A stretch of DNA of 64,000 bases from Heterodontus francisci (Eukaryota), in NCBI RefSeq assembly GCF_036365525.1, contig NC_090383.1:86107123-86171122 (forward strand), written 5' to 3'. Made by a program: the position numbers and the translations under genes. Below the pieces are notes generated by a model. The model was given only the letters and a program-made list of their open reading frames with translations, did not search any database and had not been told where the DNA came from. This document shows positions 1 through 64,000 of this stretch, one piece after another (within the stretch, counting starts at the first letter, position 1; the number at the start of each line of letters is the position of its first letter).

Positions 1-790
1 CCTAAATCTTACTGTTCTCTGAGTAATACTTGTAATATATTCCCTTGTTGGAAAAGATTTTTCATGCTACTTGTACCCCATGTTTGCTGTATTAATGTTA
101 ACAAACAAAGCTTAGTATTATTTCCATGTAAACAACAGCAAGTTACAAAATAATTCTGTGTTTAACAGAACCCATGTGCAGTACTGCATCTTTTGAAAAT
201 GGAAAATTCATTTTTGGAGATTTTTCTATTTTGCCTAGTATCAAGGAAGGAAGAACTTTTTTAATGCCTAAATAAACATGAAAATTCGCAGATGCTGCAA
301 TTTGAATATAACATTAGGATATGCTTGGTCTTACAGATAATTTTGTTTTCAGTTGACTTAAATACAATTTGTTGCAAAAGTGAGACCGTTCTGTTTTCCC
401 ACTGTTGGCTGACCCTGTTACGGATATCGATGAAAAGACTGACATAGCTGAATGAACTCATAATCTTTAGTTTTAAACTAATGTACAGATTGCTCTGAAG
501 CAGAGAGCACACCCACTTCTTTTCCTTTTACTCGTCCTGTTAATACCTTAAATTAACCACATTCTATTGTATTGTGCAATTTTCCTCTCATGAAACCATT
601 TAGCATGTATTTACATTCACTGTAGAAATGTTTATAATACAGGAATCCTTTCGGTATTTGGGAGAATACTTGTAATAAATGAGCTGTTAATATATGTTGA
701 ATTCATGTATAATTGGTACTATGTACTATATGTAAAAAGCTCAAGATTCAAAATAAATGCTTTAGGTGTTGAAAGGTTTGTTCCTCCTTC
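1..790 (+). other. Possible terminal 3'UTR of an upstream plus-strand gene (UBR2 by synteny)
   Basis: AT-rich and repeat-free, with many TGTA motifs and AATAAA at 752-757 followed by a GT/T-rich tract. Identity inferred only from human gene order. Confidence 0.3.
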
Positions 791-1409
791 ATTGTTCCTC
801 CTTCATAATGCATGTCGTGCCAAATAAGTATTTGTCACAAAACATTTTTGATCTTTCCAGAGATCATTTAAGCTATACAGTCGAGACTTTTTAAGATCAT
901 TCAGGTGTGGTTCATTTTCTCTGCTTTTTTAGGCTGGGTGGTGAAGAAAAATCAGGTCAGGGATCCCATTCCTGATCACTAGCCAATGAATCCTGTTTAA
1001 AGTATGCATGTATAGAAATTGAGTGATCATTATTCTTGATTGTGATGCCTCATGTTCAAATGGATGCCCATGACAATTTAAACCAGGTACTGCAGGGATT
1101 GCTTTTGTGGTTTGGTACGGGTTTACACCGACTGCTCCTAGCTCAGCAATTCTTTCAGGGGAGTCACTGAGTAAAGATTGGATTGTTTGCCGCAGGGACA
1201 TTTAGAAAATCAGTTGGCAGGTCATCCTAGTTTCCTCTCCACACGGTTTAGGTTTGCCAACTCTTGTTTGACATAATCCTGGAGGCTTGATCAGGTGGCG
1301 TCTATTTGTATGACATCTGATCACATGACACTTGTCCACCATTTGCAAATGTTATTGTAAAAATTGGATCTTTTGCAGTTGCCTATGCCCGTGGTTTTGT
1401 ACCAGTTGT

Positions 1410-1715
1410 ATTAGGAACAAGGGTAGGCCTAGCTCTAATTTTAAGATTGTTTCCTTGTTCTAGATTTCTTCACCAAAGGAACTAATTTCGTTGCATCTAC
1501 CCTATCAAATCCTTTAATCATTCTAACCCCTCGATGAGCCCACCCCTCAACTTTCTAAACTCAGAAATGCAAGCCAAGTTTATGCAACAGGATCTCACAA
1601 TTTAACCCTTTAAGCCCTGGTAGTATGCTGAAACTGCTGCGTCCTCGACAAGGCAAACATATTTTTCCAGAAGTTTGACACCCAAAACTGAATACAGTGC
1701 TCTAGAATGGCCGCT
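1410..1715 (-). mobile_element. Decayed CR1-like 3' fragment
   Basis: ttctagattt...catctaccctatcaaatcc...ttctaaactc resembles other family A copies. Confidence 0.55.
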
Positions 1716-2289
1716 GAAGAATGAGAACCAGAAGGCTGCCAGCGAGCAGGCAAAGCAAGTGCACATGTTTGAAGCTCTAATGATCTGGGAAAGAGTTATT
1801 GGGAGACATGGAGACAAAGCTCCAGGAGGAAATGTATGTACATCTCTCTGGAATTCCGAAGGAACACGAAAGTTGACATGACCAATCAATATTGATGTAA
1901 TCAGAAGAGAGGAGAGGATGTAATAGAGAATGGGAGGTTGAGGTGAGGCAGAGGCCTTTTTGTTGGATGCATTCAAGGATTGTGTCAGATGTCCCACTGA
2001 GAAATTGGAGGGAGATGAGAAAGAAGTGAGAGGACATGGAATTGTGCCTGAGGGGAGATTTGCATGTGGGGAAGGGGAGAAGCAGCAGAGGCAATTGATT
2101 AGGTTGTTTTAATCTTACTGATTAAGGAATCCATAAACTCTTTGCATTTGTTGGAGGTGAGGCTGGAAGCAGCAGAGGAGAGGGATTAAGGAGACAGTTG
2201 GTAGTGGAGAAGAGAAGTTATCTTTGCTTTCCAGGAAAGTCGTGGAGAAGTGGACAGTTTTCAGAGGTGAGTGAGGCTTGATATGTGTA

Positions 2290-3958
2290 CCTAGTGTATT
2301 GTAGCCAAATTTGTGGATGATACAAAGACAGATAAAGCAAGTTGTGAGGAAGACACAAAGGGCTGAATTTTACCTGCCAATCGACGTTGTGGCGGGGGGA
2401 GCCGCCGTGATCCACGAAGGCCCTGCCGCAGATTACCGCTGGTGGCGAGGCCTCAGTGTAGCCCACCTGCCGCCTGGTGGCGGGGCCTTCATTTAAGTAT
2501 TACAATTAGTTAAAATAACATACAGATGAACCTACCTGGTTCCGGTGGCCGCCACCCGCCGATATTATGGGCGCCGGCCGCAACTCGCACGCTTTCAGAA
2601 CTCCAACTGAGGCAAGACGCTGGTGGGGATGGGGGAGCACTGATATTATCAGGGCGGGGGCTGGGGGAGCAGGAATAACACATCTTATTGGTTGTGGAGA
2701 TGGTGGGAAGGGATTGAAGGGCAAATGTTGAGGTTGGGGGGGAAAGTTCAGGTTGGGAATAAAGTTCCTTTTGATACTGCCCCAAAAACAAACATTGTGG
2801 GGTGGGGTGGAGGGAGGGCCTCCAGTATTTAATTTTTTGGACACAATGCTGGACAATATCACTTTAAATATTAACATTTTTCCTAAGGGCTTGCAAGCCT
2901 TAAAAATGGCACCTGCGTGGTGGTGCCGGACGCCGTTGCCAGGGACGCAGTGGCTGCCCTTGATGAAGTAGAGGGGGCAGCCGTTCTGCCCCGTCCATTA
3001 AATAAGCCCCCGCATGTAATATCGCGGGGGTTTGGACGGTGCATCTGTGCGGGATGCACGCCGCCATCAGAGAGCGATGCCTCAAACTGCGGCGCACTCG
3101 TAAAATTCAGCCCAAAGTGTCTATAAGAGATATAGATCGGTTAAGTGAGTGGGCAAAAATTTGGCAGATGGAATATAATGTGGGAAAATGAGGTTGTCCA
3201 CTTTTGCAGGAAGACTAGAAAAGCTGAATATTATTTACATGGAGAGAGACTACAGAATGCTGCAGTACAGAGGGACCTGGGTATCCTTGTACATGAATCA
3301 CAAAATGTTAGCATGCAGGCACAGCAAGTAATTAGGAAGGCAAATGGAATGTTGGCATTTATTGCAAATGGAATGGAGTATAAAAATAGGGAACTCGGTA
3401 CAACTGTGCAGGACATTGGTGAGACCACAACTAGAGTGCTGCTCTAGTTTTGGCCTCCTTACTTGAGGAGTGATATACTTGCATTGGAAGCAGTTCAGAG
3501 AAGGTTCACTAGGCTGATTCCGAGAATGAAGGGGTTGTCTTGTGAGGAAAAGTTGACCAGGTTGGACCTATATGCATTGGAGTTTAGACGAATGAGAGGT
3601 GATCTTACTGAAACACTAGATTCTGAGAGGGCTTGACAGGTTTGATGCTGAGAAGATGTTCCCCCTCATGGGGAAATCTAGAACTGGGGGCACAGTTTCA
3701 AAATAAGGGGTCTGCCTTTTAAGACCGAGATTGGGAGGAATTTCTTTGAGGGTCATTAATCTTTGGAATTTTCTTCTCCAGAGAGCAGTGGAGGCTGGAT
3801 CATTGAATTTCTTCAAGGCTGAGTTAGACATCAAGGAATATGGGGGCTGGCAGGAAAGTGTAGTTAAGGCTATAATCAGATCAACCATGATCTCATTGGA
3901 GGAACAGGCTCGAAGAGCAGAATGGCCTACTCCTGCTCCCATTTCATATGATCTTAAC
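2290..3958 (+). mobile_element. CR1-like LINE family A 3' fragment, split by the MITE at 2360-3113
   Basis: KFVDDTK before the MITE; QRDLGILVHES and RKANGMLAFI after it; typical 3' tail. Confidence 0.85.
2360..3113. mobile_element. GC-rich non-autonomous DNA transposon (PIF/Harbinger-like MITE)
   Basis: Perfect 14-bp TIRs GGGCTGAATTTTAC / GTAAAATTCAGCCC with 3-bp AAA flanks. It splits a CR1 RT fragment. Confidence 0.8.
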
Positions 3959-4845
3959 ATGTGATCTGCCAGATCTGTTGATGGATGGCGGAATCAGTTG
4001 TACATCACATACAATCTAGTATGCACCTCTTGGACTTGAGGGAGCAACAATGTGGGGTTTACTGGGGAACAAACAGAATGGAACAAAGTAAAAGGTTTAC
4101 TGCAGTTAAGGGCATTAAAGGTGGTGGTGAGGGAGTGAGTTATAATTAATGGCTTTTGTGGTTCCATAAGGAGGGAAGGAATTAAAGTACATTTGTTTAA
4201 TGGCGAAGAAGCATTAGAAACTTTCTGGGTTTCTGGAACCCAGCATTGAGGGAAATGAATGTATTTAATACCCAAAGTTACTTTAGGGAAATAGTTTAGC
4301 TCTTTTGGAATGAAGTAATTTTATGGTTAAATCTACTCTTCCTTAAGTTAAACTGTTGGATTCATTCAAATGAAGGAGAGTCTGAAATTGCCAACAAAAT
4401 ATTCTGTGTATGCTGTTGAGTAACTATTTCTTCAAATATATTTTGTGATTGGAATCTCTCAATTGTGGGGCTATTTATTATGTTTCTTAAGAATGGGAAG
4501 TTCATTCCTAAATAGTTTGGTGTTCAGTTTAAAGAATCTTTCTCTAAGTTTCACACATATAGGCTGAGATGAATAAATTGAAACTAAACCTTGTTTGTAC
4601 TTTCTCAAATTTTTCCCCAGCTCCACACCTATTTTATATTCCTTTGCTTGCATCTGAAGGTGATGACTCCTGCTGAGGCATATTTCCATTGATTATGGGC
4701 ATTGTTGATTTTGGGAGGCATAGGAATGGAGCCTGATTGTGTCCTCAGCTGACAGCCATGCTGGATAGCTATCAAGAGCTGGAATGTTGGCTCCCATTTC
4801 CCCTTTGCATTACGGGGACACTGAAGCCAAATAGAGAACATTTGG

Positions 4846-4932
4846 AAAGTTAACAGACCTGAAACATTAACTTTGTTTTCTCTCTATGCATGCTGCCTGA
4901 CCTGAGTATTTCCAGCATTTTCTGTTTGTATT
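4846..4932 (+). mobile_element. Penelope-end fragment
   Basis: gacctgaaacattaact...atgctgcctgacctgagtatttccagcattttctg resembles 27019-27100. Confidence 0.6.
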
Positions 4933-5229
4933 TTTATGAAAGAACACATACATTTGCAAAAATAATTTAGCACAGAACCTTGAATAAGCTTGACTTTTCT
5001 GATGGTGTGTACATTTAACTGCTGGGTCATTGAGAGAACCTTGGATTTACCCTCCAAAGCAGCTCCCCCAAATTGCCAGAGCACTTTTTTTTAAAGTAGC
5101 ATTTAATCAGCGAAACAATTTTTAAATTACTTTTAAAGAAAATTCTAAGTAACTTTTTTTTAGAAAAATGATGATGTGGTGCTGAGACATTTCTGTTATG
5201 TGGCCTATGAAAAAATTCTTAGATTATAG

Positions 5230-5660
5230 CAAGCTTTATTCACAGGAGAGGAAGAGGCCATTTGGCACATCCTGCCTGTGCCAGTTCTTTGAAAGTGACA
5301 TCCAGTTGGTCTACTCACCTGCTCTTTACCCATTGCGCTGCAAGATTTTCTTTAAGTATATATCAAATTGCCTTTTGAAAATTACTGCTTTCTCTACCCT
5401 TTAAGGCAGTGCATTCCAGATCATGACTGCGTAAAAAAAATTCTCTTCATCCCTCCTCTGGTTCTTTTGCGAATTATCGTAAATCAGTGTCCTCTGGTTA
5501 CCTTCCCACAAGTAGAAACAGAGTAAATAAGGAGAAACTATCAAAAATCCCTCATAATTTTGAACACCTCTATTAGGTCTCTCCCCTTGACCATCCCTGC
5601 TCTAAGGAGAATAACCTTAGCATCTCTAGTTGCTCCACATAACTGAAGTCCCTTGTCCTT
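5230..5660 (-). mobile_element. Decayed CR1-like 3' fragment
   Basis: gaggccatttgg...ggcagtgcattccagatc...ctgctctaaggagaa. Confidence 0.6.
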
Positions 5661-7149
5661 TACTGGCCCAGATCTGTCAAACTGTCAAGGAGTGAGCTTA
5701 CTGTATTTCTATAATGCCTGTATAGCTTGCAGCTGCAATTTGTAATATCCTGAAATTTAAGATGATTATCTTATTAGCTTTTAATCCTATTTACCCCACC
5801 TTGAAGTAACATTCGAGGGCATCAGAACTCAGGTACAGAAAGTATATGAAAATTCCGTGGCATTAATAAAATGTTTTATTTTTGTGGACTGCTAATTACA
5901 GTTTATAATTAGCATAGGTTGTATTTTGTCACTAATAAAGGCATCTTTTATGTCAAAATTTTATCAGCAGTTTTTACAAAATTTCACCCTCCATCCTGGG
6001 GATTCACTTTCACTCGTATTTAATTGCATTATAAAATCCATGTTTTGTGTATTTGGAGGTATTGACCTTGTCCTTTCCAAATACTTTTCTCAGTTAGATA
6101 CATAAACTTGCACTATAGACTGTAAGGCACTACAAATTTATCCACTTTGGTGTTAAGTACTTGAACAGTCTCTCCAATGTATAAAATACATGGTGTGTGT
6201 CACTGAGTTACTTATACTACAACAGTTATAGTTTTGATTCCTGGGCTGCACTGAGTTAGTTGCTCAACTGCAGTAGGATGAGAATGCTGCAACTACCCTC
6301 ATTTTTTGTGCTACAAAGCAAAAACTAATTGGGCCGTTCTCACATGATCTTTCTCTATTCACCTCTGCTGAAAATACATGTGGATGCCAGTCAAGATAGG
6401 GTAAGGTTTTGCTGTGATTGTGCCAAAGATTGAATAACCTCCTAACACTCAGGATCAAGTTCACACCACAAAAATGCCATTCAGACAAAGTTTAGCAGGG
6501 CTATTGCTCCCATGGAGTTCCTTAGCATAAGTTCTCTTAAGTAGAGATAAAATTGAAGTAGTATTATTAGAAAAGCAACTTAGAGGAGAAAAGCTTTAGG
6601 GACTTGCATAGCTTCCTCATTCAGCCTTTTTGTTTTCATAGGTGCTCCTTTTGTGAGATGAAATAACCACAGTAGTTATTGTTAAAATCGTAATATATCT
6701 TCTATTCATTCTCTGGCTAGTATTTTCACAACAGAGATACAGAAAAGTGGAAAAGAAAGCTGTTGTTTAAAGATTAGTGGCTTTTTGTTGAGTTAAGCTG
6801 ATCCATGAAGGATATTGAATGGATATCAGTGTTCTATTGACTATTATTGACTCAAAGGATTGGCCATGGACAAAAGGACCAACTATGAAGAGGTCCTTTT
6901 TAATCTCGCAAAGACTGCACAATTCCATCTCAGGCTGTGGTATACATGAAAAAAATGTTATTTCAGTAACTGTTAAAATTGTTCCTTTATTTTACAAGAA
7001 AAATTTATTATGGAACTCCCAATTTGTCGAGCGAAAGTTGCAGAGGCAGATCACATTGTTTTAGTCTCCCACTGAATGGATTACAGCATGTGTTAATTTC
7101 CCCTTTGTTAATGGAAACCTATTAGTTTGTTGCCTTTGTATTGTCATGG

Positions 7150-7975
7150 AACCATAGAAAAGTTACAGCACAGAAAGAGGCCATTCAGCCTATCGTGGCT
7201 GCACCGGCTGAAAAAACTAACCCCACAATCTAATCCCACCTTCCAGCACCTGGTCTGTAGCCTTGCAGGTTACAGCACTTCAGGTGCAGGTCCAGCTATC
7301 TTTTAAATGAGTTGAAGGTTTCTGCCTCCACCACCGTTCCTGGCAGTGAATTCCAGACACCCACCACCCTCTGGGTGACAAAGTTTTTCCTTATGTCCCC
7401 TTTTATCCTTCTACCAATCACTTTAAATCTGTGCCCCCTGGTAATTGATCTCTACGCTAGGGGAAACGTGTCCTTCCTGTCTATTCTATCTAGGACCCTC
7501 AAACTTTTTTACACCTTAATTAAGTCACCCCTCAGCCTTCTCTGTTGAAAGGAAAACAACCCTAGCCTATCCAATCTTTCCTCATGGCTGCAGTTTTCAA
7601 GTCCTGGCAACATTCTTGTAAATCTCTTCTGTACTCTCTCTCCAGAGCAATTATGTCCTTCCTGTAATGTGGTGACCAGAACTGTACACAATAATCCAGT
7701 TGTGGCCTAACCAGTGTTTTATACAGTTCCAGCATTACATCCCTGCTTTCGTATTCTATACCACGGCCAATAAAGGAAAGCATTCCATATGCCTTCTTCA
7801 CTTTATCTACCTGTCCTGCCACCTTCAAGGACCTGTGGACATGCGCTCCAAGGCCTCTCACTTCCTCTGCCCCTCTCAATATCCTCCCATTTATTGTGTA
7901 TCCCTTGCTTTGTTTACCCTCCCCAAATGCATTACCTCATACTTCTCCAGATTGAATTCTATTTGCCACTTGTCA
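7150..7975 (-). mobile_element. CR1-like LINE 3' fragment
   Basis: LELYKTLVRPQLDYCVQFWSPHYRKD and RVQKRFTRMLPGL...RRLRGDLI. Tail resembles the HE1 SINE tail. Confidence 0.9.
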
Positions 7976-9047
7976 TGAATAAGCCTGGCTGATAAACCAT
8001 TCACGAGTTATTGCTGGACCTCCATATGGAAGTAAAAACATACAAAAACAATCAGTGATCTGTTTATAGCATTCTTGGGTGTTTCCATCCACTCCTCCTC
8101 ACCCCACACACTCTCTTTTTGTTGGTGTTTAATGATACTTCACTGCTCTACAGTAATATAAAAATATTTATCAAATTTGGGCCACCATAAATGTTAACAG
8201 CTCTTTTTAAAGAAAACACTAACGCCATTAAAAACATCCATTTTTTTTTTGTTGACAAAATACTATTTAGAAAAATTGATTTGACAACCAACTGTGACTG
8301 CTGTTAAGTGCAGATTATTTTAGGCAATGAAAAGAAGTGAATGTTCAAAAACTGAGTGTTTTGCAGCTTGCAAAATATGTGCATTATTTTCAGTTGTGGC
8401 ATTTTTAAATTAATTACATATGCAAAATCCAGAGGTAGTATTAATTAATCTATTCTTTGTTCTCAATATATTTTCTGAATTTCTCAAATGTTATTTTCTT
8501 ATGGTTCTGCCTCCATTTTAGAGCAGAAAGTATGCCTTAGTTCTCAGTTAGACTTGACCTGAGAGAGTTGATGTTCAGCCTGGGCCAAATTGGGAAAACC
8601 CATGCAATATCATTACAACTTAAATCTCTGCTACTGAAGCTAGCTGCCTATTTAATATTCATGGGAGGGCCTCTCAACATTTAACTCATTCTACCTATTT
8701 AATCTAAAATTTATTTACTAGACTATTGATATGTAGGCCAAGTTTGTTCATGTACTCGCAATCACTGCATTAAAAAAATAAAACGTGTTAAGCATTTTTG
8801 AGACGTTTTGACAATGTGATCAGATGCTACATTAATAGAAGTCTTTATCTTCAAATTAGGTGCCAATGTTCAAATACAAGCTTGCAACTATCTTGTTTTC
8901 CAGTCACACTCCCTTATTCAAAGATACCTATCTATCCTTGCTGTAAAATTAGCAGCACATACTGAACCCCCTCATGTAATGTCATGGGAAAGCATTTATG
9001 CAACAAAAAATGTAATGAAAATTAGCCATTTACTTAAAGTGCTGAGA

Positions 9048-9388
9048 GTTTAGTTTAGTTTAGAGATACAGCACTGAAACAGGCCCTTCGGCCCACCGAG
9101 TCTGTGCCGACCATCAATCTCCCATTTATACTAATCCTACACTAATCCTATCACATCCCCACCTGTCCCTATATATTTCCCTACCACCTACCTATACTAG
9201 GGGCAATTTATAATGGCCAATTAACCTATCAACCTGCAAGTCTTTGGCATGTGGGAGGAAACCGGAGCACCCGGAGGAAACCCACGCAGACACAGGGAGA
9301 ACTTGCAAACTCCGCACAGGCAGTACCCAGAATCGAACCCAGGTCCCTGGAGCTGTGAGGCTTTGGTGCTAACCACTGCACCACTGTG
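9048..9388 (-). mobile_element. HE1-like tRNA-derived V-SINE
   Basis: tRNA-like head with A/B boxes, V-domain core TGTGTGGAGTTTGCA...GGGTGCTCCGGTTTCCTCCCACA, CR1-like tail, (CTAAA)n. Confidence 0.85.
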
Positions 9389-9792
9389 AAGAGCCAGGAA
9401 CAAGCCTCTCTCCTGAAAGCTTAATTTCATCTAACTTATTAGAACAGCTCCTCTTTATAGATCTTGAGTGCAAGTCTTTCACAAAATGTTAATTTATAGT
9501 ATGTGCAGACATCAAGAAATGTTCGGGAAGTAATTTCCAAATCAAGAGTAGTTATTATTTGTGTATGTTTATTTTTTCTGAAAAGGATTGTGTTTTAACA
9601 CTGAACTTTTCAACCCCTCAAAATATGTCACTGCTTCCAAATTAAATAAAATACAACACTTTGTTCATTTAATTTGAATATCCAGTCAGGATTCAACATC
9701 CTGAAACATAAACTCTGAAAAGCATAAAAATACTAAAACTTTTGACTCACATCCAGGAAATCTAAGATAAATGTTTGTAGCTGGCATCAATT

Positions 9793-10145
9793 ACAGTGGC
9801 GCAGTGGTTAGCACTACAGCCTCACAGCTCCAGTGACCCGGGTTCGATTCTGGGTACTGCCTGTGTGGAGTTTGCAAGTTCTCCCTGTGACCGCGTGGGT
9901 TTTCGCCGGGTGCTCCGGTTTCCTCCCACAGCCAAAGACTTGCAAGTTGATAGGTTAATTGGCCATTATAAATTGCCCCTAGTATAGGTAGGTGGTAGGG
10001 GGATATAGGGAAGGTGGGGATGTGGTAGGAATATGGGATTAGTGTAGGATTAGTATAAATGGGTGGTTGATGGTGGGCACAGACTCGGTGGGCCGAAGGG
10101 TCTGTTTCAGTGCTGTATCTCTAAATAAATAAAAATAAATAAAAA
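9793..10145 (+). mobile_element. HE1-like V-SINE
   Basis: Same family, (TAAA)n tail. Confidence 0.85.
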
Positions 10146-10318
10146 CCTTTGCACTGGGGCCTCACCATAAGAATGGGGTTCCTTGCTTTAGAAGGAACAT
10201 CTGAAGAGCTGAGAAGGAGCATTTACAGTGGTCAATCTGTGCCTATTGCTAGATCGATTGAGGGGTAACGTCAATTGTAATTATAAAAATATTCATGTCC
10301 TGTACTGTCCTAATATTT

Positions 10319-10833
10319 TAATTGAAGCAATGTCCATCCATCACTAAGATTGAGTACTTTCCTCTGCTGAAACCCTTATCCATACTTCTGTTACCTTACA
10401 GCTCAACTTCACCATCTCATCGCTATACTAACTCTAACTTGTGAAAAATTCTAATGCCCACACTAAGTTCTGCTTGTCTATCACTGCTGTCCTCCAACTT
10501 CCAATGGCTTCCTGTTTCCCAATGCACTGAATTCAACATCCTAGTGTGGTTTTACCAATGTCTTTATGGCCTTGCCCCACATTACTTCTACAACATCTTA
10601 AACTAAGCATACTAGAATTTCAAATTCAGTACATCAGGAAACAATTGGAAATTGGAGATAGTTGGGCACAACTTAGTGTGGGCAGCAGAGTTTTGCACAA
10701 GTTAGAGTTTGTGTAGCGATTAGTTTTGCACGCTGGTGAATAAAGTTAAGCTTTAAGGTAACAGAGGTATGGATAAGTGTTTTAGCAGGAGAAAGTATTC
10801 AATCTTAGTGATGGATGGACATATCCTGAATTA
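10319..10833. repeat. Old inverted duplication (arms about 10319-10520 and 10635-10833)
   Basis: tgtccatccatcactaagattga / tcaatcttagtgatggatggaca and further collinear blocks. Confidence 0.8.
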
Positions 10834-11130
10834 GAAGATTGGGAGCCTTTAACTATGGCTTGCTGTGTATCCTCTCTCTCCTTCTAACACCTCTCACTTG
10901 GTGGTAGAGCTTCCAGACATCCAAGTGCCCAACTCAAACTCGCTCACTAAACCTCTTTTCCTTGAACGTTTGGTCAGAATGCATCTTTTTTACTGTGCTG
11001 ATTCTTCCATTCACTGTTCCATCTGTTTCTTTGTGAAGTGTCTTGAGATGTTTCATTTCTCTTCAGGATATTCTGCTAGTGCAAGTGGCTGTTGCTAGTT
11101 TAGGATGGAGTTGTGGGAAAAATTTACAAC

Positions 11131-11550
11131 AGTAGGATAATGGTTATGTTACTGGACTAGTAAATCAGTGGCCTGGACTAATGATTCGGAGACATGAGTA
11201 CAAATCCCACCATGGCAGCTAAGGAATTTAAAATCATTTAATTAAAGTCTGTAATTAAAAGCTAGTAACAATGATGGTGTCCATGTAACTGCCAATTGTC
11301 ATTAAAAACTCCTCTGGTACATCTGATGTCCTTCAGGGAAGGAAATCTGCTTTCTTTACTTGGTCTGGCCTATATGTGACTCCAGACCCACAGCAATGTG
11401 GTTGAACCTTGGATGCCCTCTGAAATAGCCTAGCAAGCCATTCAGTTGTCAATAGGTAGCTCAACACCATCCTCTCGAATGCAATTATGGATGCAGCAAT
11501 AAATGCTAGTGTTGCCAGTCATACCCATATCCCAAGAATGAATTTTTTTT
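11131..11550 (+). mobile_element. tRNA-derived SINE, family 2
   Basis: tRNA-like head, core gtccttcagggaaggaaatctgc...gtgactccagacccacagcaatgtggttga, tail shared with LINE family B. Confidence 0.75.
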
Positions 11551-12061
11551 GAAGTAAAAGGAAGAATAGGAGAGACTTGGTGTTTTTAATCATTCTCGAC
11601 AATTTTCTGCGGACTATTTTGAGAGAATAGAATATGGCAGTATCTGGGACAATGATTAGCCTTTCTTTTTTCTCATATTTACCTCTCATTTCTGTGTGTA
11701 TTTAGATGTCATGATAAATTAGTTGTCTCTCCTTTGAAAAGAATTACCAAAGTTGATCCTATAAACTGGTGTTAAGCATACTTAGGACTTTTATCCTTGA
11801 AGCTGCTGTGGACAGTTGCCTGTCAAACTGCTAACACAGAAACATTTCAAATAATCACAAAGGGCTTTGCTTTACGAGCCTTCCTTTGAAACTGTTCCAA
11901 ATTCCATTACATCTTCAAAAAGATTTCAGACTGTTTGAATTGAACTACTACACAGAAATGTTTCAGCTAGTATCTTGTAGGCAATTTAAATACATTTAGA
12001 GTTTATCCTAAATACAACTAAAATTTTGGCAGCAACAGCAAAACTATTTATAAAAATAACA

Positions 12062-12067
12062 TTTAAT
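12062..12067 (-). terminator. Candidate PRPH2 polyadenylation signal (ATTAAA)
   Basis: TTTAAT on the plus strand, with TGTA upstream (12121) and a U/GU-rich tract downstream on the minus strand. An alternative AATAAA lies at 12432-12437. Confidence 0.35.
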
Positions 12068-12946
12068 GAACAAAGCATACCAAGGTTTAGTTTCAATTGG
12101 ATGTGAATACAAGTAATTGCTGTACAAAATCATGAAAAATTACTCTGCTTATACACGTATTTGTCGTATAGTCAATTTGTTTTTTTAACTGCATCTCCTA
12201 TCCAACTGAATAGCTGAAAACAAATGTTGATAAGACTTAACTACAGGTCAGGCAGGGATTTCCTCTTATTCATGAAGTTAATTTCAGAAAATATTGGGAA
12301 ACACCATATTGACCATGTTTAAATCATATGTTTTCTGAAATCTGAGCCAACCTTCTTCATAGATTTCCCATCCATGTTGTTTGCTTTGAATAGAGAATAT
12401 TTTAGTTATATCTATAAGTTGTTTTTTCACATTTATTGGATTTTGTTTTGGATTTCTAAGGTAAAGTTATTAAAATACATAATCTTAATGGACAATCTTC
12501 ACTTAATGAAAAAATGTCCTTCTTTCTTGGAAGATGCTTTTAATATTGAACCCTATTTTGTAACAGCATATATACTATATAACTTCACATAGCATTTGAG
12601 CTACATTAAAGATGGCAGGAGTATTTTAAATAAGTACCATTGTTACAAATCCTCATTTCCAGATTCAGACACAATACACTGGTTATATTTACCACTTTAT
12701 ATTGTACAAAGCATGGAAGAAGACTCCTGCTAACTGCATAGTACATAAATAGAATTAATTTAACATAATTTAAGTTGACAATCCAGGTGTAAATAGATGG
12801 GTTACACAAATACAAAATACAGGAGAATAAAATCCTTATTAGCGTACATGCTTTATATATTATACAATAAAGGGAATTATTTATCTTTTGTATTCCATTT
12901 TCATTTCCTTCCGAGTCCAAATTGCTTTTTCTCCCTCCCTTCCCGT

Positions 12947-12981
12947 TCCCCCCCCCTCCCCCCCCCCCCCCACCCACCCCT
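12947..12981. repeat. C-run (G-run in the PRPH2 3'UTR)
   Basis: Nearly pure C tract about 20-55 nt downstream of the PRPH2 stop codon. Confidence 0.85.
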
Positions 12982-13002
12982 CCAAGTTGTTTCTCAGTCT
13001 CT

Positions 13003-13233
13003 TCAGCTGACTGTGGTGACAGTCGCAGTTGTGCCCTCTTCCTTTTTCCCCTCTTCAGCAGTAGCTACCTGATTGAACTTACCCAGCTCTTTAATGCTTT
13101 CCAGCAGAGATTTAAATGTTTCCTTCAGGCCTTTCTCCATTAACCAACCCTCACTCTCACACTCTGGATCCTCAGGGTTTGCAATGCTATCCAGGGCTGT
13201 GTGCAAATATTGGACCCCAACCATCACAGCCAC
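13003..13233 (-). CDS. PRPH2: Peripherin-2 exon 3 coding part (231 nt incl. TGA)
   Basis: Acceptor ttttag|GTG at 13234/13233. Reads VAVMVGVQYLHTALDSIANPEDPECESEGWLMEKGLKETFKSLLESIKELGKFNQV...TVS*. Total CDS is 1059 nt = 352 aa plus stop. Confidence 0.96.
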   Translation of the reverse strand: MAVMVGVQYLHTALDSIANPEDPECESEGWLMEKGLKETFKSLLESIKELGKFNQVATAEEGKKEEGTTATVTTVS

Positions 13234-13722
13234 CTAAAATACAGGTAAAGAACATAGAGCCAGTTACTCAAATCAGCGGCTTTCACGCACAGGAAATACT
13301 ATATTCAAGTATACAAATTGGTTTATTCATAGAAAGTACTCTGCCAATGAACTTTACAAATTATTATTGCTGCAAATTGAAAATGTCGCTTTTGAAATGA
13401 ATTAACTCTTATTGTCGCCTCATTGCCATTTGTCTAATGGCCAACTATCCTCCTTGGGTAAGCTATGCTCTGTGATTTTTGTTGGTTCCAAGATGACATG
13501 CCTGCTGGTAGAAGAATGGAATCCTGTATTCTGATACCTGAGCCAGACATGCCCTTTGTAATTCTGGGCAATGTTGATGATTGACCAGACAGCCTGGTGG
13601 AGTAGATTTGTCACTGGGTGTTGGAATTCTCACTTGGCTCTGGATGATTCTGAAAATCGGTGCCTTAACAGGTCGTTCTGGTTGGGCATGTAGCAGGAAA
13701 CTTACCAATGTTCTTTGCTGGC

Positions 13723-14060
13723 TTATTTATTTAGAGATACAGCACTGAAACAGGCCCTTCGGCCCACCAAGTCTGTGCCAACCATCAACCACCCATTTAT
13801 ATTAATCCTACATTAATCCCATATTCCTACCACATCCCCACCTTCCCTCAATTCCCCTACCACCTACCTATACTAGGGGCAATTTACAATGGCCAATTTA
13901 CCTATCAACCTGCAAGTCTTTGGTTGTGGGAGGAAACCGGAGCACCCGGAGAAAACCCACGCAGTCACAGGGAGAACTTGCAAACTCCGCACAGGCAGTA
14001 CCCAGAATTGAACCCGGGTCGCTGGAGCTGTGAGGCTGCTGTGCTGACCACTGCACCACC
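13723..14060 (-). mobile_element. HE1-like V-SINE (PRPH2 intron 2)
   Basis: Same family. Confidence 0.85.
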
Positions 14061-15309
14061 TGAAGCTAGATCAACATTAGCAGTACCTCTGAACACACTT
14101 GAGGGTTCCCTAAGGTTTTGACTGTTACTAATCTTTTCCTACATTCTCTGGATTTAGCTGAAGTGGGTATGTAGAGAGTATGCATTCCATACTGTGCAAA
14201 AAGGCTACCATTATGAGTTTATCAGTAACTTGGTTGCCGATGTCTAAGCATAGTGATGGATTTCCAGACTTGTTGGAATCCCAGATGACCAAAAAAGGCT
14301 CATTTTATATTAATCAATTGAATTTGAGTCTCTCTGTCTTGTGGAATTGATTGCTGACGTGTGAGTCTTAAGCCATTCATGCTATTTTCCATCTGGCCTC
14401 CACATAGTTGAGGGTGCACAGTCCTTTTTGTTTTATGGGTTACCCGATCCATTACAACAATGCTCTGTGTTACTGACTTGCAAAACACATTGAAGCTGTT
14501 CCGAGTGCTAATGTCCTTGTTATGGAACAATCACACTAACGGATTCAACTGGTCAAGTTCCCCGACCTGTCCACTGCTTGCAATTATGTCACAATGTGAT
14601 TTTGCAGGTCTGCCCTGAACCATCCTCCAAAAGCCGGCACAGAAACCAGAAGAAGGGAACCGTATAATTACATGAGTATTGAATTTAGGTTGCTTTGGTG
14701 CCAAACTCCCTGAACCCAGAATGTAATAAATACACTGTTTTATTAACTTAGTTTATGACCATTTCTAAACTTCATGTTATAATGCATGTCAACACTGCAC
14801 CAAGCTTTTCAAAATTTAGATCAAACATCTGACCCACCATGGTCTCCCCGAGGAGAAATTTCAAGCTCTGAAATGAGTAAAGAATATACACGCAACTCAT
14901 CATTTCACCACATGAACATTCAGTTTTAAAAAAACTTTGTATAACTGAAGTATAGAATTCATGGCCAGGCCTCTTGAAGGATAAGTCTATTCTAGTAAAT
15001 TGTTCAACATTATAAAAGTTGCTGATGTACTTAATTTACCCATTATAACTGAAGTGAATGATTGATTGGTTAGAGTCAGAATCTAGGCACAGACTTTGGT
15101 TAAGAATTTCTTCCTGCTACTCTCACTGCATCTCCCCCCACCATCCCCACCCCCCACCTCCTGCCACCACAACAACTTCCATTAAGGCACCATGACTCTC
15201 TCTCCCATTACCATTGTTCCTATTCATGATGGTACAGAAGGAGAAAATTAGGTGCAAAATGCTTAATCCAAGACTGATTCCAATTAACAGTGCTGAAGTA
15301 CACAGCAAA

Positions 15310-15775
15310 GAAAGACTTGCATTTATATAGCACCTTTTACAACCTCTGGAAAACGCAAAGCACTTTGCAGCCAATTAAATACTGTTTGACGTGTAGTCAC
15401 TTGTAATGTGGGAAACATGACAACCAGTTTGCAGACAGTGAGGTCCTACAAACAGTAATATAACAACGGCAGGTAATTGGTTTTAGTGGTTCTGGTAGAG
15501 GTCTAGATAATGGCTAGGACATGGAGAACTAATACAAAAGCAAAATACTGCGCATGCTGAAAATCAGAAATAAAAACAGAAAATGCTGGAAATACTCAGC
15601 AGGACTGGCAGCATCTGTGGAGAGAGAAACAGCTAACATTTCAAGTTGATAACATTTCATCAGAATGATTTCTGATGAAAGGTCATCAACCTGAACCATT
15701 AACTCAGTACTGCGCTGAGTTGTCAGGCTAGATTATGTCTTCAAGTCTGAGGTGGGACTTCAGGCTGGCACCACT
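15310..15775 (-). mobile_element. Old Deu-domain-type SINE (SacSINE1/AmnSINE1-like) split by a Penelope fragment
   Basis: L2-type tail aaagacttgcatttatatagc at 15312 and cagtactgcgctgagttgtcaggctagattatgt at 15705. Family name is from recall. Confidence 0.5.
15534..15704. mobile_element. Penelope-end fragment with back-to-back hammerhead-like motifs
   Basis: Same terminal sequence as 25862-25997. Palindrome centred at about 15667, with CTGATGA...GAA(A/C) on both strands (15631-15665 minus, 15670-15704 plus). Confidence 0.7.
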
Positions 15776-16443
15776 TAAAGGTCACAAAAGCTTGAATCTA
15801 TAAAGATGTAATCCATCCTAAACCAATAACTGTAGTGCAATGAATACAGGGTCAAGGTTTATTTTACTATTACATCTTAGCACTTGCTTATACTGACTAA
15901 AGGCAGGATAAACCCACCTTATCCTAGTTTAGATTACTTTATAAACATATTCCTATACCTGTTGTTTTCAAGTAGTAGAATATATGCTTAGAAACTCTGT
16001 TTTTGTAATCGACCCAATAAGATCACTCACCAAAGCACAACTGTAAATAAAATTGAATAGTTTACCTGATTACATTTAGAAAGCAGCTGGTTAAAATATT
16101 GACTAAAATACAGGATGCTTAGGGACTTTAGCCAGATCTAGAATTCACCCTGGCCCAAAAGGATATTGCACCAGCGATCTACTAAAATGTAATTAATTCA
16201 ACTCCTGTATTGTTTTGGAGATGGGAGACAATAAATACCGCATATACCCCACAAATAACTCTACCTGACAACACCATTGCTTTAGCAAGTATGTTTGCTA
16301 TTTGTGATGCCAACTCAGTTTTGTTTTAGTTCTTTTGCACAAAAGTATCAACAATTCATTACATAGCTGTAGATAAACAACAACTACTAATTATCAATGT
16401 GCAAATCTGGACTTGGTGCAAAAGTAATTCACAATGCTTAATG

Positions 16444-16600
16444 ATAAAAACAGAAAATGCTGGAAATATTCAGCAGGTCAGGTAGCATCTGTGGAGAAAG
16501 GAACAGATTAAGTCTTTCTCCACAGATGCTGCCTGAGCTGAGTCTTTCCAGCATTTTCTGTTTTTATTTCAGATTTTTAGTATCCACACTGTTTCTTTTG
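16444..16600. mobile_element. Penelope-end hairpin fragment
   Basis: Arms 16444-16500 and 16514-16567 are reverse complements of the Penelope terminal sequence. Degenerate flanking duplication cacaatgcttaatg / cacaacttattg. Confidence 0.7.
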
Positions 16601-16633
16601 CACAACTTATTGCTGTTGGCTGTATTTTATTAA

Positions 16634-16971
16634 GGGGCAGCGCAGTGGTTAGCATCACAGCTCCAGCGACCCGGGTTCAATTCCGGGTACTGCCTGTGTG
16701 GAGTTTGCAAGTTCTCCCTGTGTCTGCGTGGGTTTCCTCCGGGTGCTCCGGTTTCCTCCCACATGCCAAAGACTTGCAGGTTGGTAGGTAAATTGGCCAT
16801 TAGAAATTGCCCCTAGTATAGGTAGGTGGTAGGGAAAATATAGGGACAGGTGGGGATGTGGTAGGAATATGGGATTAGTGTAGGATTAGTATAAATGGGT
16901 GGTTGATGGTTGGCACAGACTTGGTGGGCCGAAGGGCCTGTTTCAGTGCTGTATCTCTAAACTAAACTAAA
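16634..16971 (+). mobile_element. HE1-like V-SINE (PRPH2 intron 2)
   Basis: Same family, (CTAAA)n tail. Confidence 0.85.
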
Positions 16972-17582
16972 CATTAAATATAGTCCTGTTTGTATTAATC
17001 CTGGAGATATATTACTTATTACATTCATTGTATACAAACAATTTAACGGTTACTATCAAAGCTATGTTATCCACTTAAATCAACATGTAAAACTTTGTAA
17101 GTTCTAAACTGGTCGTTTGTAGTCTGTCCATCTGCTAATCATCAGAACAAGAAGCTTGTTTTTGCTCTTGGACTGGAGATATGTTTAAAATCTGTGCTGA
17201 ATCTGAGAAGCAACATTTAATTTTTCTTCAACGTTCTGATTATAAAGCCGTATGTATACATTATATAGAGAAGGAGCCGACTTCATCTGTTACGCTGGGA
17301 TGGAAAGGCAGAAGCAAAACACTAAGATACATACATTCATGTTCATTTTTCTGCCTTTTAGAAAGGGTGCTCCCCACAGAAGATTATAGTTCTGCCGTGT
17401 TAACATTCATAAAGATGCACAATAACTGTGGCTGTCCTAATTGCTGCCTGATAGACATCTTAGCAGCTAAGCAAAAACTTTTACCGTTTAATACAAGAAT
17501 CATTTGACAAGAACATTCTCCCTTGTAAGGTTTACAATCCGGTTCTAGTTTTTAAGCTTGTGTTAAGAATTGGTCCTCTTAC

Positions 17583-17829
17583 CTCTAGTATCCAAACGAA
17601 TAAGACCAGTGCTCCCATTGACTGCATCATGTTAGTGTAATAGTTGAGTAGTGCTTGCTTGCAACCCCCAGTCCACAGGTTCAGCTCTTCGGTCTGGAAT
17701 TCGTAGCTATAATGGGCTGAATTGTTGGTGATCTGCTGCTGGATACAGGGTCGAGGGGAGCCCGGATTGCAGCAACTGAATGGCACCCCGTCCGTCAGAT
17801 ACTTTCCGTCAACATTGCTCTTAACACGG
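17583..17829 (-). CDS. PRPH2: Peripherin-2 exon 2 (247 nt; D2 loop and TM4 start)
   Basis: Acceptor ctacag|C at 17830/17829 completes the codon GAC. Reads [56 protein letters not shown]...VWILE. Donor GAG|gtaag at 17583/17582. Confidence 0.97.
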
Positions 17830-18048
17830 CTGTAGGGGTGAGAGGTGAGAGTGTTTAGGGTTCAAAATTCAACTAGCGCAGAAGGACCGTGGCCAATGCA
17901 TCTTATATCCCCATTTCGTTCCTAGTGATAAAACTCCAAATAAAAAAGACACGAGTTCAGGCTGAGTAAGATATATCTTACCTGCACATTTCAAATACAC
18001 ATCTCATTTCCCATCACCTCCCCGCCGCGTTGTACCTGCTCTACTTAC

Positions 18049-18629
18049 TCTTTCACCTCCTTGGAGCTGAAGTCCAGGTATCTGTTGCTGATCCACTGGA
18101 TTTCAAACCAGTCTCGGAAGCCATTGTTTCCACAGCAGCGAAACTCGATCTGAAGCTGGTCGATGGTTTTCTTCATGAAGCACCTGCCTGGAGTGTCGGT
18201 GTCTCGGTAATATTTCATCCCGTTCTTCAGCCCCTTGGCCAGAGTATCCTCCAGATAAATCTTCATCAGAAAACACAACACCACGGTGATGAAGGTCAGG
18301 AAAGTGAAAACCAAACAGGAGGCCAGGTAGAACTTGAGGAAAGATTTCCATCGGGAGTATTTAGCCGGATCGAGGGAATCATAACAAAACTTGCCTCCAA
18401 AACAGTTGATGGCGCACGCTAGGACCCCGACCAGGATCAGGGAATTGGGAACCAAGTGGCTCTCCTCATTATCCATCACCTCGCTTCGTTTCCTAAGCTC
18501 GATCTTAAGGAACAAACCCATTCCAAAGATAATGATTCCTGCCAGTACACAAAACCAGTTCAGGAGCCATAGCCCCTGCGCTAACTTGACGCGTTTCTGC
18601 ACGTTGAACTTAATTTTCAGAATGACCAT
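18049..18629 (-). CDS. PRPH2: Peripherin-2 (RDS) coding exon 1 (581 nt)
   Basis: [28 protein letters not shown]...[46 protein letters not shown] is a recognisable peripherin-2 tetraspanin. Donor GA|gtaagt at 18049/18048. 581 nt matches the human coding exon 1 length as I recall it. Confidence 0.97.
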
Positions 18630-18719
18630 TTTTCTATCACTCTGAAGTCGATGTGAAGATTGGCTTTTGGATAATTCAGTAAGATTTGGGCACGGGTGCA
18701 GAAAGGGCAGGAGACAGTC

Positions 18720-19040
18720 CGCTTGAGATTAACTCAACCTTGTGTCCCTCCATACTGACCACCCTAAAAGCAAATCTACAAGTGATACAAGGACCCTATG
18801 GAAACTGTGCTCTTCAATGTGCCAAGCCAGAGGGGAAAAAATAGTCGGCGTCTAAACCTCGCGTTGGCGGTCCTTTCCCCAGCAAAGGAGATGGCTCTTC
18901 CAGAATCCACTAGAGAAAATCTGAGACTGCAAGACGTCACCTTAAAACCAGTAATAGGTTTTATCTCTAATCATTTAGAGAAAGCTCTGCCCCAGATGAG
19001 CGATTGAAATTAATCCGCATTGTTACCATGTAATTGCTTT
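18720..19040 (-). promoter_or_regulatory. PRPH2 upstream region with CRX/OTX-type TAATC sites
   Basis: GAGATTAA at 18725-18732, CTAATCA at 18967-18973 and TTAATCCG at 19010-19017 lie upstream of a photoreceptor gene. Function is inferred. Confidence 0.5.
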
Positions 19041-20474
19041 GCCCTCAAGTTGTCAGTGATTGTGCCTTTACCAAGAAGTTTCATTGCATTTGAAACGTCG
19101 GGTCATGGTGTTTACTAAAAAAAAAATTAGCTGGGAATAACTGTGGATGGCGACCGTTGCATTTGGAATTTGTTTTCGATTATTTATTATAGAATTAATA
19201 TTATGCTGTGTTGTCCAATCTTTATGTGCATCATGTTTACTCATGTAAAATATAATGAAAGAAAAAGCAAAAAAAAGTTTCAACTTAATAAGCTAAGTAA
19301 GCTTAAATATAGGTCATTACTCTTGCATGAACATTGAATTAAAATATAAATTGATCAACACCAGTCGAGTGCTTTTAAGGCTGTGTCCCAGATAAAGTTC
19401 TGCAGGAAACGTTATGTTTAAAGGAGTTTTATATTTGGCTAAACATTCAGCAGATGTTGACTTCTCAGACCTTGTACCTCAGATTTTTATTTTTAGTTTC
19501 CGCTCCTCTCTGTGATGCACAACAATTTGCATTTATATAGTAAGTCGTCCCAAGGCAGAGTGGAATATAATTCCACAGGAATTAACAGACAGCAGAACAC
19601 TCAATATTTATATGGTGTTATCTCTCTTTCCCTCAATACAATACATAAAAATACTGCAATGAACATCACTCCCTATCTGTCTTAGGATTCTTTTAACCTC
19701 TAACCAAGCCTTATTTCCAAAGATCATGTCTTGGGCAGAGTCACTTAAAGAATTTTTGAGATTATAGGCACCAAAATCATGTAGGGCCTATCCACATCAC
19801 CTACTCAACAACCCTCCCCACCATCCATTAACATACAAAGATGTCGAAATAGGCCAGTAGAATGATTACACACTGCATTAATAATACATTAGAATATGCT
19901 ACTTAAATGAAACCCAACCCCTTGGTGGGGCCCTACGTTTTGCTGGAGCCCCAAGACTCCAATGTATGGTGCCATAGACCATGCATTAATCTGCCCCCGG
20001 CCTTGGGCTGAGATTGGATCTGAGGCTGCAGGCCCCAGGTGAGATGCATAGTGCCAGCCAGGTCTCTGGTAGTGAAGGACAGATATTACCTCACCTGACA
20101 AAGTAACGGACATACCCTATCTGGAAGCCTTTTACTATCTTATCCAAGCTGGTGAGCCCCAAATGGTGAATTGCCTCCCTTGTGCCAGGGTAAGGAATGT
20201 TGTAGAGTTGGTGCAGAAGTTCTTGGAGAAAGAGGGGCATTAGCTATAAGTTGTGGTTCATATCTGAAACAACTATTTAAAAAAGAATAGAATTCAGGTC
20301 TTGCAAAATGAGTTCCATAAGTTAGGAAGTAGATTAAGAAGAAGAACCTCAAAGGAGTAAAATCAAATTTTACCAGTGTCATTTACTAGACTGTACTGAA
20401 TGATCTGATTTTGGGAAGGTAAATGCATTACTACAGACATCATATAGGATTGAAGAATTCAAATTCCTGGGCAT

Positions 20475-21968
20475 TAGGACCAGCAAAGGCTGTGGACTCT
20501 GACAACATCCTGGCTGTAGTACTGAAGACTTGTGCTCCAGAACTAGCCATGCCCCTAGTCAAGCTGTTCCAGTACAGGTGCAACACTGGTCTCTACCCAA
20601 CAATGTGGAAAATTGCCCAAGCATATCCTGTCCACAAAAAGCAGGACAATCTCAATCCGGCTAATTACTGCCCATCAGTCTACTCTCAATCATCAGCAAA
20701 GTGATGGAAAGTGTCATTGACAGTGCTATCAAGCGGTATTTAGTCAGCAATAATCTGCTCGCCAATGCTCAGTTTGGCTTCTTCCAGGGCCACTCAGCTC
20801 CAGACTTCATTACAGCCTTGGTCCAAACTTGGACAAAAGAGCTGAATTCCAGAGGTGAGTTGAGAGTGATTGCCCTTGATATCAAGGTAGCATTTGATTT
20901 AGTATGGAATCAAGGAGCCCTAGAAAAATTGAAGTCAATGGGAATCAGGGGAAAACTTCACTAGCTGGGGTCATACCAAGCACAAAGGAAGATGGTTGTC
21001 ATTGTTGGAGGCCAATCATCTCAGCCCAGGAAATTGTGGAGGGAGTTCCTCAGGGCACTGTCCTCGGCACAACCATCTTCAGCTGCTTCATCAATGACTT
21101 TCCCTCCAACATAAGGTCAGAAGTGGAGATGTTTGCTGATGATTGCATAGTGTTCAATACCATTCACAACTCCTTAGATACTGAAACATGCAGCAAGACT
21201 TGGAAAACATTCAGGCTTGGACTGATAAGTGGCAAGTAACATTTGTGTCACACAGTGCCAGGCAATGTTGATCTCCAACAAGAGAGAATCTAACCATCTC
21301 CTCTTGACGTTCAACAGCATTACCATCACTGAATCCTCCACCATCAACATCCTGGGTGTTATCATGGACCAGAAATTTAACTGGACCACCCACATAAATA
21401 CTGTGGCTAAAAGAGGTCAGAGGCTGGGAGGCTGAGAATAACTCATCTCCTGACTCCCTAAAGCCTGTCCACCATCTACAAGGCACAAGTCAGGTGTGTG
21501 ATGGATTACTCTCCACTTAAGTGCAGCTCCAACACATACAAGAAGCTGGACACCATCCAGAACAAAGCAGCCCACTGGATTGGCACCCCATTCATACCTT
21601 GAACATTCACTCCCTCCACCATTGGCACACAATGACAGCAGTGTGTACTATCTACAAGATGCACTGCAGCAACTCACCAAGGCTCCTTGGACAGCACCTT
21701 CCAAACCTGCAACCTCTACTACCTAGAAGGACAAGGACAGCATGCGCATGGGAACACCACCATCTGCAAGTTCCCCTCCAAGTCACACACCATCCTGACT
21801 TGGAACTATATTGCTGCTCCTTCACTGTCGCTAGGTCAAAATCTTGGAACTCCCTTCTTAACAGCACTGTGGGTGTACCTGCACCACATGGAATGCAATG
21901 GTTCAAAGGCAATTAGGAATGGGCAATAAATGCTGGTCTTGCCAGCAATGCTCACATCGCATGAATGA
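20475..21968 (+). mobile_element. CR1/L2-group LINE family B, RT region to 3' end (decayed)
   Basis: WKIAQAYPVHKK, QFGF, ALDIKVAFD, GVPQGTVLG, MFADD; ends ggcaattaggaatgggcaataaatgctgg. Confidence 0.85.
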
Positions 21969-22258
21969 TTAAAAGAAGTTCTGAGGCAGGTGTGAGGTCA
22001 TCCAAAGGAGTAGCATACATCTGAACAGAGCATACAATAATTCTCTGTGGGGAAAGTGGAAAAACAAGGGAGAAAGTAAGCAGGTTGGAATAGAAAGTAA
22101 GTTCCAGTTGTATCGGTAATAGATAGAAAGATTCAAAGTGTTAAACAGAATTGGACAGGACAATAAAAGAAAAAAAGTACGCGGGATAGAAAAAAAATTG
22201 CAAATTAAAGGACTTCAAATTAAATATGTATATCAAGGCACAGCATATAAGAAACAAA

Positions 22259-23068
22259 GGGGCTAATTTTACAGACCCCCCCGACGTCGGGGGTCATGGT
22301 GTGGGGGGCCAGAAAATGCCTCCCGGAGAGGCCCACCATGGGCCTCAATGCTGGGAAGGCCCGGCCCCATTTTGCTGGCGATGGTGAGGCCTCATGGTGG
22401 CCAGCTGCCTCTTGATGACAGGAGCAGAATTTAAATATTTAAAAACATGCAAATTAAAGATTGAATCAATTACCCGCTCCCGCTGTCCGTCCTGTTCCGT
22501 TATTGGTGCCAGTGGCCGGCACTACCGCACCTTCGGGTCTCCGTCTGGAGATCCGATGTGGGACACTGGTGGGGAGGCTGGAGCAGCTAAGTATTTCAGT
22601 GCAGGAGGGGCGGGGAGTGGGGTCAAAGCAATCTGATTGAGGTAGGGGATGGTGGGAGGAGGTTGAAGTGAAAAGTTCATAAACTTTGGAGGGGGAAGGT
22701 CAGGTACACTATTTAAGTATTTTTGTGTGGGAGAAGGCAAGGAATGAACTGTATGGGGGGGGGGTTGGGAGAGGGGCTAGAAACATTAATTTATTTTTGA
22801 AATAAAATTTAAAAGACCTATATCGTTAAATATTTAAACAAAATCGAAGGGCTCGACGTCCTTTAAAAATGGCATCGGTGCCTGCGCAATGGCACCTGAT
22901 GCAGTTGCCGGGGATGGACTACTCGCCCTCTCCACATCATCAGGGGGTGGTCCACCCCGGCGATTTAAATGAGTCTCCTGCTGAATATCGCAGCCGCTCC
23001 ACGAAGCTGGGCCTGCATGTGTGGCCTGCCATTGTTTACGTCTGCTGCTGTGACATACATTTCAGCCC
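22259..23068. mobile_element. Harbinger-like MITE, related family
   Basis: Ends GGGGCTAATTTTAC ... CATTTCAGCCC with AAA flanks. Internal ctttaaaaatggca block shared with 2360-3113. Confidence 0.7.
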
Positions 23069-23564
23069 AAAGTGGGCAACTAGAATTATTTATTGAAATA
23101 ATAAATCATGGAATACATGAAGCAGTTAGAACATGGTTGCAACTGCATCAAGACTGACCATCAGAATATTGGATATAAAACATCAAAAGGGATATGGAAG
23201 GAAGAAAGGGAGGAATGGTGCTCATCACATCAAATAATTAGATGTAAGGATTTAAATTTGAATGTGTCCAAACAGAATCCCTTGGGATTGAGCTGGTGAA
23301 TAGCAAATAATTGGTCATCTTACTCGGAGTAAAACAGTGAAAAGGAATTGAGGAAGAAACTTGTAAATGTGAGTTATGTATTAAGAGTAGAGTTACACCT
23401 GGAGGGAGATTTTAATTATCCAAATGTAGGCTGTGGAGTTTCCAGATTTTGACTCGGCAATGATGGAGGAACAGTGATATATTTCCAAGTCAGGATGGTG
23501 TATGACATGGAGGCAAACTTGGTGGCCATGGTATTTCCGTGCGTCGACTGACATTGTCCTTCTT

Positions 23565-24190
23565 AGAACATAAGAAATTAATGCAGGAGTAAGCCATTTG
23601 GCCCTTCGCACCTGCTCCACCATTCAACAAGATCATGGCTCAACTCCATCTTTCCCCACTATCCCCAGATCTCTTAATACCCAAAACTCTATTGCCCTCT
23701 GTCATGAACATTCTCAATGACAGAGCATCCGCAGCTCTCTAGGGTAGAGAAATTCACAACTCTTTGAGTGAAGCAGTTTCTCCTCATCTCAGTCCTCATT
23801 GGCTGACTCCTTATTCTGAGATTGTGACTCTGTTCTTTAGATTCTCCATCTGGGGGAAACATTTTCTCAGCATCTATCCTATCAAGCCCCTTAAGAATTT
23901 TATGTTTTAATTAGATCACCTCTCATTCTTCTAAACTCCAGGGAATAAAGGCCTGGTCTACTAAATCTCTCCTCAGGACAATCCCCTCATCCCAGGAGCC
24001 AGTCTAGTGAACCTTTGCTGTACTTCCTTTAGGGCAAAGATGTCCTTCGTTCAGTAAGGAGAACAGAACTGCACACAGTACTCTAGATGTGGCCTTACCA
24101 ATGCTCTGTATAATTGTAGTGAAACTCCTTTAACTGTTATATTCCAATCACTTTGTAACAAAAGCTAACATAACATTTGCCTTCCTAATT
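23565..24190 (-). mobile_element. CR1-like family A 3' fragment nested in a family B LINE remnant (about 23420-24482)
   Basis: agaacataagaaatt...caggagtaagccatttggccc tail. Flanks match family B on the minus strand. Confidence 0.75.
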
Positions 24191-25960
24191 GGTGTTAGTT
24201 GGTGGTGGTTGCAGGTTTTGGAGGTAGTGCATCTTCTAAATGATACTGCAGTAACGTTGTGCTGGTGGTGGAGGAAATTAACATTTAAAGTGGTGGATGG
24301 GTGCTGATCAAGCAGAATGCTTTGTACTGGATGGTGTGAAGCTTTTTTCAAATGATTTTGGAGCTTCACTCATCCAGACAAGTGGGGAGTATTGCATCAC
24401 ACTCCTGGACTGGTGCCTTGTCTATGGTGGAAAGGCTTTGGGTAGTCATGTGGTGTATCACTTGTCACAGAGTATCCAGGCCTGAGGTTAACTTTCCTGT
24501 AATCTTCCCTCTTGCTGTGGGGTTATTGTTGTATGTTTACTGTATCTCCAAAACCATGTAATTGAGATCAGACTCTGGAAGGAGCAAATGCAACCTCTGT
24601 TCTATTACTGCAATGTTGCTGCTTCTCACTGAAACTGATTTTTTTTTAACCAAAATATTTCCAATTTGTTTTTAGCTGGAAATGAAACATTTCATGTTAC
24701 TTCTGCAGCTAATAGTAACATTGTTAGCTAGGTTTCATTTGGTCCATGTTTGGAGCACATACTAAAGAATCCTTTGAAAATAGTACTTGTTGATTGGCTG
24801 CCCGCCTCGTGGAGTGGGCTGTCAATCCTGCTACCAACCCATCTGTCGGAAATTCCCCCAGAGACGGGAATGCATCGGGACCTGTCCCAACTCTCCCCTA
24901 TTTTCCTCGCTCCCCAACCCTGTTTCAATGGGATCTGGAAAATCTAGCCCAAATGTTACAAAAGCTGATTTATAATGAAGTCACACTTCATAAATCTAAC
25001 ATTTCTATTGTCTTTCAAATAACATTTTTGACATTTTGTAAGTTATTGGGTGAAGATGTAATTTTTGTGCATTTATAAATACCCAGTAACCTTTTACTTC
25101 ATTACCAAGTGTTACGATCAGGTGAGGAGGGTTACAAGGCTCCCATTTTGTCCTTCCTCTTATTTGACTGCAACAGGGTTATTCCTTTTTAAACAGTGGA
25201 TGTGCTTACTACTTCAGTGAGTATTCTATCTTTGTTGTGATTGTAAAAGAACCAATTAGACAGGTTTTCTTGAGTTTAACAAGAGATGAGTTGATTATAC
25301 TTAACAATTTAAACCCGATCTAAATAAAATAATAAAATTACGCTACACATTCACACACACACACACACACAAGAATCCCACACACACAAATAGATTAGTG
25401 TGTTGTGGAGCAGATTTTGTGGTTGGATTAGAGTCTAGAATAAATAAAAATTAATACACAGTCTGTGGGGTTGGATAATTCAGTTGTCTTCCGCTGAAGT
25501 TGTGTTCTTGAAGTCTTTGGCCAGTAAATGTGCAGTTTGTGACTGGCCCACCTGGTTCAGGCTTTTCTTGTAGGCAGGATTGTAGGTGACTTTCTTCCCC
25601 CAGTGTCTTTGTCTTGGATCCAGCAACCAGCAGCTAAGCTTCGCACGCCCCCACCAGGCCTTCTCGAAAGGGAGGGGGAGAGAAAGACAGCCCTTCTGGC
25701 TTCTGCCCAGAATGAGTCACTGGCTTGTCTGCTTTTTCCAAGGGAAACTCCCAGCTTTCACAGAGATGGACAGTCACATGACTGCCTCAGTGTATTGTCT
25801 GGAACCTTCTAATGAGTTTCAAATTTAGGAATTTCAATCCCTCAGGCTTCAGGATGTTAATATAAAAGCAAAATACTATGGATGCTGGAAATCTGAAATA
25901 AAAACTAGAAATGCTGGAATCACTCAGCAGGTCTGGCAGCATCTGTGGAAAGAGAAGCAG

Positions 25961-25997
25961 AGTTAATGTTTCGGGTCAGTGACCCTTCATCGGAACT
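25961..25997 (-). ncRNA. Minimal hammerhead motif, mirror copy
   Basis: Minus strand AGTT-CCGATGA-A-GGGTC act GACCC-GAAA-CATT-AACT. Stem II is perfect; the core has C in place of U4. Confidence 0.6.
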
Positions 25998-26998
25998 GAC
26001 AAATATTAGAAAAATCACAGGTTATAAGCAAGTGAGGTGGGGGTGGGGCAAGAGATAACAAAGGAGGTCTAGATTGGACCAGGCCACATAGCTGACCAAA
26101 AGGTCACGGAGCAAAGGCAAACAATATGTTAATGGTGTGTTGAAAGACAAAGCATTAGTACAGATTAGGTGTAAATACACTGAATATTGAACAGCAGCAA
26201 GTGCAAACCTGAAAAAAAAGTGGGTAAGCAAACTGAACAAAGATGAAATGAAATAAATGCAAAAAAAAGATTGTTAAAAAAGAATGTTAAAAAAAAAGAA
26301 AAAAATAACTAAAAATGAAAGTAAAATGGGGGGCTGTTATGCTCTGAAATTATTGAACTCAATGTTCAGTCCGGCAGGCTGTAGTGTGCCTAATCGGTAA
26401 ATGAGATGCTGTTCCTCGAGCTTGCGGAACATCTCCGCTCAGTCCGCAAGCAGGACCCTGAGCTTCCAGTTGCTTGCCATTTCAACACTCCCCCCTGCTC
26501 ACATTTCTGTCCTGGGACTGCTGCAGTGTTCCAGTGAATATCAACGCAAGCTCGAGGAACAGCATCTCATTTACCGATTAGGCACACTACAGCCTGCCGG
26601 ACTGAACATTAAGTTCAATAATTTCAGAGCATGACAGCCCCCCATTTTACTTTCATTTTTAGTAATTTTTATTTCTTCCTTTTTTTTTAAACATTCTTTT
26701 TTACATTTTTTTACAATCTTTTTTTTTGCATTTATTTCATTTCATCTTTGTTTGTTCAGTTTGCTTACCCACTGATATTTTTTTAAGTTTTGCACTTGCT
26801 GCTGTTCAATATTCAGTGTATTTACACCTAATCTGTACTAATGCTTTGTCTTTCAACACACCATTAACATATTGTTTGCCTTTGCTCCGTGACCTTTTGG
26901 TCGGCTATGTGGCCTGGTCCAATCTAGACCTCCTTTGTTATCTCTTGCCCCACCCCCACCTCACTTGCTTATAACCTGTGACTTTTCTAATATTTGTC

Positions 26999-27035
26999 AG
27001 TTCTGATGAAGGGTCACTGATCTGAAACATTAACT
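26999..27035 (+). ncRNA. Minimal type I hammerhead ribozyme motif (Penelope-associated, probably decayed)
   Basis: AGTT-CTGATGA-A-GGGTC act GATCT-GAAA-CATT-AACT: core boxes, stem II, and stem I AGTT/AACT. Confidence 0.65.
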
Positions 27036-29146
27036 CTGCTTCTCTTTCCACAGATGCTGCTAGACCTGCTGAGTGATTCCAGCATTTCTAGTTTTTATTT
27101 CAGGATGTTAATGCTTACACCTGGAGGAATTGGCCCTTTCAAGGTTAATGTCTCAGGATGGCTTTGAATGTCCTTCTAATGAAGGCAATCTCCTTTCGTT
27201 CACTCAATAGAGCAAGCCACTGTTCTGGGTACAGGCTCATCAGACCTGTCTCTCTTGTTGGGGGCTTTGGAATGTGCAAGGTTTTCAAATGCAAATTGTG
27301 GTGGCCATCTCGGCTGCAGCTTTTTTAAAAAGTTGACTGTAGAATTCCAGCTCTTTCTGTTTCATTAAAAGCTTAATGTAGGTTTCCAATCAATGAATTA
27401 AAAAATCCTTCTTCGGCATTTCTTGCCACCAACTATTAAAAAGCAATCTGGATGGGAAATAAATGGGTACTCCCTCAAATTCAAGTCAACTGGATAAAGT
27501 AAATGGATAAAATCCTAAGTTTTATTTAATCGACTGTCATAATGAATAGTTTTTAATTAGAAATGATAGATGTGCGTAATTTTCTTTATCTTTTCTTCTT
27601 CCCAAGTAAGGCCCCATTCAATCAACCTGCAACATCTTTGCAGACAGCCGATGTCACTCTTCAAGGTGATAAGTTCAAATTGAGAAACGCTATCAGTACC
27701 TTTTTTCCCCTTTCTAGGACGCCTAAACAAATTTAGCAAACAGCTGCTGAGGAAGCCAAAGTGTGAAAAGTCAAGTATGAAAAATGTATTCTCGCATCTA
27801 TTGCTCAAGAGACTCTCAGCAATGCATTGTTACAGATTGTATGAGTTCAGAAATAGATCGAAACCAAGACTACGCAGTAGAATGAGTTTGAAAGACAGTA
27901 AAAAGCACAGTTTCTGCTTAAAGAGATTTTAAACTTTCCTACACATTAGCTAATACTTTAGAATAATATCTGAATTGCTGTTGAATGTAAAAAGGTTCTA
28001 TGTTAACCCACATGATGAATTTACTCCTCTTTTAGTCCTGGGTCACTAACAAATTAACTCATCCATCCACATCCTCTTTGAGTTTGATGTGAGAAAACAG
28101 ATCAAAGATTGTCAGGCACATCAAGGGGATGTTTACCATTTGACTGGCTGAAAAAAACTGCATTTTGGAGCTGACTTAAGTTAGATACCTATTTCAAAGT
28201 GGAATCAGCCAGAAAGGCAGAAAAGAAAATGAAGGACAAAATTTAGATAGGTGAAAACGAGACAATATAATTAAGGAAAATGGTCATAATGGCTTTTACA
28301 TCATACAGTTTAAGTGTTTAGCTATCGTAATGTAGGATTATTGTACTGATAATACTGGCTGTGGAGGAGCTTTATAGGGTGAAATTAATGTTCCCCACCC
28401 AACCAAAATTTCAGTGCAGTAGGTGAAAACTCACAAAACTGATAGTCAGACAGCTTCCCTGAAGTTGCCAACAGTCTAAACTGGAATGGGGTAGAAATTC
28501 ATTCACACTGGTAAGGCAAAGTTTACTGGGCATGGGTAACATGGGGCCATGTACAAAAACAGGTAGTCCTGATCGATATTGGGTCTTATTTTACTAACTC
28601 TGATGAGAAATGAAAAATAGTCTGAGATGAATTTCAGGCCACTACGATGTCACTAAAAGTTTTCAGCTAGGGCTGGAGGAAGGCGATCGGAATACAGCTG
28701 AGCAAAGGTTGCCAGCAGCCCAACCATTGCTCCTTCTCTTGGCTCTACATGAAACCAATTTCATTGTTAAATTTAATAGGCTTTGATGGCTTCCTTTTAA
28801 GTACCATGGTTAGACTGCTGCAGAACTGGAAATATTAGTCAGAGCTTGCATGGTGCAAGTGGTGCCCAATATTTGGCTGCTTATTAGGCTATTGGCAGAA
28901 ACGCCTCTAGAACACCAACATAGTGTTGGACGTGCTTTTGCTGCCTTTTAGGCAGAGATTGACCTCCTACACTGGTTCTGTGCCTTGTTTTCTTTCTGCA
29001 AGACAGATACAATGCAGTTCAATTTCAACCCTTGTACATTTGAGTCTGCAAGGGATGATTTCAGATTTAAGTAACTATTAACCCTATATAAAAATCAAAA
29101 GCAAGCGGATTAAAGATGGTCAAAAACACCAAATGACAGAAGGCTT

Positions 29147-29428
29147 TTTAATTTCATCCATTACTGTTATGCATTCTAAAATTAGTTTAAATTCTTTCAG
29201 AACTATATTTCAACAGTATAACTAACATTTGCCAATAGGAACTCGAACATTAAGAACAAAATGTTGACAGTTACATTGAATGTAACATCTCATATGGAAG
29301 ATTCTTCACAACAGGACATGAACATGCAAACATGTACAAGTTGAGCCTCAACACATACTAATTACTGTTCTACAAATAAATAGGACCAAAAATTAAATAA
29401 GTTGACTTCCTTTCTATCCAGATTTATT
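29147..29428 (-). terminator. Candidate TBCC polyadenylation signals
   Basis: AATAAA (minus) at 29423-29428, just after the stop codon, and ATTAAA at 29147-29152. Confidence 0.35.
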
Positions 29429-29460
29429 TTGCTTATATTCAAGTATAGGTGGAGCTGCAA

Positions 29461-30549
29461 TTAAGTCACGACATCCTGGGATTGCTCAGTAAACACTGAC
29501 TTAAGGCACATAGGAATTTCGTCCCAATCAGTTATTCGAGATTCTTCAGCCAAAATACTCCAGTTAGGGGAATGATCAGACGCGAGCCAGTTGAAATCAT
29601 CAATAATGTTCCAGTTGTTTTTCGCTCTGTCTAAACCTGCCAGCTCAAAATCCTTCTCAATACCTTCGTACTTCCAGTTAAATGGAGCAAAGGAAACTCC
29701 AGTACAATCTTCTACGATGGCTCTGCTGGTCACATGCAAATACACATTTGCATCCCTAGTATTATGGGTTCGCAGTTGCTGACAGGCGACGGCAAAAGTG
29801 CAGCCGACGGACTGGTCAATAAACACTGAGGTAGAGACAGGTCCACACAACACCTTGGAATTGGCGACATTCTTGACATGCAGTGTATTGGGTGAGCCCA
29901 GCAACTTCACCACGCAGTTGGACAACCTGGTCAACAACACGTCTTTCCCAGTGATCTCGTCCGCCCGCAGGACCAGCATCTGAGAGTCAGCGTCCGAAAA
30001 GCCGCAGAGGTTTTCCTCGATCACTATGGGGTCGTTCGGTTTCTTATCGGACGGGGAATCGGCGGGTTTGGTTTCTTTGGGGCCGGCGCCTTCCTTTTTG
30101 CGGGATTTGAAAGCGAATTTCTTTTTGGGTAGACAGCCCTCCCTCTTCTCCACCACCGCTCCCTGTAACTTCTGCACGGCGTCCTGGGCCTGGCGTAGCT
30201 CGTAGGCAGACAAGAACATCATGCTGTCGTTCACGAACTTCTGCAGCTGCTGCATCTTCAGCGCGATCTCCTCGAAGCGGACGGTCAGCGCGTTTCTGTC
30301 GGTGCCTTCGCAGCTTTCCAGCAGCGCCTCGATCTCCGCCTTCTCTTCCGAAAAAGCCGTGGTGAAGAAGTTGGCCTTCTCTTCCTTCACACTGGTCACA
30401 TCTTTCGCTAGTTTCCTCCTCTCTACCCCCTGCTGCCGCTCCTGGTCTCTGCGCTGCAGGATCTCCACCATCTTCTCTTTCCGACGGTCATATTCTGGGA
30501 TTTCTTCCGTTAAATTCTCCCCATTCTCACTCTCCCCCACCAGCGCCAT
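29461..30549 (-). CDS. TBCC: Tubulin-specific chaperone C (single coding exon, 362 aa)
   Basis: Intact ORF with an N-terminal helical domain, PKKKFAFKSR, and C-CAP/cofactor-C motifs CGPVSTSVF, ACQQLRTH, LHVTSRAIVEDC, FAPFNW, NNWNIIDDFNWL. Adjacent to PRPH2, as in human. Confidence 0.97.
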   Translation of the reverse strand: MALVGESENGENLTEEIPEYDRRKEKMVEILQRRDQERQQGVERRKLAKDVTSVKEEKANFFTTAFSEEKAEIEALLESCEGTDRNALTVRFEEIALKMQQLQKFVNDSMMFLSAYELRQAQDAVQKLQGAVVEKREGCLPKKKFAFKSRKKEGAGPKETKPADSPSDKKPNDPIVIEENLCGFSDADSQMLVLRADEITGKDVLLTRLSNCVVKLLGSPNTLHVKNVANSKVLCGPVSTSVFIDQSVGCTFAVACQQLRTHNTRDANVYLHVTSRAIVEDCTGVSFAPFNWKYEGIEKDFELAGLDRAKNNWNIIDDFNWLASDHSPNWSILAEESRITDWDEIPMCLKSVFTEQSQDVVT

Positions 30550-30645
30550 CTTGAACCGTTGCTAACGGATTATTCAGTAACGAGCCACTTTATTGGTCCC
30601 ATCTCAGGCTGGTGCACCCTTGTATCAGACATTCTGATTGGGTAA
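30542..30645 (-). promoter_or_regulatory. TBCC core promoter: TISU/YY1-like start context, palindrome, two CCAAT boxes
   Basis: Minus strand CAAGATGGCGCT spans the ATG (30553-30542). Inverted repeat CCGTT-GCT-AACGG at about 30556-30568. ATTGG at 30592-30596 and 30637-30641. Confidence 0.6.
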
Positions 30646-30696
30646 TATCTTAATTCAGAGGGTGATGGATGTGGTTCTACAGATCAGATGATGCCA

Positions 30697-31083
30697 TTTT
30701 TTTTTCATTCTTACACAGGATGTGGGCGTCTTTGGCAAGGGAAGCATTTGTTGCCCATTCCTAATTGCCTTTGACAACTGAGTGACTTGCTAGGTCATTT
30801 CAAAGGGCAGTTAAGAGTCAACCACATTGCTGTGGGTCTGGACTTACATGTAGGTCAGACCAGGTAAGGACGGCAGATTTCCTTCCCTAAAGGACATTAA
30901 TTCTTTTTTAACGACAATCAATGATAGTTTCATGACACCACTACTAAGACTAACTTGCAATTCCAGCAGTTAATTGAATTTAAATTCCACCAGCTGGTGG
31001 TGGGATTTGAACCCATGTCCTCAGGGCATTAGTGGGCCTCTGGATTACTAGTTCAGTGACATTACCATTATGGCACCGCCTCC
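30697..31083 (-). mobile_element. tRNA-derived SINE, family 2
   Basis: Reverse complement of the same core and tail. Confidence 0.75.
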
Positions 31084-31379
31084 TCATCTGACCAAAAGGG
31101 ACATTTTATAAGCCTATGATTTGACCTGTAGGGGTGCCACCAAAATGGAACATAAAATAGATGTAATAAGTGCCTTTGGGAACCACCAGTTCAATAACCA
31201 ATCTGTTTAATGGTCATTGGAGCAAGGGAATACAAATAACAATTAAATTATATCATGTGTCCAAAATACAATCCATACCCTGTGGTGCCCACCGGTCATG
31301 GAACCAAGCATGTTTACAACAGGCAGTGGGTGTGCTCATTTCAGTGTTTTATTTACAATACAGTGATGCTATAATTTCA

Positions 31380-31785
31380 ATAGAGTCATGGAATGATATA
31401 ACACAGAAGGAGGCCACTCAGCCCATCGTACAATGAAAGAGCAATCTAATTAGTCTCACCAACCCCCCGCTCTTTCCCCATTACACTACAATTTTTCCAC
31501 TTCAAATACTTATCTAATTCCTTTTTGAAAGTTATTATTGAATCTGCTTCTACCACCCTTTCAGATAATGCATTCCAGACCTTTACATCTCGCTGCATAA
31601 AAAAGTTGTTTTTCTCATGTCACCCTCATATCCTGTCATGGTTGCTTTGCCAATTACCTTAAATCTGCATCCTCTAGTTACTGACCCTTCTGCCACTGGA
31701 AACAGTTTCTCTTTATTTATTCTGTTAAAACCATACATGATTTTGAGCAGCACTATCAAATCTCCCCTTACCCTTCTCTGCTATA
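31380..31785 (-). mobile_element. Decayed CR1-like 3' fragment
   Basis: cacagaaggaggccactcagccc tail. Confidence 0.6.
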
Positions 31786-32502
31786 TTTATGAGAATTTAA
31801 AATTGAGGCATTGCTTGACTGGGAGTCAGTGTAGGTCAGCAAGCACAAGAGTGATGGGTGAATGGGACTTAGTGCTAGTTGGGACACGGGCAGCAGAGTT
31901 TTGGATGACCTCAAGTTAATGGAGGGTAGAATGTGGGAGGCTGGCCAGGTGTGTGTTGGAATAGTCAAGACTAGAGGTAAAAAAAAGGCATGGATGAGGG
32001 TTTTAGCAGATGCGCTGAGGCAGGGGCGGAGCCGGGCGATGTTATGGAGGCTGAAATAGGTGGTCAACTCAGCTTGGGGTCAGATAGGACATCGGGATTG
32101 CCAACAGTTCAGCCTCACAGAGTTGCCAGAGATGGAGTTGGTAGCTAAGGAATGGGGTTTATGGCAGGGATCAAAGACAATGGCTTCAGTCTTCCCAAGG
32201 TTTAGTTGGAGGAAATTGCTGCTGATCCAGTACTTACAAGCAGTGATAATTTGGCGACAGTGGAGGAGTCATGAGAGGTGGTGGAGAGATAGAGCTGAGT
32301 GTCATCCATATACATGTGAAAACTAACACTGTGTTTTTGGATAATGCCACCAAAGAGCAGCAAGTAGATAAGAAAAAGGAGGGGGCTAAGGTTAGATCCT
32401 TGGGAGACACCAGAGGTAACAGTGCAGGAGCAAGAGAAGCCATTACAAATGATACTCTGGTTATGATTAGACAGATAAGAATGGAACCAGGCGAGTGCAG
32501 TC
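31786..32502 (-). mobile_element. L2-like LINE remnant
   Basis: ALAWFHSYLS...GVSQGSNLSPLLFLIY...FHMYMDDTQLY and YFSLHNIARLRPCL. Confidence 0.8.
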
Positions 32503-33339
32503 AAAATGACAAAACTATGATAGACTTTAGGTGAAGTGACCAGAAGAACAGTTGAGGTAAGGTTTGAGGAGGCTTTTCAAGGAGGCTAGAGAGGTAGTAA
32601 GGTAAGCAGCATTCCAGAGCACAGGCGCAAGGTGCCTGAAGGCTCTACTGCTGATGGTGGGATTGAGGAGGTAACACACAGTATACCAGAGTTAGAAGAA
32701 AGGAAGGTATGTGCTGGAACATAGGGATGTAGCACATTGCAGAGGTGAGACTATGATTAAATTTGAAAATACAAGTGAGGAACAGGAATCTAATGCAGTT
32801 AAGCCAGAGCAAGATGATGGCTATGTTAATTTCATGTGAGATGCCTCCATCACGCTCTTCTTTGAGCCTCTGCAGGTCTGTGCTGCCTTGTTTGCTTCTG
32901 CTATTGCTTCCCCTGGTGTGGCAGCCTCAATGGAAATCCCAGCAACATTCTCATCTTTCCCAGTACTCCTGAAGCCACTTAAGTGGCAGAATATAGAGGC
33001 ATCCAAGAATCAACACTCCAAAGCTACTTATTATTAAAGACTTTGCTAACCCAGCCAAGGTATGACTCCAAAGTCCAGAGCAGTCAATAATGACCACCCA
33101 GAGATTTACATTAACGGAGGTAGGGATTTCTTCTTCAGTCTGCTTCCTTAGAGTCTCTGTCATTTTTTTCTGTATGGGCTTAAAGTGATTGAATCAAATG
33201 CTCCCTGGCACCAATTTCTTAAAGGGATCCTAATACAAGTACAGACCCCTATTTAATTAGTTTAATGATCTCAGCGTTCATTGCAGGTGGCCACCAGGTA
33301 ATGCCTAACAAGTGTCTCATCCAATATGTAGTGGTTATA

Positions 33340-33688
33340 GGGGCGGCGCAGTGGTTAGCACCGCAGCCTCACAGCTCCAGCGACCCGGGTTCGATTCCGG
33401 GTACTGCCTGTGTGGAGTTTGCAAGTTCTCCCTGTGTCTGCGTGGGTTTTCTCCGGGTGCTCCGGTTTCCTCCCACAAGCCAAAAAGACTTGCAGGTTGA
33501 TAGGTAAATTGGCCATTATAAATTGTCACTTGTATAGGTAGGTGGTAGGGAAATATAGGGACAGGTGGGGATGTTTGGTAGGAATATGGGATTAGTGTAG
33601 GATTAGTATAAATGGGTGGTTGATGTTCGGCACAGACTCGGTGGGCCGAAGGGCCTGTTTCAGTGCTGTATATCTAATCTAATCTAAT
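33340..33688 (+). mobile_element. HE1-like V-SINE
   Basis: Same family, (CTAAT)n tail. Confidence 0.85.
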
Positions 33689-33696
33689 TACTGAAT

Positions 33697-34012
33697 TAAT
33701 AATAGAGAATGTGAGTTCAAATCCCACGATAGCAGTTTGAGAGTTTGAATTCAGTTTTAAAAATCTACAAATTAAAAGTTGAATCAATAAAAGTGACCAT
33801 GATACTATTAGATTATCAATCAATATTGTTCACTATTGTACTTTAGGGAAGGAAATCTTCTGTCTTTGCCTGGTCTGGCCATTTTGTGACTCCAGCCCCA
33901 CCCTACTGTGGTTCACTCTTAACTGGCCTAGCAAATCACCCAGTTCAGAGCAGCTCGGGATGGGTAATAAATGCTAGCCATGGCAACCATACCCACATCC
34001 CAAGAATGAATG
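33697..34012 (+). mobile_element. tRNA-derived SINE, family 2 (decayed)
   Basis: ctttagggaaggaaatct...tggtctggcc...gtgactccag core. Confidence 0.6.
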
Positions 34013-34407
34013 GAATAAGTATTGTGACAACTACACCTCATGTCCACTTGTGGTACGGGACATCCCACCACAAATTTTATATATGGATTGCTAATTTAGT
34101 GCCTGAAAATTAGACGAAACACAATTGCATTTCTACACCTAATGGTCTGGAAACAGACACTAGGATTGCAGAGCTATTATGTTTGATAATACTGACTGTA
34201 TGTCAGAGGCTAAATTAATAATAAAGTACCAAACATTAAAATTCTTTAATTCAAAATCTGTTTTATACTTAAAAAACTCAAAAATTTTTATGAACTGAGA
34301 AAACGTACAGAATAATCAAAAAGGTAGCATACTCATAATAGTTTAAGCCCATTGTTTAACGGTTAATGTCAAGTGGAACTATGCCTATAAAGTAATCACG
34401 TCATGGT

Positions 34408-34753
34408 TTAGATTAGATTAGAGATACAGCACTGAAACAGGCCCTTCGGCCCACCGAGTCTGTGCCGACCATCAACCACCCAGTTATACTAATCCTACAC
34501 TAATCCCATATTCCTACCAAACATCCCCACCTGACCCTTTGTTTCCCTACCACCTACCTATACTAGTGACAATTTATAAAGGCCAATTTACCTACCAACC
34601 TGCAAGTCTTTTGGCTTGTGGGAGGAAACCGGAGCACCCGGAGAAAACCCACGCAGACACAGGGAGAACTTGCAAACTTCACACAGGCAGTACCCAGAAT
34701 CGAACCCAGGTCCCTGGAGCTGTGAGGCTGCGGTGCTAACCACTGTGCCGCCC
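34408..34753 (-). mobile_element. HE1-like V-SINE
   Basis: Same family, (CTAAT)n tail. Confidence 0.85.
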
Positions 34754-35097
34754 TAGATATCCTTCAATATTTAATGCCCAAACCTGAAGAGCCACACGTA
34801 AGACAGAGATCGTATAAGTTGTGCCTTCTTAAGACTCATCAGCAAGGTTGGCACCAGTAGAATATTCCTGATAATTTGAAGTTTGTTTTGCATAAAAAAA
34901 TTATTATCCACTCATTTGAAAGCATATCAATGAAACTGGAGTAGAGGTTTGATGAAAATAAGTAATTTTTTAAAAATCAGATAATTCAAATAAGAAATGT
35001 TAAATTGAATAGATTGTAAAAAATGTTTTTTGGTATTTTTATCAGCTCCTCCTATATTCCAAAAGACTATAGATAACTATAGATAGACTATAGATAT

Positions 35098-35438
35098 GGG
35101 CGGCGCAGTGGTTAGCACCGCAGCCTCACAGCTCCAGCGACCCGGGTTCGATTCTGGGTACTGCCTGTGTGGAGTTTGCAAGTTCTCCCTGTGACTGCGT
35201 GGGTTTTCTCCGGGTGCTCCGGTTTCCTTCCACAGCCAAAGACTTGCAAAATGATAGGTAAATTGGCCATTATAAATTGACCCTAGTATAGGTAGGCGGT
35301 AGGGGAATTGAGGGAAGGTGGGGATGTGAGAGGGTAATGGGATTAATGTAGGATTAGTATAAATAGGTGGTTGATGGTCGGTACGAACTCGGTGGGCCGA
35401 AGGGCCTGTTTCAGTGCTGTATCTCTAAAATAAAAATA
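35098..35438 (+). mobile_element. HE1-like V-SINE
   Basis: Same family, (TAAAA)n tail. Confidence 0.85.
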
Positions 35439-36066
35439 ACATTTTACAATGTAACTGCATACAGGGATGTTATCTGGATGATCGGATTAGGACAGATAAT
35501 GCAGAACAACTATAAACTTAAAATTGTTTTTCAGCTATTCGATTACTATGGCATTCAAGTTTTCTTTCTAAGTTTTCTTTCATGCAACGCTTCTTCTGAG
35601 ATGAGATTTACTGCTGATTCTGAAGATCTCCAACATGTTGCAATAAAGCCAGTGCTATCTTGGAAGCATCTTCACGTGAAAATATGAGATCAGTCGTTCC
35701 TTGGGCGAATAAATTTAGAGGTAAAAGTTCACTTTGAATTTAAGTATAACTTGTCTTTCAAACAACTTGCTTTGGAATCAAAATACTTTGTGTAAGGGCT
35801 GTGTTTCTGTAGTTATAACAGCCAATCGTTATGATTCTACCAAAATGGTCATTCTGGTGGTAGGTGTCTCACCTTATGGACAGGGTGCTATAATTTAGCA
35901 TGTTTTTAAAGGGGCTGCAGAAAGACTAGTAGCATATGTATGTTGGCCATTGACCTCTGCGGAAAGAGATAGGAAAGACAGCATCAGCTATCATAATTGG
36001 TCAACGTAAGTATTACTAATATCTGTTGATATGCTCATGTAAAGTGCAGCGATTAAAAATACAAGA

Positions 36067-36250
36067 TGGCCATTAGCAATTGCCCCTAGTATAGGTAGGT
36101 GGTAGGGAAATATAGGGACAGGTGGGGATGTGGTAGGAATATGGAATTAGTGTAGGATTAGTATAAATGGGTGGTTGATGGTCGGCACAGACTCGGTGGG
36201 CCGAAGGGCCTGTTTCAGTGCTGTATCTCTAAACTAAACTAAACTAAACT
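36067..36250 (+). mobile_element. 5'-truncated HE1-like SINE inside an LTR
   Basis: 3' half only. It interrupts LTR sequence that is contiguous in the copy at about 39035-39050. Confidence 0.8.
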
Positions 36251-36994
36251 CAATGTGAAGAGTTAAATTGTCTTTTCTTTTTAAAAATGTGGACAATGTG
36301 CTTCAAAATGGCCACCAAAAGCCAAGATCTGACCTTGTACATTCAAACAGTTTTACTATCTAGAAAGGACGGAAGGATACATTCCAAAGCTAACAGGTGT
36401 CAATTACACCCATCATGAACCTATCAAGAGACATTTTTGAATTGAGTGGGTTCTTCTGAAACAAAGAAGATGTGAAGTAGCCACATCCTGGGCCATTGTT
36501 GGTCACCACATGGAGAAAGATCTATGTCTCCCAACAGAGGCAAGATGCGGGAGACCTTTAGCTTAAAATGTAGTTTTCTGGGGAGAGAGAGAGAGTGAGG
36601 AAGACCCAGGATAAAACATAATGAAAGCTTATCCAACTGAGAGCTGGGGGAAAAAATCCAGCAAGCCAAAAAGGTGATCTGCTGTGAATTCTACACTTTA
36701 ACTTGTGTAGCAGAGAACTGGAAGTGATCGCCTGTCTACAAACTGAAATTTCAACCAACAGAGAAATCTACAAACCAACACAGGCCTACAACTTAAGAGA
36801 AGTTGATCTCCGAGGTGGGAATCACTTTCAAGCAAAAATAAAGAAACCTGAACTGGTGAAGAGTCCAGCTAACTATTTTAAACTTACCCCGGAACCAGAA
36901 GAAAGCGTGGAAACTGAGTTGGAAAAGGTACCCCTAGCTAGAATACAGTTGCAGATGAAAAGAGAAGAAGGAAAAGGGGAAAGAAGGGGAAAGG

Positions 36995-37369
36995 GAAAGC
37001 AGTGGTGTAGTGGCAATGTCACTGGACTAGTAGTCCAGAGGTCCAGGCTAGTCCTCTGGGGACATGGGTTTCAGTCCCACCACAGCAGATGGTGAAATTT
37101 GAATTCAATTAATAAATCTGGAATTTAAAAAAAGCTAGTCTAACAGTGACCATGAAACCATTGTTGATTGTTGTAAAAACCCATCTGGTTCACTAATGTC
37201 CTTCAGGGAAGGAAATCTGCCATCCTTACCTGGTTTGGCCTACATGTGACTCCAGACCCACAGCAATGTGGTTGACTCTTAAATGACCTCTGAAATGGCC
37301 TAGTGAGCCACTCAGTTCAAGGGCAATTAGGGATGGGCAATAAACCACATCCCATGAACAAATAAAAAA
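36995..37369 (+). mobile_element. tRNA-derived SINE, family 2, nested in LTR-element interior
   Basis: Well-preserved head, core and tail. Confidence 0.8.
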
Positions 37370-37798
37370 CAATACAGTTGTAGTTGAGAGGAGATGCAGT
37401 TTCAGAAGGAAAAAGAGGAAAGAGAATTACAGTTGAAAATAGAGGGAACACAATTGCAGAGGAGAAGCGAGGAAGCAGTGAGAAAACTTACAGAGATCCC
37501 ATCCAAGGGCAGAACAAATACCACGGAATGGGTAAAAGGGCTTACTGGCAAATGCTTAAAGGTTCCTTTAGTTAAAGATGTAAGTTGGTCACCAGGGTAG
37601 TGACAGTCGGGGTCAATACGAGTTTACCAATGCAGAGGTTGACCTATGCTGGCAATGACTTAGCAAGAAGCAGAGTATTGTATCCAGAGTAGTCCATGGA
37701 GACTGGAGAAACTGAGGGGAACAAACAAAACTCTGCACAGCTGCACACGGCAGAGGAAGTCCCAAAAATCACATGGGACAATTGGGTCAGTAACGATT

Positions 37799-37891
37799 AA
37801 AGAGGCTAAAGGAAAGCCAGTAGAATTTAAACAGGCCAAGATAGAGCCAGTGGAATTTAAAGAGGCCAAGAAAGAACCAGAAGAATTTAAA
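37799..37891 (+). repeat. 30-bp tandem repeat x3
   Basis: aaagaggctaaaggaaagccagtagaattt / aaacaggccaagatagagccagtggaattt / aaagaggccaagaaagaaccagaagaattt. Confidence 0.8.
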
Positions 37892-39954
37892 GGAGCTGAG
37901 ATAAAAGCAGCAAAGGTTAAAGGAAAAGCACCAGAGATATGCTTCGCCAAAACCTTCTTTAAAGATTTAAATAGGGACAAGGAAAGTTCCCAAACAGGCA
38001 AGCCATGCGTGAGGGAGATGCCTCACCTAGCTGAAGTGCCACAGGGGAGTACAGCAGAAGCTGGACAACCACCTGCGAGCAGTACTGTCCCAGAGGACAT
38101 GGGGCAGATTAGGGAAAAAACCCATCCCCAAAGTAAAGGGAAAAGGGAAGGTAAAATGCCCTCGGGTAAATAACATCTGTGAAAGCCAGCAGAAAGAAGT
38201 GAGGTCATTGTGGATGTGCCCACTGAAAAATCAAAGGGTCGGGTTCTAAATCCAGAGCTAACCGAACCCAGCAAAACCGATTCAGAACTCACCAAGGACA
38301 AAGTGCAGGCGGAGAACCCAGACGCCTCACAGGAACTAAAACCATAATTTATCATCCACTGTCACCCTAAAGTTAAGAATTATCAATGTTACAGAACCTG
38401 AACTATTAAGCTCATGTGTTGTGGAAACAGCAGTTAAGGGGTTAAAGCCAGTACAGACAGTGGAATTTGCAAACAACCCAGAAAAATGCAATAACGGAAA
38501 TTTGCATATTACAAGCCTTGAAACAGAAAAGGTGTCTCTCCCAAAGTCGTCTTCTTCTTTGGCCTCCTTGTCTCGGGAGACAATGGGTAAGTGCCTGGAG
38601 GTGGTCAGTGGTTTGTGGAGCAAACCCAAAGTACTGCAAACAAATGCTAGAGAACTCCAACCCTGCTTAGGCACCACATAGCTGGGATTTAAAAGTGGGA
38701 AATGGATTTTTAAAAAGACACCAAACGTTCGAAACAGAAGCTTTACTGGGGTAAATCTACAATGCCCAAAAACGAAATTCAATTATAACTGTGCCTCATC
38801 CAAAGAAAGGATGATGTAAAACTCAAACAAGAAATGGCTGTTACAGACAATGCCAGCTATAGCAGTTGTGAGATTGAGGTGTGGCTGTCATGTGTGCAGT
38901 GGTGCGACTCCGATAACCTTCCTACTTTCTTTCTTTCTAAACCTAAAAATCAAACAATATAAAAATGAAATCCAGGGAATTTCATTTTTCCCTTTTCGGG
39001 GAGGTGTTAGGCTCACTTAAGGTGCAGCGATTGAAAATACAAGAACTCAACCTGAAGAGTTATAAAAATTGACTTTTCTTTTTAAAAAGTGGACATTGTG
39101 CTTCAAAATGGCTGCCGAAGGTCAAAAGACCTGGCCTTGTTTATTCACACTTACTGTTTGGCAAGAACAGAAGGATACATTCCAAATTTAAGAAGTGTTA
39201 ATTACACCCATCCTGAACCCATCAAGAGACATTTTTGAATTGAATGAGTTAATGTGAAACAAAGAAGGTGTGAAGTAGCCACATCCTGGGCCATTGTCGG
39301 TCACCACAGGAAGAAAGATCTATGTCTCCCGACAGAGGCAAGATGTGACAGACTTTTAGCTTAAAATGTAGCTCTCTGGAGAGAGAGGGGGGGAGCCCCA
39401 GGTCAAAAGATCATGAAAGCTTGTCCAACTGAGAGCTGGGACAAAACTCCAGCAAGCCAAAAAGGTGCCCTGCTGTGAATTCTACACTTTAACTTGTGCA
39501 GCAGGGAACTGGAAGTGATTGCCTGTTTTCAGACTGAAATTTCAACCAACAGAGAGATCTACAAACAATTTCAGCCTGCAACTTTAAAGAGAAATTGACC
39601 TCCAAAAAGATTCAACAGGTTTACTGTGAACCCCGAAAACCTACCTCACTGCAAACCACTTACGTCTTTTCCTTTCTGTCTCTTCTTGTGTGTGTGCGTG
39701 TGAGTCAATGCATGTGGGTACGGTTGCAAGAATTTTGGGATAAGGCATATTACTCAATAATTAATCTTAGGTTTTCTTGTAGGTTTAAAACAGGTCGCTG
39801 TCTGTTTATTTGACAAATAAAACACAACGGCGTTAAAACCCTCAACAAAAACATTTGCTTTGTCATTTGGGAGTTAAACAGTGGGGACCACTCACACCCC
39901 TCACCACGGGCCGTAACAGTGTATAGCAGGAAGCCAGTAATTATAGGCCACGGG

Positions 39955-39977
39955 TTATATATATATATATATATATA
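39955..39977. repeat. (TA)n microsatellite
   Basis: Directly visible. Confidence 0.9.
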
Positions 39978-40157
39978 CACACGCACATGAGCCAAAAAGA
40001 GGGATTCTAGTCTAGCTGCTTCTAGACTGCAAAGAGAGCTTATTATTGTGATATCAAGTGTAACTCCAACAAGCAAAATGCTAATGTTTTATATCTAAAG
40101 GGTACAAAATCTGACAGCACAGTACCACATTTACTGCCCTTTTGATATGCAAAAGGA

Positions 40158-40501
40158 AGTTTAGTTTAGTTTAGAGATACAGCACTGAAACAGGCCCTTC
40201 GGCCCACCGAGTCTGTGCCGACCATCAACCACCCATTTATACTAATCCTACCCCAATTCCATATTCCTACCACATCCCCACCTGTCCCTATATTTCCCTA
40301 CCACCTACCTATACTAGGGGCAATTTATAATGGCCAATTAACCTATCACCCTGCAAGTCTTTGGCATGTGGGAGGAAACCGGAGCACCCGGAGGAAACCC
40401 ACGCAGACACAGGGAGAACTTGCAAACTCCACACAGGCAGTACGCAGAATTGAACCCGGGTCGCTGGAGCTATGAGGCTGCGGTGCTAACCACTGCGCCA
40501 C
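40158..40501 (-). mobile_element. HE1-like V-SINE
   Basis: Same family, (CTAAA)n tail. Confidence 0.85.
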
Positions 40502-41159
40502 TTATAAAACCTTTCAGTAACATCAAGTACAAACCTGTGAATCCACACCTAAAGAAATATGTTCATCACAAAGCTTGCATTTCACATTGTAAAACTTGAC
40601 TGATGAGAATGATCTGATAGTTGGGATGGAACTATTACAGGAAAAAGAATAAGATAACTCTGGACGAAGGCTATTTGGCATGAAGGATTCCAGTCAATTA
40701 GCACTTTAATGTCAAGATCAAGTATTGCATGCTTCTAATGAAAACCATATTAGTGTTGTACACATGAAAGCCCTCACCAAGATGCATGGTGATCAAATAT
40801 CAAACTGTGCTAGTCATTGGGTTTGGCTTTCAAAGGATTGATATTGATTGTTATTCCATTTATGAATCAGAATTTTCTTATTACTACCAAATCTCCAATG
40901 TATTGATTGAGTAGCCTAGGATCTGGTTATTACGTTTATGTGAATGCTCTATCCAAGTAACACTAGTATGTCATCCAAAACTACCAGTGCTACTATGAAT
41001 GTACTGAGAGTTTTTTTTTCATCTCATTGTTCACCAGCAGAACCAACTTTAGGTAATGGTCTTTGCCTTAAATCCCAAAAATATGCCAGATTTCTACAGC
41101 GTAACAGGATATAGCACATCTTACCATTCCAGTTGGAATGGAGGGGCAGAAATCTTTGA

Positions 41160-41545
41160 CATAGAATCATAGTAATTTACAGCACAGAAGGAGGCCATTT
41201 AGCCCATTGTGCCTGTGGGTAATTAGCCATCCAGCCTAATCCTACTTTCCAGCTCTTGGTCTGTAGCTTTGTAGGTTATGGCATTTCAAGTGCATATCCA
41301 AGTACTTTTTAAATGTTATGAGGGTTTCTGCCTCTCCAACCTTTCAGGCAGTGAGTTCCAGATCCTGACCACTGGGTGAAAAAAAAATTCCCTTGAATCC
41401 CGTCTGAATCTTCTACAGTCTTCTTCAATCGATGCCCCTGGTTATGGACCCCTCAACCAAGGGGAATAGGGCCTTCCTATCCACTCTATCTAGATCCCTC
41501 ATCATTTTATACACTTCAATTAGGCCTTCCATCAGCTTCCTGTTG
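41160..41545 (-). mobile_element. CR1-like 3' fragment
   Basis: Similar to 7150-7550. Confidence 0.7.
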
Positions 41546-42069
41546 TTTACTAGATCATTTAAATAAGACAGAGTGAGACACAATTATTCTCAAGATGTTC
41601 TCTCTTATACCTTTTCAAACACATCAAACTGTACCAACAAATGCATGCCTACTGAATTGTTGGGTAAACAACTGTGTATCTGATAGAATATAATGCGGCT
41701 AACGTTCAAAAACAGACCACACTTCCATATTAAATGGCCATTTTTGGAAAATTGTAATCCAGTTTTAAACTTCTGGAATACTAGGTCCCTGAATTAATAA
41801 CTAAAAGAGTTGGGTATACCATTTTCAGATTCAGCAGAAAATTTGGAAAAGAGTCATTGCTGAGATCCTGGATTAGTCAGGAAGAAGTTTATAGATCACC
41901 CGAGGGTTCTTAATCATCAGGAAAACCTGTCAGATGTATAATTTCTAGTCCATGCCCCAGATAATTCACTAGGCAAGACCATAACTGAAAAAAGTCTACA
42001 AACTAAAGCCAGTTGAAAAATCATTTATGCCAGGTGATGCATGCATTCTAGTTCAACTTCCACAAGTAC

Positions 42070-45000
42070 GCAAGAACACAAGAAATAGGAGCAGAAGTAG
42101 ACCATATGGACCATCAAACCTGCTCCACCATTCAGTATGATCATGGCTGATCTTGGACTTCAATTCCACTTTCCTGTCTGCTCCCCCTATCTCTTGACTC
42201 CCTGCGAGACCAAAATCTATCTATCCAAGCCTTAAATGTATTCAATGATGGAGCATCCACAACCCTCTGGGGTAGAGAATTCCAAAGATTCACAACCCTT
42301 TGAGTGTAGTAATTTATCCTCATCTCAGTCCTGAATGATCGGCCCCTTAACGTGAGACTGAGCGTTCTAGATTTCTTGACCAGTGGAAACAATCTCTCAG
42401 CTTCTACCCTATCAAGCCCTTTCAGAACCTTATATGTCTCAACTAGATCGCCTCTCATTCTTCTAAACTCCAGAGAATATGGGCCCAATTTACTCAGCAT
42501 CTCATCATAGGGCGGCACAGTGACGCAGTGGTTAGCACCGCAGCCTCACAGCTCCAGCGACCCGGGTTCAGTTTTGGGTACTGCCTGTGCGGAGTTTGTA
42601 AGTTCTCCCTGTGACCGCGTGGGTTTCCGCCGGGTGCTCCGGTTTCCTCCCACAGCCAAAGACTTGCAGGTTGATTGGTAAATTGGCCATTGTAAATTGC
42701 CCCTAGTATAGGTAGGAGGTAGGAGAATGGTGGGGATGTGGTAGGGAATATGGGATTAATGTGGGATTAGTATAAATGGGTGGTTGTTGGTTGGCACAGA
42801 CTTGGTGGGCCGAAGGGCTGTATCTATAAATAAATAAAAATAACTAATCCCCTCATCCCAGGGACCAATTTAGTAAATTTTCACTGCACAGCCTCCAGTG
42901 CAAGTATATCCTTTCTAAAACTGCAGTGTTCCAGGTGTGGTCTGACCAAAGCCATTACAATTTTAGTAAGACTTCTTTATTCCTGTACTCCAATCCCCTT
43001 GCAATAAAAGCCAACATGCCATTTGCCTTCCTAATAGCCTGCTGCACCTGCATGTTAACTTTGAGCATTCCTTGTACTAATACAGCCAGGTCTCTGAACA
43101 TCAACACTTACCAGTTTCACACCTTTTAAAAAATATTCTGCTTTTCTATTTTTACAACCAAAGTGAACAACTTCACACTTTCCTACATTATACTCCATTT
43201 GCCATCTTGTTGCCCACTCACTTGATCTGTCTATATCTCTTTACAGCTTCTCTATGTCCTCCCCACAGCTTACCTTTCCACTGAGCCTTGTATCATCAGC
43301 AAACTTAGATACATTACTCTCTGTCTCTTCATCCAAGTCATTAATATAGAGTGTAAATAGCTGAGGCCCAGCACTGATCCTTGCAGAACCCCACGATTCA
43401 CTGCCTGCCAACTTGAAAATGCTCCATTTATGCCCACTCTCTGCTTCCTATCTGTTAACCAATCCTCTATCGATGCTAATATATTACCCCAACACCTTGA
43501 GACCTCATCTTGCCTATTAAATTTTTTGTGGCACCTTATCGAATGCCTTTTGGAAATCGAGATATACTACATCTACTGGTTCCCCTTTATCAACCCTACT
43601 AGTTACATCCTCAAAACATTCTAATAAATTTATCAAACAGGATTTCCCTTTAGTAAAACCATGCTGACTTGTCCTAATCATACTTTGCTTTTCCAAGTGC
43701 ATTGTTAAGACTTGTTGAATAATATTTTCCAGCATCTTCCCAATGACTGATGTTAGGCTAATTGGCCTTTTGTTCCATTTTCTCTCTACCTCCCTTCTTG
43801 AAAAGCAGTGTAACATTTGCCAACTTCCAATATGACGGGACCATTCCTGAATCTAAGGAATTCTGGAAAATCATAGCTTGCACAACCACCATCTCTGCAT
43901 CTATCTCTTTTAGAACCCTAGGGTGTTGGCCATCTGGTCCCGGGGACTTGTCAGATTTTAGTCCCTCAAGTTTCTCCAATACTTTTTCTCAGCTGATATC
44001 AATTTCCTTAATTTCCTCACTCTTTTTAGCCCCGAGGTTACTACCTATTTCTGGTATGGAACTTGTGGCTTCTACTGTGAAGACAGACACAAAATATTTG
44101 TTCAGTGCCTCTGCCATTTTCTCATTCCCTATGATGATTTCTCCTGTTTCTGCCTCTATGGGAACAACATCTACTTTAGCTACTCTCTGCCTTTTTATGT
44201 ACTTATAAAAGCTCCTACAACCTGTTTTTATATTGTTGGCTAGTTTACTCTCATTTTATTTTTTCCCTTATCAACTTTTTGGTGGCCCTTTGCTGGTTTC
44301 TAAAACAATCCCAATCCTCAGACTTGCTGCTATTTTTTGCAACATTGTAAGCCTCTTCTTTTAGTCCAATACTATCCTTACCTTCAGAGTGAGCCACGGA
44401 TGGGTCTTTCTTGACAAGTTTTTGTTTTTCAACAGAATGTACTTTTGTTGAACCCTTTGAATTGTTTCTTCAAATATTTCCCACTGTTCATTTACCGCCA
44501 TACCTTTTAGTCTATTTTCCCAATTAACCTAAGCCGGTTCTCCCCTCATACCTTCGTAATTGGCTTCATTTAAGATTCTTGTTTGTGATTGAAATGTGTC
44601 ACTTTCAAACTTAACATGAAGTTCATTGGTATTATGATCACTATTTCCCAGTGGATCTTTTACTACGACACTGCTAATTAACCCTATTTCATTATACAAT
44701 ACAAGAACTAAAATAGCTTTATCCTTAGTAGGTTCTACAACGTATTGCTCTGAGAAACTGTCACAAAAACATTCTACAAATTAATCTTCTGGACCACTGT
44801 TGCCAATTTGATTATCCCAGTCTATATGCAGATTAAAGTCCCCCATAATTAATACATTTCCTTTGTTACAAGCTCTAATAATTTCCCATTTAACATTCTG
44901 TCTAATAACTACTCTCTCCAGTGTTTTCTATTCCTAATTTCCACCCAAACTGATTCTACTTCATGATCTTCTGAGGCCAGATCCCTTCTTAATAATGTCC

Positions 45001-45385
45001 TTATGTCTTCCTTTACTATCAGGGCTAGCCTTCCTCCTTTGCCATTCTGTCTGTCTCTCTGAAATATATACGTACCCTGGCATTTCATTTCCCAACCTTG
45101 ATCTCCTTGTAACCATGTCTCAGTAATGGCACTTAGATCTAGATCATTTACCTCTATTCATGCCACTAGTTCATCTATCTTATGACAGATGCTTTGTGCA
45201 TTCAGATAAAGGAACTTTAATTTCATTTTTTAAATCTCTATTCCCTGCAATGACCTTATTTGCCAATGTACATTTTTTGTTAAACTCTCTGTTCCTTCCT
45301 GTCCCATTCTGTTGGAATTTACCCACATCACTATCCTGCTCCGATGCCCTGACCCCTCTCTTTGGATTTCTAAATTTCCCTTTAA
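42070..45385 (-). mobile_element. CR1-like LINE family A, about 3 kb of decayed ORF2 (endonuclease + RT) plus 3' end
   Basis: Fragments LKSDKSPGPDGQHPRVLKE, RPISLTSVIGKMLE, QHGFTKGKSCLINLLE, DVVYLDFQKAFDKVP, LEFRRMRGDLVETYK, separated by stops and frameshifts. Confidence 0.9.
42510..42843 (+). mobile_element. HE1-like V-SINE nested in a CR1 LINE
   Basis: Same family; LINE sequence resumes on both sides. Confidence 0.85.
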
Positions 45386-46347
45386 AGGGCTGAAATAAAA
45401 TCACCATCATATCTCAAATAACAGAGATATCCATAGTAACAAAGATTTAAGTTGTTACTCATTACAAGTACAGATTTTAAACATGATTGGGCACAGATAA
45501 TTTGTGTAATATGCCTTGCTTCGTGAAAATGATATGACTGTTACTATATCTCTTTTATAAACACTAAACATAAACAAAGTTATCTGAAATTGCTCTGTAT
45601 TACAATAATACAAGTTTTATTCCATACACAAACTCTTCAACATAACATGCAACATGATTATTACTTCCTACCTAAATCGTAGTACAAATTTTGCTTGAAA
45701 TATAAGTTTGGTACAAAGATACCTGAAAGTTTTTGATGGATGCAGGGAATGTAAACAAATATGCTTTTTCATGTATTGACAATAATGAACTGGACATTCC
45801 CTTCAACAGTTACTGTAGTTTTCCAAGGTTATCCATCATTAAAAATCTAACTCAGTCACTTATCGGACTATTGTAATTGAAATACTGAGGCCATTGTACT
45901 TTCTAGGGATGTTGGTGTCCAGGAAATCGTGTAAGTATGTTGTTATTCTTTTAGAGGTTCCTGTACGGGTGGGGTAGATTGTATAAAACATAAGGCAGCG
46001 AGAAAGGCAACCGCCATCACAATTCTTCCGTGTTTCCTAAAGTGAACAAGTTGTGAAACAGAATATACAGTACCCTTATGCCTGATATTTACCTGCATCA
46101 AAACAAATACATGTGTGTTCACAACCAGCAAACATTAGAAGATTTTTAAAATCCGCTTTGTGAAGATGATTGTGCCCAATCATGTTTAAAATCTGTACTT
46201 TTAATGAGTACAATGAGTACTTAAATCTTTGTTACTATGGATATCTCTGTTATTTGAGATATGGTGGTGATTTTATTTCAGCCCTTTAAAGAGAAATTTA
46301 GAAATCCAAAGAGCATCAGGGCATCGGAGCAGGATAGTGATGTGGGT
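45321..46347. repeat. Local inverted duplication (arms 45321-45495 and 46171-46347)
   Basis: About 175-bp arms, highly similar reverse complements, with a 675-bp spacer. Confidence 0.9.
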
Positions 46348-47179
46348 CATATAAAGTCATTTTATATACCTTATCCGCGCACAAATATAACTATAGCGAT
46401 GGACTCGGTTATAATTGAAAGAGCAACATTTTGAACTTCATTTCAACTGCACTGAGAAAGCAAGAATGGAATTTGATTATATTTCGCTTGTCATAGAAGT
46501 ACTTCAAAAAAGGTTCTTAGAATCAACACAGTACTTTACGTGAACAAATATTCATCTCATCCTATAAACTATAAATGCTTTCTCTCCGGTCACTAAACCT
46601 AAACTTTTTATTCTTGTTTTACATATAGGTCTTACAACAGAAAAGTAAATCAACAGTCACAGACTGTTGTATAATTTCGTGTGATTTTCAGATGATTAAA
46701 CAGAATAAAATAGCGTCGTCGATTTAGTAGTCCTATTCAAACTTTTTTGTACAGTTTACTGCGTCAGCTGTACCAAGCGGTTATCCAAAGTGAATTCAAT
46801 ACCATCGATTAATAACGAATCACATCAAATGTTAGTGCGTGACAATAGTGAAGACAATTTCTGAAACCGACAGTGCAAAAACTATCAAACGGGAGGTTTT
46901 TAATCTTAAGATAAATTAGAGAATGAAATATTTCTATACGACCTCCCTTGGGGACTAGATCTTATACCACTGTTAGAAAGTGGAGCTCAGCATTTCCAAT
47001 ATTCCACATCAAAAAGTTAGGGCAAATTCTGCAAAACTTATCCAGCCATTCCTCTTATTCAAGTATGGATACGAGGGGAAAGACCGTTACTGCAGATCTC
47101 CTTTTCTCAACTTTTTTTAAAAAATGATGATATTTGATAAAAAAAAGGTCGGTCTCATTAAAATAAATAAAAAGAACCA

Positions 47180-49300
47180 AGCAACTCCACTGCCCTGGGT
47201 CGCATCAGCATCTTGCCTCCCCACCCCCTTGCCACTGTCGCCCTCGGCCAAGGGCCTGAATGCTGACCAATAAGCACAGCGCCTTGTGAGGGCGGGGCCT
47301 TCGCCGCGGACCAATTGGGTGCAGGGGGTGGTTGCGGTGCGCGCGTCTGTTTGTTCAGGGCAAGGACCCCGGCCCATGCGCCGCGTTTCGTGCAGTTAAA
47401 GAATGAGGGAGGGGGGCTGGAACCATTTAATTTCACTTTTCTTACAAGTGTTAAGGAGAAACAGCTTTAAAAAAAATAAAAAATACCCATATCATAAATA
47501 AGTATAAGCTGAGATTTAAATCTTAAAACAATGAGATATTTTCCCTGTTAAATCGCTGTGACAGGTGATCCTGGGAGCCACCAAAAAACAATTCAATTAA
47601 ATATCAATAAAATATTTAAATCTATTTTAATCTATTTCTCCAGTTTCTTCGGAGTTCGATAAAAGGGGAACATCGATGGGAAAAAAAGCGCCACGTAACC
47701 ATACATCGCCTCTTTAAAAAAACCTTTTCCGCAATGGGAGGGGAAGGAAGTTTATTATTCAACGAAACACAAAAATCTAGTTTTGTAAAAGAATTTAAGG
47801 GAAAGTGGCCGATCTTGCACTTTAAAAAATAAATGGAAAGGAAGTTTCAAACATTACCCCCTCCCCCTCACAAAAAAGACACATGGAACAAACATGTTCA
47901 AACAAATTGAAAGTGGTGGTGTTTTTAAAAAAAAAATAGAAAGGCAGTGCTTTAAAAAAATTGAGGTATAATTTATTGTATAAAAATATTTTTTTTTCCT
48001 TACAGGAAAATGCCCTGAACAGCTCTTACTTTTCAATGTGTGTTGAGTCGGTTTTTTTTGTTCTTGGTCATCTCGCCCCTGATTTGATGGCGAGGAAACC
48101 CCGTTGACAAGGCACGCTTCATGACGGTGAGTTCCTTCAGTGTATTATAATTTTGTGATAAAATTTTCAAGGAAAAAAAACAACTCCTTCGGGGAGGGGG
48201 GGGGCAAAGAAAAAAAATAGGGTCTAAGGGAAAATATTTTTTTTTTAAAAATCACCTCCCCGGCTTTAGAAGCAGCAGCAGAAATCGGAGGGAAAAAAAT
48301 CACCCATCAACGACAACAGCAACAACCAGCACCACCACCAAAAGAAAAAGTGGCACTTTTAAATATACTCTTCCCGTTTTCGATCTCCCCCCTTTCATCT
48401 CCACCCTCTCCCCAAACTAAATGACTCATTGATTGTACAGAGAGCTGTTCGAAAATATAGTTTTTCTTTCCGCCCCCGTGATCACGATGAGTTTAAAAAA
48501 ATAGACGAGGGAGAGGGAGAGAAATAATCGTCTGAGATCCCTCCCTCTTTTTCCTGCTTTCTAAGCGGTTTTGTCTGGAGTCACGGGCGGCTGTTAACAG
48601 CACCATTTGGTAAATTGACCTCACGGGGTTATTTTTCAAAGCGACGATTCTAGATTCTCCCAGTAGATTTTTCCCCCACCTTCCTCATCTTCCCTTTCCT
48701 CGCCTCAGGAATGAGGGAAAAATCCCGACCAAAGATGGATGAAGTCAGACTCGGCAGTCACCACCGGCTTTTTGGTTTTTCTTTAACGCTCCATTAGTTT
48801 TTTAAAAACTTCCCATCTGCCGATTACTAGTGTTACCAAGTAATTGCTCCTCCTCAGCGGCTTAAAATAAAATAAACCTAAACCCGTCGCCGGAGACACG
48901 AAAACTAAGAAGCCGTTTGCTCTGCTCCTCCCGTTCATGGCGATGGGCGGGATTGGAGGTCGATCTTTGGTTTTATTTTTCAGACTTATTTTCTCTCTCT
49001 TCCCTTCTGATGGTCTCTGACTCATTTCCATCTGATTCTTTTGAGGTTTTTTTTGCTATTTTTAAAAAAAGGAATATACGGTTGCTGTTTTCGCAAAACA
49101 TGGTGACCAGTTATTTCCCTCCCTGCATCTTGTTCAATTCTAAGTATTTTTAAAAACTTTTCCTGGTTGGACTGCGCTTAGGATAAAATGTAAATCCTCG
49201 ACTAATAATCGTCGCCTTTCAATGTCGCGCCGTTGGTTTTGTTCGTTGTGAATGTTCTGGCAGCTTTGCTGCTTTCGCTCCTTGTACTATTTCACTGGAA
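47180..49300 (+). promoter_or_regulatory. CpG-rich promoter/5' region, probably of BICRAL (synteny)
   Basis: Repeat-free region retaining CpGs. CCAAT boxes at about 47267 and 47312, GC box GGGCGGGGC at about 47290, GCGCGCG at about 47339. No coding exon of the gene was recognised in the window. Confidence 0.6.
48006..48126 (+). other. Candidate 121-nt non-coding 5'UTR exon
   Basis: Strong acceptor ttttttttccttacag|G at 48005/48006 and strong donor ACG|gtgagt at 48126/48127. Confidence 0.55.
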
Positions 49301-50359
49301 ATGTTCTTCCTTTAAAGAAAGAAAAAATATTTTCTTTCCCTCCTTTATTCAAAGCGCAGCTAAAGTTGACATTAAAAACCCGATTCGATTTCCTTAGTTT
49401 GTGGAAAATGTTTTTTTAACTGCTGCATCTGTGGGCGGGATTTGAAGGCTTATTTTTAGTTCGATTTGAACCCTGTTTTTTTAAAAATCAACTGAAAACA
49501 GATTGTGACCAGTCATTTTTTTTTACTGTAAGACTGCGTTTTTAACAGCATTCATTGCTTAGTGGTAGCTTTTTGTCCCTTTTATTTTGTAGGCCTGAAG
49601 GTGTCCACTCTCCCGCCCCGTTTAATTGCTTTCACTAAAAAATGATTTTTTTCTTAAAAATTGTTTCAACTGGCAATGTTGGCAATAAGTAGCTCCGAAT
49701 TTTCGAGCAGGAGATATAATTCACAGCTCCACTCGGGAAATGATCATACTGGCGCTGTGCCAACACTAGTTGCGCAGTTTAAATTCACAGTAGCGACGCC
49801 ATTTTAGCTGCTTGGAGATACCGAATATGTTTCCTCACACGTTTTACATTCTAGAATTTCATTCTATTTGTAAAATTGCAATGCGGCTGATGTATTTTTA
49901 AGAACAAATTTTGATTATAGTATCGTGCACTGTACCAATTATTGATATAATAAAACATCATGCAAATACTTCTGCGTGTTTTTGTTGGAGGGCATTGTAA
50001 CCAATTTGCTTAAAACTTGAATGCAGTATGGTCTCTTAAAGTGGTTTATTCCTTGATTTTTCGTTAGTTACAGTTGTAATATTGCTCACATAGTAACATA
50101 TCTGGGAATTTTAAGGTGTTTCGCCCAACGTTAAAGGATTTTGTTAAAATGCAATGCAAGTTAAAACAAAATAGTTTAGCCAAGCAATTAATTGGCCTAC
50201 GTTTGAGGAACCAAAATCTTGTTAGAGTCTAATACGCATCTTCTGTAGTAGATCCACCAAATGCTACAAAAATATAGCTGCCTGTATTTTAGATTATATA
50301 CTAAAATGAGTTTCATTCTAATGGTATTTTAGATATATACAGATTTAGATAGATCTGTT

Positions 50360-50815
50360 TACATAAGAACTAGGAGCAGGAGTAGGCAATTCAGCCCCTT
50401 GAGCCTGCTCCGCCATTCAATACGATCATGGCTGATCTCATCTCGGCTCCACTTTCCTGCCCGTTCTCCATAACCCTTCAACCCTTTTATACTCTCTTCC
50501 TTTTGCAATAAATGCCAAAATTCCAATTGCCTTTCTTATTACCTGCTGTACCTGCATGTTAGTTTTCTGCAATTCATGCACGAGGACACCTAGATCCCTC
50601 TGCACTGAAGCACTCTGAAGTTTCCCTCCATTTGCCTTTCTAGTCTTCCGACCAAAATGGATAACCTCACACTTATCCACGTTAAACTCCATCTGCCAAA
50701 TTTTGGCCCATTCACCTAACCTATCCATATCCATTTGTGAATGTCTTATTTCTTTATTGCAACTTACTATCCCACCTATTTTAGTGTCATCTGCAAATTT
50801 GGCTATAGTACCTGA
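50360..50815 (-). mobile_element. CR1-like 3' fragment with internal deletion
   Basis: AKFADDTKIGG...WQMEFNVDKCEVIHFG...QRDLGVLVH joined directly to the 3' tail. Confidence 0.85.
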
Positions 50816-51032
50816 GGCATGATGCACAATGAGGTTATGTAAAATCTGGTGTCTGGGACTGTTGTTTTGTAATACCATATATTGGTTCTTGTGCTAGAGG
50901 AAGATAATTATCACGAGTTAAATTGTGACATGTTTAAATTGGAAGGAATTGAGTCTCATTTTAAAAGTCCAAGTGGGCAAATTGAACAGGAGAACATAAT
51001 ACATATTTGAAATTTATTTATTTATTTTATTT

Positions 51033-51381
51033 GGGCGGCGCGGTGGTTAGCACCGCAGCCTCACAGCTCCAGCGACCGGGTTCAATTCTGGGTACTGCCT
51101 GTGCGGAGTTTGCAAGTTCTCCCTGTGTTAGCGTGGGTTTTTGCCGGGTGCTCCCGTTTCCTCCCACCACCAAAAGACTTGCAGGTTGATAGGTAAATTG
51201 GCCATTATAAATTGCCCCTAGTATAGGTAGGTGGTAGGGGAATATAGGGACAGGTGGGGATATGGTAGGAATAGGGGATTAGTGTATAAATGGGTGGTTG
51301 ATGGTCGGCACAGACCCGGTGGGCCGAAGGGCCTGTTTTAGTGCTGTATCTCTAAATAAAATAAAATAAAAATAAATAAAA
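51033..51381 (+). mobile_element. HE1-like V-SINE
   Basis: Same family, (TAAAA)n tail. Confidence 0.85.
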
Positions 51382-51827
51382 TATTTTTGCTGAAGATGCC
51401 CCTTTCCAGTATTAATACTCAGATCTGAGTGTGCGATTCCAGTGCTTTAAAATATTTTCGAAATCACGGATCAAATAATTAACTTAAGGGTAGAATTTTA
51501 GTATTTTGCACGTAGCATTTCAAAAATTATGGAAAAGCACAGAATTATAAATTGCTGTCATTTATAAATGAGATACAGGCTAACACTTAACTGAGTGGGA
51601 ATGCAAAGTTGATTCTACAAGAGACGTATTTGATAATGAAATTCTTTTAAGTGGTACAAGTTGACATTTGCCAAAGTCCTTGGAACATGAACATGTTGCA
51701 TCCCAAATGCTCATCTTTCCTGCAACTCCATGTTTGAAAGTCTTCAGTCAGATTTCCATCCATGTCACAACACTGAAATGGCCCTTATCAGAGGCACAAA
51801 TGACATCCTATGTGATTGTGGCACGCA

Positions 51828-52180
51828 CCGCACAGTGGCGCAGTGGTTAGCACCGCAGCCTCACAGCTCCAGGGACCCGGGTTCGATTCCGGGGACTGCC
51901 TGTGTGGAGTTTGCAAGTTCTCCCTGTGTCTGCATGGGTTTTCTCCGGGTGCTCCGGTTTCCTCCCACAAGCCAAAAGACTTGCAGGTTGATAGGTAAAT
52001 TGGCCATTATAAATTGTCACTAGTATAGGTAGGTGGTAGGGAAATATAGGGACAGGTGGGGATGTTTGGTAGGAATATGGGATTAGTGTAGGATTAGTAT
52101 AAATGGGTGGTTGATGTTCGGCACAGACTCGGTGGGCCGAAGGGCCTGTTTCAGTGCTGTATCTCTAATCTAATCTAAAC
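51828..52180 (+). mobile_element. HE1-like V-SINE nested in an L2-like remnant
   Basis: Same family, (CTAAT)n tail. Confidence 0.85.
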
Positions 52181-52844
52181 CTCCGCAGCCTTCTGGACCT
52201 GCTCCAGCCGTTGACACTGTTGACCACACAAGCCTCCCCTCGTGCCGCCTCTTCCATTGTCCAGCTGGGTGGGACTGACCTCGCCTGGTTCAAATTTCTA
52301 TTTGTCCAGTTGTAGCCATAGAATCCCCAGCAATGGTCCTGTACGGTTACTTCTAGAGTCCCATAAGGATCCTTTCTTGGCTCTTTTCTATTTCTCATTT
52401 ACATGCTGCTCCTCCGTGACATCACCTGAAAACCCAATGTTCAATTCCACATGTATGTTGACGTCACCCAACACTACCTCACCACCTCTCCAGACCCCTC
52501 CACTGCCTCTCTTGTCATGTTGCTTGTCCAACATCCAATATTGGACAAGCAGGAGGGTCTCCCATTTAAATATTGTGAAGTCTGAAGCCATTGTCTTGGT
52601 CCCTGTCTCAAAGTCTGTTCCTTAGCCATCGACTCCACCTCCACTATCTGAGGTTGAACCAGACTGTTGGCAAATGGCATCCTATTTGACCCTGAGCTGA
52701 TTTTCCAGCTTCATATCCCCCCTCACCAAGAGCACCAACTTCCACCTTCATAACATCACCAATCTCTGCACTTGCCTCAGCGCATAGGCTGCTGAAATCC
52801 TCACCATGCTTCTTATTTCCAGCTGGTTATCCTATCTCACCATG

Positions 52845-53147
52845 TTAGCTGGTGAAACTTAAATTCAATTAATTAATAAAAGTCTAGAATTAAAAGCTTG
52901 TCTCAATAATGGTGCCATGAAGCTATCATTGATTGTTGTAAATCCCATCTGGTTCACTAATGTCCTTTAGGGAAGGAAATCTGCAGTCCTTACCTGGTCT
53001 GGCCTACATGGGATTCCAGACCTATAGCAATGTGGTTGAATTTTAGCTGCCCTCTGAAATGGCCTTGCAAGCCACTCAGTTGTGAAGAGCAATTAGGGAT
53101 GGGCAACAAATGCTGGCCTTGCCAGCGATGCCCACATCCCCTGAAAG
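52845..53147 (+). mobile_element. tRNA-derived SINE, family 2 (5'-truncated)
   Basis: Core plus full tail gcaattagggatgggcaacaaatgctggccttgccagcgatgcccacatccc. Confidence 0.8.
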
Positions 53148-53415
53148 AATACTGTTCGCTTAGCTGTCCTACCACCCTCCATAAGCTCTTGCACCAATTC
53201 CCATTCACCTAACACCCCTGTGCTTGCTGACCTACAGTGGTGCTCGGTCCGGCAAAGCCTTGAACCCTCTGAGATCTGTGCACTCCTTCAATTCTGGGCT
53301 CTTGCGCATATTCGATTTTCATCACCTCACCATTGACTACCATGCTTACAGCTGCCTAGGCCATAAGTTATGGAGTTCATTCCCTAAACCTCTCTGCCTA
53401 TCTGCCTCTCTAAGA

Positions 53416-53762
53416 TTTTTTTTTATTTCCAAAATATACTTTATTCATAAAAATCTGTAAAAATTACATTGCCAAACAGTTTCCAAACAGCACCAAAAAA
53501 TACAAACATTGCAAGGGAGATCAGTTTCCTTCAATACTGTCATGAGTTTCTTCCCAACCCTTCCGTTTCACAATTGTCATGTCAATTACAGTTTTACATT
53601 TACAGCAATTGAGAATATTAACGATACAGTTCGAGGGGTTTCCCATTGATCCAGCCCCTCAGTCCAGCTTGGTGGGGGAACCTTACACTGTGGTCTTCCC
53701 CATTGAGCCTTTGCTGCGGCTGCCCCAAGCTTTAGTGCGTCCCTCAGCACGTAGTCCTGGAC
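53416..53762 (-). mobile_element. Tx1-like LINE 3' end
   Basis: Reverse complement of 56397-56740. Confidence 0.85.
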
Positions 53763-54416
53763 CTAAAACCTTCCTCTCACCTGCTCTGATATCTCTCAAT
53801 GTGGCTTGGTGTCAAATATATTTGATCGTGTTCCTGCAAAATAACATGGGGCATTTTACTATGTTAAAGGCGCTAAATAAATTAGGTAATAGTTAAATAT
53901 TTTGAAGTATCCATGTGAACAACAGAATCTCTTAATGATATAGAAGGGTGTCTTAATATCATGTTAGTTGAACAGTGTATGTGATGGGCACTGAATCTGC
54001 ATAACAGAGAAGTTTTGAAGGGTGGCGGGGGGGGGGGGGAATAAACTCATCATGTCATAAGATAGAACATTGTACTACAAGTTAAAAGTATAAGCAATCT
54101 AATATGGTGTGAACTGGATTGCTACTGATCCTGCTTTATTAGCACTATTGTGTTTTTACAGTGATAACCCTGTTTTATAAGAATTGTATTAATACAAAGC
54201 ACAGTATTAACCTACTGCTAAAGTGATGTGCTTAGCCACAAACCTAATTAGTGTTAAGTAAACATTGAGTGAGGTCAGAATTTAATTACTCTTCAGACCA
54301 GAGGTCAGTTGGCTTTTTTTAAAAAAGCGCGATTGGTAAAATCGGTCAGGGGTTGCATATATATAACTCCTGTGTCAATTGAAAGTATTAAATTGCTGGG
54401 GGATCTTTGTATCTTG

Positions 54417-55664
54417 TGTTACAGCCAGGTGAGAAGTGGGTTGGGGGTGATGGGGGGGGGGGGGGGGGGTGGTCACAGGTTCTCCTCTTATTTGACCGCA
54501 ACAGGGTTTATTCCTTTTAAACAATGGTTGTGCTTACTACCTCAGTGAGTGTTTTACCTTTTACCTTTAATGTGATCGTGCAAGAAGCAGTCGGACAGGT
54601 TTTCTTGAGTTTAAACAAGCGGTGAATTTATTATACTTTACAATCTAAACCCAATCTAAAGAAAATAATAAAAAAAAATGCTACACATTTGCGCACATAT
54701 ATGAAAATCTCACACATAGAGTGAAAAGTAGATTTTGTGGTTGGATTAGAGTCCAGAATAAATGGAAATTAAATACACATTCTGTGAAGTTGGATGATTC
54801 TGTGATCTTCTGGATGAAGTTGTATCCTTGAAATCTTTGGCTAGTCAAAATGCACTTTGTGACTGGTCTGCTTGGCTGAGGGCTTTCTTGGAGGAAGACT
54901 TGTAGGTGGCTCTCTTCCCCTGGGCTCTATCTGTACCAATCTATGCTTGGAGGGTCCACAGTCGCCGACGGTTTTCAAACTTGTGTTATTTGGAGAGAGA
55001 GAGAGAGAGAGGGAGGCAGGCACGCACGCAGCCTTTCTGCTGCTGTACAGTCATTAAATCCATTCAAGAAGGAGATAGATATATTAATGCCAAAGCGATC
55101 AAGGGATATGGGGAGAAAGCGGGAACAGGGCACTGAATTAGATGATCAGCCATGATCTTTTTTGAATGGCGGAGCAGGCCCAAAGGGCCGAATGACCTAC
55201 TGCTCCTATTTTCTATGTTTGAGTTACTGGCTTGACTCCCTTTGTTCAAGGAAACTCTCAGCTTTCACAGAGATGGACAGACAGTCACATGGCTGACTCT
55301 GTATTCTCTGGGACCTTCTAATGAGATTCAAGGTTCCGAATTGGCTCCCCAGGCACCTGGATGCCAGTATTTACACTTGGAGGGGTTTGCTCTTTCAAAG
55401 TCAAGGTGTTAGGATTGTCGTGAATGTCGTGCTAATGAAGCAATTTTAGGTATTTTAATCACTTAGAGCAAACCATTGTTCTGGGTCCATGCTTCTCAGA
55501 CCACTGTCTCCTGTTGGGCCTTGAAATGTGAAAAGGTGTTTCAGATGCAAATTGTGGTGGCCATCTTGACTGCCAGTTTTTTTCAAAGGTAACTACTGCA
55601 GGACTTTTAAAAGTTTAATGTAAGTTTCCAACCAATGAATTAATATTCCTTATTTGGCATATCA
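54417..55664 (-). mobile_element. Solo LTR with a nested CR1 tail (about 55050-55220)
   Basis: TGTTAC...GGCATATCA, flanks cttg / cttt, collinear with 25110-27428. Confidence 0.75.
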
Positions 55665-55910
55665 CTTTTCTTGATACTTGCAAATGAGTGCTTTTGTTTA
55701 TTTTTTTTACAAGTATGTCATTTGATAAATGATGGAGAGGATATGCATGCGATGTTATGACCAGATGAGGAAGAGGTCTAGGGTTCCCTTTCAGCCTTCA
55801 CCTGGTCTTACTGTAACAGGGTTTAATTTTAAACACACTGTTTTTAGCTCCCTCTTGATTGTCTATTGATTCCTCAACGAAATGCTTCTCCATCATAATG
55901 GCCCCACCCC

Positions 55911-56740
55911 TACGGGAAAAGGAGACGGGGGATCCTGTCGGATGGTTCCCCGAGCAGACCGCCAAAGGCATTTGGCGGAATGCCTCATCACCAGAACTTT
56001 CAAACAAGCACCAAGATGTAGCTTGGCTGGTGGTGAGAAGGGCCCTCCCTGTCAGATCCTTCCTGCACGCCCAAAGTCTCGCCCCCTCCGCGCAATGCCC
56101 CCGCGGTGGCTGTGGTGGGGAAGAGACGGTTGCCCACCTCCTCCTGGAATGTGTCTTTGCAAAGCAGGTGTGGAAAGAGATGCAGTGGTTTTTGTCGAGG
56201 TTCATCCCAAGCAGCTCTGTAACAGGAGTCTGTGCTCTACGGGCTGTTCCCAGAGACGCACACCGAGACAAACATCAACTGCTGCTGGAGGGCTATCAAT
56301 TCGGTGAAAGACGCCCTTTGGTCTGCCCGAAACCTGCTGGTCTTCCAGCGCAAAGAGTTGTACACCACCGAATGTTGCAGATTGGCACATTCCAAGGTCC
56401 AGGACAACATGCTGAGGGACGCACTAAAGCTTGATGCAGCCGCAGCAAAGGCTCAATGGGGAAAGCCCACAGTGTAAGGTCCCCCCACCAAGCTGAACTG
56501 AGGGGCTTGACCCATGGGAAACCCCTCCAACTGTATCGGGAAAATTTTCATTTGCTGTAAATGTAAAAATGTAATTGGCATGACAAATGTGAAATGGAAG
56601 GGTTGTGAAGCAACTGATATTGTATTGAAGGAAACTGATCTCCCTTGCAATGTTTGTATTTTTTGGTGCTGTTTGAAACTGTTTGGCAATGTAATTTTTA
56701 CAGATTTTTATGAATAAAGTATATTTTGGAAATTAAAAAA
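55911..56740 (+). mobile_element. Tx1-like LINE 3' fragment with poly(A) and 14-bp TSD
   Basis: zf-RVT-like CPRGGCGGEETVAHLLLEC. AATAAA then an A tail. AATGGCCCCACCCC repeated at 55897-55910 and 56741-56754. Confidence 0.9.
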
Positions 56741-57664
56741 AATGGCCCCACCCCAAGTTACAGAACCTTTTAAGCAAGATTCCTGCAAGTGCGCTTGCTC
56801 ATAAGCTCTCTTCAAATTACGGCCAGATTTTCAGGCTCAATCATTTTTCTGGTGTTTTATGAAATTTTATTTAGCACTTTTAAAATTTGTTAATGTATGG
56901 ACTGTATCTTTGCATTTTTATAGCATGAGTATAAATCATTATTAAACATTGAAAAGCCTTCCCGATTGCGGGTTCTTAAATGTGCTGTGCCTAAGATTGT
57001 GGAAGGCGCTATGCAAATGCAAGTTCCTGTTTCTTGTACTGTTAACTTCTCTGTGGTCTGTTGCAACTCTTGATCAAGTAGAATTAGGACTAGCAGTACC
57101 GGAGTTGGGAATCAATCATGTTTGTTTGGCAATTTTATCTTCCTTTATTTTTAAAGCCCAGAATACACATGAAGACGGTAGGGAAGATGTTTCAGATTGC
57201 AGGTAGGTAGGAGATATGAAGTAGTATTAGATGGGTGGGGGGAAATAGAGGTTCTGTCACACGTTTTAGTAGTTTTACGGTCTGGGAACAGCGGGTTAAG
57301 GAGTGGGGAGGGTGTTAGGGAATTGTGAATAGAAAGCTTTTGAGGGGCCTGAGACTAATGGTATTGGTGTGTTAGGGCTTGGCAACTGTGGGATGGTTCT
57401 CGGTTTGGCAATGCAGGCAGCGTGGTGTTGGGCTATAAGAGGAGTGAATTTAGGTATCTTAGCTTAGGAAGTAGTACTGGGATGTTCAACAACATTGGTT
57501 CTGGGAAAAATGCCAAGATCTGGGAAGGGAATTATAGGATCTGGGAATACTGGAAGGAGGGTCCTAGTTTGGGGATAGGTGTGTGGTCAGAGTGGAATTG
57601 CTGAGATCTCCATATATGGGACTGGTAGCAGGGATTTTGATGATATGGAAAGAGTATTCAATGT

Positions 57665-59790
57665 ATCCTAGAGCCCACCTCTAGCTAAGCTGTCCCAGTA
57701 CAGCTACAACTCTGGCATCTGCCCAACAGTTTGGAAAATTGCCCAGGTATGTTCTGTCCACAAAAAGCAGGACAGTCCAATTCGGCCAGTTACTGCCCCA
57801 TCAATCTATTCTTAATCATCAGCAAAGTGATGGAAGGGGTCATTGACAGTGCTAAAAAGCAGCACCTGGTCACCAATAACCTGCTCACCAATGCTCAGTT
57901 TGGATTCCACCAGCACCACTCGGCTCCAGATCTCATTACAGCCTTGATACAAACATGGACAAAAAAGCTGAATTCCTGAGGTGAGGGTGACTGCCCCTGA
58001 AACCAAGGCAGCATTTGATTGAGTATGGTATCAAGGAGCTCTAGTAAAATTGAAGTCAGTGGGAACCAAGGGAAAACTCCATTGGCTGGAGTCACAAAGG
58101 AAGAAATTTGTGGTTGTTGGAGGGCAATCATCTCAGCCCCCGGAAATCACTGCAGGGGTTCCTCAGGGCAGTGTCCCAGGCCTGACTATCTTCAGCTGCT
58201 TCATCAATGACCTTCCCTCCATCATAAGATCAGAAGTGGGCATGTTGCTGATTATTGCATGATGTTTAGTTCTGTTAATAACTCTTCAGTAATGAGATAG
58301 TATGTGCCCACATTCAGGTTTGGGCTGATAAGTGGCACACAATTGACCATCTCCAACAAAAGACAGTCTAACCACCTCCCTATGACATTCAATGGCATTA
58401 CCATCACTGAGTCCCCCACCATCAACATCCTGGGGCTTACTGTTGACCAGAAACATAGCTGGAACAGCCACATAAATTCTGTGGTGAGTGACTCACCTCC
58501 TGACTCCCCAAAGCCTTTGCATCATCTATAAGACACTAGGGCTGGAATCATCTGCCGCTGCCGAAGTCGGTGGCGGGTGAAAGAAGCGGCACCCGGCCTG
58601 TGTTGGCCACATGTCGGTGAGCCGCTGCAATCTTCAGTGCGGTGGCTCGTTTGAATGGACCGGGCAGCTGCCCCCCCCTCCCCCACAGAGCACGTGTAGG
58701 GGACAGCCCGTCTGTCAGTGTCAATGGCATCAGCTGCCTATGTGCAGGCGCTGATGCCATTTTTAAAGGGCTTTGAGTCTTCTGGCCTATTTGAGGATAC
58801 AATAATAAAAACAGTTAGAAGCAGTACCTTTGGCCCTCTCCACGCACGCCCACCGCCACCCCCGTGACCATAAAATTGAATGGTTGCCCTCTCCAGCCCA
58901 AAGCACTTTCCATTTTCAAATGACCTTCCCCCCGCCCCCAAAGTACATAACCTGTAAACTTTACCCTTTCCCAACATCCCCTTCACCAATGAGAAGACTT
59001 TATTGCTGCCCTCCCGCCCCCCTCACAGAAAAACTGACCTGCTCGCCCACTCCTAACCAGTATGGTGCCTTGATTCCCCGGATGGGGATCGATAGGTATG
59101 GGAGTGCCGGCCATCAGCACAAAGATTGCAACGGGGGCGGAGATGGGCTTGCACTTAACTCGGGTATGCAAATAAATATAAATATTTAAATGCTGGGACG
59201 TCGACAAGCAGCGGGGCTGCCGCCATGAGGCCTCTCCGCCTCCGTGAAGATCGGGCCCAGCCCTCACCGGGTCGGGGATGGGCCTCCTCCGGAACGATCT
59301 TCAGGCCTCCCCCGCCACAGATCCCGGCGTTTGGGGGGAACTAAATTCAACCCTAGGAGTGTGGTGGAATACTCTCCACTCAGTCACACTGTCTAGGACA
59401 AAGCAGCCTGCTTGATTGGTACCCCATCCACCATCTTAAGCATTCACTCCCTCCTTTGGACCATGTATAAGATACACTGCAGCAACTTGCCAATGCTTCT
59501 TTGTCAGCACCTCCCAAAGCCGTGACATCTATTGCCTAGAAGGACCAGGATAGCAGGTGCCTGGGAATGCCATCACCTGCATGTTCCCCTCCAATCACAC
59601 ACCATCCTGACTTGGAAATATTTTGCTGTTCCTTCATCATTGCTGGAGTCAAACTCCTGGAACTTCTACCTAACAGCACTCTGGGAGTACCTTCACCAAA
59701 TGGATTTCAGCGGTTCAAGAAGGTGGCTCATCACCTTCTCGAGGGCATTTCGGGGTGGATAATAAATGCTGGCCTTCTCAGCGATGCCCA
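57665..59790 (+). mobile_element. LINE family B, RT region to 3' end, split by a MITE
   Basis: Collinear with 20540-21950 (YCPINL..IISKVMEGVID, GVPQGS). Confidence 0.85.
58539..59353. mobile_element. Harbinger-like MITE, related family, opposite orientation
   Basis: Ends GGGCTGGAAT ... AAATTCAACCC with TA(G) flanks. Internal gccatttttaaagg block. Interrupts a LINE. Confidence 0.65.
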
Positions 59791-60276
59791 CAAATACAAA
59801 AAGGGGGCGGGAGTATAAGTATCCCAGTAGTATGGGAGAGTTGCAAGATTGGGGGTCTGTTAATCTTGGTGGTGAGGAATATTGGGATAGTTCCAGAATG
59901 TGTGAGCAGTCAGGTGGGTGGAGGGTGGGGGTTCAGCAGGATGGTTTCTTGTGTCTTTGAGTTTCGGGGGAGTCATATGATTTGAGACGTTTTGGAGGAT
60001 GGCCCTGTGACGTATTGGGAAGAGAATTTTAATGTTGGGGAGATGGTTGTGTGATGCAGTAGCATTGGAGGGGGTTAGAGTTTGGTAGGGTACTGCACTC
60101 GAGTCTGGCAGTATTGCAGGGGCTAATGTCTAGCAGGATTGAGGGGAATGCAGAAGAAGCTTCCTCTGGTTTCCAACTGTGCCCCTTTTGGGCCATCAGG
60201 ACTTGTGGAATGATGTGCTCGGTGTCTTTTGGTTCTTTCAGTAAGTTTAAAGTATAAAATGTATCATTATACATTT

Positions 60277-60500
60277 AGTTAGCCATGCTGTACCGCTTTT
60301 CTGGTGGAGATTTTATTCCTTAAGGGATTATGAATTAGTTCTTTAAATGTTTGCCATTGCTTATCTACCATCCTATCTTTGAATCTAATTTCCCAATCTA
60401 CCTGAGCCAACCTTCCCCTCATACCTCCATAATTTGCTTTGTTTAAATTTAAGACCTTAGTTCCAGACATCACTCTCAAACTTAATATGAAACTCTATTA
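60277..60500 (-). mobile_element. CR1-like internal fragment
   Basis: LNLNKANYGGMRGRLAQVDW...QWQTFKE. Confidence 0.7.
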
Positions 60501-61206
60501 AGTTTGAGTACTAATTACTGCCTACCAATGGCTCAGCTGTTTCTGCTGCAGATTTTTACAGGATTGAGTCATCTTACTTTGTATGTCCCTGTTAATTCAG
60601 TACATTCCCTTACTTGGCATGAGCTTCATTGCAGGAGATCCAGTAGTCTGTGTTTGATTTTAGACTTTCTAGCAGGTGGCCGTTTCCCTTAGTGCTTTTG
60701 ATTACTATCAGCATAGTGTCAAATTGGTGCCATCAAAGCCAGCTTCCCAACCTTTTTGGTCTGCAGCACCACAAAAAGTATTACTGCAATGTGCACATGA
60801 TTGTTGGGCGAATGCCACTCATTTTCGTTGTGCCTCTTTCTCCTTGTTTGCATATTTTTTACAACCCATCTGAAATGCCAAAGTTATTGACTTTTTAACT
60901 TTTGCCACCCAGCCATCTCTGCTGCAAAACCTGGCCCAGATACACAGCAGCTCATAAGAAACATATTTACAGAGTCACTATTTGCAGTACCTTTGGAATT
61001 CTGAGAGCATTCACCCTTTTTAATGCATAATAGATAGTGGGACAGCATTCTCCATTATTATATCTCTGGCAGGAAATCTGGTGAGGCAGTAAACCATATC
61101 CTTGGTTGTTTGGTATGTACAAAGCCATCAAATGGACTACCTCCAGTGTATTTGCCAAACACTGTTTCTTGAATTTAGGAGCTGTTGAATGATAATATTG
61201 GTGGAA

Positions 61207-61360
61207 CTATCCTAGATATCTAAAATCCTGGAACCCCCTTCCTAACACCATTGTGGGTATACTTACACCATATGGACTGCAGAGTTTAAGAAGGAGGCAA
61301 TTAGGGAATGGGCAATAAATGCTGGCTTGCCAGCGGCGCTCACATCCCATGAGCAAACAG
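61207..61360 (+). mobile_element. LINE family B 3' tail
   Basis: aaatcctggaac...ggcaattagggaatgggcaataaatgctgg. Confidence 0.7.
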
Positions 61361-61494
61361 AAAAAAAAGTGATAAACAGTTCCATCAGCCAGTGATTTCA
61401 TTAAATTTGAATAAGATGTCAGTGCTTTTTGTCAAAGGTTTCTCATTTTTAGTGGGGGGGGGGGGAGAAGGATTTTAATATTATTGTTCTATGG

Positions 61495-62013
61495 CATTGC
61501 CTGGAGAGAGAGAGAGGCAGACGAGCCCCCACTTCGGTCCTGCAGTGGTCAAATTCGGTGCTTGTCTGCTGCAGAAAGAAGAAACTGCCCGTTTTCACGC
61601 AGATGGAGAGACTATCACATGATTGTCCAGTGTATTCTCTCTTTTGCATCTTAATTAGTTCAAGTCTTAAGAATTCCAATCTCTCTCTCTCTGTCCCTCG
61701 GGGTCCCATTGTTTCAGTGTTTACCCTTTGAGATTCGTCTCCATCGGTGTTAATGTACCAAGATGGCTTTGAATGTCTTGTTAGTGGAGGAAAAGCTCAT
61801 TCAAATTTGCAAACCACTGTTCTGGTGGGAGATTAACCAGACATTCGTCTCCAGTTCGATACCTTGGTATGCGAGGTATTTGAATGCAAATTGCGGTTGC
61901 CATTTTAGCTGCTTTCTTTTAAAAGTTTAATTCAAGTCCTTTGTCTCCTGCTTCCTTTTTAAAGTTTAATTCAGATTTCCAACCGATAGATTAAAAAAAC
62001 ACTCGGCATAGCA
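61495..62013 (-). mobile_element. Partial LTR of the same group
   Basis: cagatggagagac..tcacatga, ggctttgaatgtc, gcaaattgcggttgccattt, ends ggcatagca. Confidence 0.6.
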
Positions 62014-62029
62014 TGTGTTCATGACAGTA

Positions 62030-64000
62030 AGGCGATCTGGCAGGGGAAGAAACCTCCCATGATAAGTGGTCTTTGATCCTGTTCCAGGTAGGTTTTGAGT
62101 AAAATGGCTGTAACCAATTATAGAGCTTCAGGCCAGGGAGTGCGTCAGCTCCCATTCGGCTGGTGGTGAAGGATAAGGAAGGAGGTGCATCTGTTGACCG
62201 TATCTTTTTCATTAAGAAAACCCTTATTGATTGCTGTGGATTCCAAGCTGCAGACATCTTCTGCCTGCAGGACTTCACCAGCAGTGGATATTTCAACGTG
62301 ACGTTCAAGAACGTGGCGGGATGCATCAAGTTCCTGAAGGTCTTCAAGGAGAAGGGAAACCAGGCACCACTGTCGATCTCACAGTGGAGCTGTTCTTCAT
62401 GCTGCCGTCGCAACGTGACCGGGTGGTGACAATTCAGCTCTGTAACCCCCAGGTTCCTGTCATTGATGTACTCACCATCCTTGCCAGGTATGTAGAGGTG
62501 GCCGGCAGCAGCACAGATGTCAAGGACCCATTTGGGATTTGGACCAGCAAGCGGCAGGTCAAGGTGATCTTGAAGGTCGATGCCAACGGAGCCATCATCC
62601 GTCCTCCCTCCAGCTTTGCTATCGGGGGAAGTCTAGGCTTGTTGGTCTATGCGGGGCAGCCCAGAGTTTGTCGCATCTGTGGCAAATCTGGTCACGTGGC
62701 AGCTAACTGCAGCACAGTCATCTGCAAGAACTGCAAGAAGGAAGGCCATCAGACCAAGGACTGTAAGCAGAGTAAGTGCGGCCACCTCTACAAAACCTGC
62801 CCCAAAAGCTGACTCAGTTATGCTCGGACGGCAAGGTCCAAGGAAAGGCCAGGAGAAGGAACGGTGAATGCGTCTGGTGCTGGGAAGGAGACAAACAACC
62901 CTCTCCGCAGCGAGGAAAGTCTACCTGAGAAGGAGAATAAAGGGGAGGCAGCTGGAACCAGCAACCCAACACCTACCCTGTGCTCGGAAATCCCTCCTCT
63001 ACAGTCAGAATCAATGAGGAGGAGGCAGCAGGTGGACAAACTGGTCAGTGGAAGTGGTACTAAGGAAAACCTCAAAGAAAAAACTTCCAAAAAAGGAACA
63101 GGCCACCACCCAAACCAGTGGCAAGAGGAGGCTCCCGTCTTGAAACAGACTAGGGAAGCTCCTCCTCATTGGACGAGGAAGGGCCGGAAGGACTACACCC
63201 GCAAAAGAAGCGGCAGAAACTAAAGGAGCTGGAAGGTAAAGCCCCCCAGCTCCAGGGCACCAGAAGCTGTGATGGGCCCAGCGTGCCCCAAACCCAAAGT
63301 GCTGAACCCAGCGACATGCCCAGCGTACCCCAGCTCCAGGACACCGAGAGCAAAGAAGTGTCTGGCGCACTCCAGCTCCGGGAAGCCGGGAGCAGTGATG
63401 TCTTTGAGGAGGAACAGAGGGGAAAGACACCAACAGCAGAGGACAGCCCAAGCCTTGCTGCCTACAAGACCCGCCCCTCCCCCCATGTCACCCCAGCAGA
63501 ACAAATCCCCCCATGAGAAACCAGGAGGGGTTTCTGAGCCCAATGAATGTGAAACAGCTTGCGTACACTATGGGTATGCAGGAACATACCCAAGGACTGG
63601 GGCTAGCGAGGACAACTGGTGTGGGAAGCAACAACTAACTTTAAAATGGGTATAAAGATTACTTTGATTAACGTGCATAGCATTAAATCCACTACGTGAT
63701 GTGTTTCAACCTTGGACTACCTCGCCAAGGTCAAAGCTGACCTGCTGCTTCTGCAGGAGTGTGGAATGCCACACCTCAGCACCTACAGGCAATGGTCGCG
63801 ATGGTGGTCCCATCGATCTGGTCAGGGGGTAATGATTCCCGTTCCTCCGGCCTGGGTATTCTGCTGCGGGGAAGCAATCTCACCATCTCCAAAGTTAAGG
63901 AGGTGATAGGCGGCCGCATCCTCATAGCAGATGTAATGTACAACAATGCTCTGCTCCGGTTGATCAACGTGTACGCCCCGGCTCAATGCATTGAGTGACT
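62030..64000 (+). mobile_element. Tx1-like (L1 clade) LINE, 5' part: ORF1 with CCHC knuckles and start of ORF2 endonuclease; decayed; runs off window
   Basis: YAGQPRVCRICGKSGHVAANC...CKNCKKEGHQTKDC. ORF2 ATG at 63646 (MGIKITLINV..., in-frame TGA), then LLLQEC, SSGLGILL, LINVYAP. Confidence 0.88.

What the first reader, a model, noticed from the sequence alone, without database searches (positions are those of the whole stretch)
25862..27103. 1.24-kb Penelope-derived palindrome carrying a hammerhead-ribozyme motif in each arm
Seen: two ~535-560-nt near-identical inverted arms surround a 118-nt loop. The loop plus right arm encode the end of a GIY-YIG-type endonuclease. The arms join at a TTGCG microhomology, the left arm has an extra ~31-nt terminal extension, and a 9-14-bp target duplication flanks the insert inside a solo LTR. 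Each arm has a C(U/C)GAUGA-A-stemII-GAAA motif. Known: Penelope-like elements insert with inverted pseudo-LTRs and carry minimal type I hammerheads thought to act as dimers. Inference: this is a fairly young insertion, and any read-through transcript on either strand (it lies between TBCC and PRPH2) would fold into a >500-bp dsRNA and contain one sense-oriented ribozyme motif.
Basis: partly seen in the sequence, partly recalled or inferred. Interest (0 to 1): 0.7.

Follow-up and report, generated by a model that had tools for sequence, protein, structure and literature searches.

The report
Ordinary inverted Penelope retroelement end
This 1.24-kb mirror-image DNA is two back-to-back copies of the end of a very common Penelope-type jumping gene; the layout is textbook, it likely occurs thousands of times in this genome, and its two ribozyme motifs are damaged and predicted to be inactive.

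Summary
In detail: arms 25893-26426 and 26545-27103 (523 of 534 aligned bases identical), 118-nt loop, 31-nt tail, 5-nt junction microhomology and a 14-bp duplication that is single in 11 of 11 paralogues of the host solo LTR. It is a 5'-truncated copy of an EN+ Penelope-like family (RT plus GIY-YIG, Neptune/Nematis-type linker) with about 96,000 hammerhead-motif matches in this genome. Head-to-head pairs are routine: 14 among the first 100 family hits, 13 of 14 with a tail on exactly one arm. Inverted pLTR, one-sided tail and minimal hammerhead are all published. The ribozyme reading is weaker than proposed: both arms lost the ACGU dimer palindrome, the right stem II has decayed, the motifs lie on opposite strands, and in a read-through RNA the sense motif is predicted to be buried in the hairpin. 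Read-through itself is not shown. Contigs of a relative (about 2% diverged) stop matching at the duplication, so the insertion likely postdates that split. Likely mechanism: two cDNAs primed from opposite target strands at the two RT start sites, joined by microhomology. The scan noted this family and idea before in other genomes (137 notes). Low interest.

The parts
25848..25861 (+). left copy of the 14-bp target-site duplication
   Evidence: single in 11 of 11 host paralogues
25862..25892 (-). 31-nt tail; in tandem family copies it is the stretch between the pLTR end and the ORF start (ATG 168 nt after hammerhead C3)
25893..26426 (-). left (shorter, tail-bearing) arm: inverted copy of the element 3' end
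25961..25997 (-). minimal hammerhead motif: U4C core as in the close family, intact 5-bp stem II, dimer palindrome broken
26422..26426 (.). 5-nt microhomology at the head-to-head junction
26427..26544 (+). 118-nt loop: element sequence present only in the longer copy
26424..26634 (+). C-terminal ~70 codons of the PLE GIY-YIG endonuclease, frame-shifted by an 8-nt deletion near 26500
26545..27103 (+). right (tail-less) arm: end of ORF, 3' UTR/pLTR
26999..27035 (+). minimal hammerhead motif: stem II weakened (-1.5 vs -5.8 kcal/mol), dimer palindrome broken
27099..27112 (+). right copy of the 14-bp duplication (first 5 nt shared with the element end)
25110..27428 (+). older host repeat of about 1.07 kb without the insert, solo LTR-like (TG...CA), 78-87% identical to its best paralogues

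Best explanation
It is a 5'-truncated, head-to-head insertion of an abundant endonuclease-bearing Penelope-like retrotransposon, likely built from two cDNAs primed on opposite strands of one staggered cut, and predicted to be inert today. Shown: family identity, two copies of the element 3' end, one tail, 14-bp duplication, 5-nt junction microhomology, decayed ribozyme motifs. Inferred steps: the GIY-YIG endonuclease nicks both strands about 14 nt apart; one 3' end primes reverse transcription at the downstream start site (about 131 nt after hammerhead C3, giving the tail) and the other at the upstream site (about 95-100); the cDNAs stop after about 565 and 680 nt, anneal through complementary 3' ends and are filled in. 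The hammerhead is a passenger of the pLTR; it likely cannot cleave here because the dimer helix is broken, no same-strand partner exists and the hairpin would sequester it.
For: Family: longer copies encode RT + GIY-YIG in one frame of up to 845 codons (Pfam RVT_1 E 7e-5, GIY-YIG E 2e-4 to 2e-3, below gathering score); 748 homologues among 7,986 candidates scored, named shark hits 64-70% identical. Abundance: 95,983 motif matches, 0 control. Architecture: 14 head-to-head pairs and 0 tail-to-tail pairs within 1.5 kb among the first 100 listed hits; 13 of 14 with exactly one tail (binomial p 0.0009 against 0.5); 11 of 14 with an 11-14-nt duplication. 3' ends are bimodal: 16 of 30 at +92..97 and 14 of 30 at +130..140, like the two RT start sites of the anole element, which cuts and extends both strands in vitro (PMC11167929). 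Here the shorter arm has the tail and the longer arm has the loop, so neither arm contains the other. The arms share rare variants (27029A in 1 of 59 other copies, 27090A in 3 of 59), and in 3 of 3 other long palindromes the arms are mutual nearest neighbours: one source template. Not a fold-back assembly artefact: arms differ at 11 sites and 7 gaps, one has a tail, and a duplication flanks them. Ribozyme decay. 0 of 30 family 5' ends fall at the base after the predicted cleavage site (+29), 13 of 30 at -4..+4.
Against: The priming model rests on genomic footprints; nothing here measures it. Fold-back synthesis with later trimming of one tail predicts the same one-tail rule. The window's left arm is closer to two other copies (1.9%) than to its partner in the multiple alignment, and 9 of 11 substitutions sit in the right arm (p 0.065). 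Shared variants could also come from gene conversion. In 3 other palindromes only one arm has the 8-nt deletion, so arms are not always exact twins. [quoted passage not shown] Ribozyme inactivity is predicted, not assayed, and the anole motif cleaved only with protein help. Contigs of guessed-RNA runs from a relative cover 27099-27804, so the site may be transcribed at some level. Clade assignment is by motif only; no tree was built.
Confidence: 0.85

Rival explanations
1. Same element, other route: one cDNA (or an antisense template) self-primes at the 5-nt microhomology and copies itself into a hairpin; the endonuclease then trims the tail from one end during integration.
For: The cDNA 3' end is complementary to a site 118 nt back; arms come from one template; self-priming was proposed in PMC3846280 (passages) and EN-mediated resolution of the tail in PMC8557442 (passages).
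Against: Without trimming, the copied (shorter) arm cannot carry a tail that the longer arm lacks, yet it does here and in several other pairs (L011, L017, L020, L025, L038, L044, L056, L203). Tail boundaries match RT start sites in vitro (PMC11167929).
Confidence: 0.25
2. The palindrome is a functional cis-element: TBCC read-through forms a long dsRNA (siRNA or A-to-I editing substrate) or is cut by the ribozyme, insulating the downstream tetraspanin gene.
For: It lies 2.4 kb past the TBCC stop and about 7.2 kb before the next gene on the same strand; predicted hairpin -968 kcal/mol; contigs of a relative cover the DNA up to the site.
Against: One of thousands of like insertions; likely absent in a 2%-diverged relative; arms have drifted 2% with hits in the ribozyme core and stems; five A(A/T)TAAA signals lie between the TBCC stop and the element.
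Confidence: 0.07
3. Assembly or library artefact (fold-back chimera).
For: Long inverted repeats are prone to mis-assembly (PMC8557442); no long reads were laid here.
Against: Arms differ at 11 substitutions and 7 gaps; one-sided tail; exact 14-bp duplication; same anatomy at many loci.
Confidence: 0.02

Closest known systems
EN+ Penelope-like element insertions with inverted 5' pLTR, one-sided tail and TSD (Adineta vaga Pen2a_Av, PMC3846280; general scheme in PMC8557442 Fig. 2 legend)
   Same: Head-to-head inverted 5'-truncated copy, 31-nt tail on one inverted end, short target duplication, C-terminal GIY-YIG endonuclease.
   Different: No direct pLTR or RT left in this copy; duplication of 14 bp (9-10 bp in the rotifer cases read); very high copy number; tail lies upstream of the ATG, not inside the ORF.
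Neptune/Nematis-type PLEs (CX2-5CxxC linker plus CCHH; PMC8557442)
   Same: Family copies show C-x4-C-x2-C before the endonuclease and the CCHH residues, R, H, E and N.
   Different: Neptune versus Nematis not resolved; no phylogeny with reference elements.
Minimal type I hammerheads of metazoan PLEs (PMC4209133); anole PAc hammerhead (PMC11167929)
   Same: Core boxes, extra A before stem II, short stem I, no helix III, palindromic 15.2-16.2 positions in the family; two insertion end classes about 37 nt apart downstream.
   Different: 5-bp stem II; U4C core in the closest subfamily (a variant that lowers activity in vitro, PMC3088659 passage); this copy has lost the palindrome in both arms.
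LINE-1 twin priming (recalled, no call)
   Same: Two primers from opposite target strands, microhomology at the inversion junction, target duplication.
   Different: In LINE-1 the second primer copies upstream RNA and gives an inversion without duplication; here both arms copy the same 3' region.

Membership tests
EN+ Penelope-like element | single ORF with RT and C-terminal GIY-YIG endonuclease | tested here: met
   In family copies 92-96% identical to this one; this copy holds only the last ~70 codons. Pfam scores are below gathering thresholds.
EN+ Penelope-like element | CCHH motif in the endonuclease | tested here: met
   Two Cys between the GIY-like and YIG motifs and two His downstream in L088, L096, L110; second-half residues present in the window remnant.
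EN+ Penelope-like element | partial-tandem pLTR, inverted 5' copy and 30-40-nt tail | tested here: met
   Tandem pLTR-ORF junctions in most of 25 loci; inverted copy and tail here and.
EN+ Penelope-like element | RT phylogeny within PLEs; similarity to CDD GIY-YIG_PLE (cd10442) | not tested
   No tree built; cd10442 is not among the libraries. Homologues carry RVT_1 and in part GIY-YIG.
Neptune/Nematis clade | CX2-5CxxC linker between RT and EN | tested here: met
   C-x4-C-x2-C in family copies; definition from PMC8557442.
Minimal type I hammerhead (family motif) | core boxes, stems I and II, covariation | tested here: inconclusive
   86% of cells paired vs at most 42% for slid controls; base of stem II is G-C, G-U or A-U; A-U 16,858 vs A-C 565 genome-wide; position 7 and loop II vary. 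Only one pair truly covaries, subfamilies are related, sampling used the core boxes, and Rfam found nothing.
Minimal type I hammerhead (this copy) | self-complementary 15.1-16.1 segment and a same-strand partner for dimer helix III | tested here: not met
   ACAU in both arms (duplex +3.4 vs -1.7 kcal/mol for family ACGU); the two motifs are on opposite strands.
Hammerhead ribozyme | self-cleavage | not testable with these tools
   Indirect only: 0 of 30 family 5' ends at the predicted cleavage site.
Solo LTR (host repeat) | TG...CA ends and short flanking duplication | tested here: met
   Exact 4-bp duplications read at 3 of 11 paralogues (L119, L120, L121), offset or partial ones at others; 4 of 5 match here. 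No two-LTR element with internal genes was sought.

The most novel reading that the evidence does not exclude
The strict one-tail rule, the ~14-bp stagger and the shared template of the two arms record a coupled mechanism: one RNP nicks both strands and copies the same PLE RNA twice, once from each RT start site, which would explain inverted pLTRs and the tail together. The pile-up of family 5' ends at the hammerhead's first stem would mark the transcription start, with the ribozyme usually uncleaved on the template.
Probability: 0.5. Interest if true: 0.45.

Novelty: new member of a known kind. Interest (0 to 1): 0.15.

Why it matters
The locus itself matters little: it is one of an estimated several thousand such insertions. 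The family is a large natural data set on an open question, how Penelope-like elements make inverted pLTRs and tails; the one-tail rule and the 14-bp stagger give predictions for the existing in vitro system. Thousands of long hairpins near genes could also feed dsRNA pathways in this genome, but that is untested.

Tried and rejected
Rfam scan: no hammerhead family among 7 weak hits. Pfam on the window remnant: 0 hits for 3 translations. PDB sequence search with an 845-aa family ORF: one irrelevant hit at E 0.85. Idea that the 8-nt frameshift marks a dead-endonuclease sublineage moved in trans: rejected as unsupported. It was enriched only where the query carried it, was absent from the 10 matches in the motif-anchored loci L124-L163, and sits in only one arm of 3 other palindromes (L011, L017, L020), which fits recurrent slippage at a short direct repeat. 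Monomer folding z-scores of the motif were weak (-0.3 to -1.7). First pair count had stem I mis-registered, redone; first end-mapping script had an offset bug (only its 5' columns used), redone, where 3 older copies (L138, L153, L158) were not resolved. Expression: no RNA holder on record was listed. In guessed-RNA contigs of the organism 99.9% identical to the window, the TBCC contig stops at 29142 near an ATTAAA signal and 27458-28130 has no cover; one study, contigs only, not evidence. Literature searches: 'Penelope-like'+'shark'+'inverted' (7 papers, listing only, none on this family by title) and 'Penelope'+'twin priming'+'inverted' (2 papers, listing only); these cover only the open library. 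Sequence look-up of earlier scan findings returned nothing.
Full report
Observation. The palindrome is real. Arms 25893-26426 and 26545-27103 align with 523 identities, 11 substitutions and 7 gaps, all gaps being bases absent from the left arm. The loop is 118 nt. The left arm runs 31 nt further in family sequence (25862-25892). TTGCG at 26422-26426 fits both the inverted arm and the family sequence before the loop. An exact 14-bp repeat flanks the insert; the same site is single in 11 of 11 paralogues of the host repeat. The host begins TG at 25110, ends CA at 27428, is 78-87% identical to its best paralogues, and several of those have 4-bp flanking duplications, so 'solo LTR' is reasonable. 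A TBCC ORF lies 2.4 kb to the right and a tetraspanin exon about 7.2 kb to the left, both on the minus strand (the PRPH2 name is recalled).

Identity. [quoted passage not shown] Family copies carry the CCHH residues and a C-x4-C-x2-C linker, which PMC8557442 (passages seen) assigns to Neptune/Nematis-type elements. A homologue search returned 748 proteins among 7,986 scored; named hits from sharks are 64-70% identical, so the host is probably a shark (inference). In tandem copies the pLTR end runs into the tail and then to an ATG 168 nt after hammerhead C3. The window copy has an 8-nt deletion that shifts the endonuclease frame; it recurs elsewhere, sometimes in one arm only, and looks like slippage.

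How common. A strict motif pattern matches 95,983 times (control 0) and a 28-nt downstream anchor 54,080 times. Among the first 100 listed anchor hits (first 11 Mb of contig C1) there are 14 head-to-head pairs within 1.5 kb and no tail-to-tail pair; scaled up, roughly 7,600 pairs (rough extrapolation). One of the 14 (L207, 1.43 kb) has arms as long as this one, and 3 of the 19 other best hits have arms of 683-865 bp. The architecture is published: 'an inverted 5'-truncated copy' with a '30- to 40-bp extension (tail)' often at one end (PMC8557442), and a 31-bp tail on one inverted pLTR with a 9-bp duplication (PMC3846280, passages).

Ribozyme. The family motif fits a minimal type I hammerhead as in PMC4209133 (parts 1-2 of 4 read): 4-bp stem I, extra A, 5-bp stem II, palindromic ACGU in place of helix III. 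On 22 distinct copies 86% of cells pair, against at most 42% for slid controls; the base of stem II is G-C, G-U or A-U, and genome-wide A-U outnumbers A-C 16,858 to 565. This is one covarying pair among related subfamilies sampled by their core boxes, so it is modest support; Rfam found nothing. The closest subfamily has C at position 4 (57 of 59 copies), a variant reported to lower activity in vitro (PMC3088659, passage). The right arm's CUGAUGA is therefore likely CpG decay. Both arms read ACAU for ACGU (58 of 59 other copies have G), the right stem II falls from -5.8 to -1.5 kcal/mol, the two motifs are on opposite strands, and the predicted read-through fold (-968 kcal/mol) pairs the sense motif with its antisense copy. 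Family 5' ends pile up at the motif's front (13 of 30 at -4..+4; 20 of 40 at -5..+5 in a motif-anchored set) and 0 of 30 at the base after the predicted cut, in line with PMC11167929 (parts 1-2 of 4 read), where uncleaved RNA was the main template and cleavage needed protein. A preprint on animal retrozymes found cleavage in 1 of 9 dimers tested (10.64898/2026.07.22.740005, passages). Supplements of these papers were not seen and may list shark motifs.

Mechanism. Family 3' ends fall in two classes, +92..97 (16 of 30) and +130..140 (14 of 30); this insert uses one class per arm. The anole protein cuts and extends both strands and starts at two sites that bound the tail. Here the shorter arm has the tail and the longer arm the loop, so one is not a plain copy of the other. 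The arms share rare variants, and in 3 of 3 other long palindromes the arms are mutual nearest neighbours. The best reading is two target-primed cDNAs from one source RNA, joined at 5 nt of complementarity; I put about 0.55-0.6 on this step and 0.25 on fold-back with trimming. Against it: the left arm is nearer to two other copies than to its partner, 9 of 11 substitutions lie in the right arm (p 0.065), and gene conversion could explain shared variants.

Age and expression. Arms differ by 2.1%; 2 of 11 changes are CpG transitions. Contigs from two studies of a related organism (13-14 differences in 660-700 nt) match from 27804 or 27764 down to exactly 27099, the first base of the duplication, and carry 81 and 95 further letters that do not match the arm. 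Those letters were not displayed, so an empty site is inferred; the insertion likely postdates that split. No absolute date is given. Those runs are only guessed to be RNA; they hint that the site may be transcribed in the relative. Transcription of the palindrome itself is not shown.

Verdict. A correctly seen, correctly named but ordinary Penelope insertion whose ribozyme motifs are predicted dead. A word search of earlier scan notes, run after the above analyses, found 137 findings in at least 15 genomes, several proposing the same double-priming idea; these are unchecked AI notes and are not counted as support. Interest 0.15.

Noticed in passing
window 28123 (relative, organism A): Contigs of two studies of the related organism end at 28123 in the tail sequence of this same PLE family: an independent insertion 1.3 kb past the TBCC stop that the window lacks.
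   Followed up: no
window 15530-15695 and 16444-16600; 4845-4933: Two older miniature head-to-head palindromes of related PLE ends (about 78-86% identical to this family's end) and a single fragment.
   Followed up: partly
family-wide, L124-L193: About half of all copies are ~100-140-nt stubs that start at a TCAGTT (initiator-like, recalled consensus) at the hammerhead's first stem; candidate transcription start. The same spot and the sequence before the ATG also look like 3' splice sites.
   Followed up: partly
family-wide: Subfamilies differ at core positions 4 (C/U) and 7 (A/U) and at the base pair of stem II (G-C, G-U, A-U); the CpG-intact, likely younger subfamily carries the U4C core.
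   Followed up: partly
L088-L092, G000 C748 and C396: Near-identical full-length tandem arrays of the element (two units 3.3 kb apart on C748), 98-99.7% alike.
   Followed up: no
window 9047-9385, 9796-10132, 13723-14059, 16640-16972, 33345-33687, 34405-34749, 35102-35439, 40159-40498, 51837-52178 and others: About a dozen copies of a ~340-bp SINE-like repeat (88-98% alike); resembles shark HE1 (recalled).
   Followed up: no
window 62231-62812 and 55859-56434: ORF fragments with zinc-knuckle-like and RT-associated Cys/His motifs, likely from L1/Tx1-type LINEs (by eye).
   Followed up: no
window 37664-38681 (+): Two adjacent open frames of 169 and 113 codons that may be a long exon of a host gene.
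   Followed up: no
window 54483-55663: Older paralogue of the host solo LTR-like repeat without the insert (74-82% identical).
   Followed up: partly
window 10308-10844: Weak self-inverted match (70% over 569 nt), unexplained.
   Followed up: no
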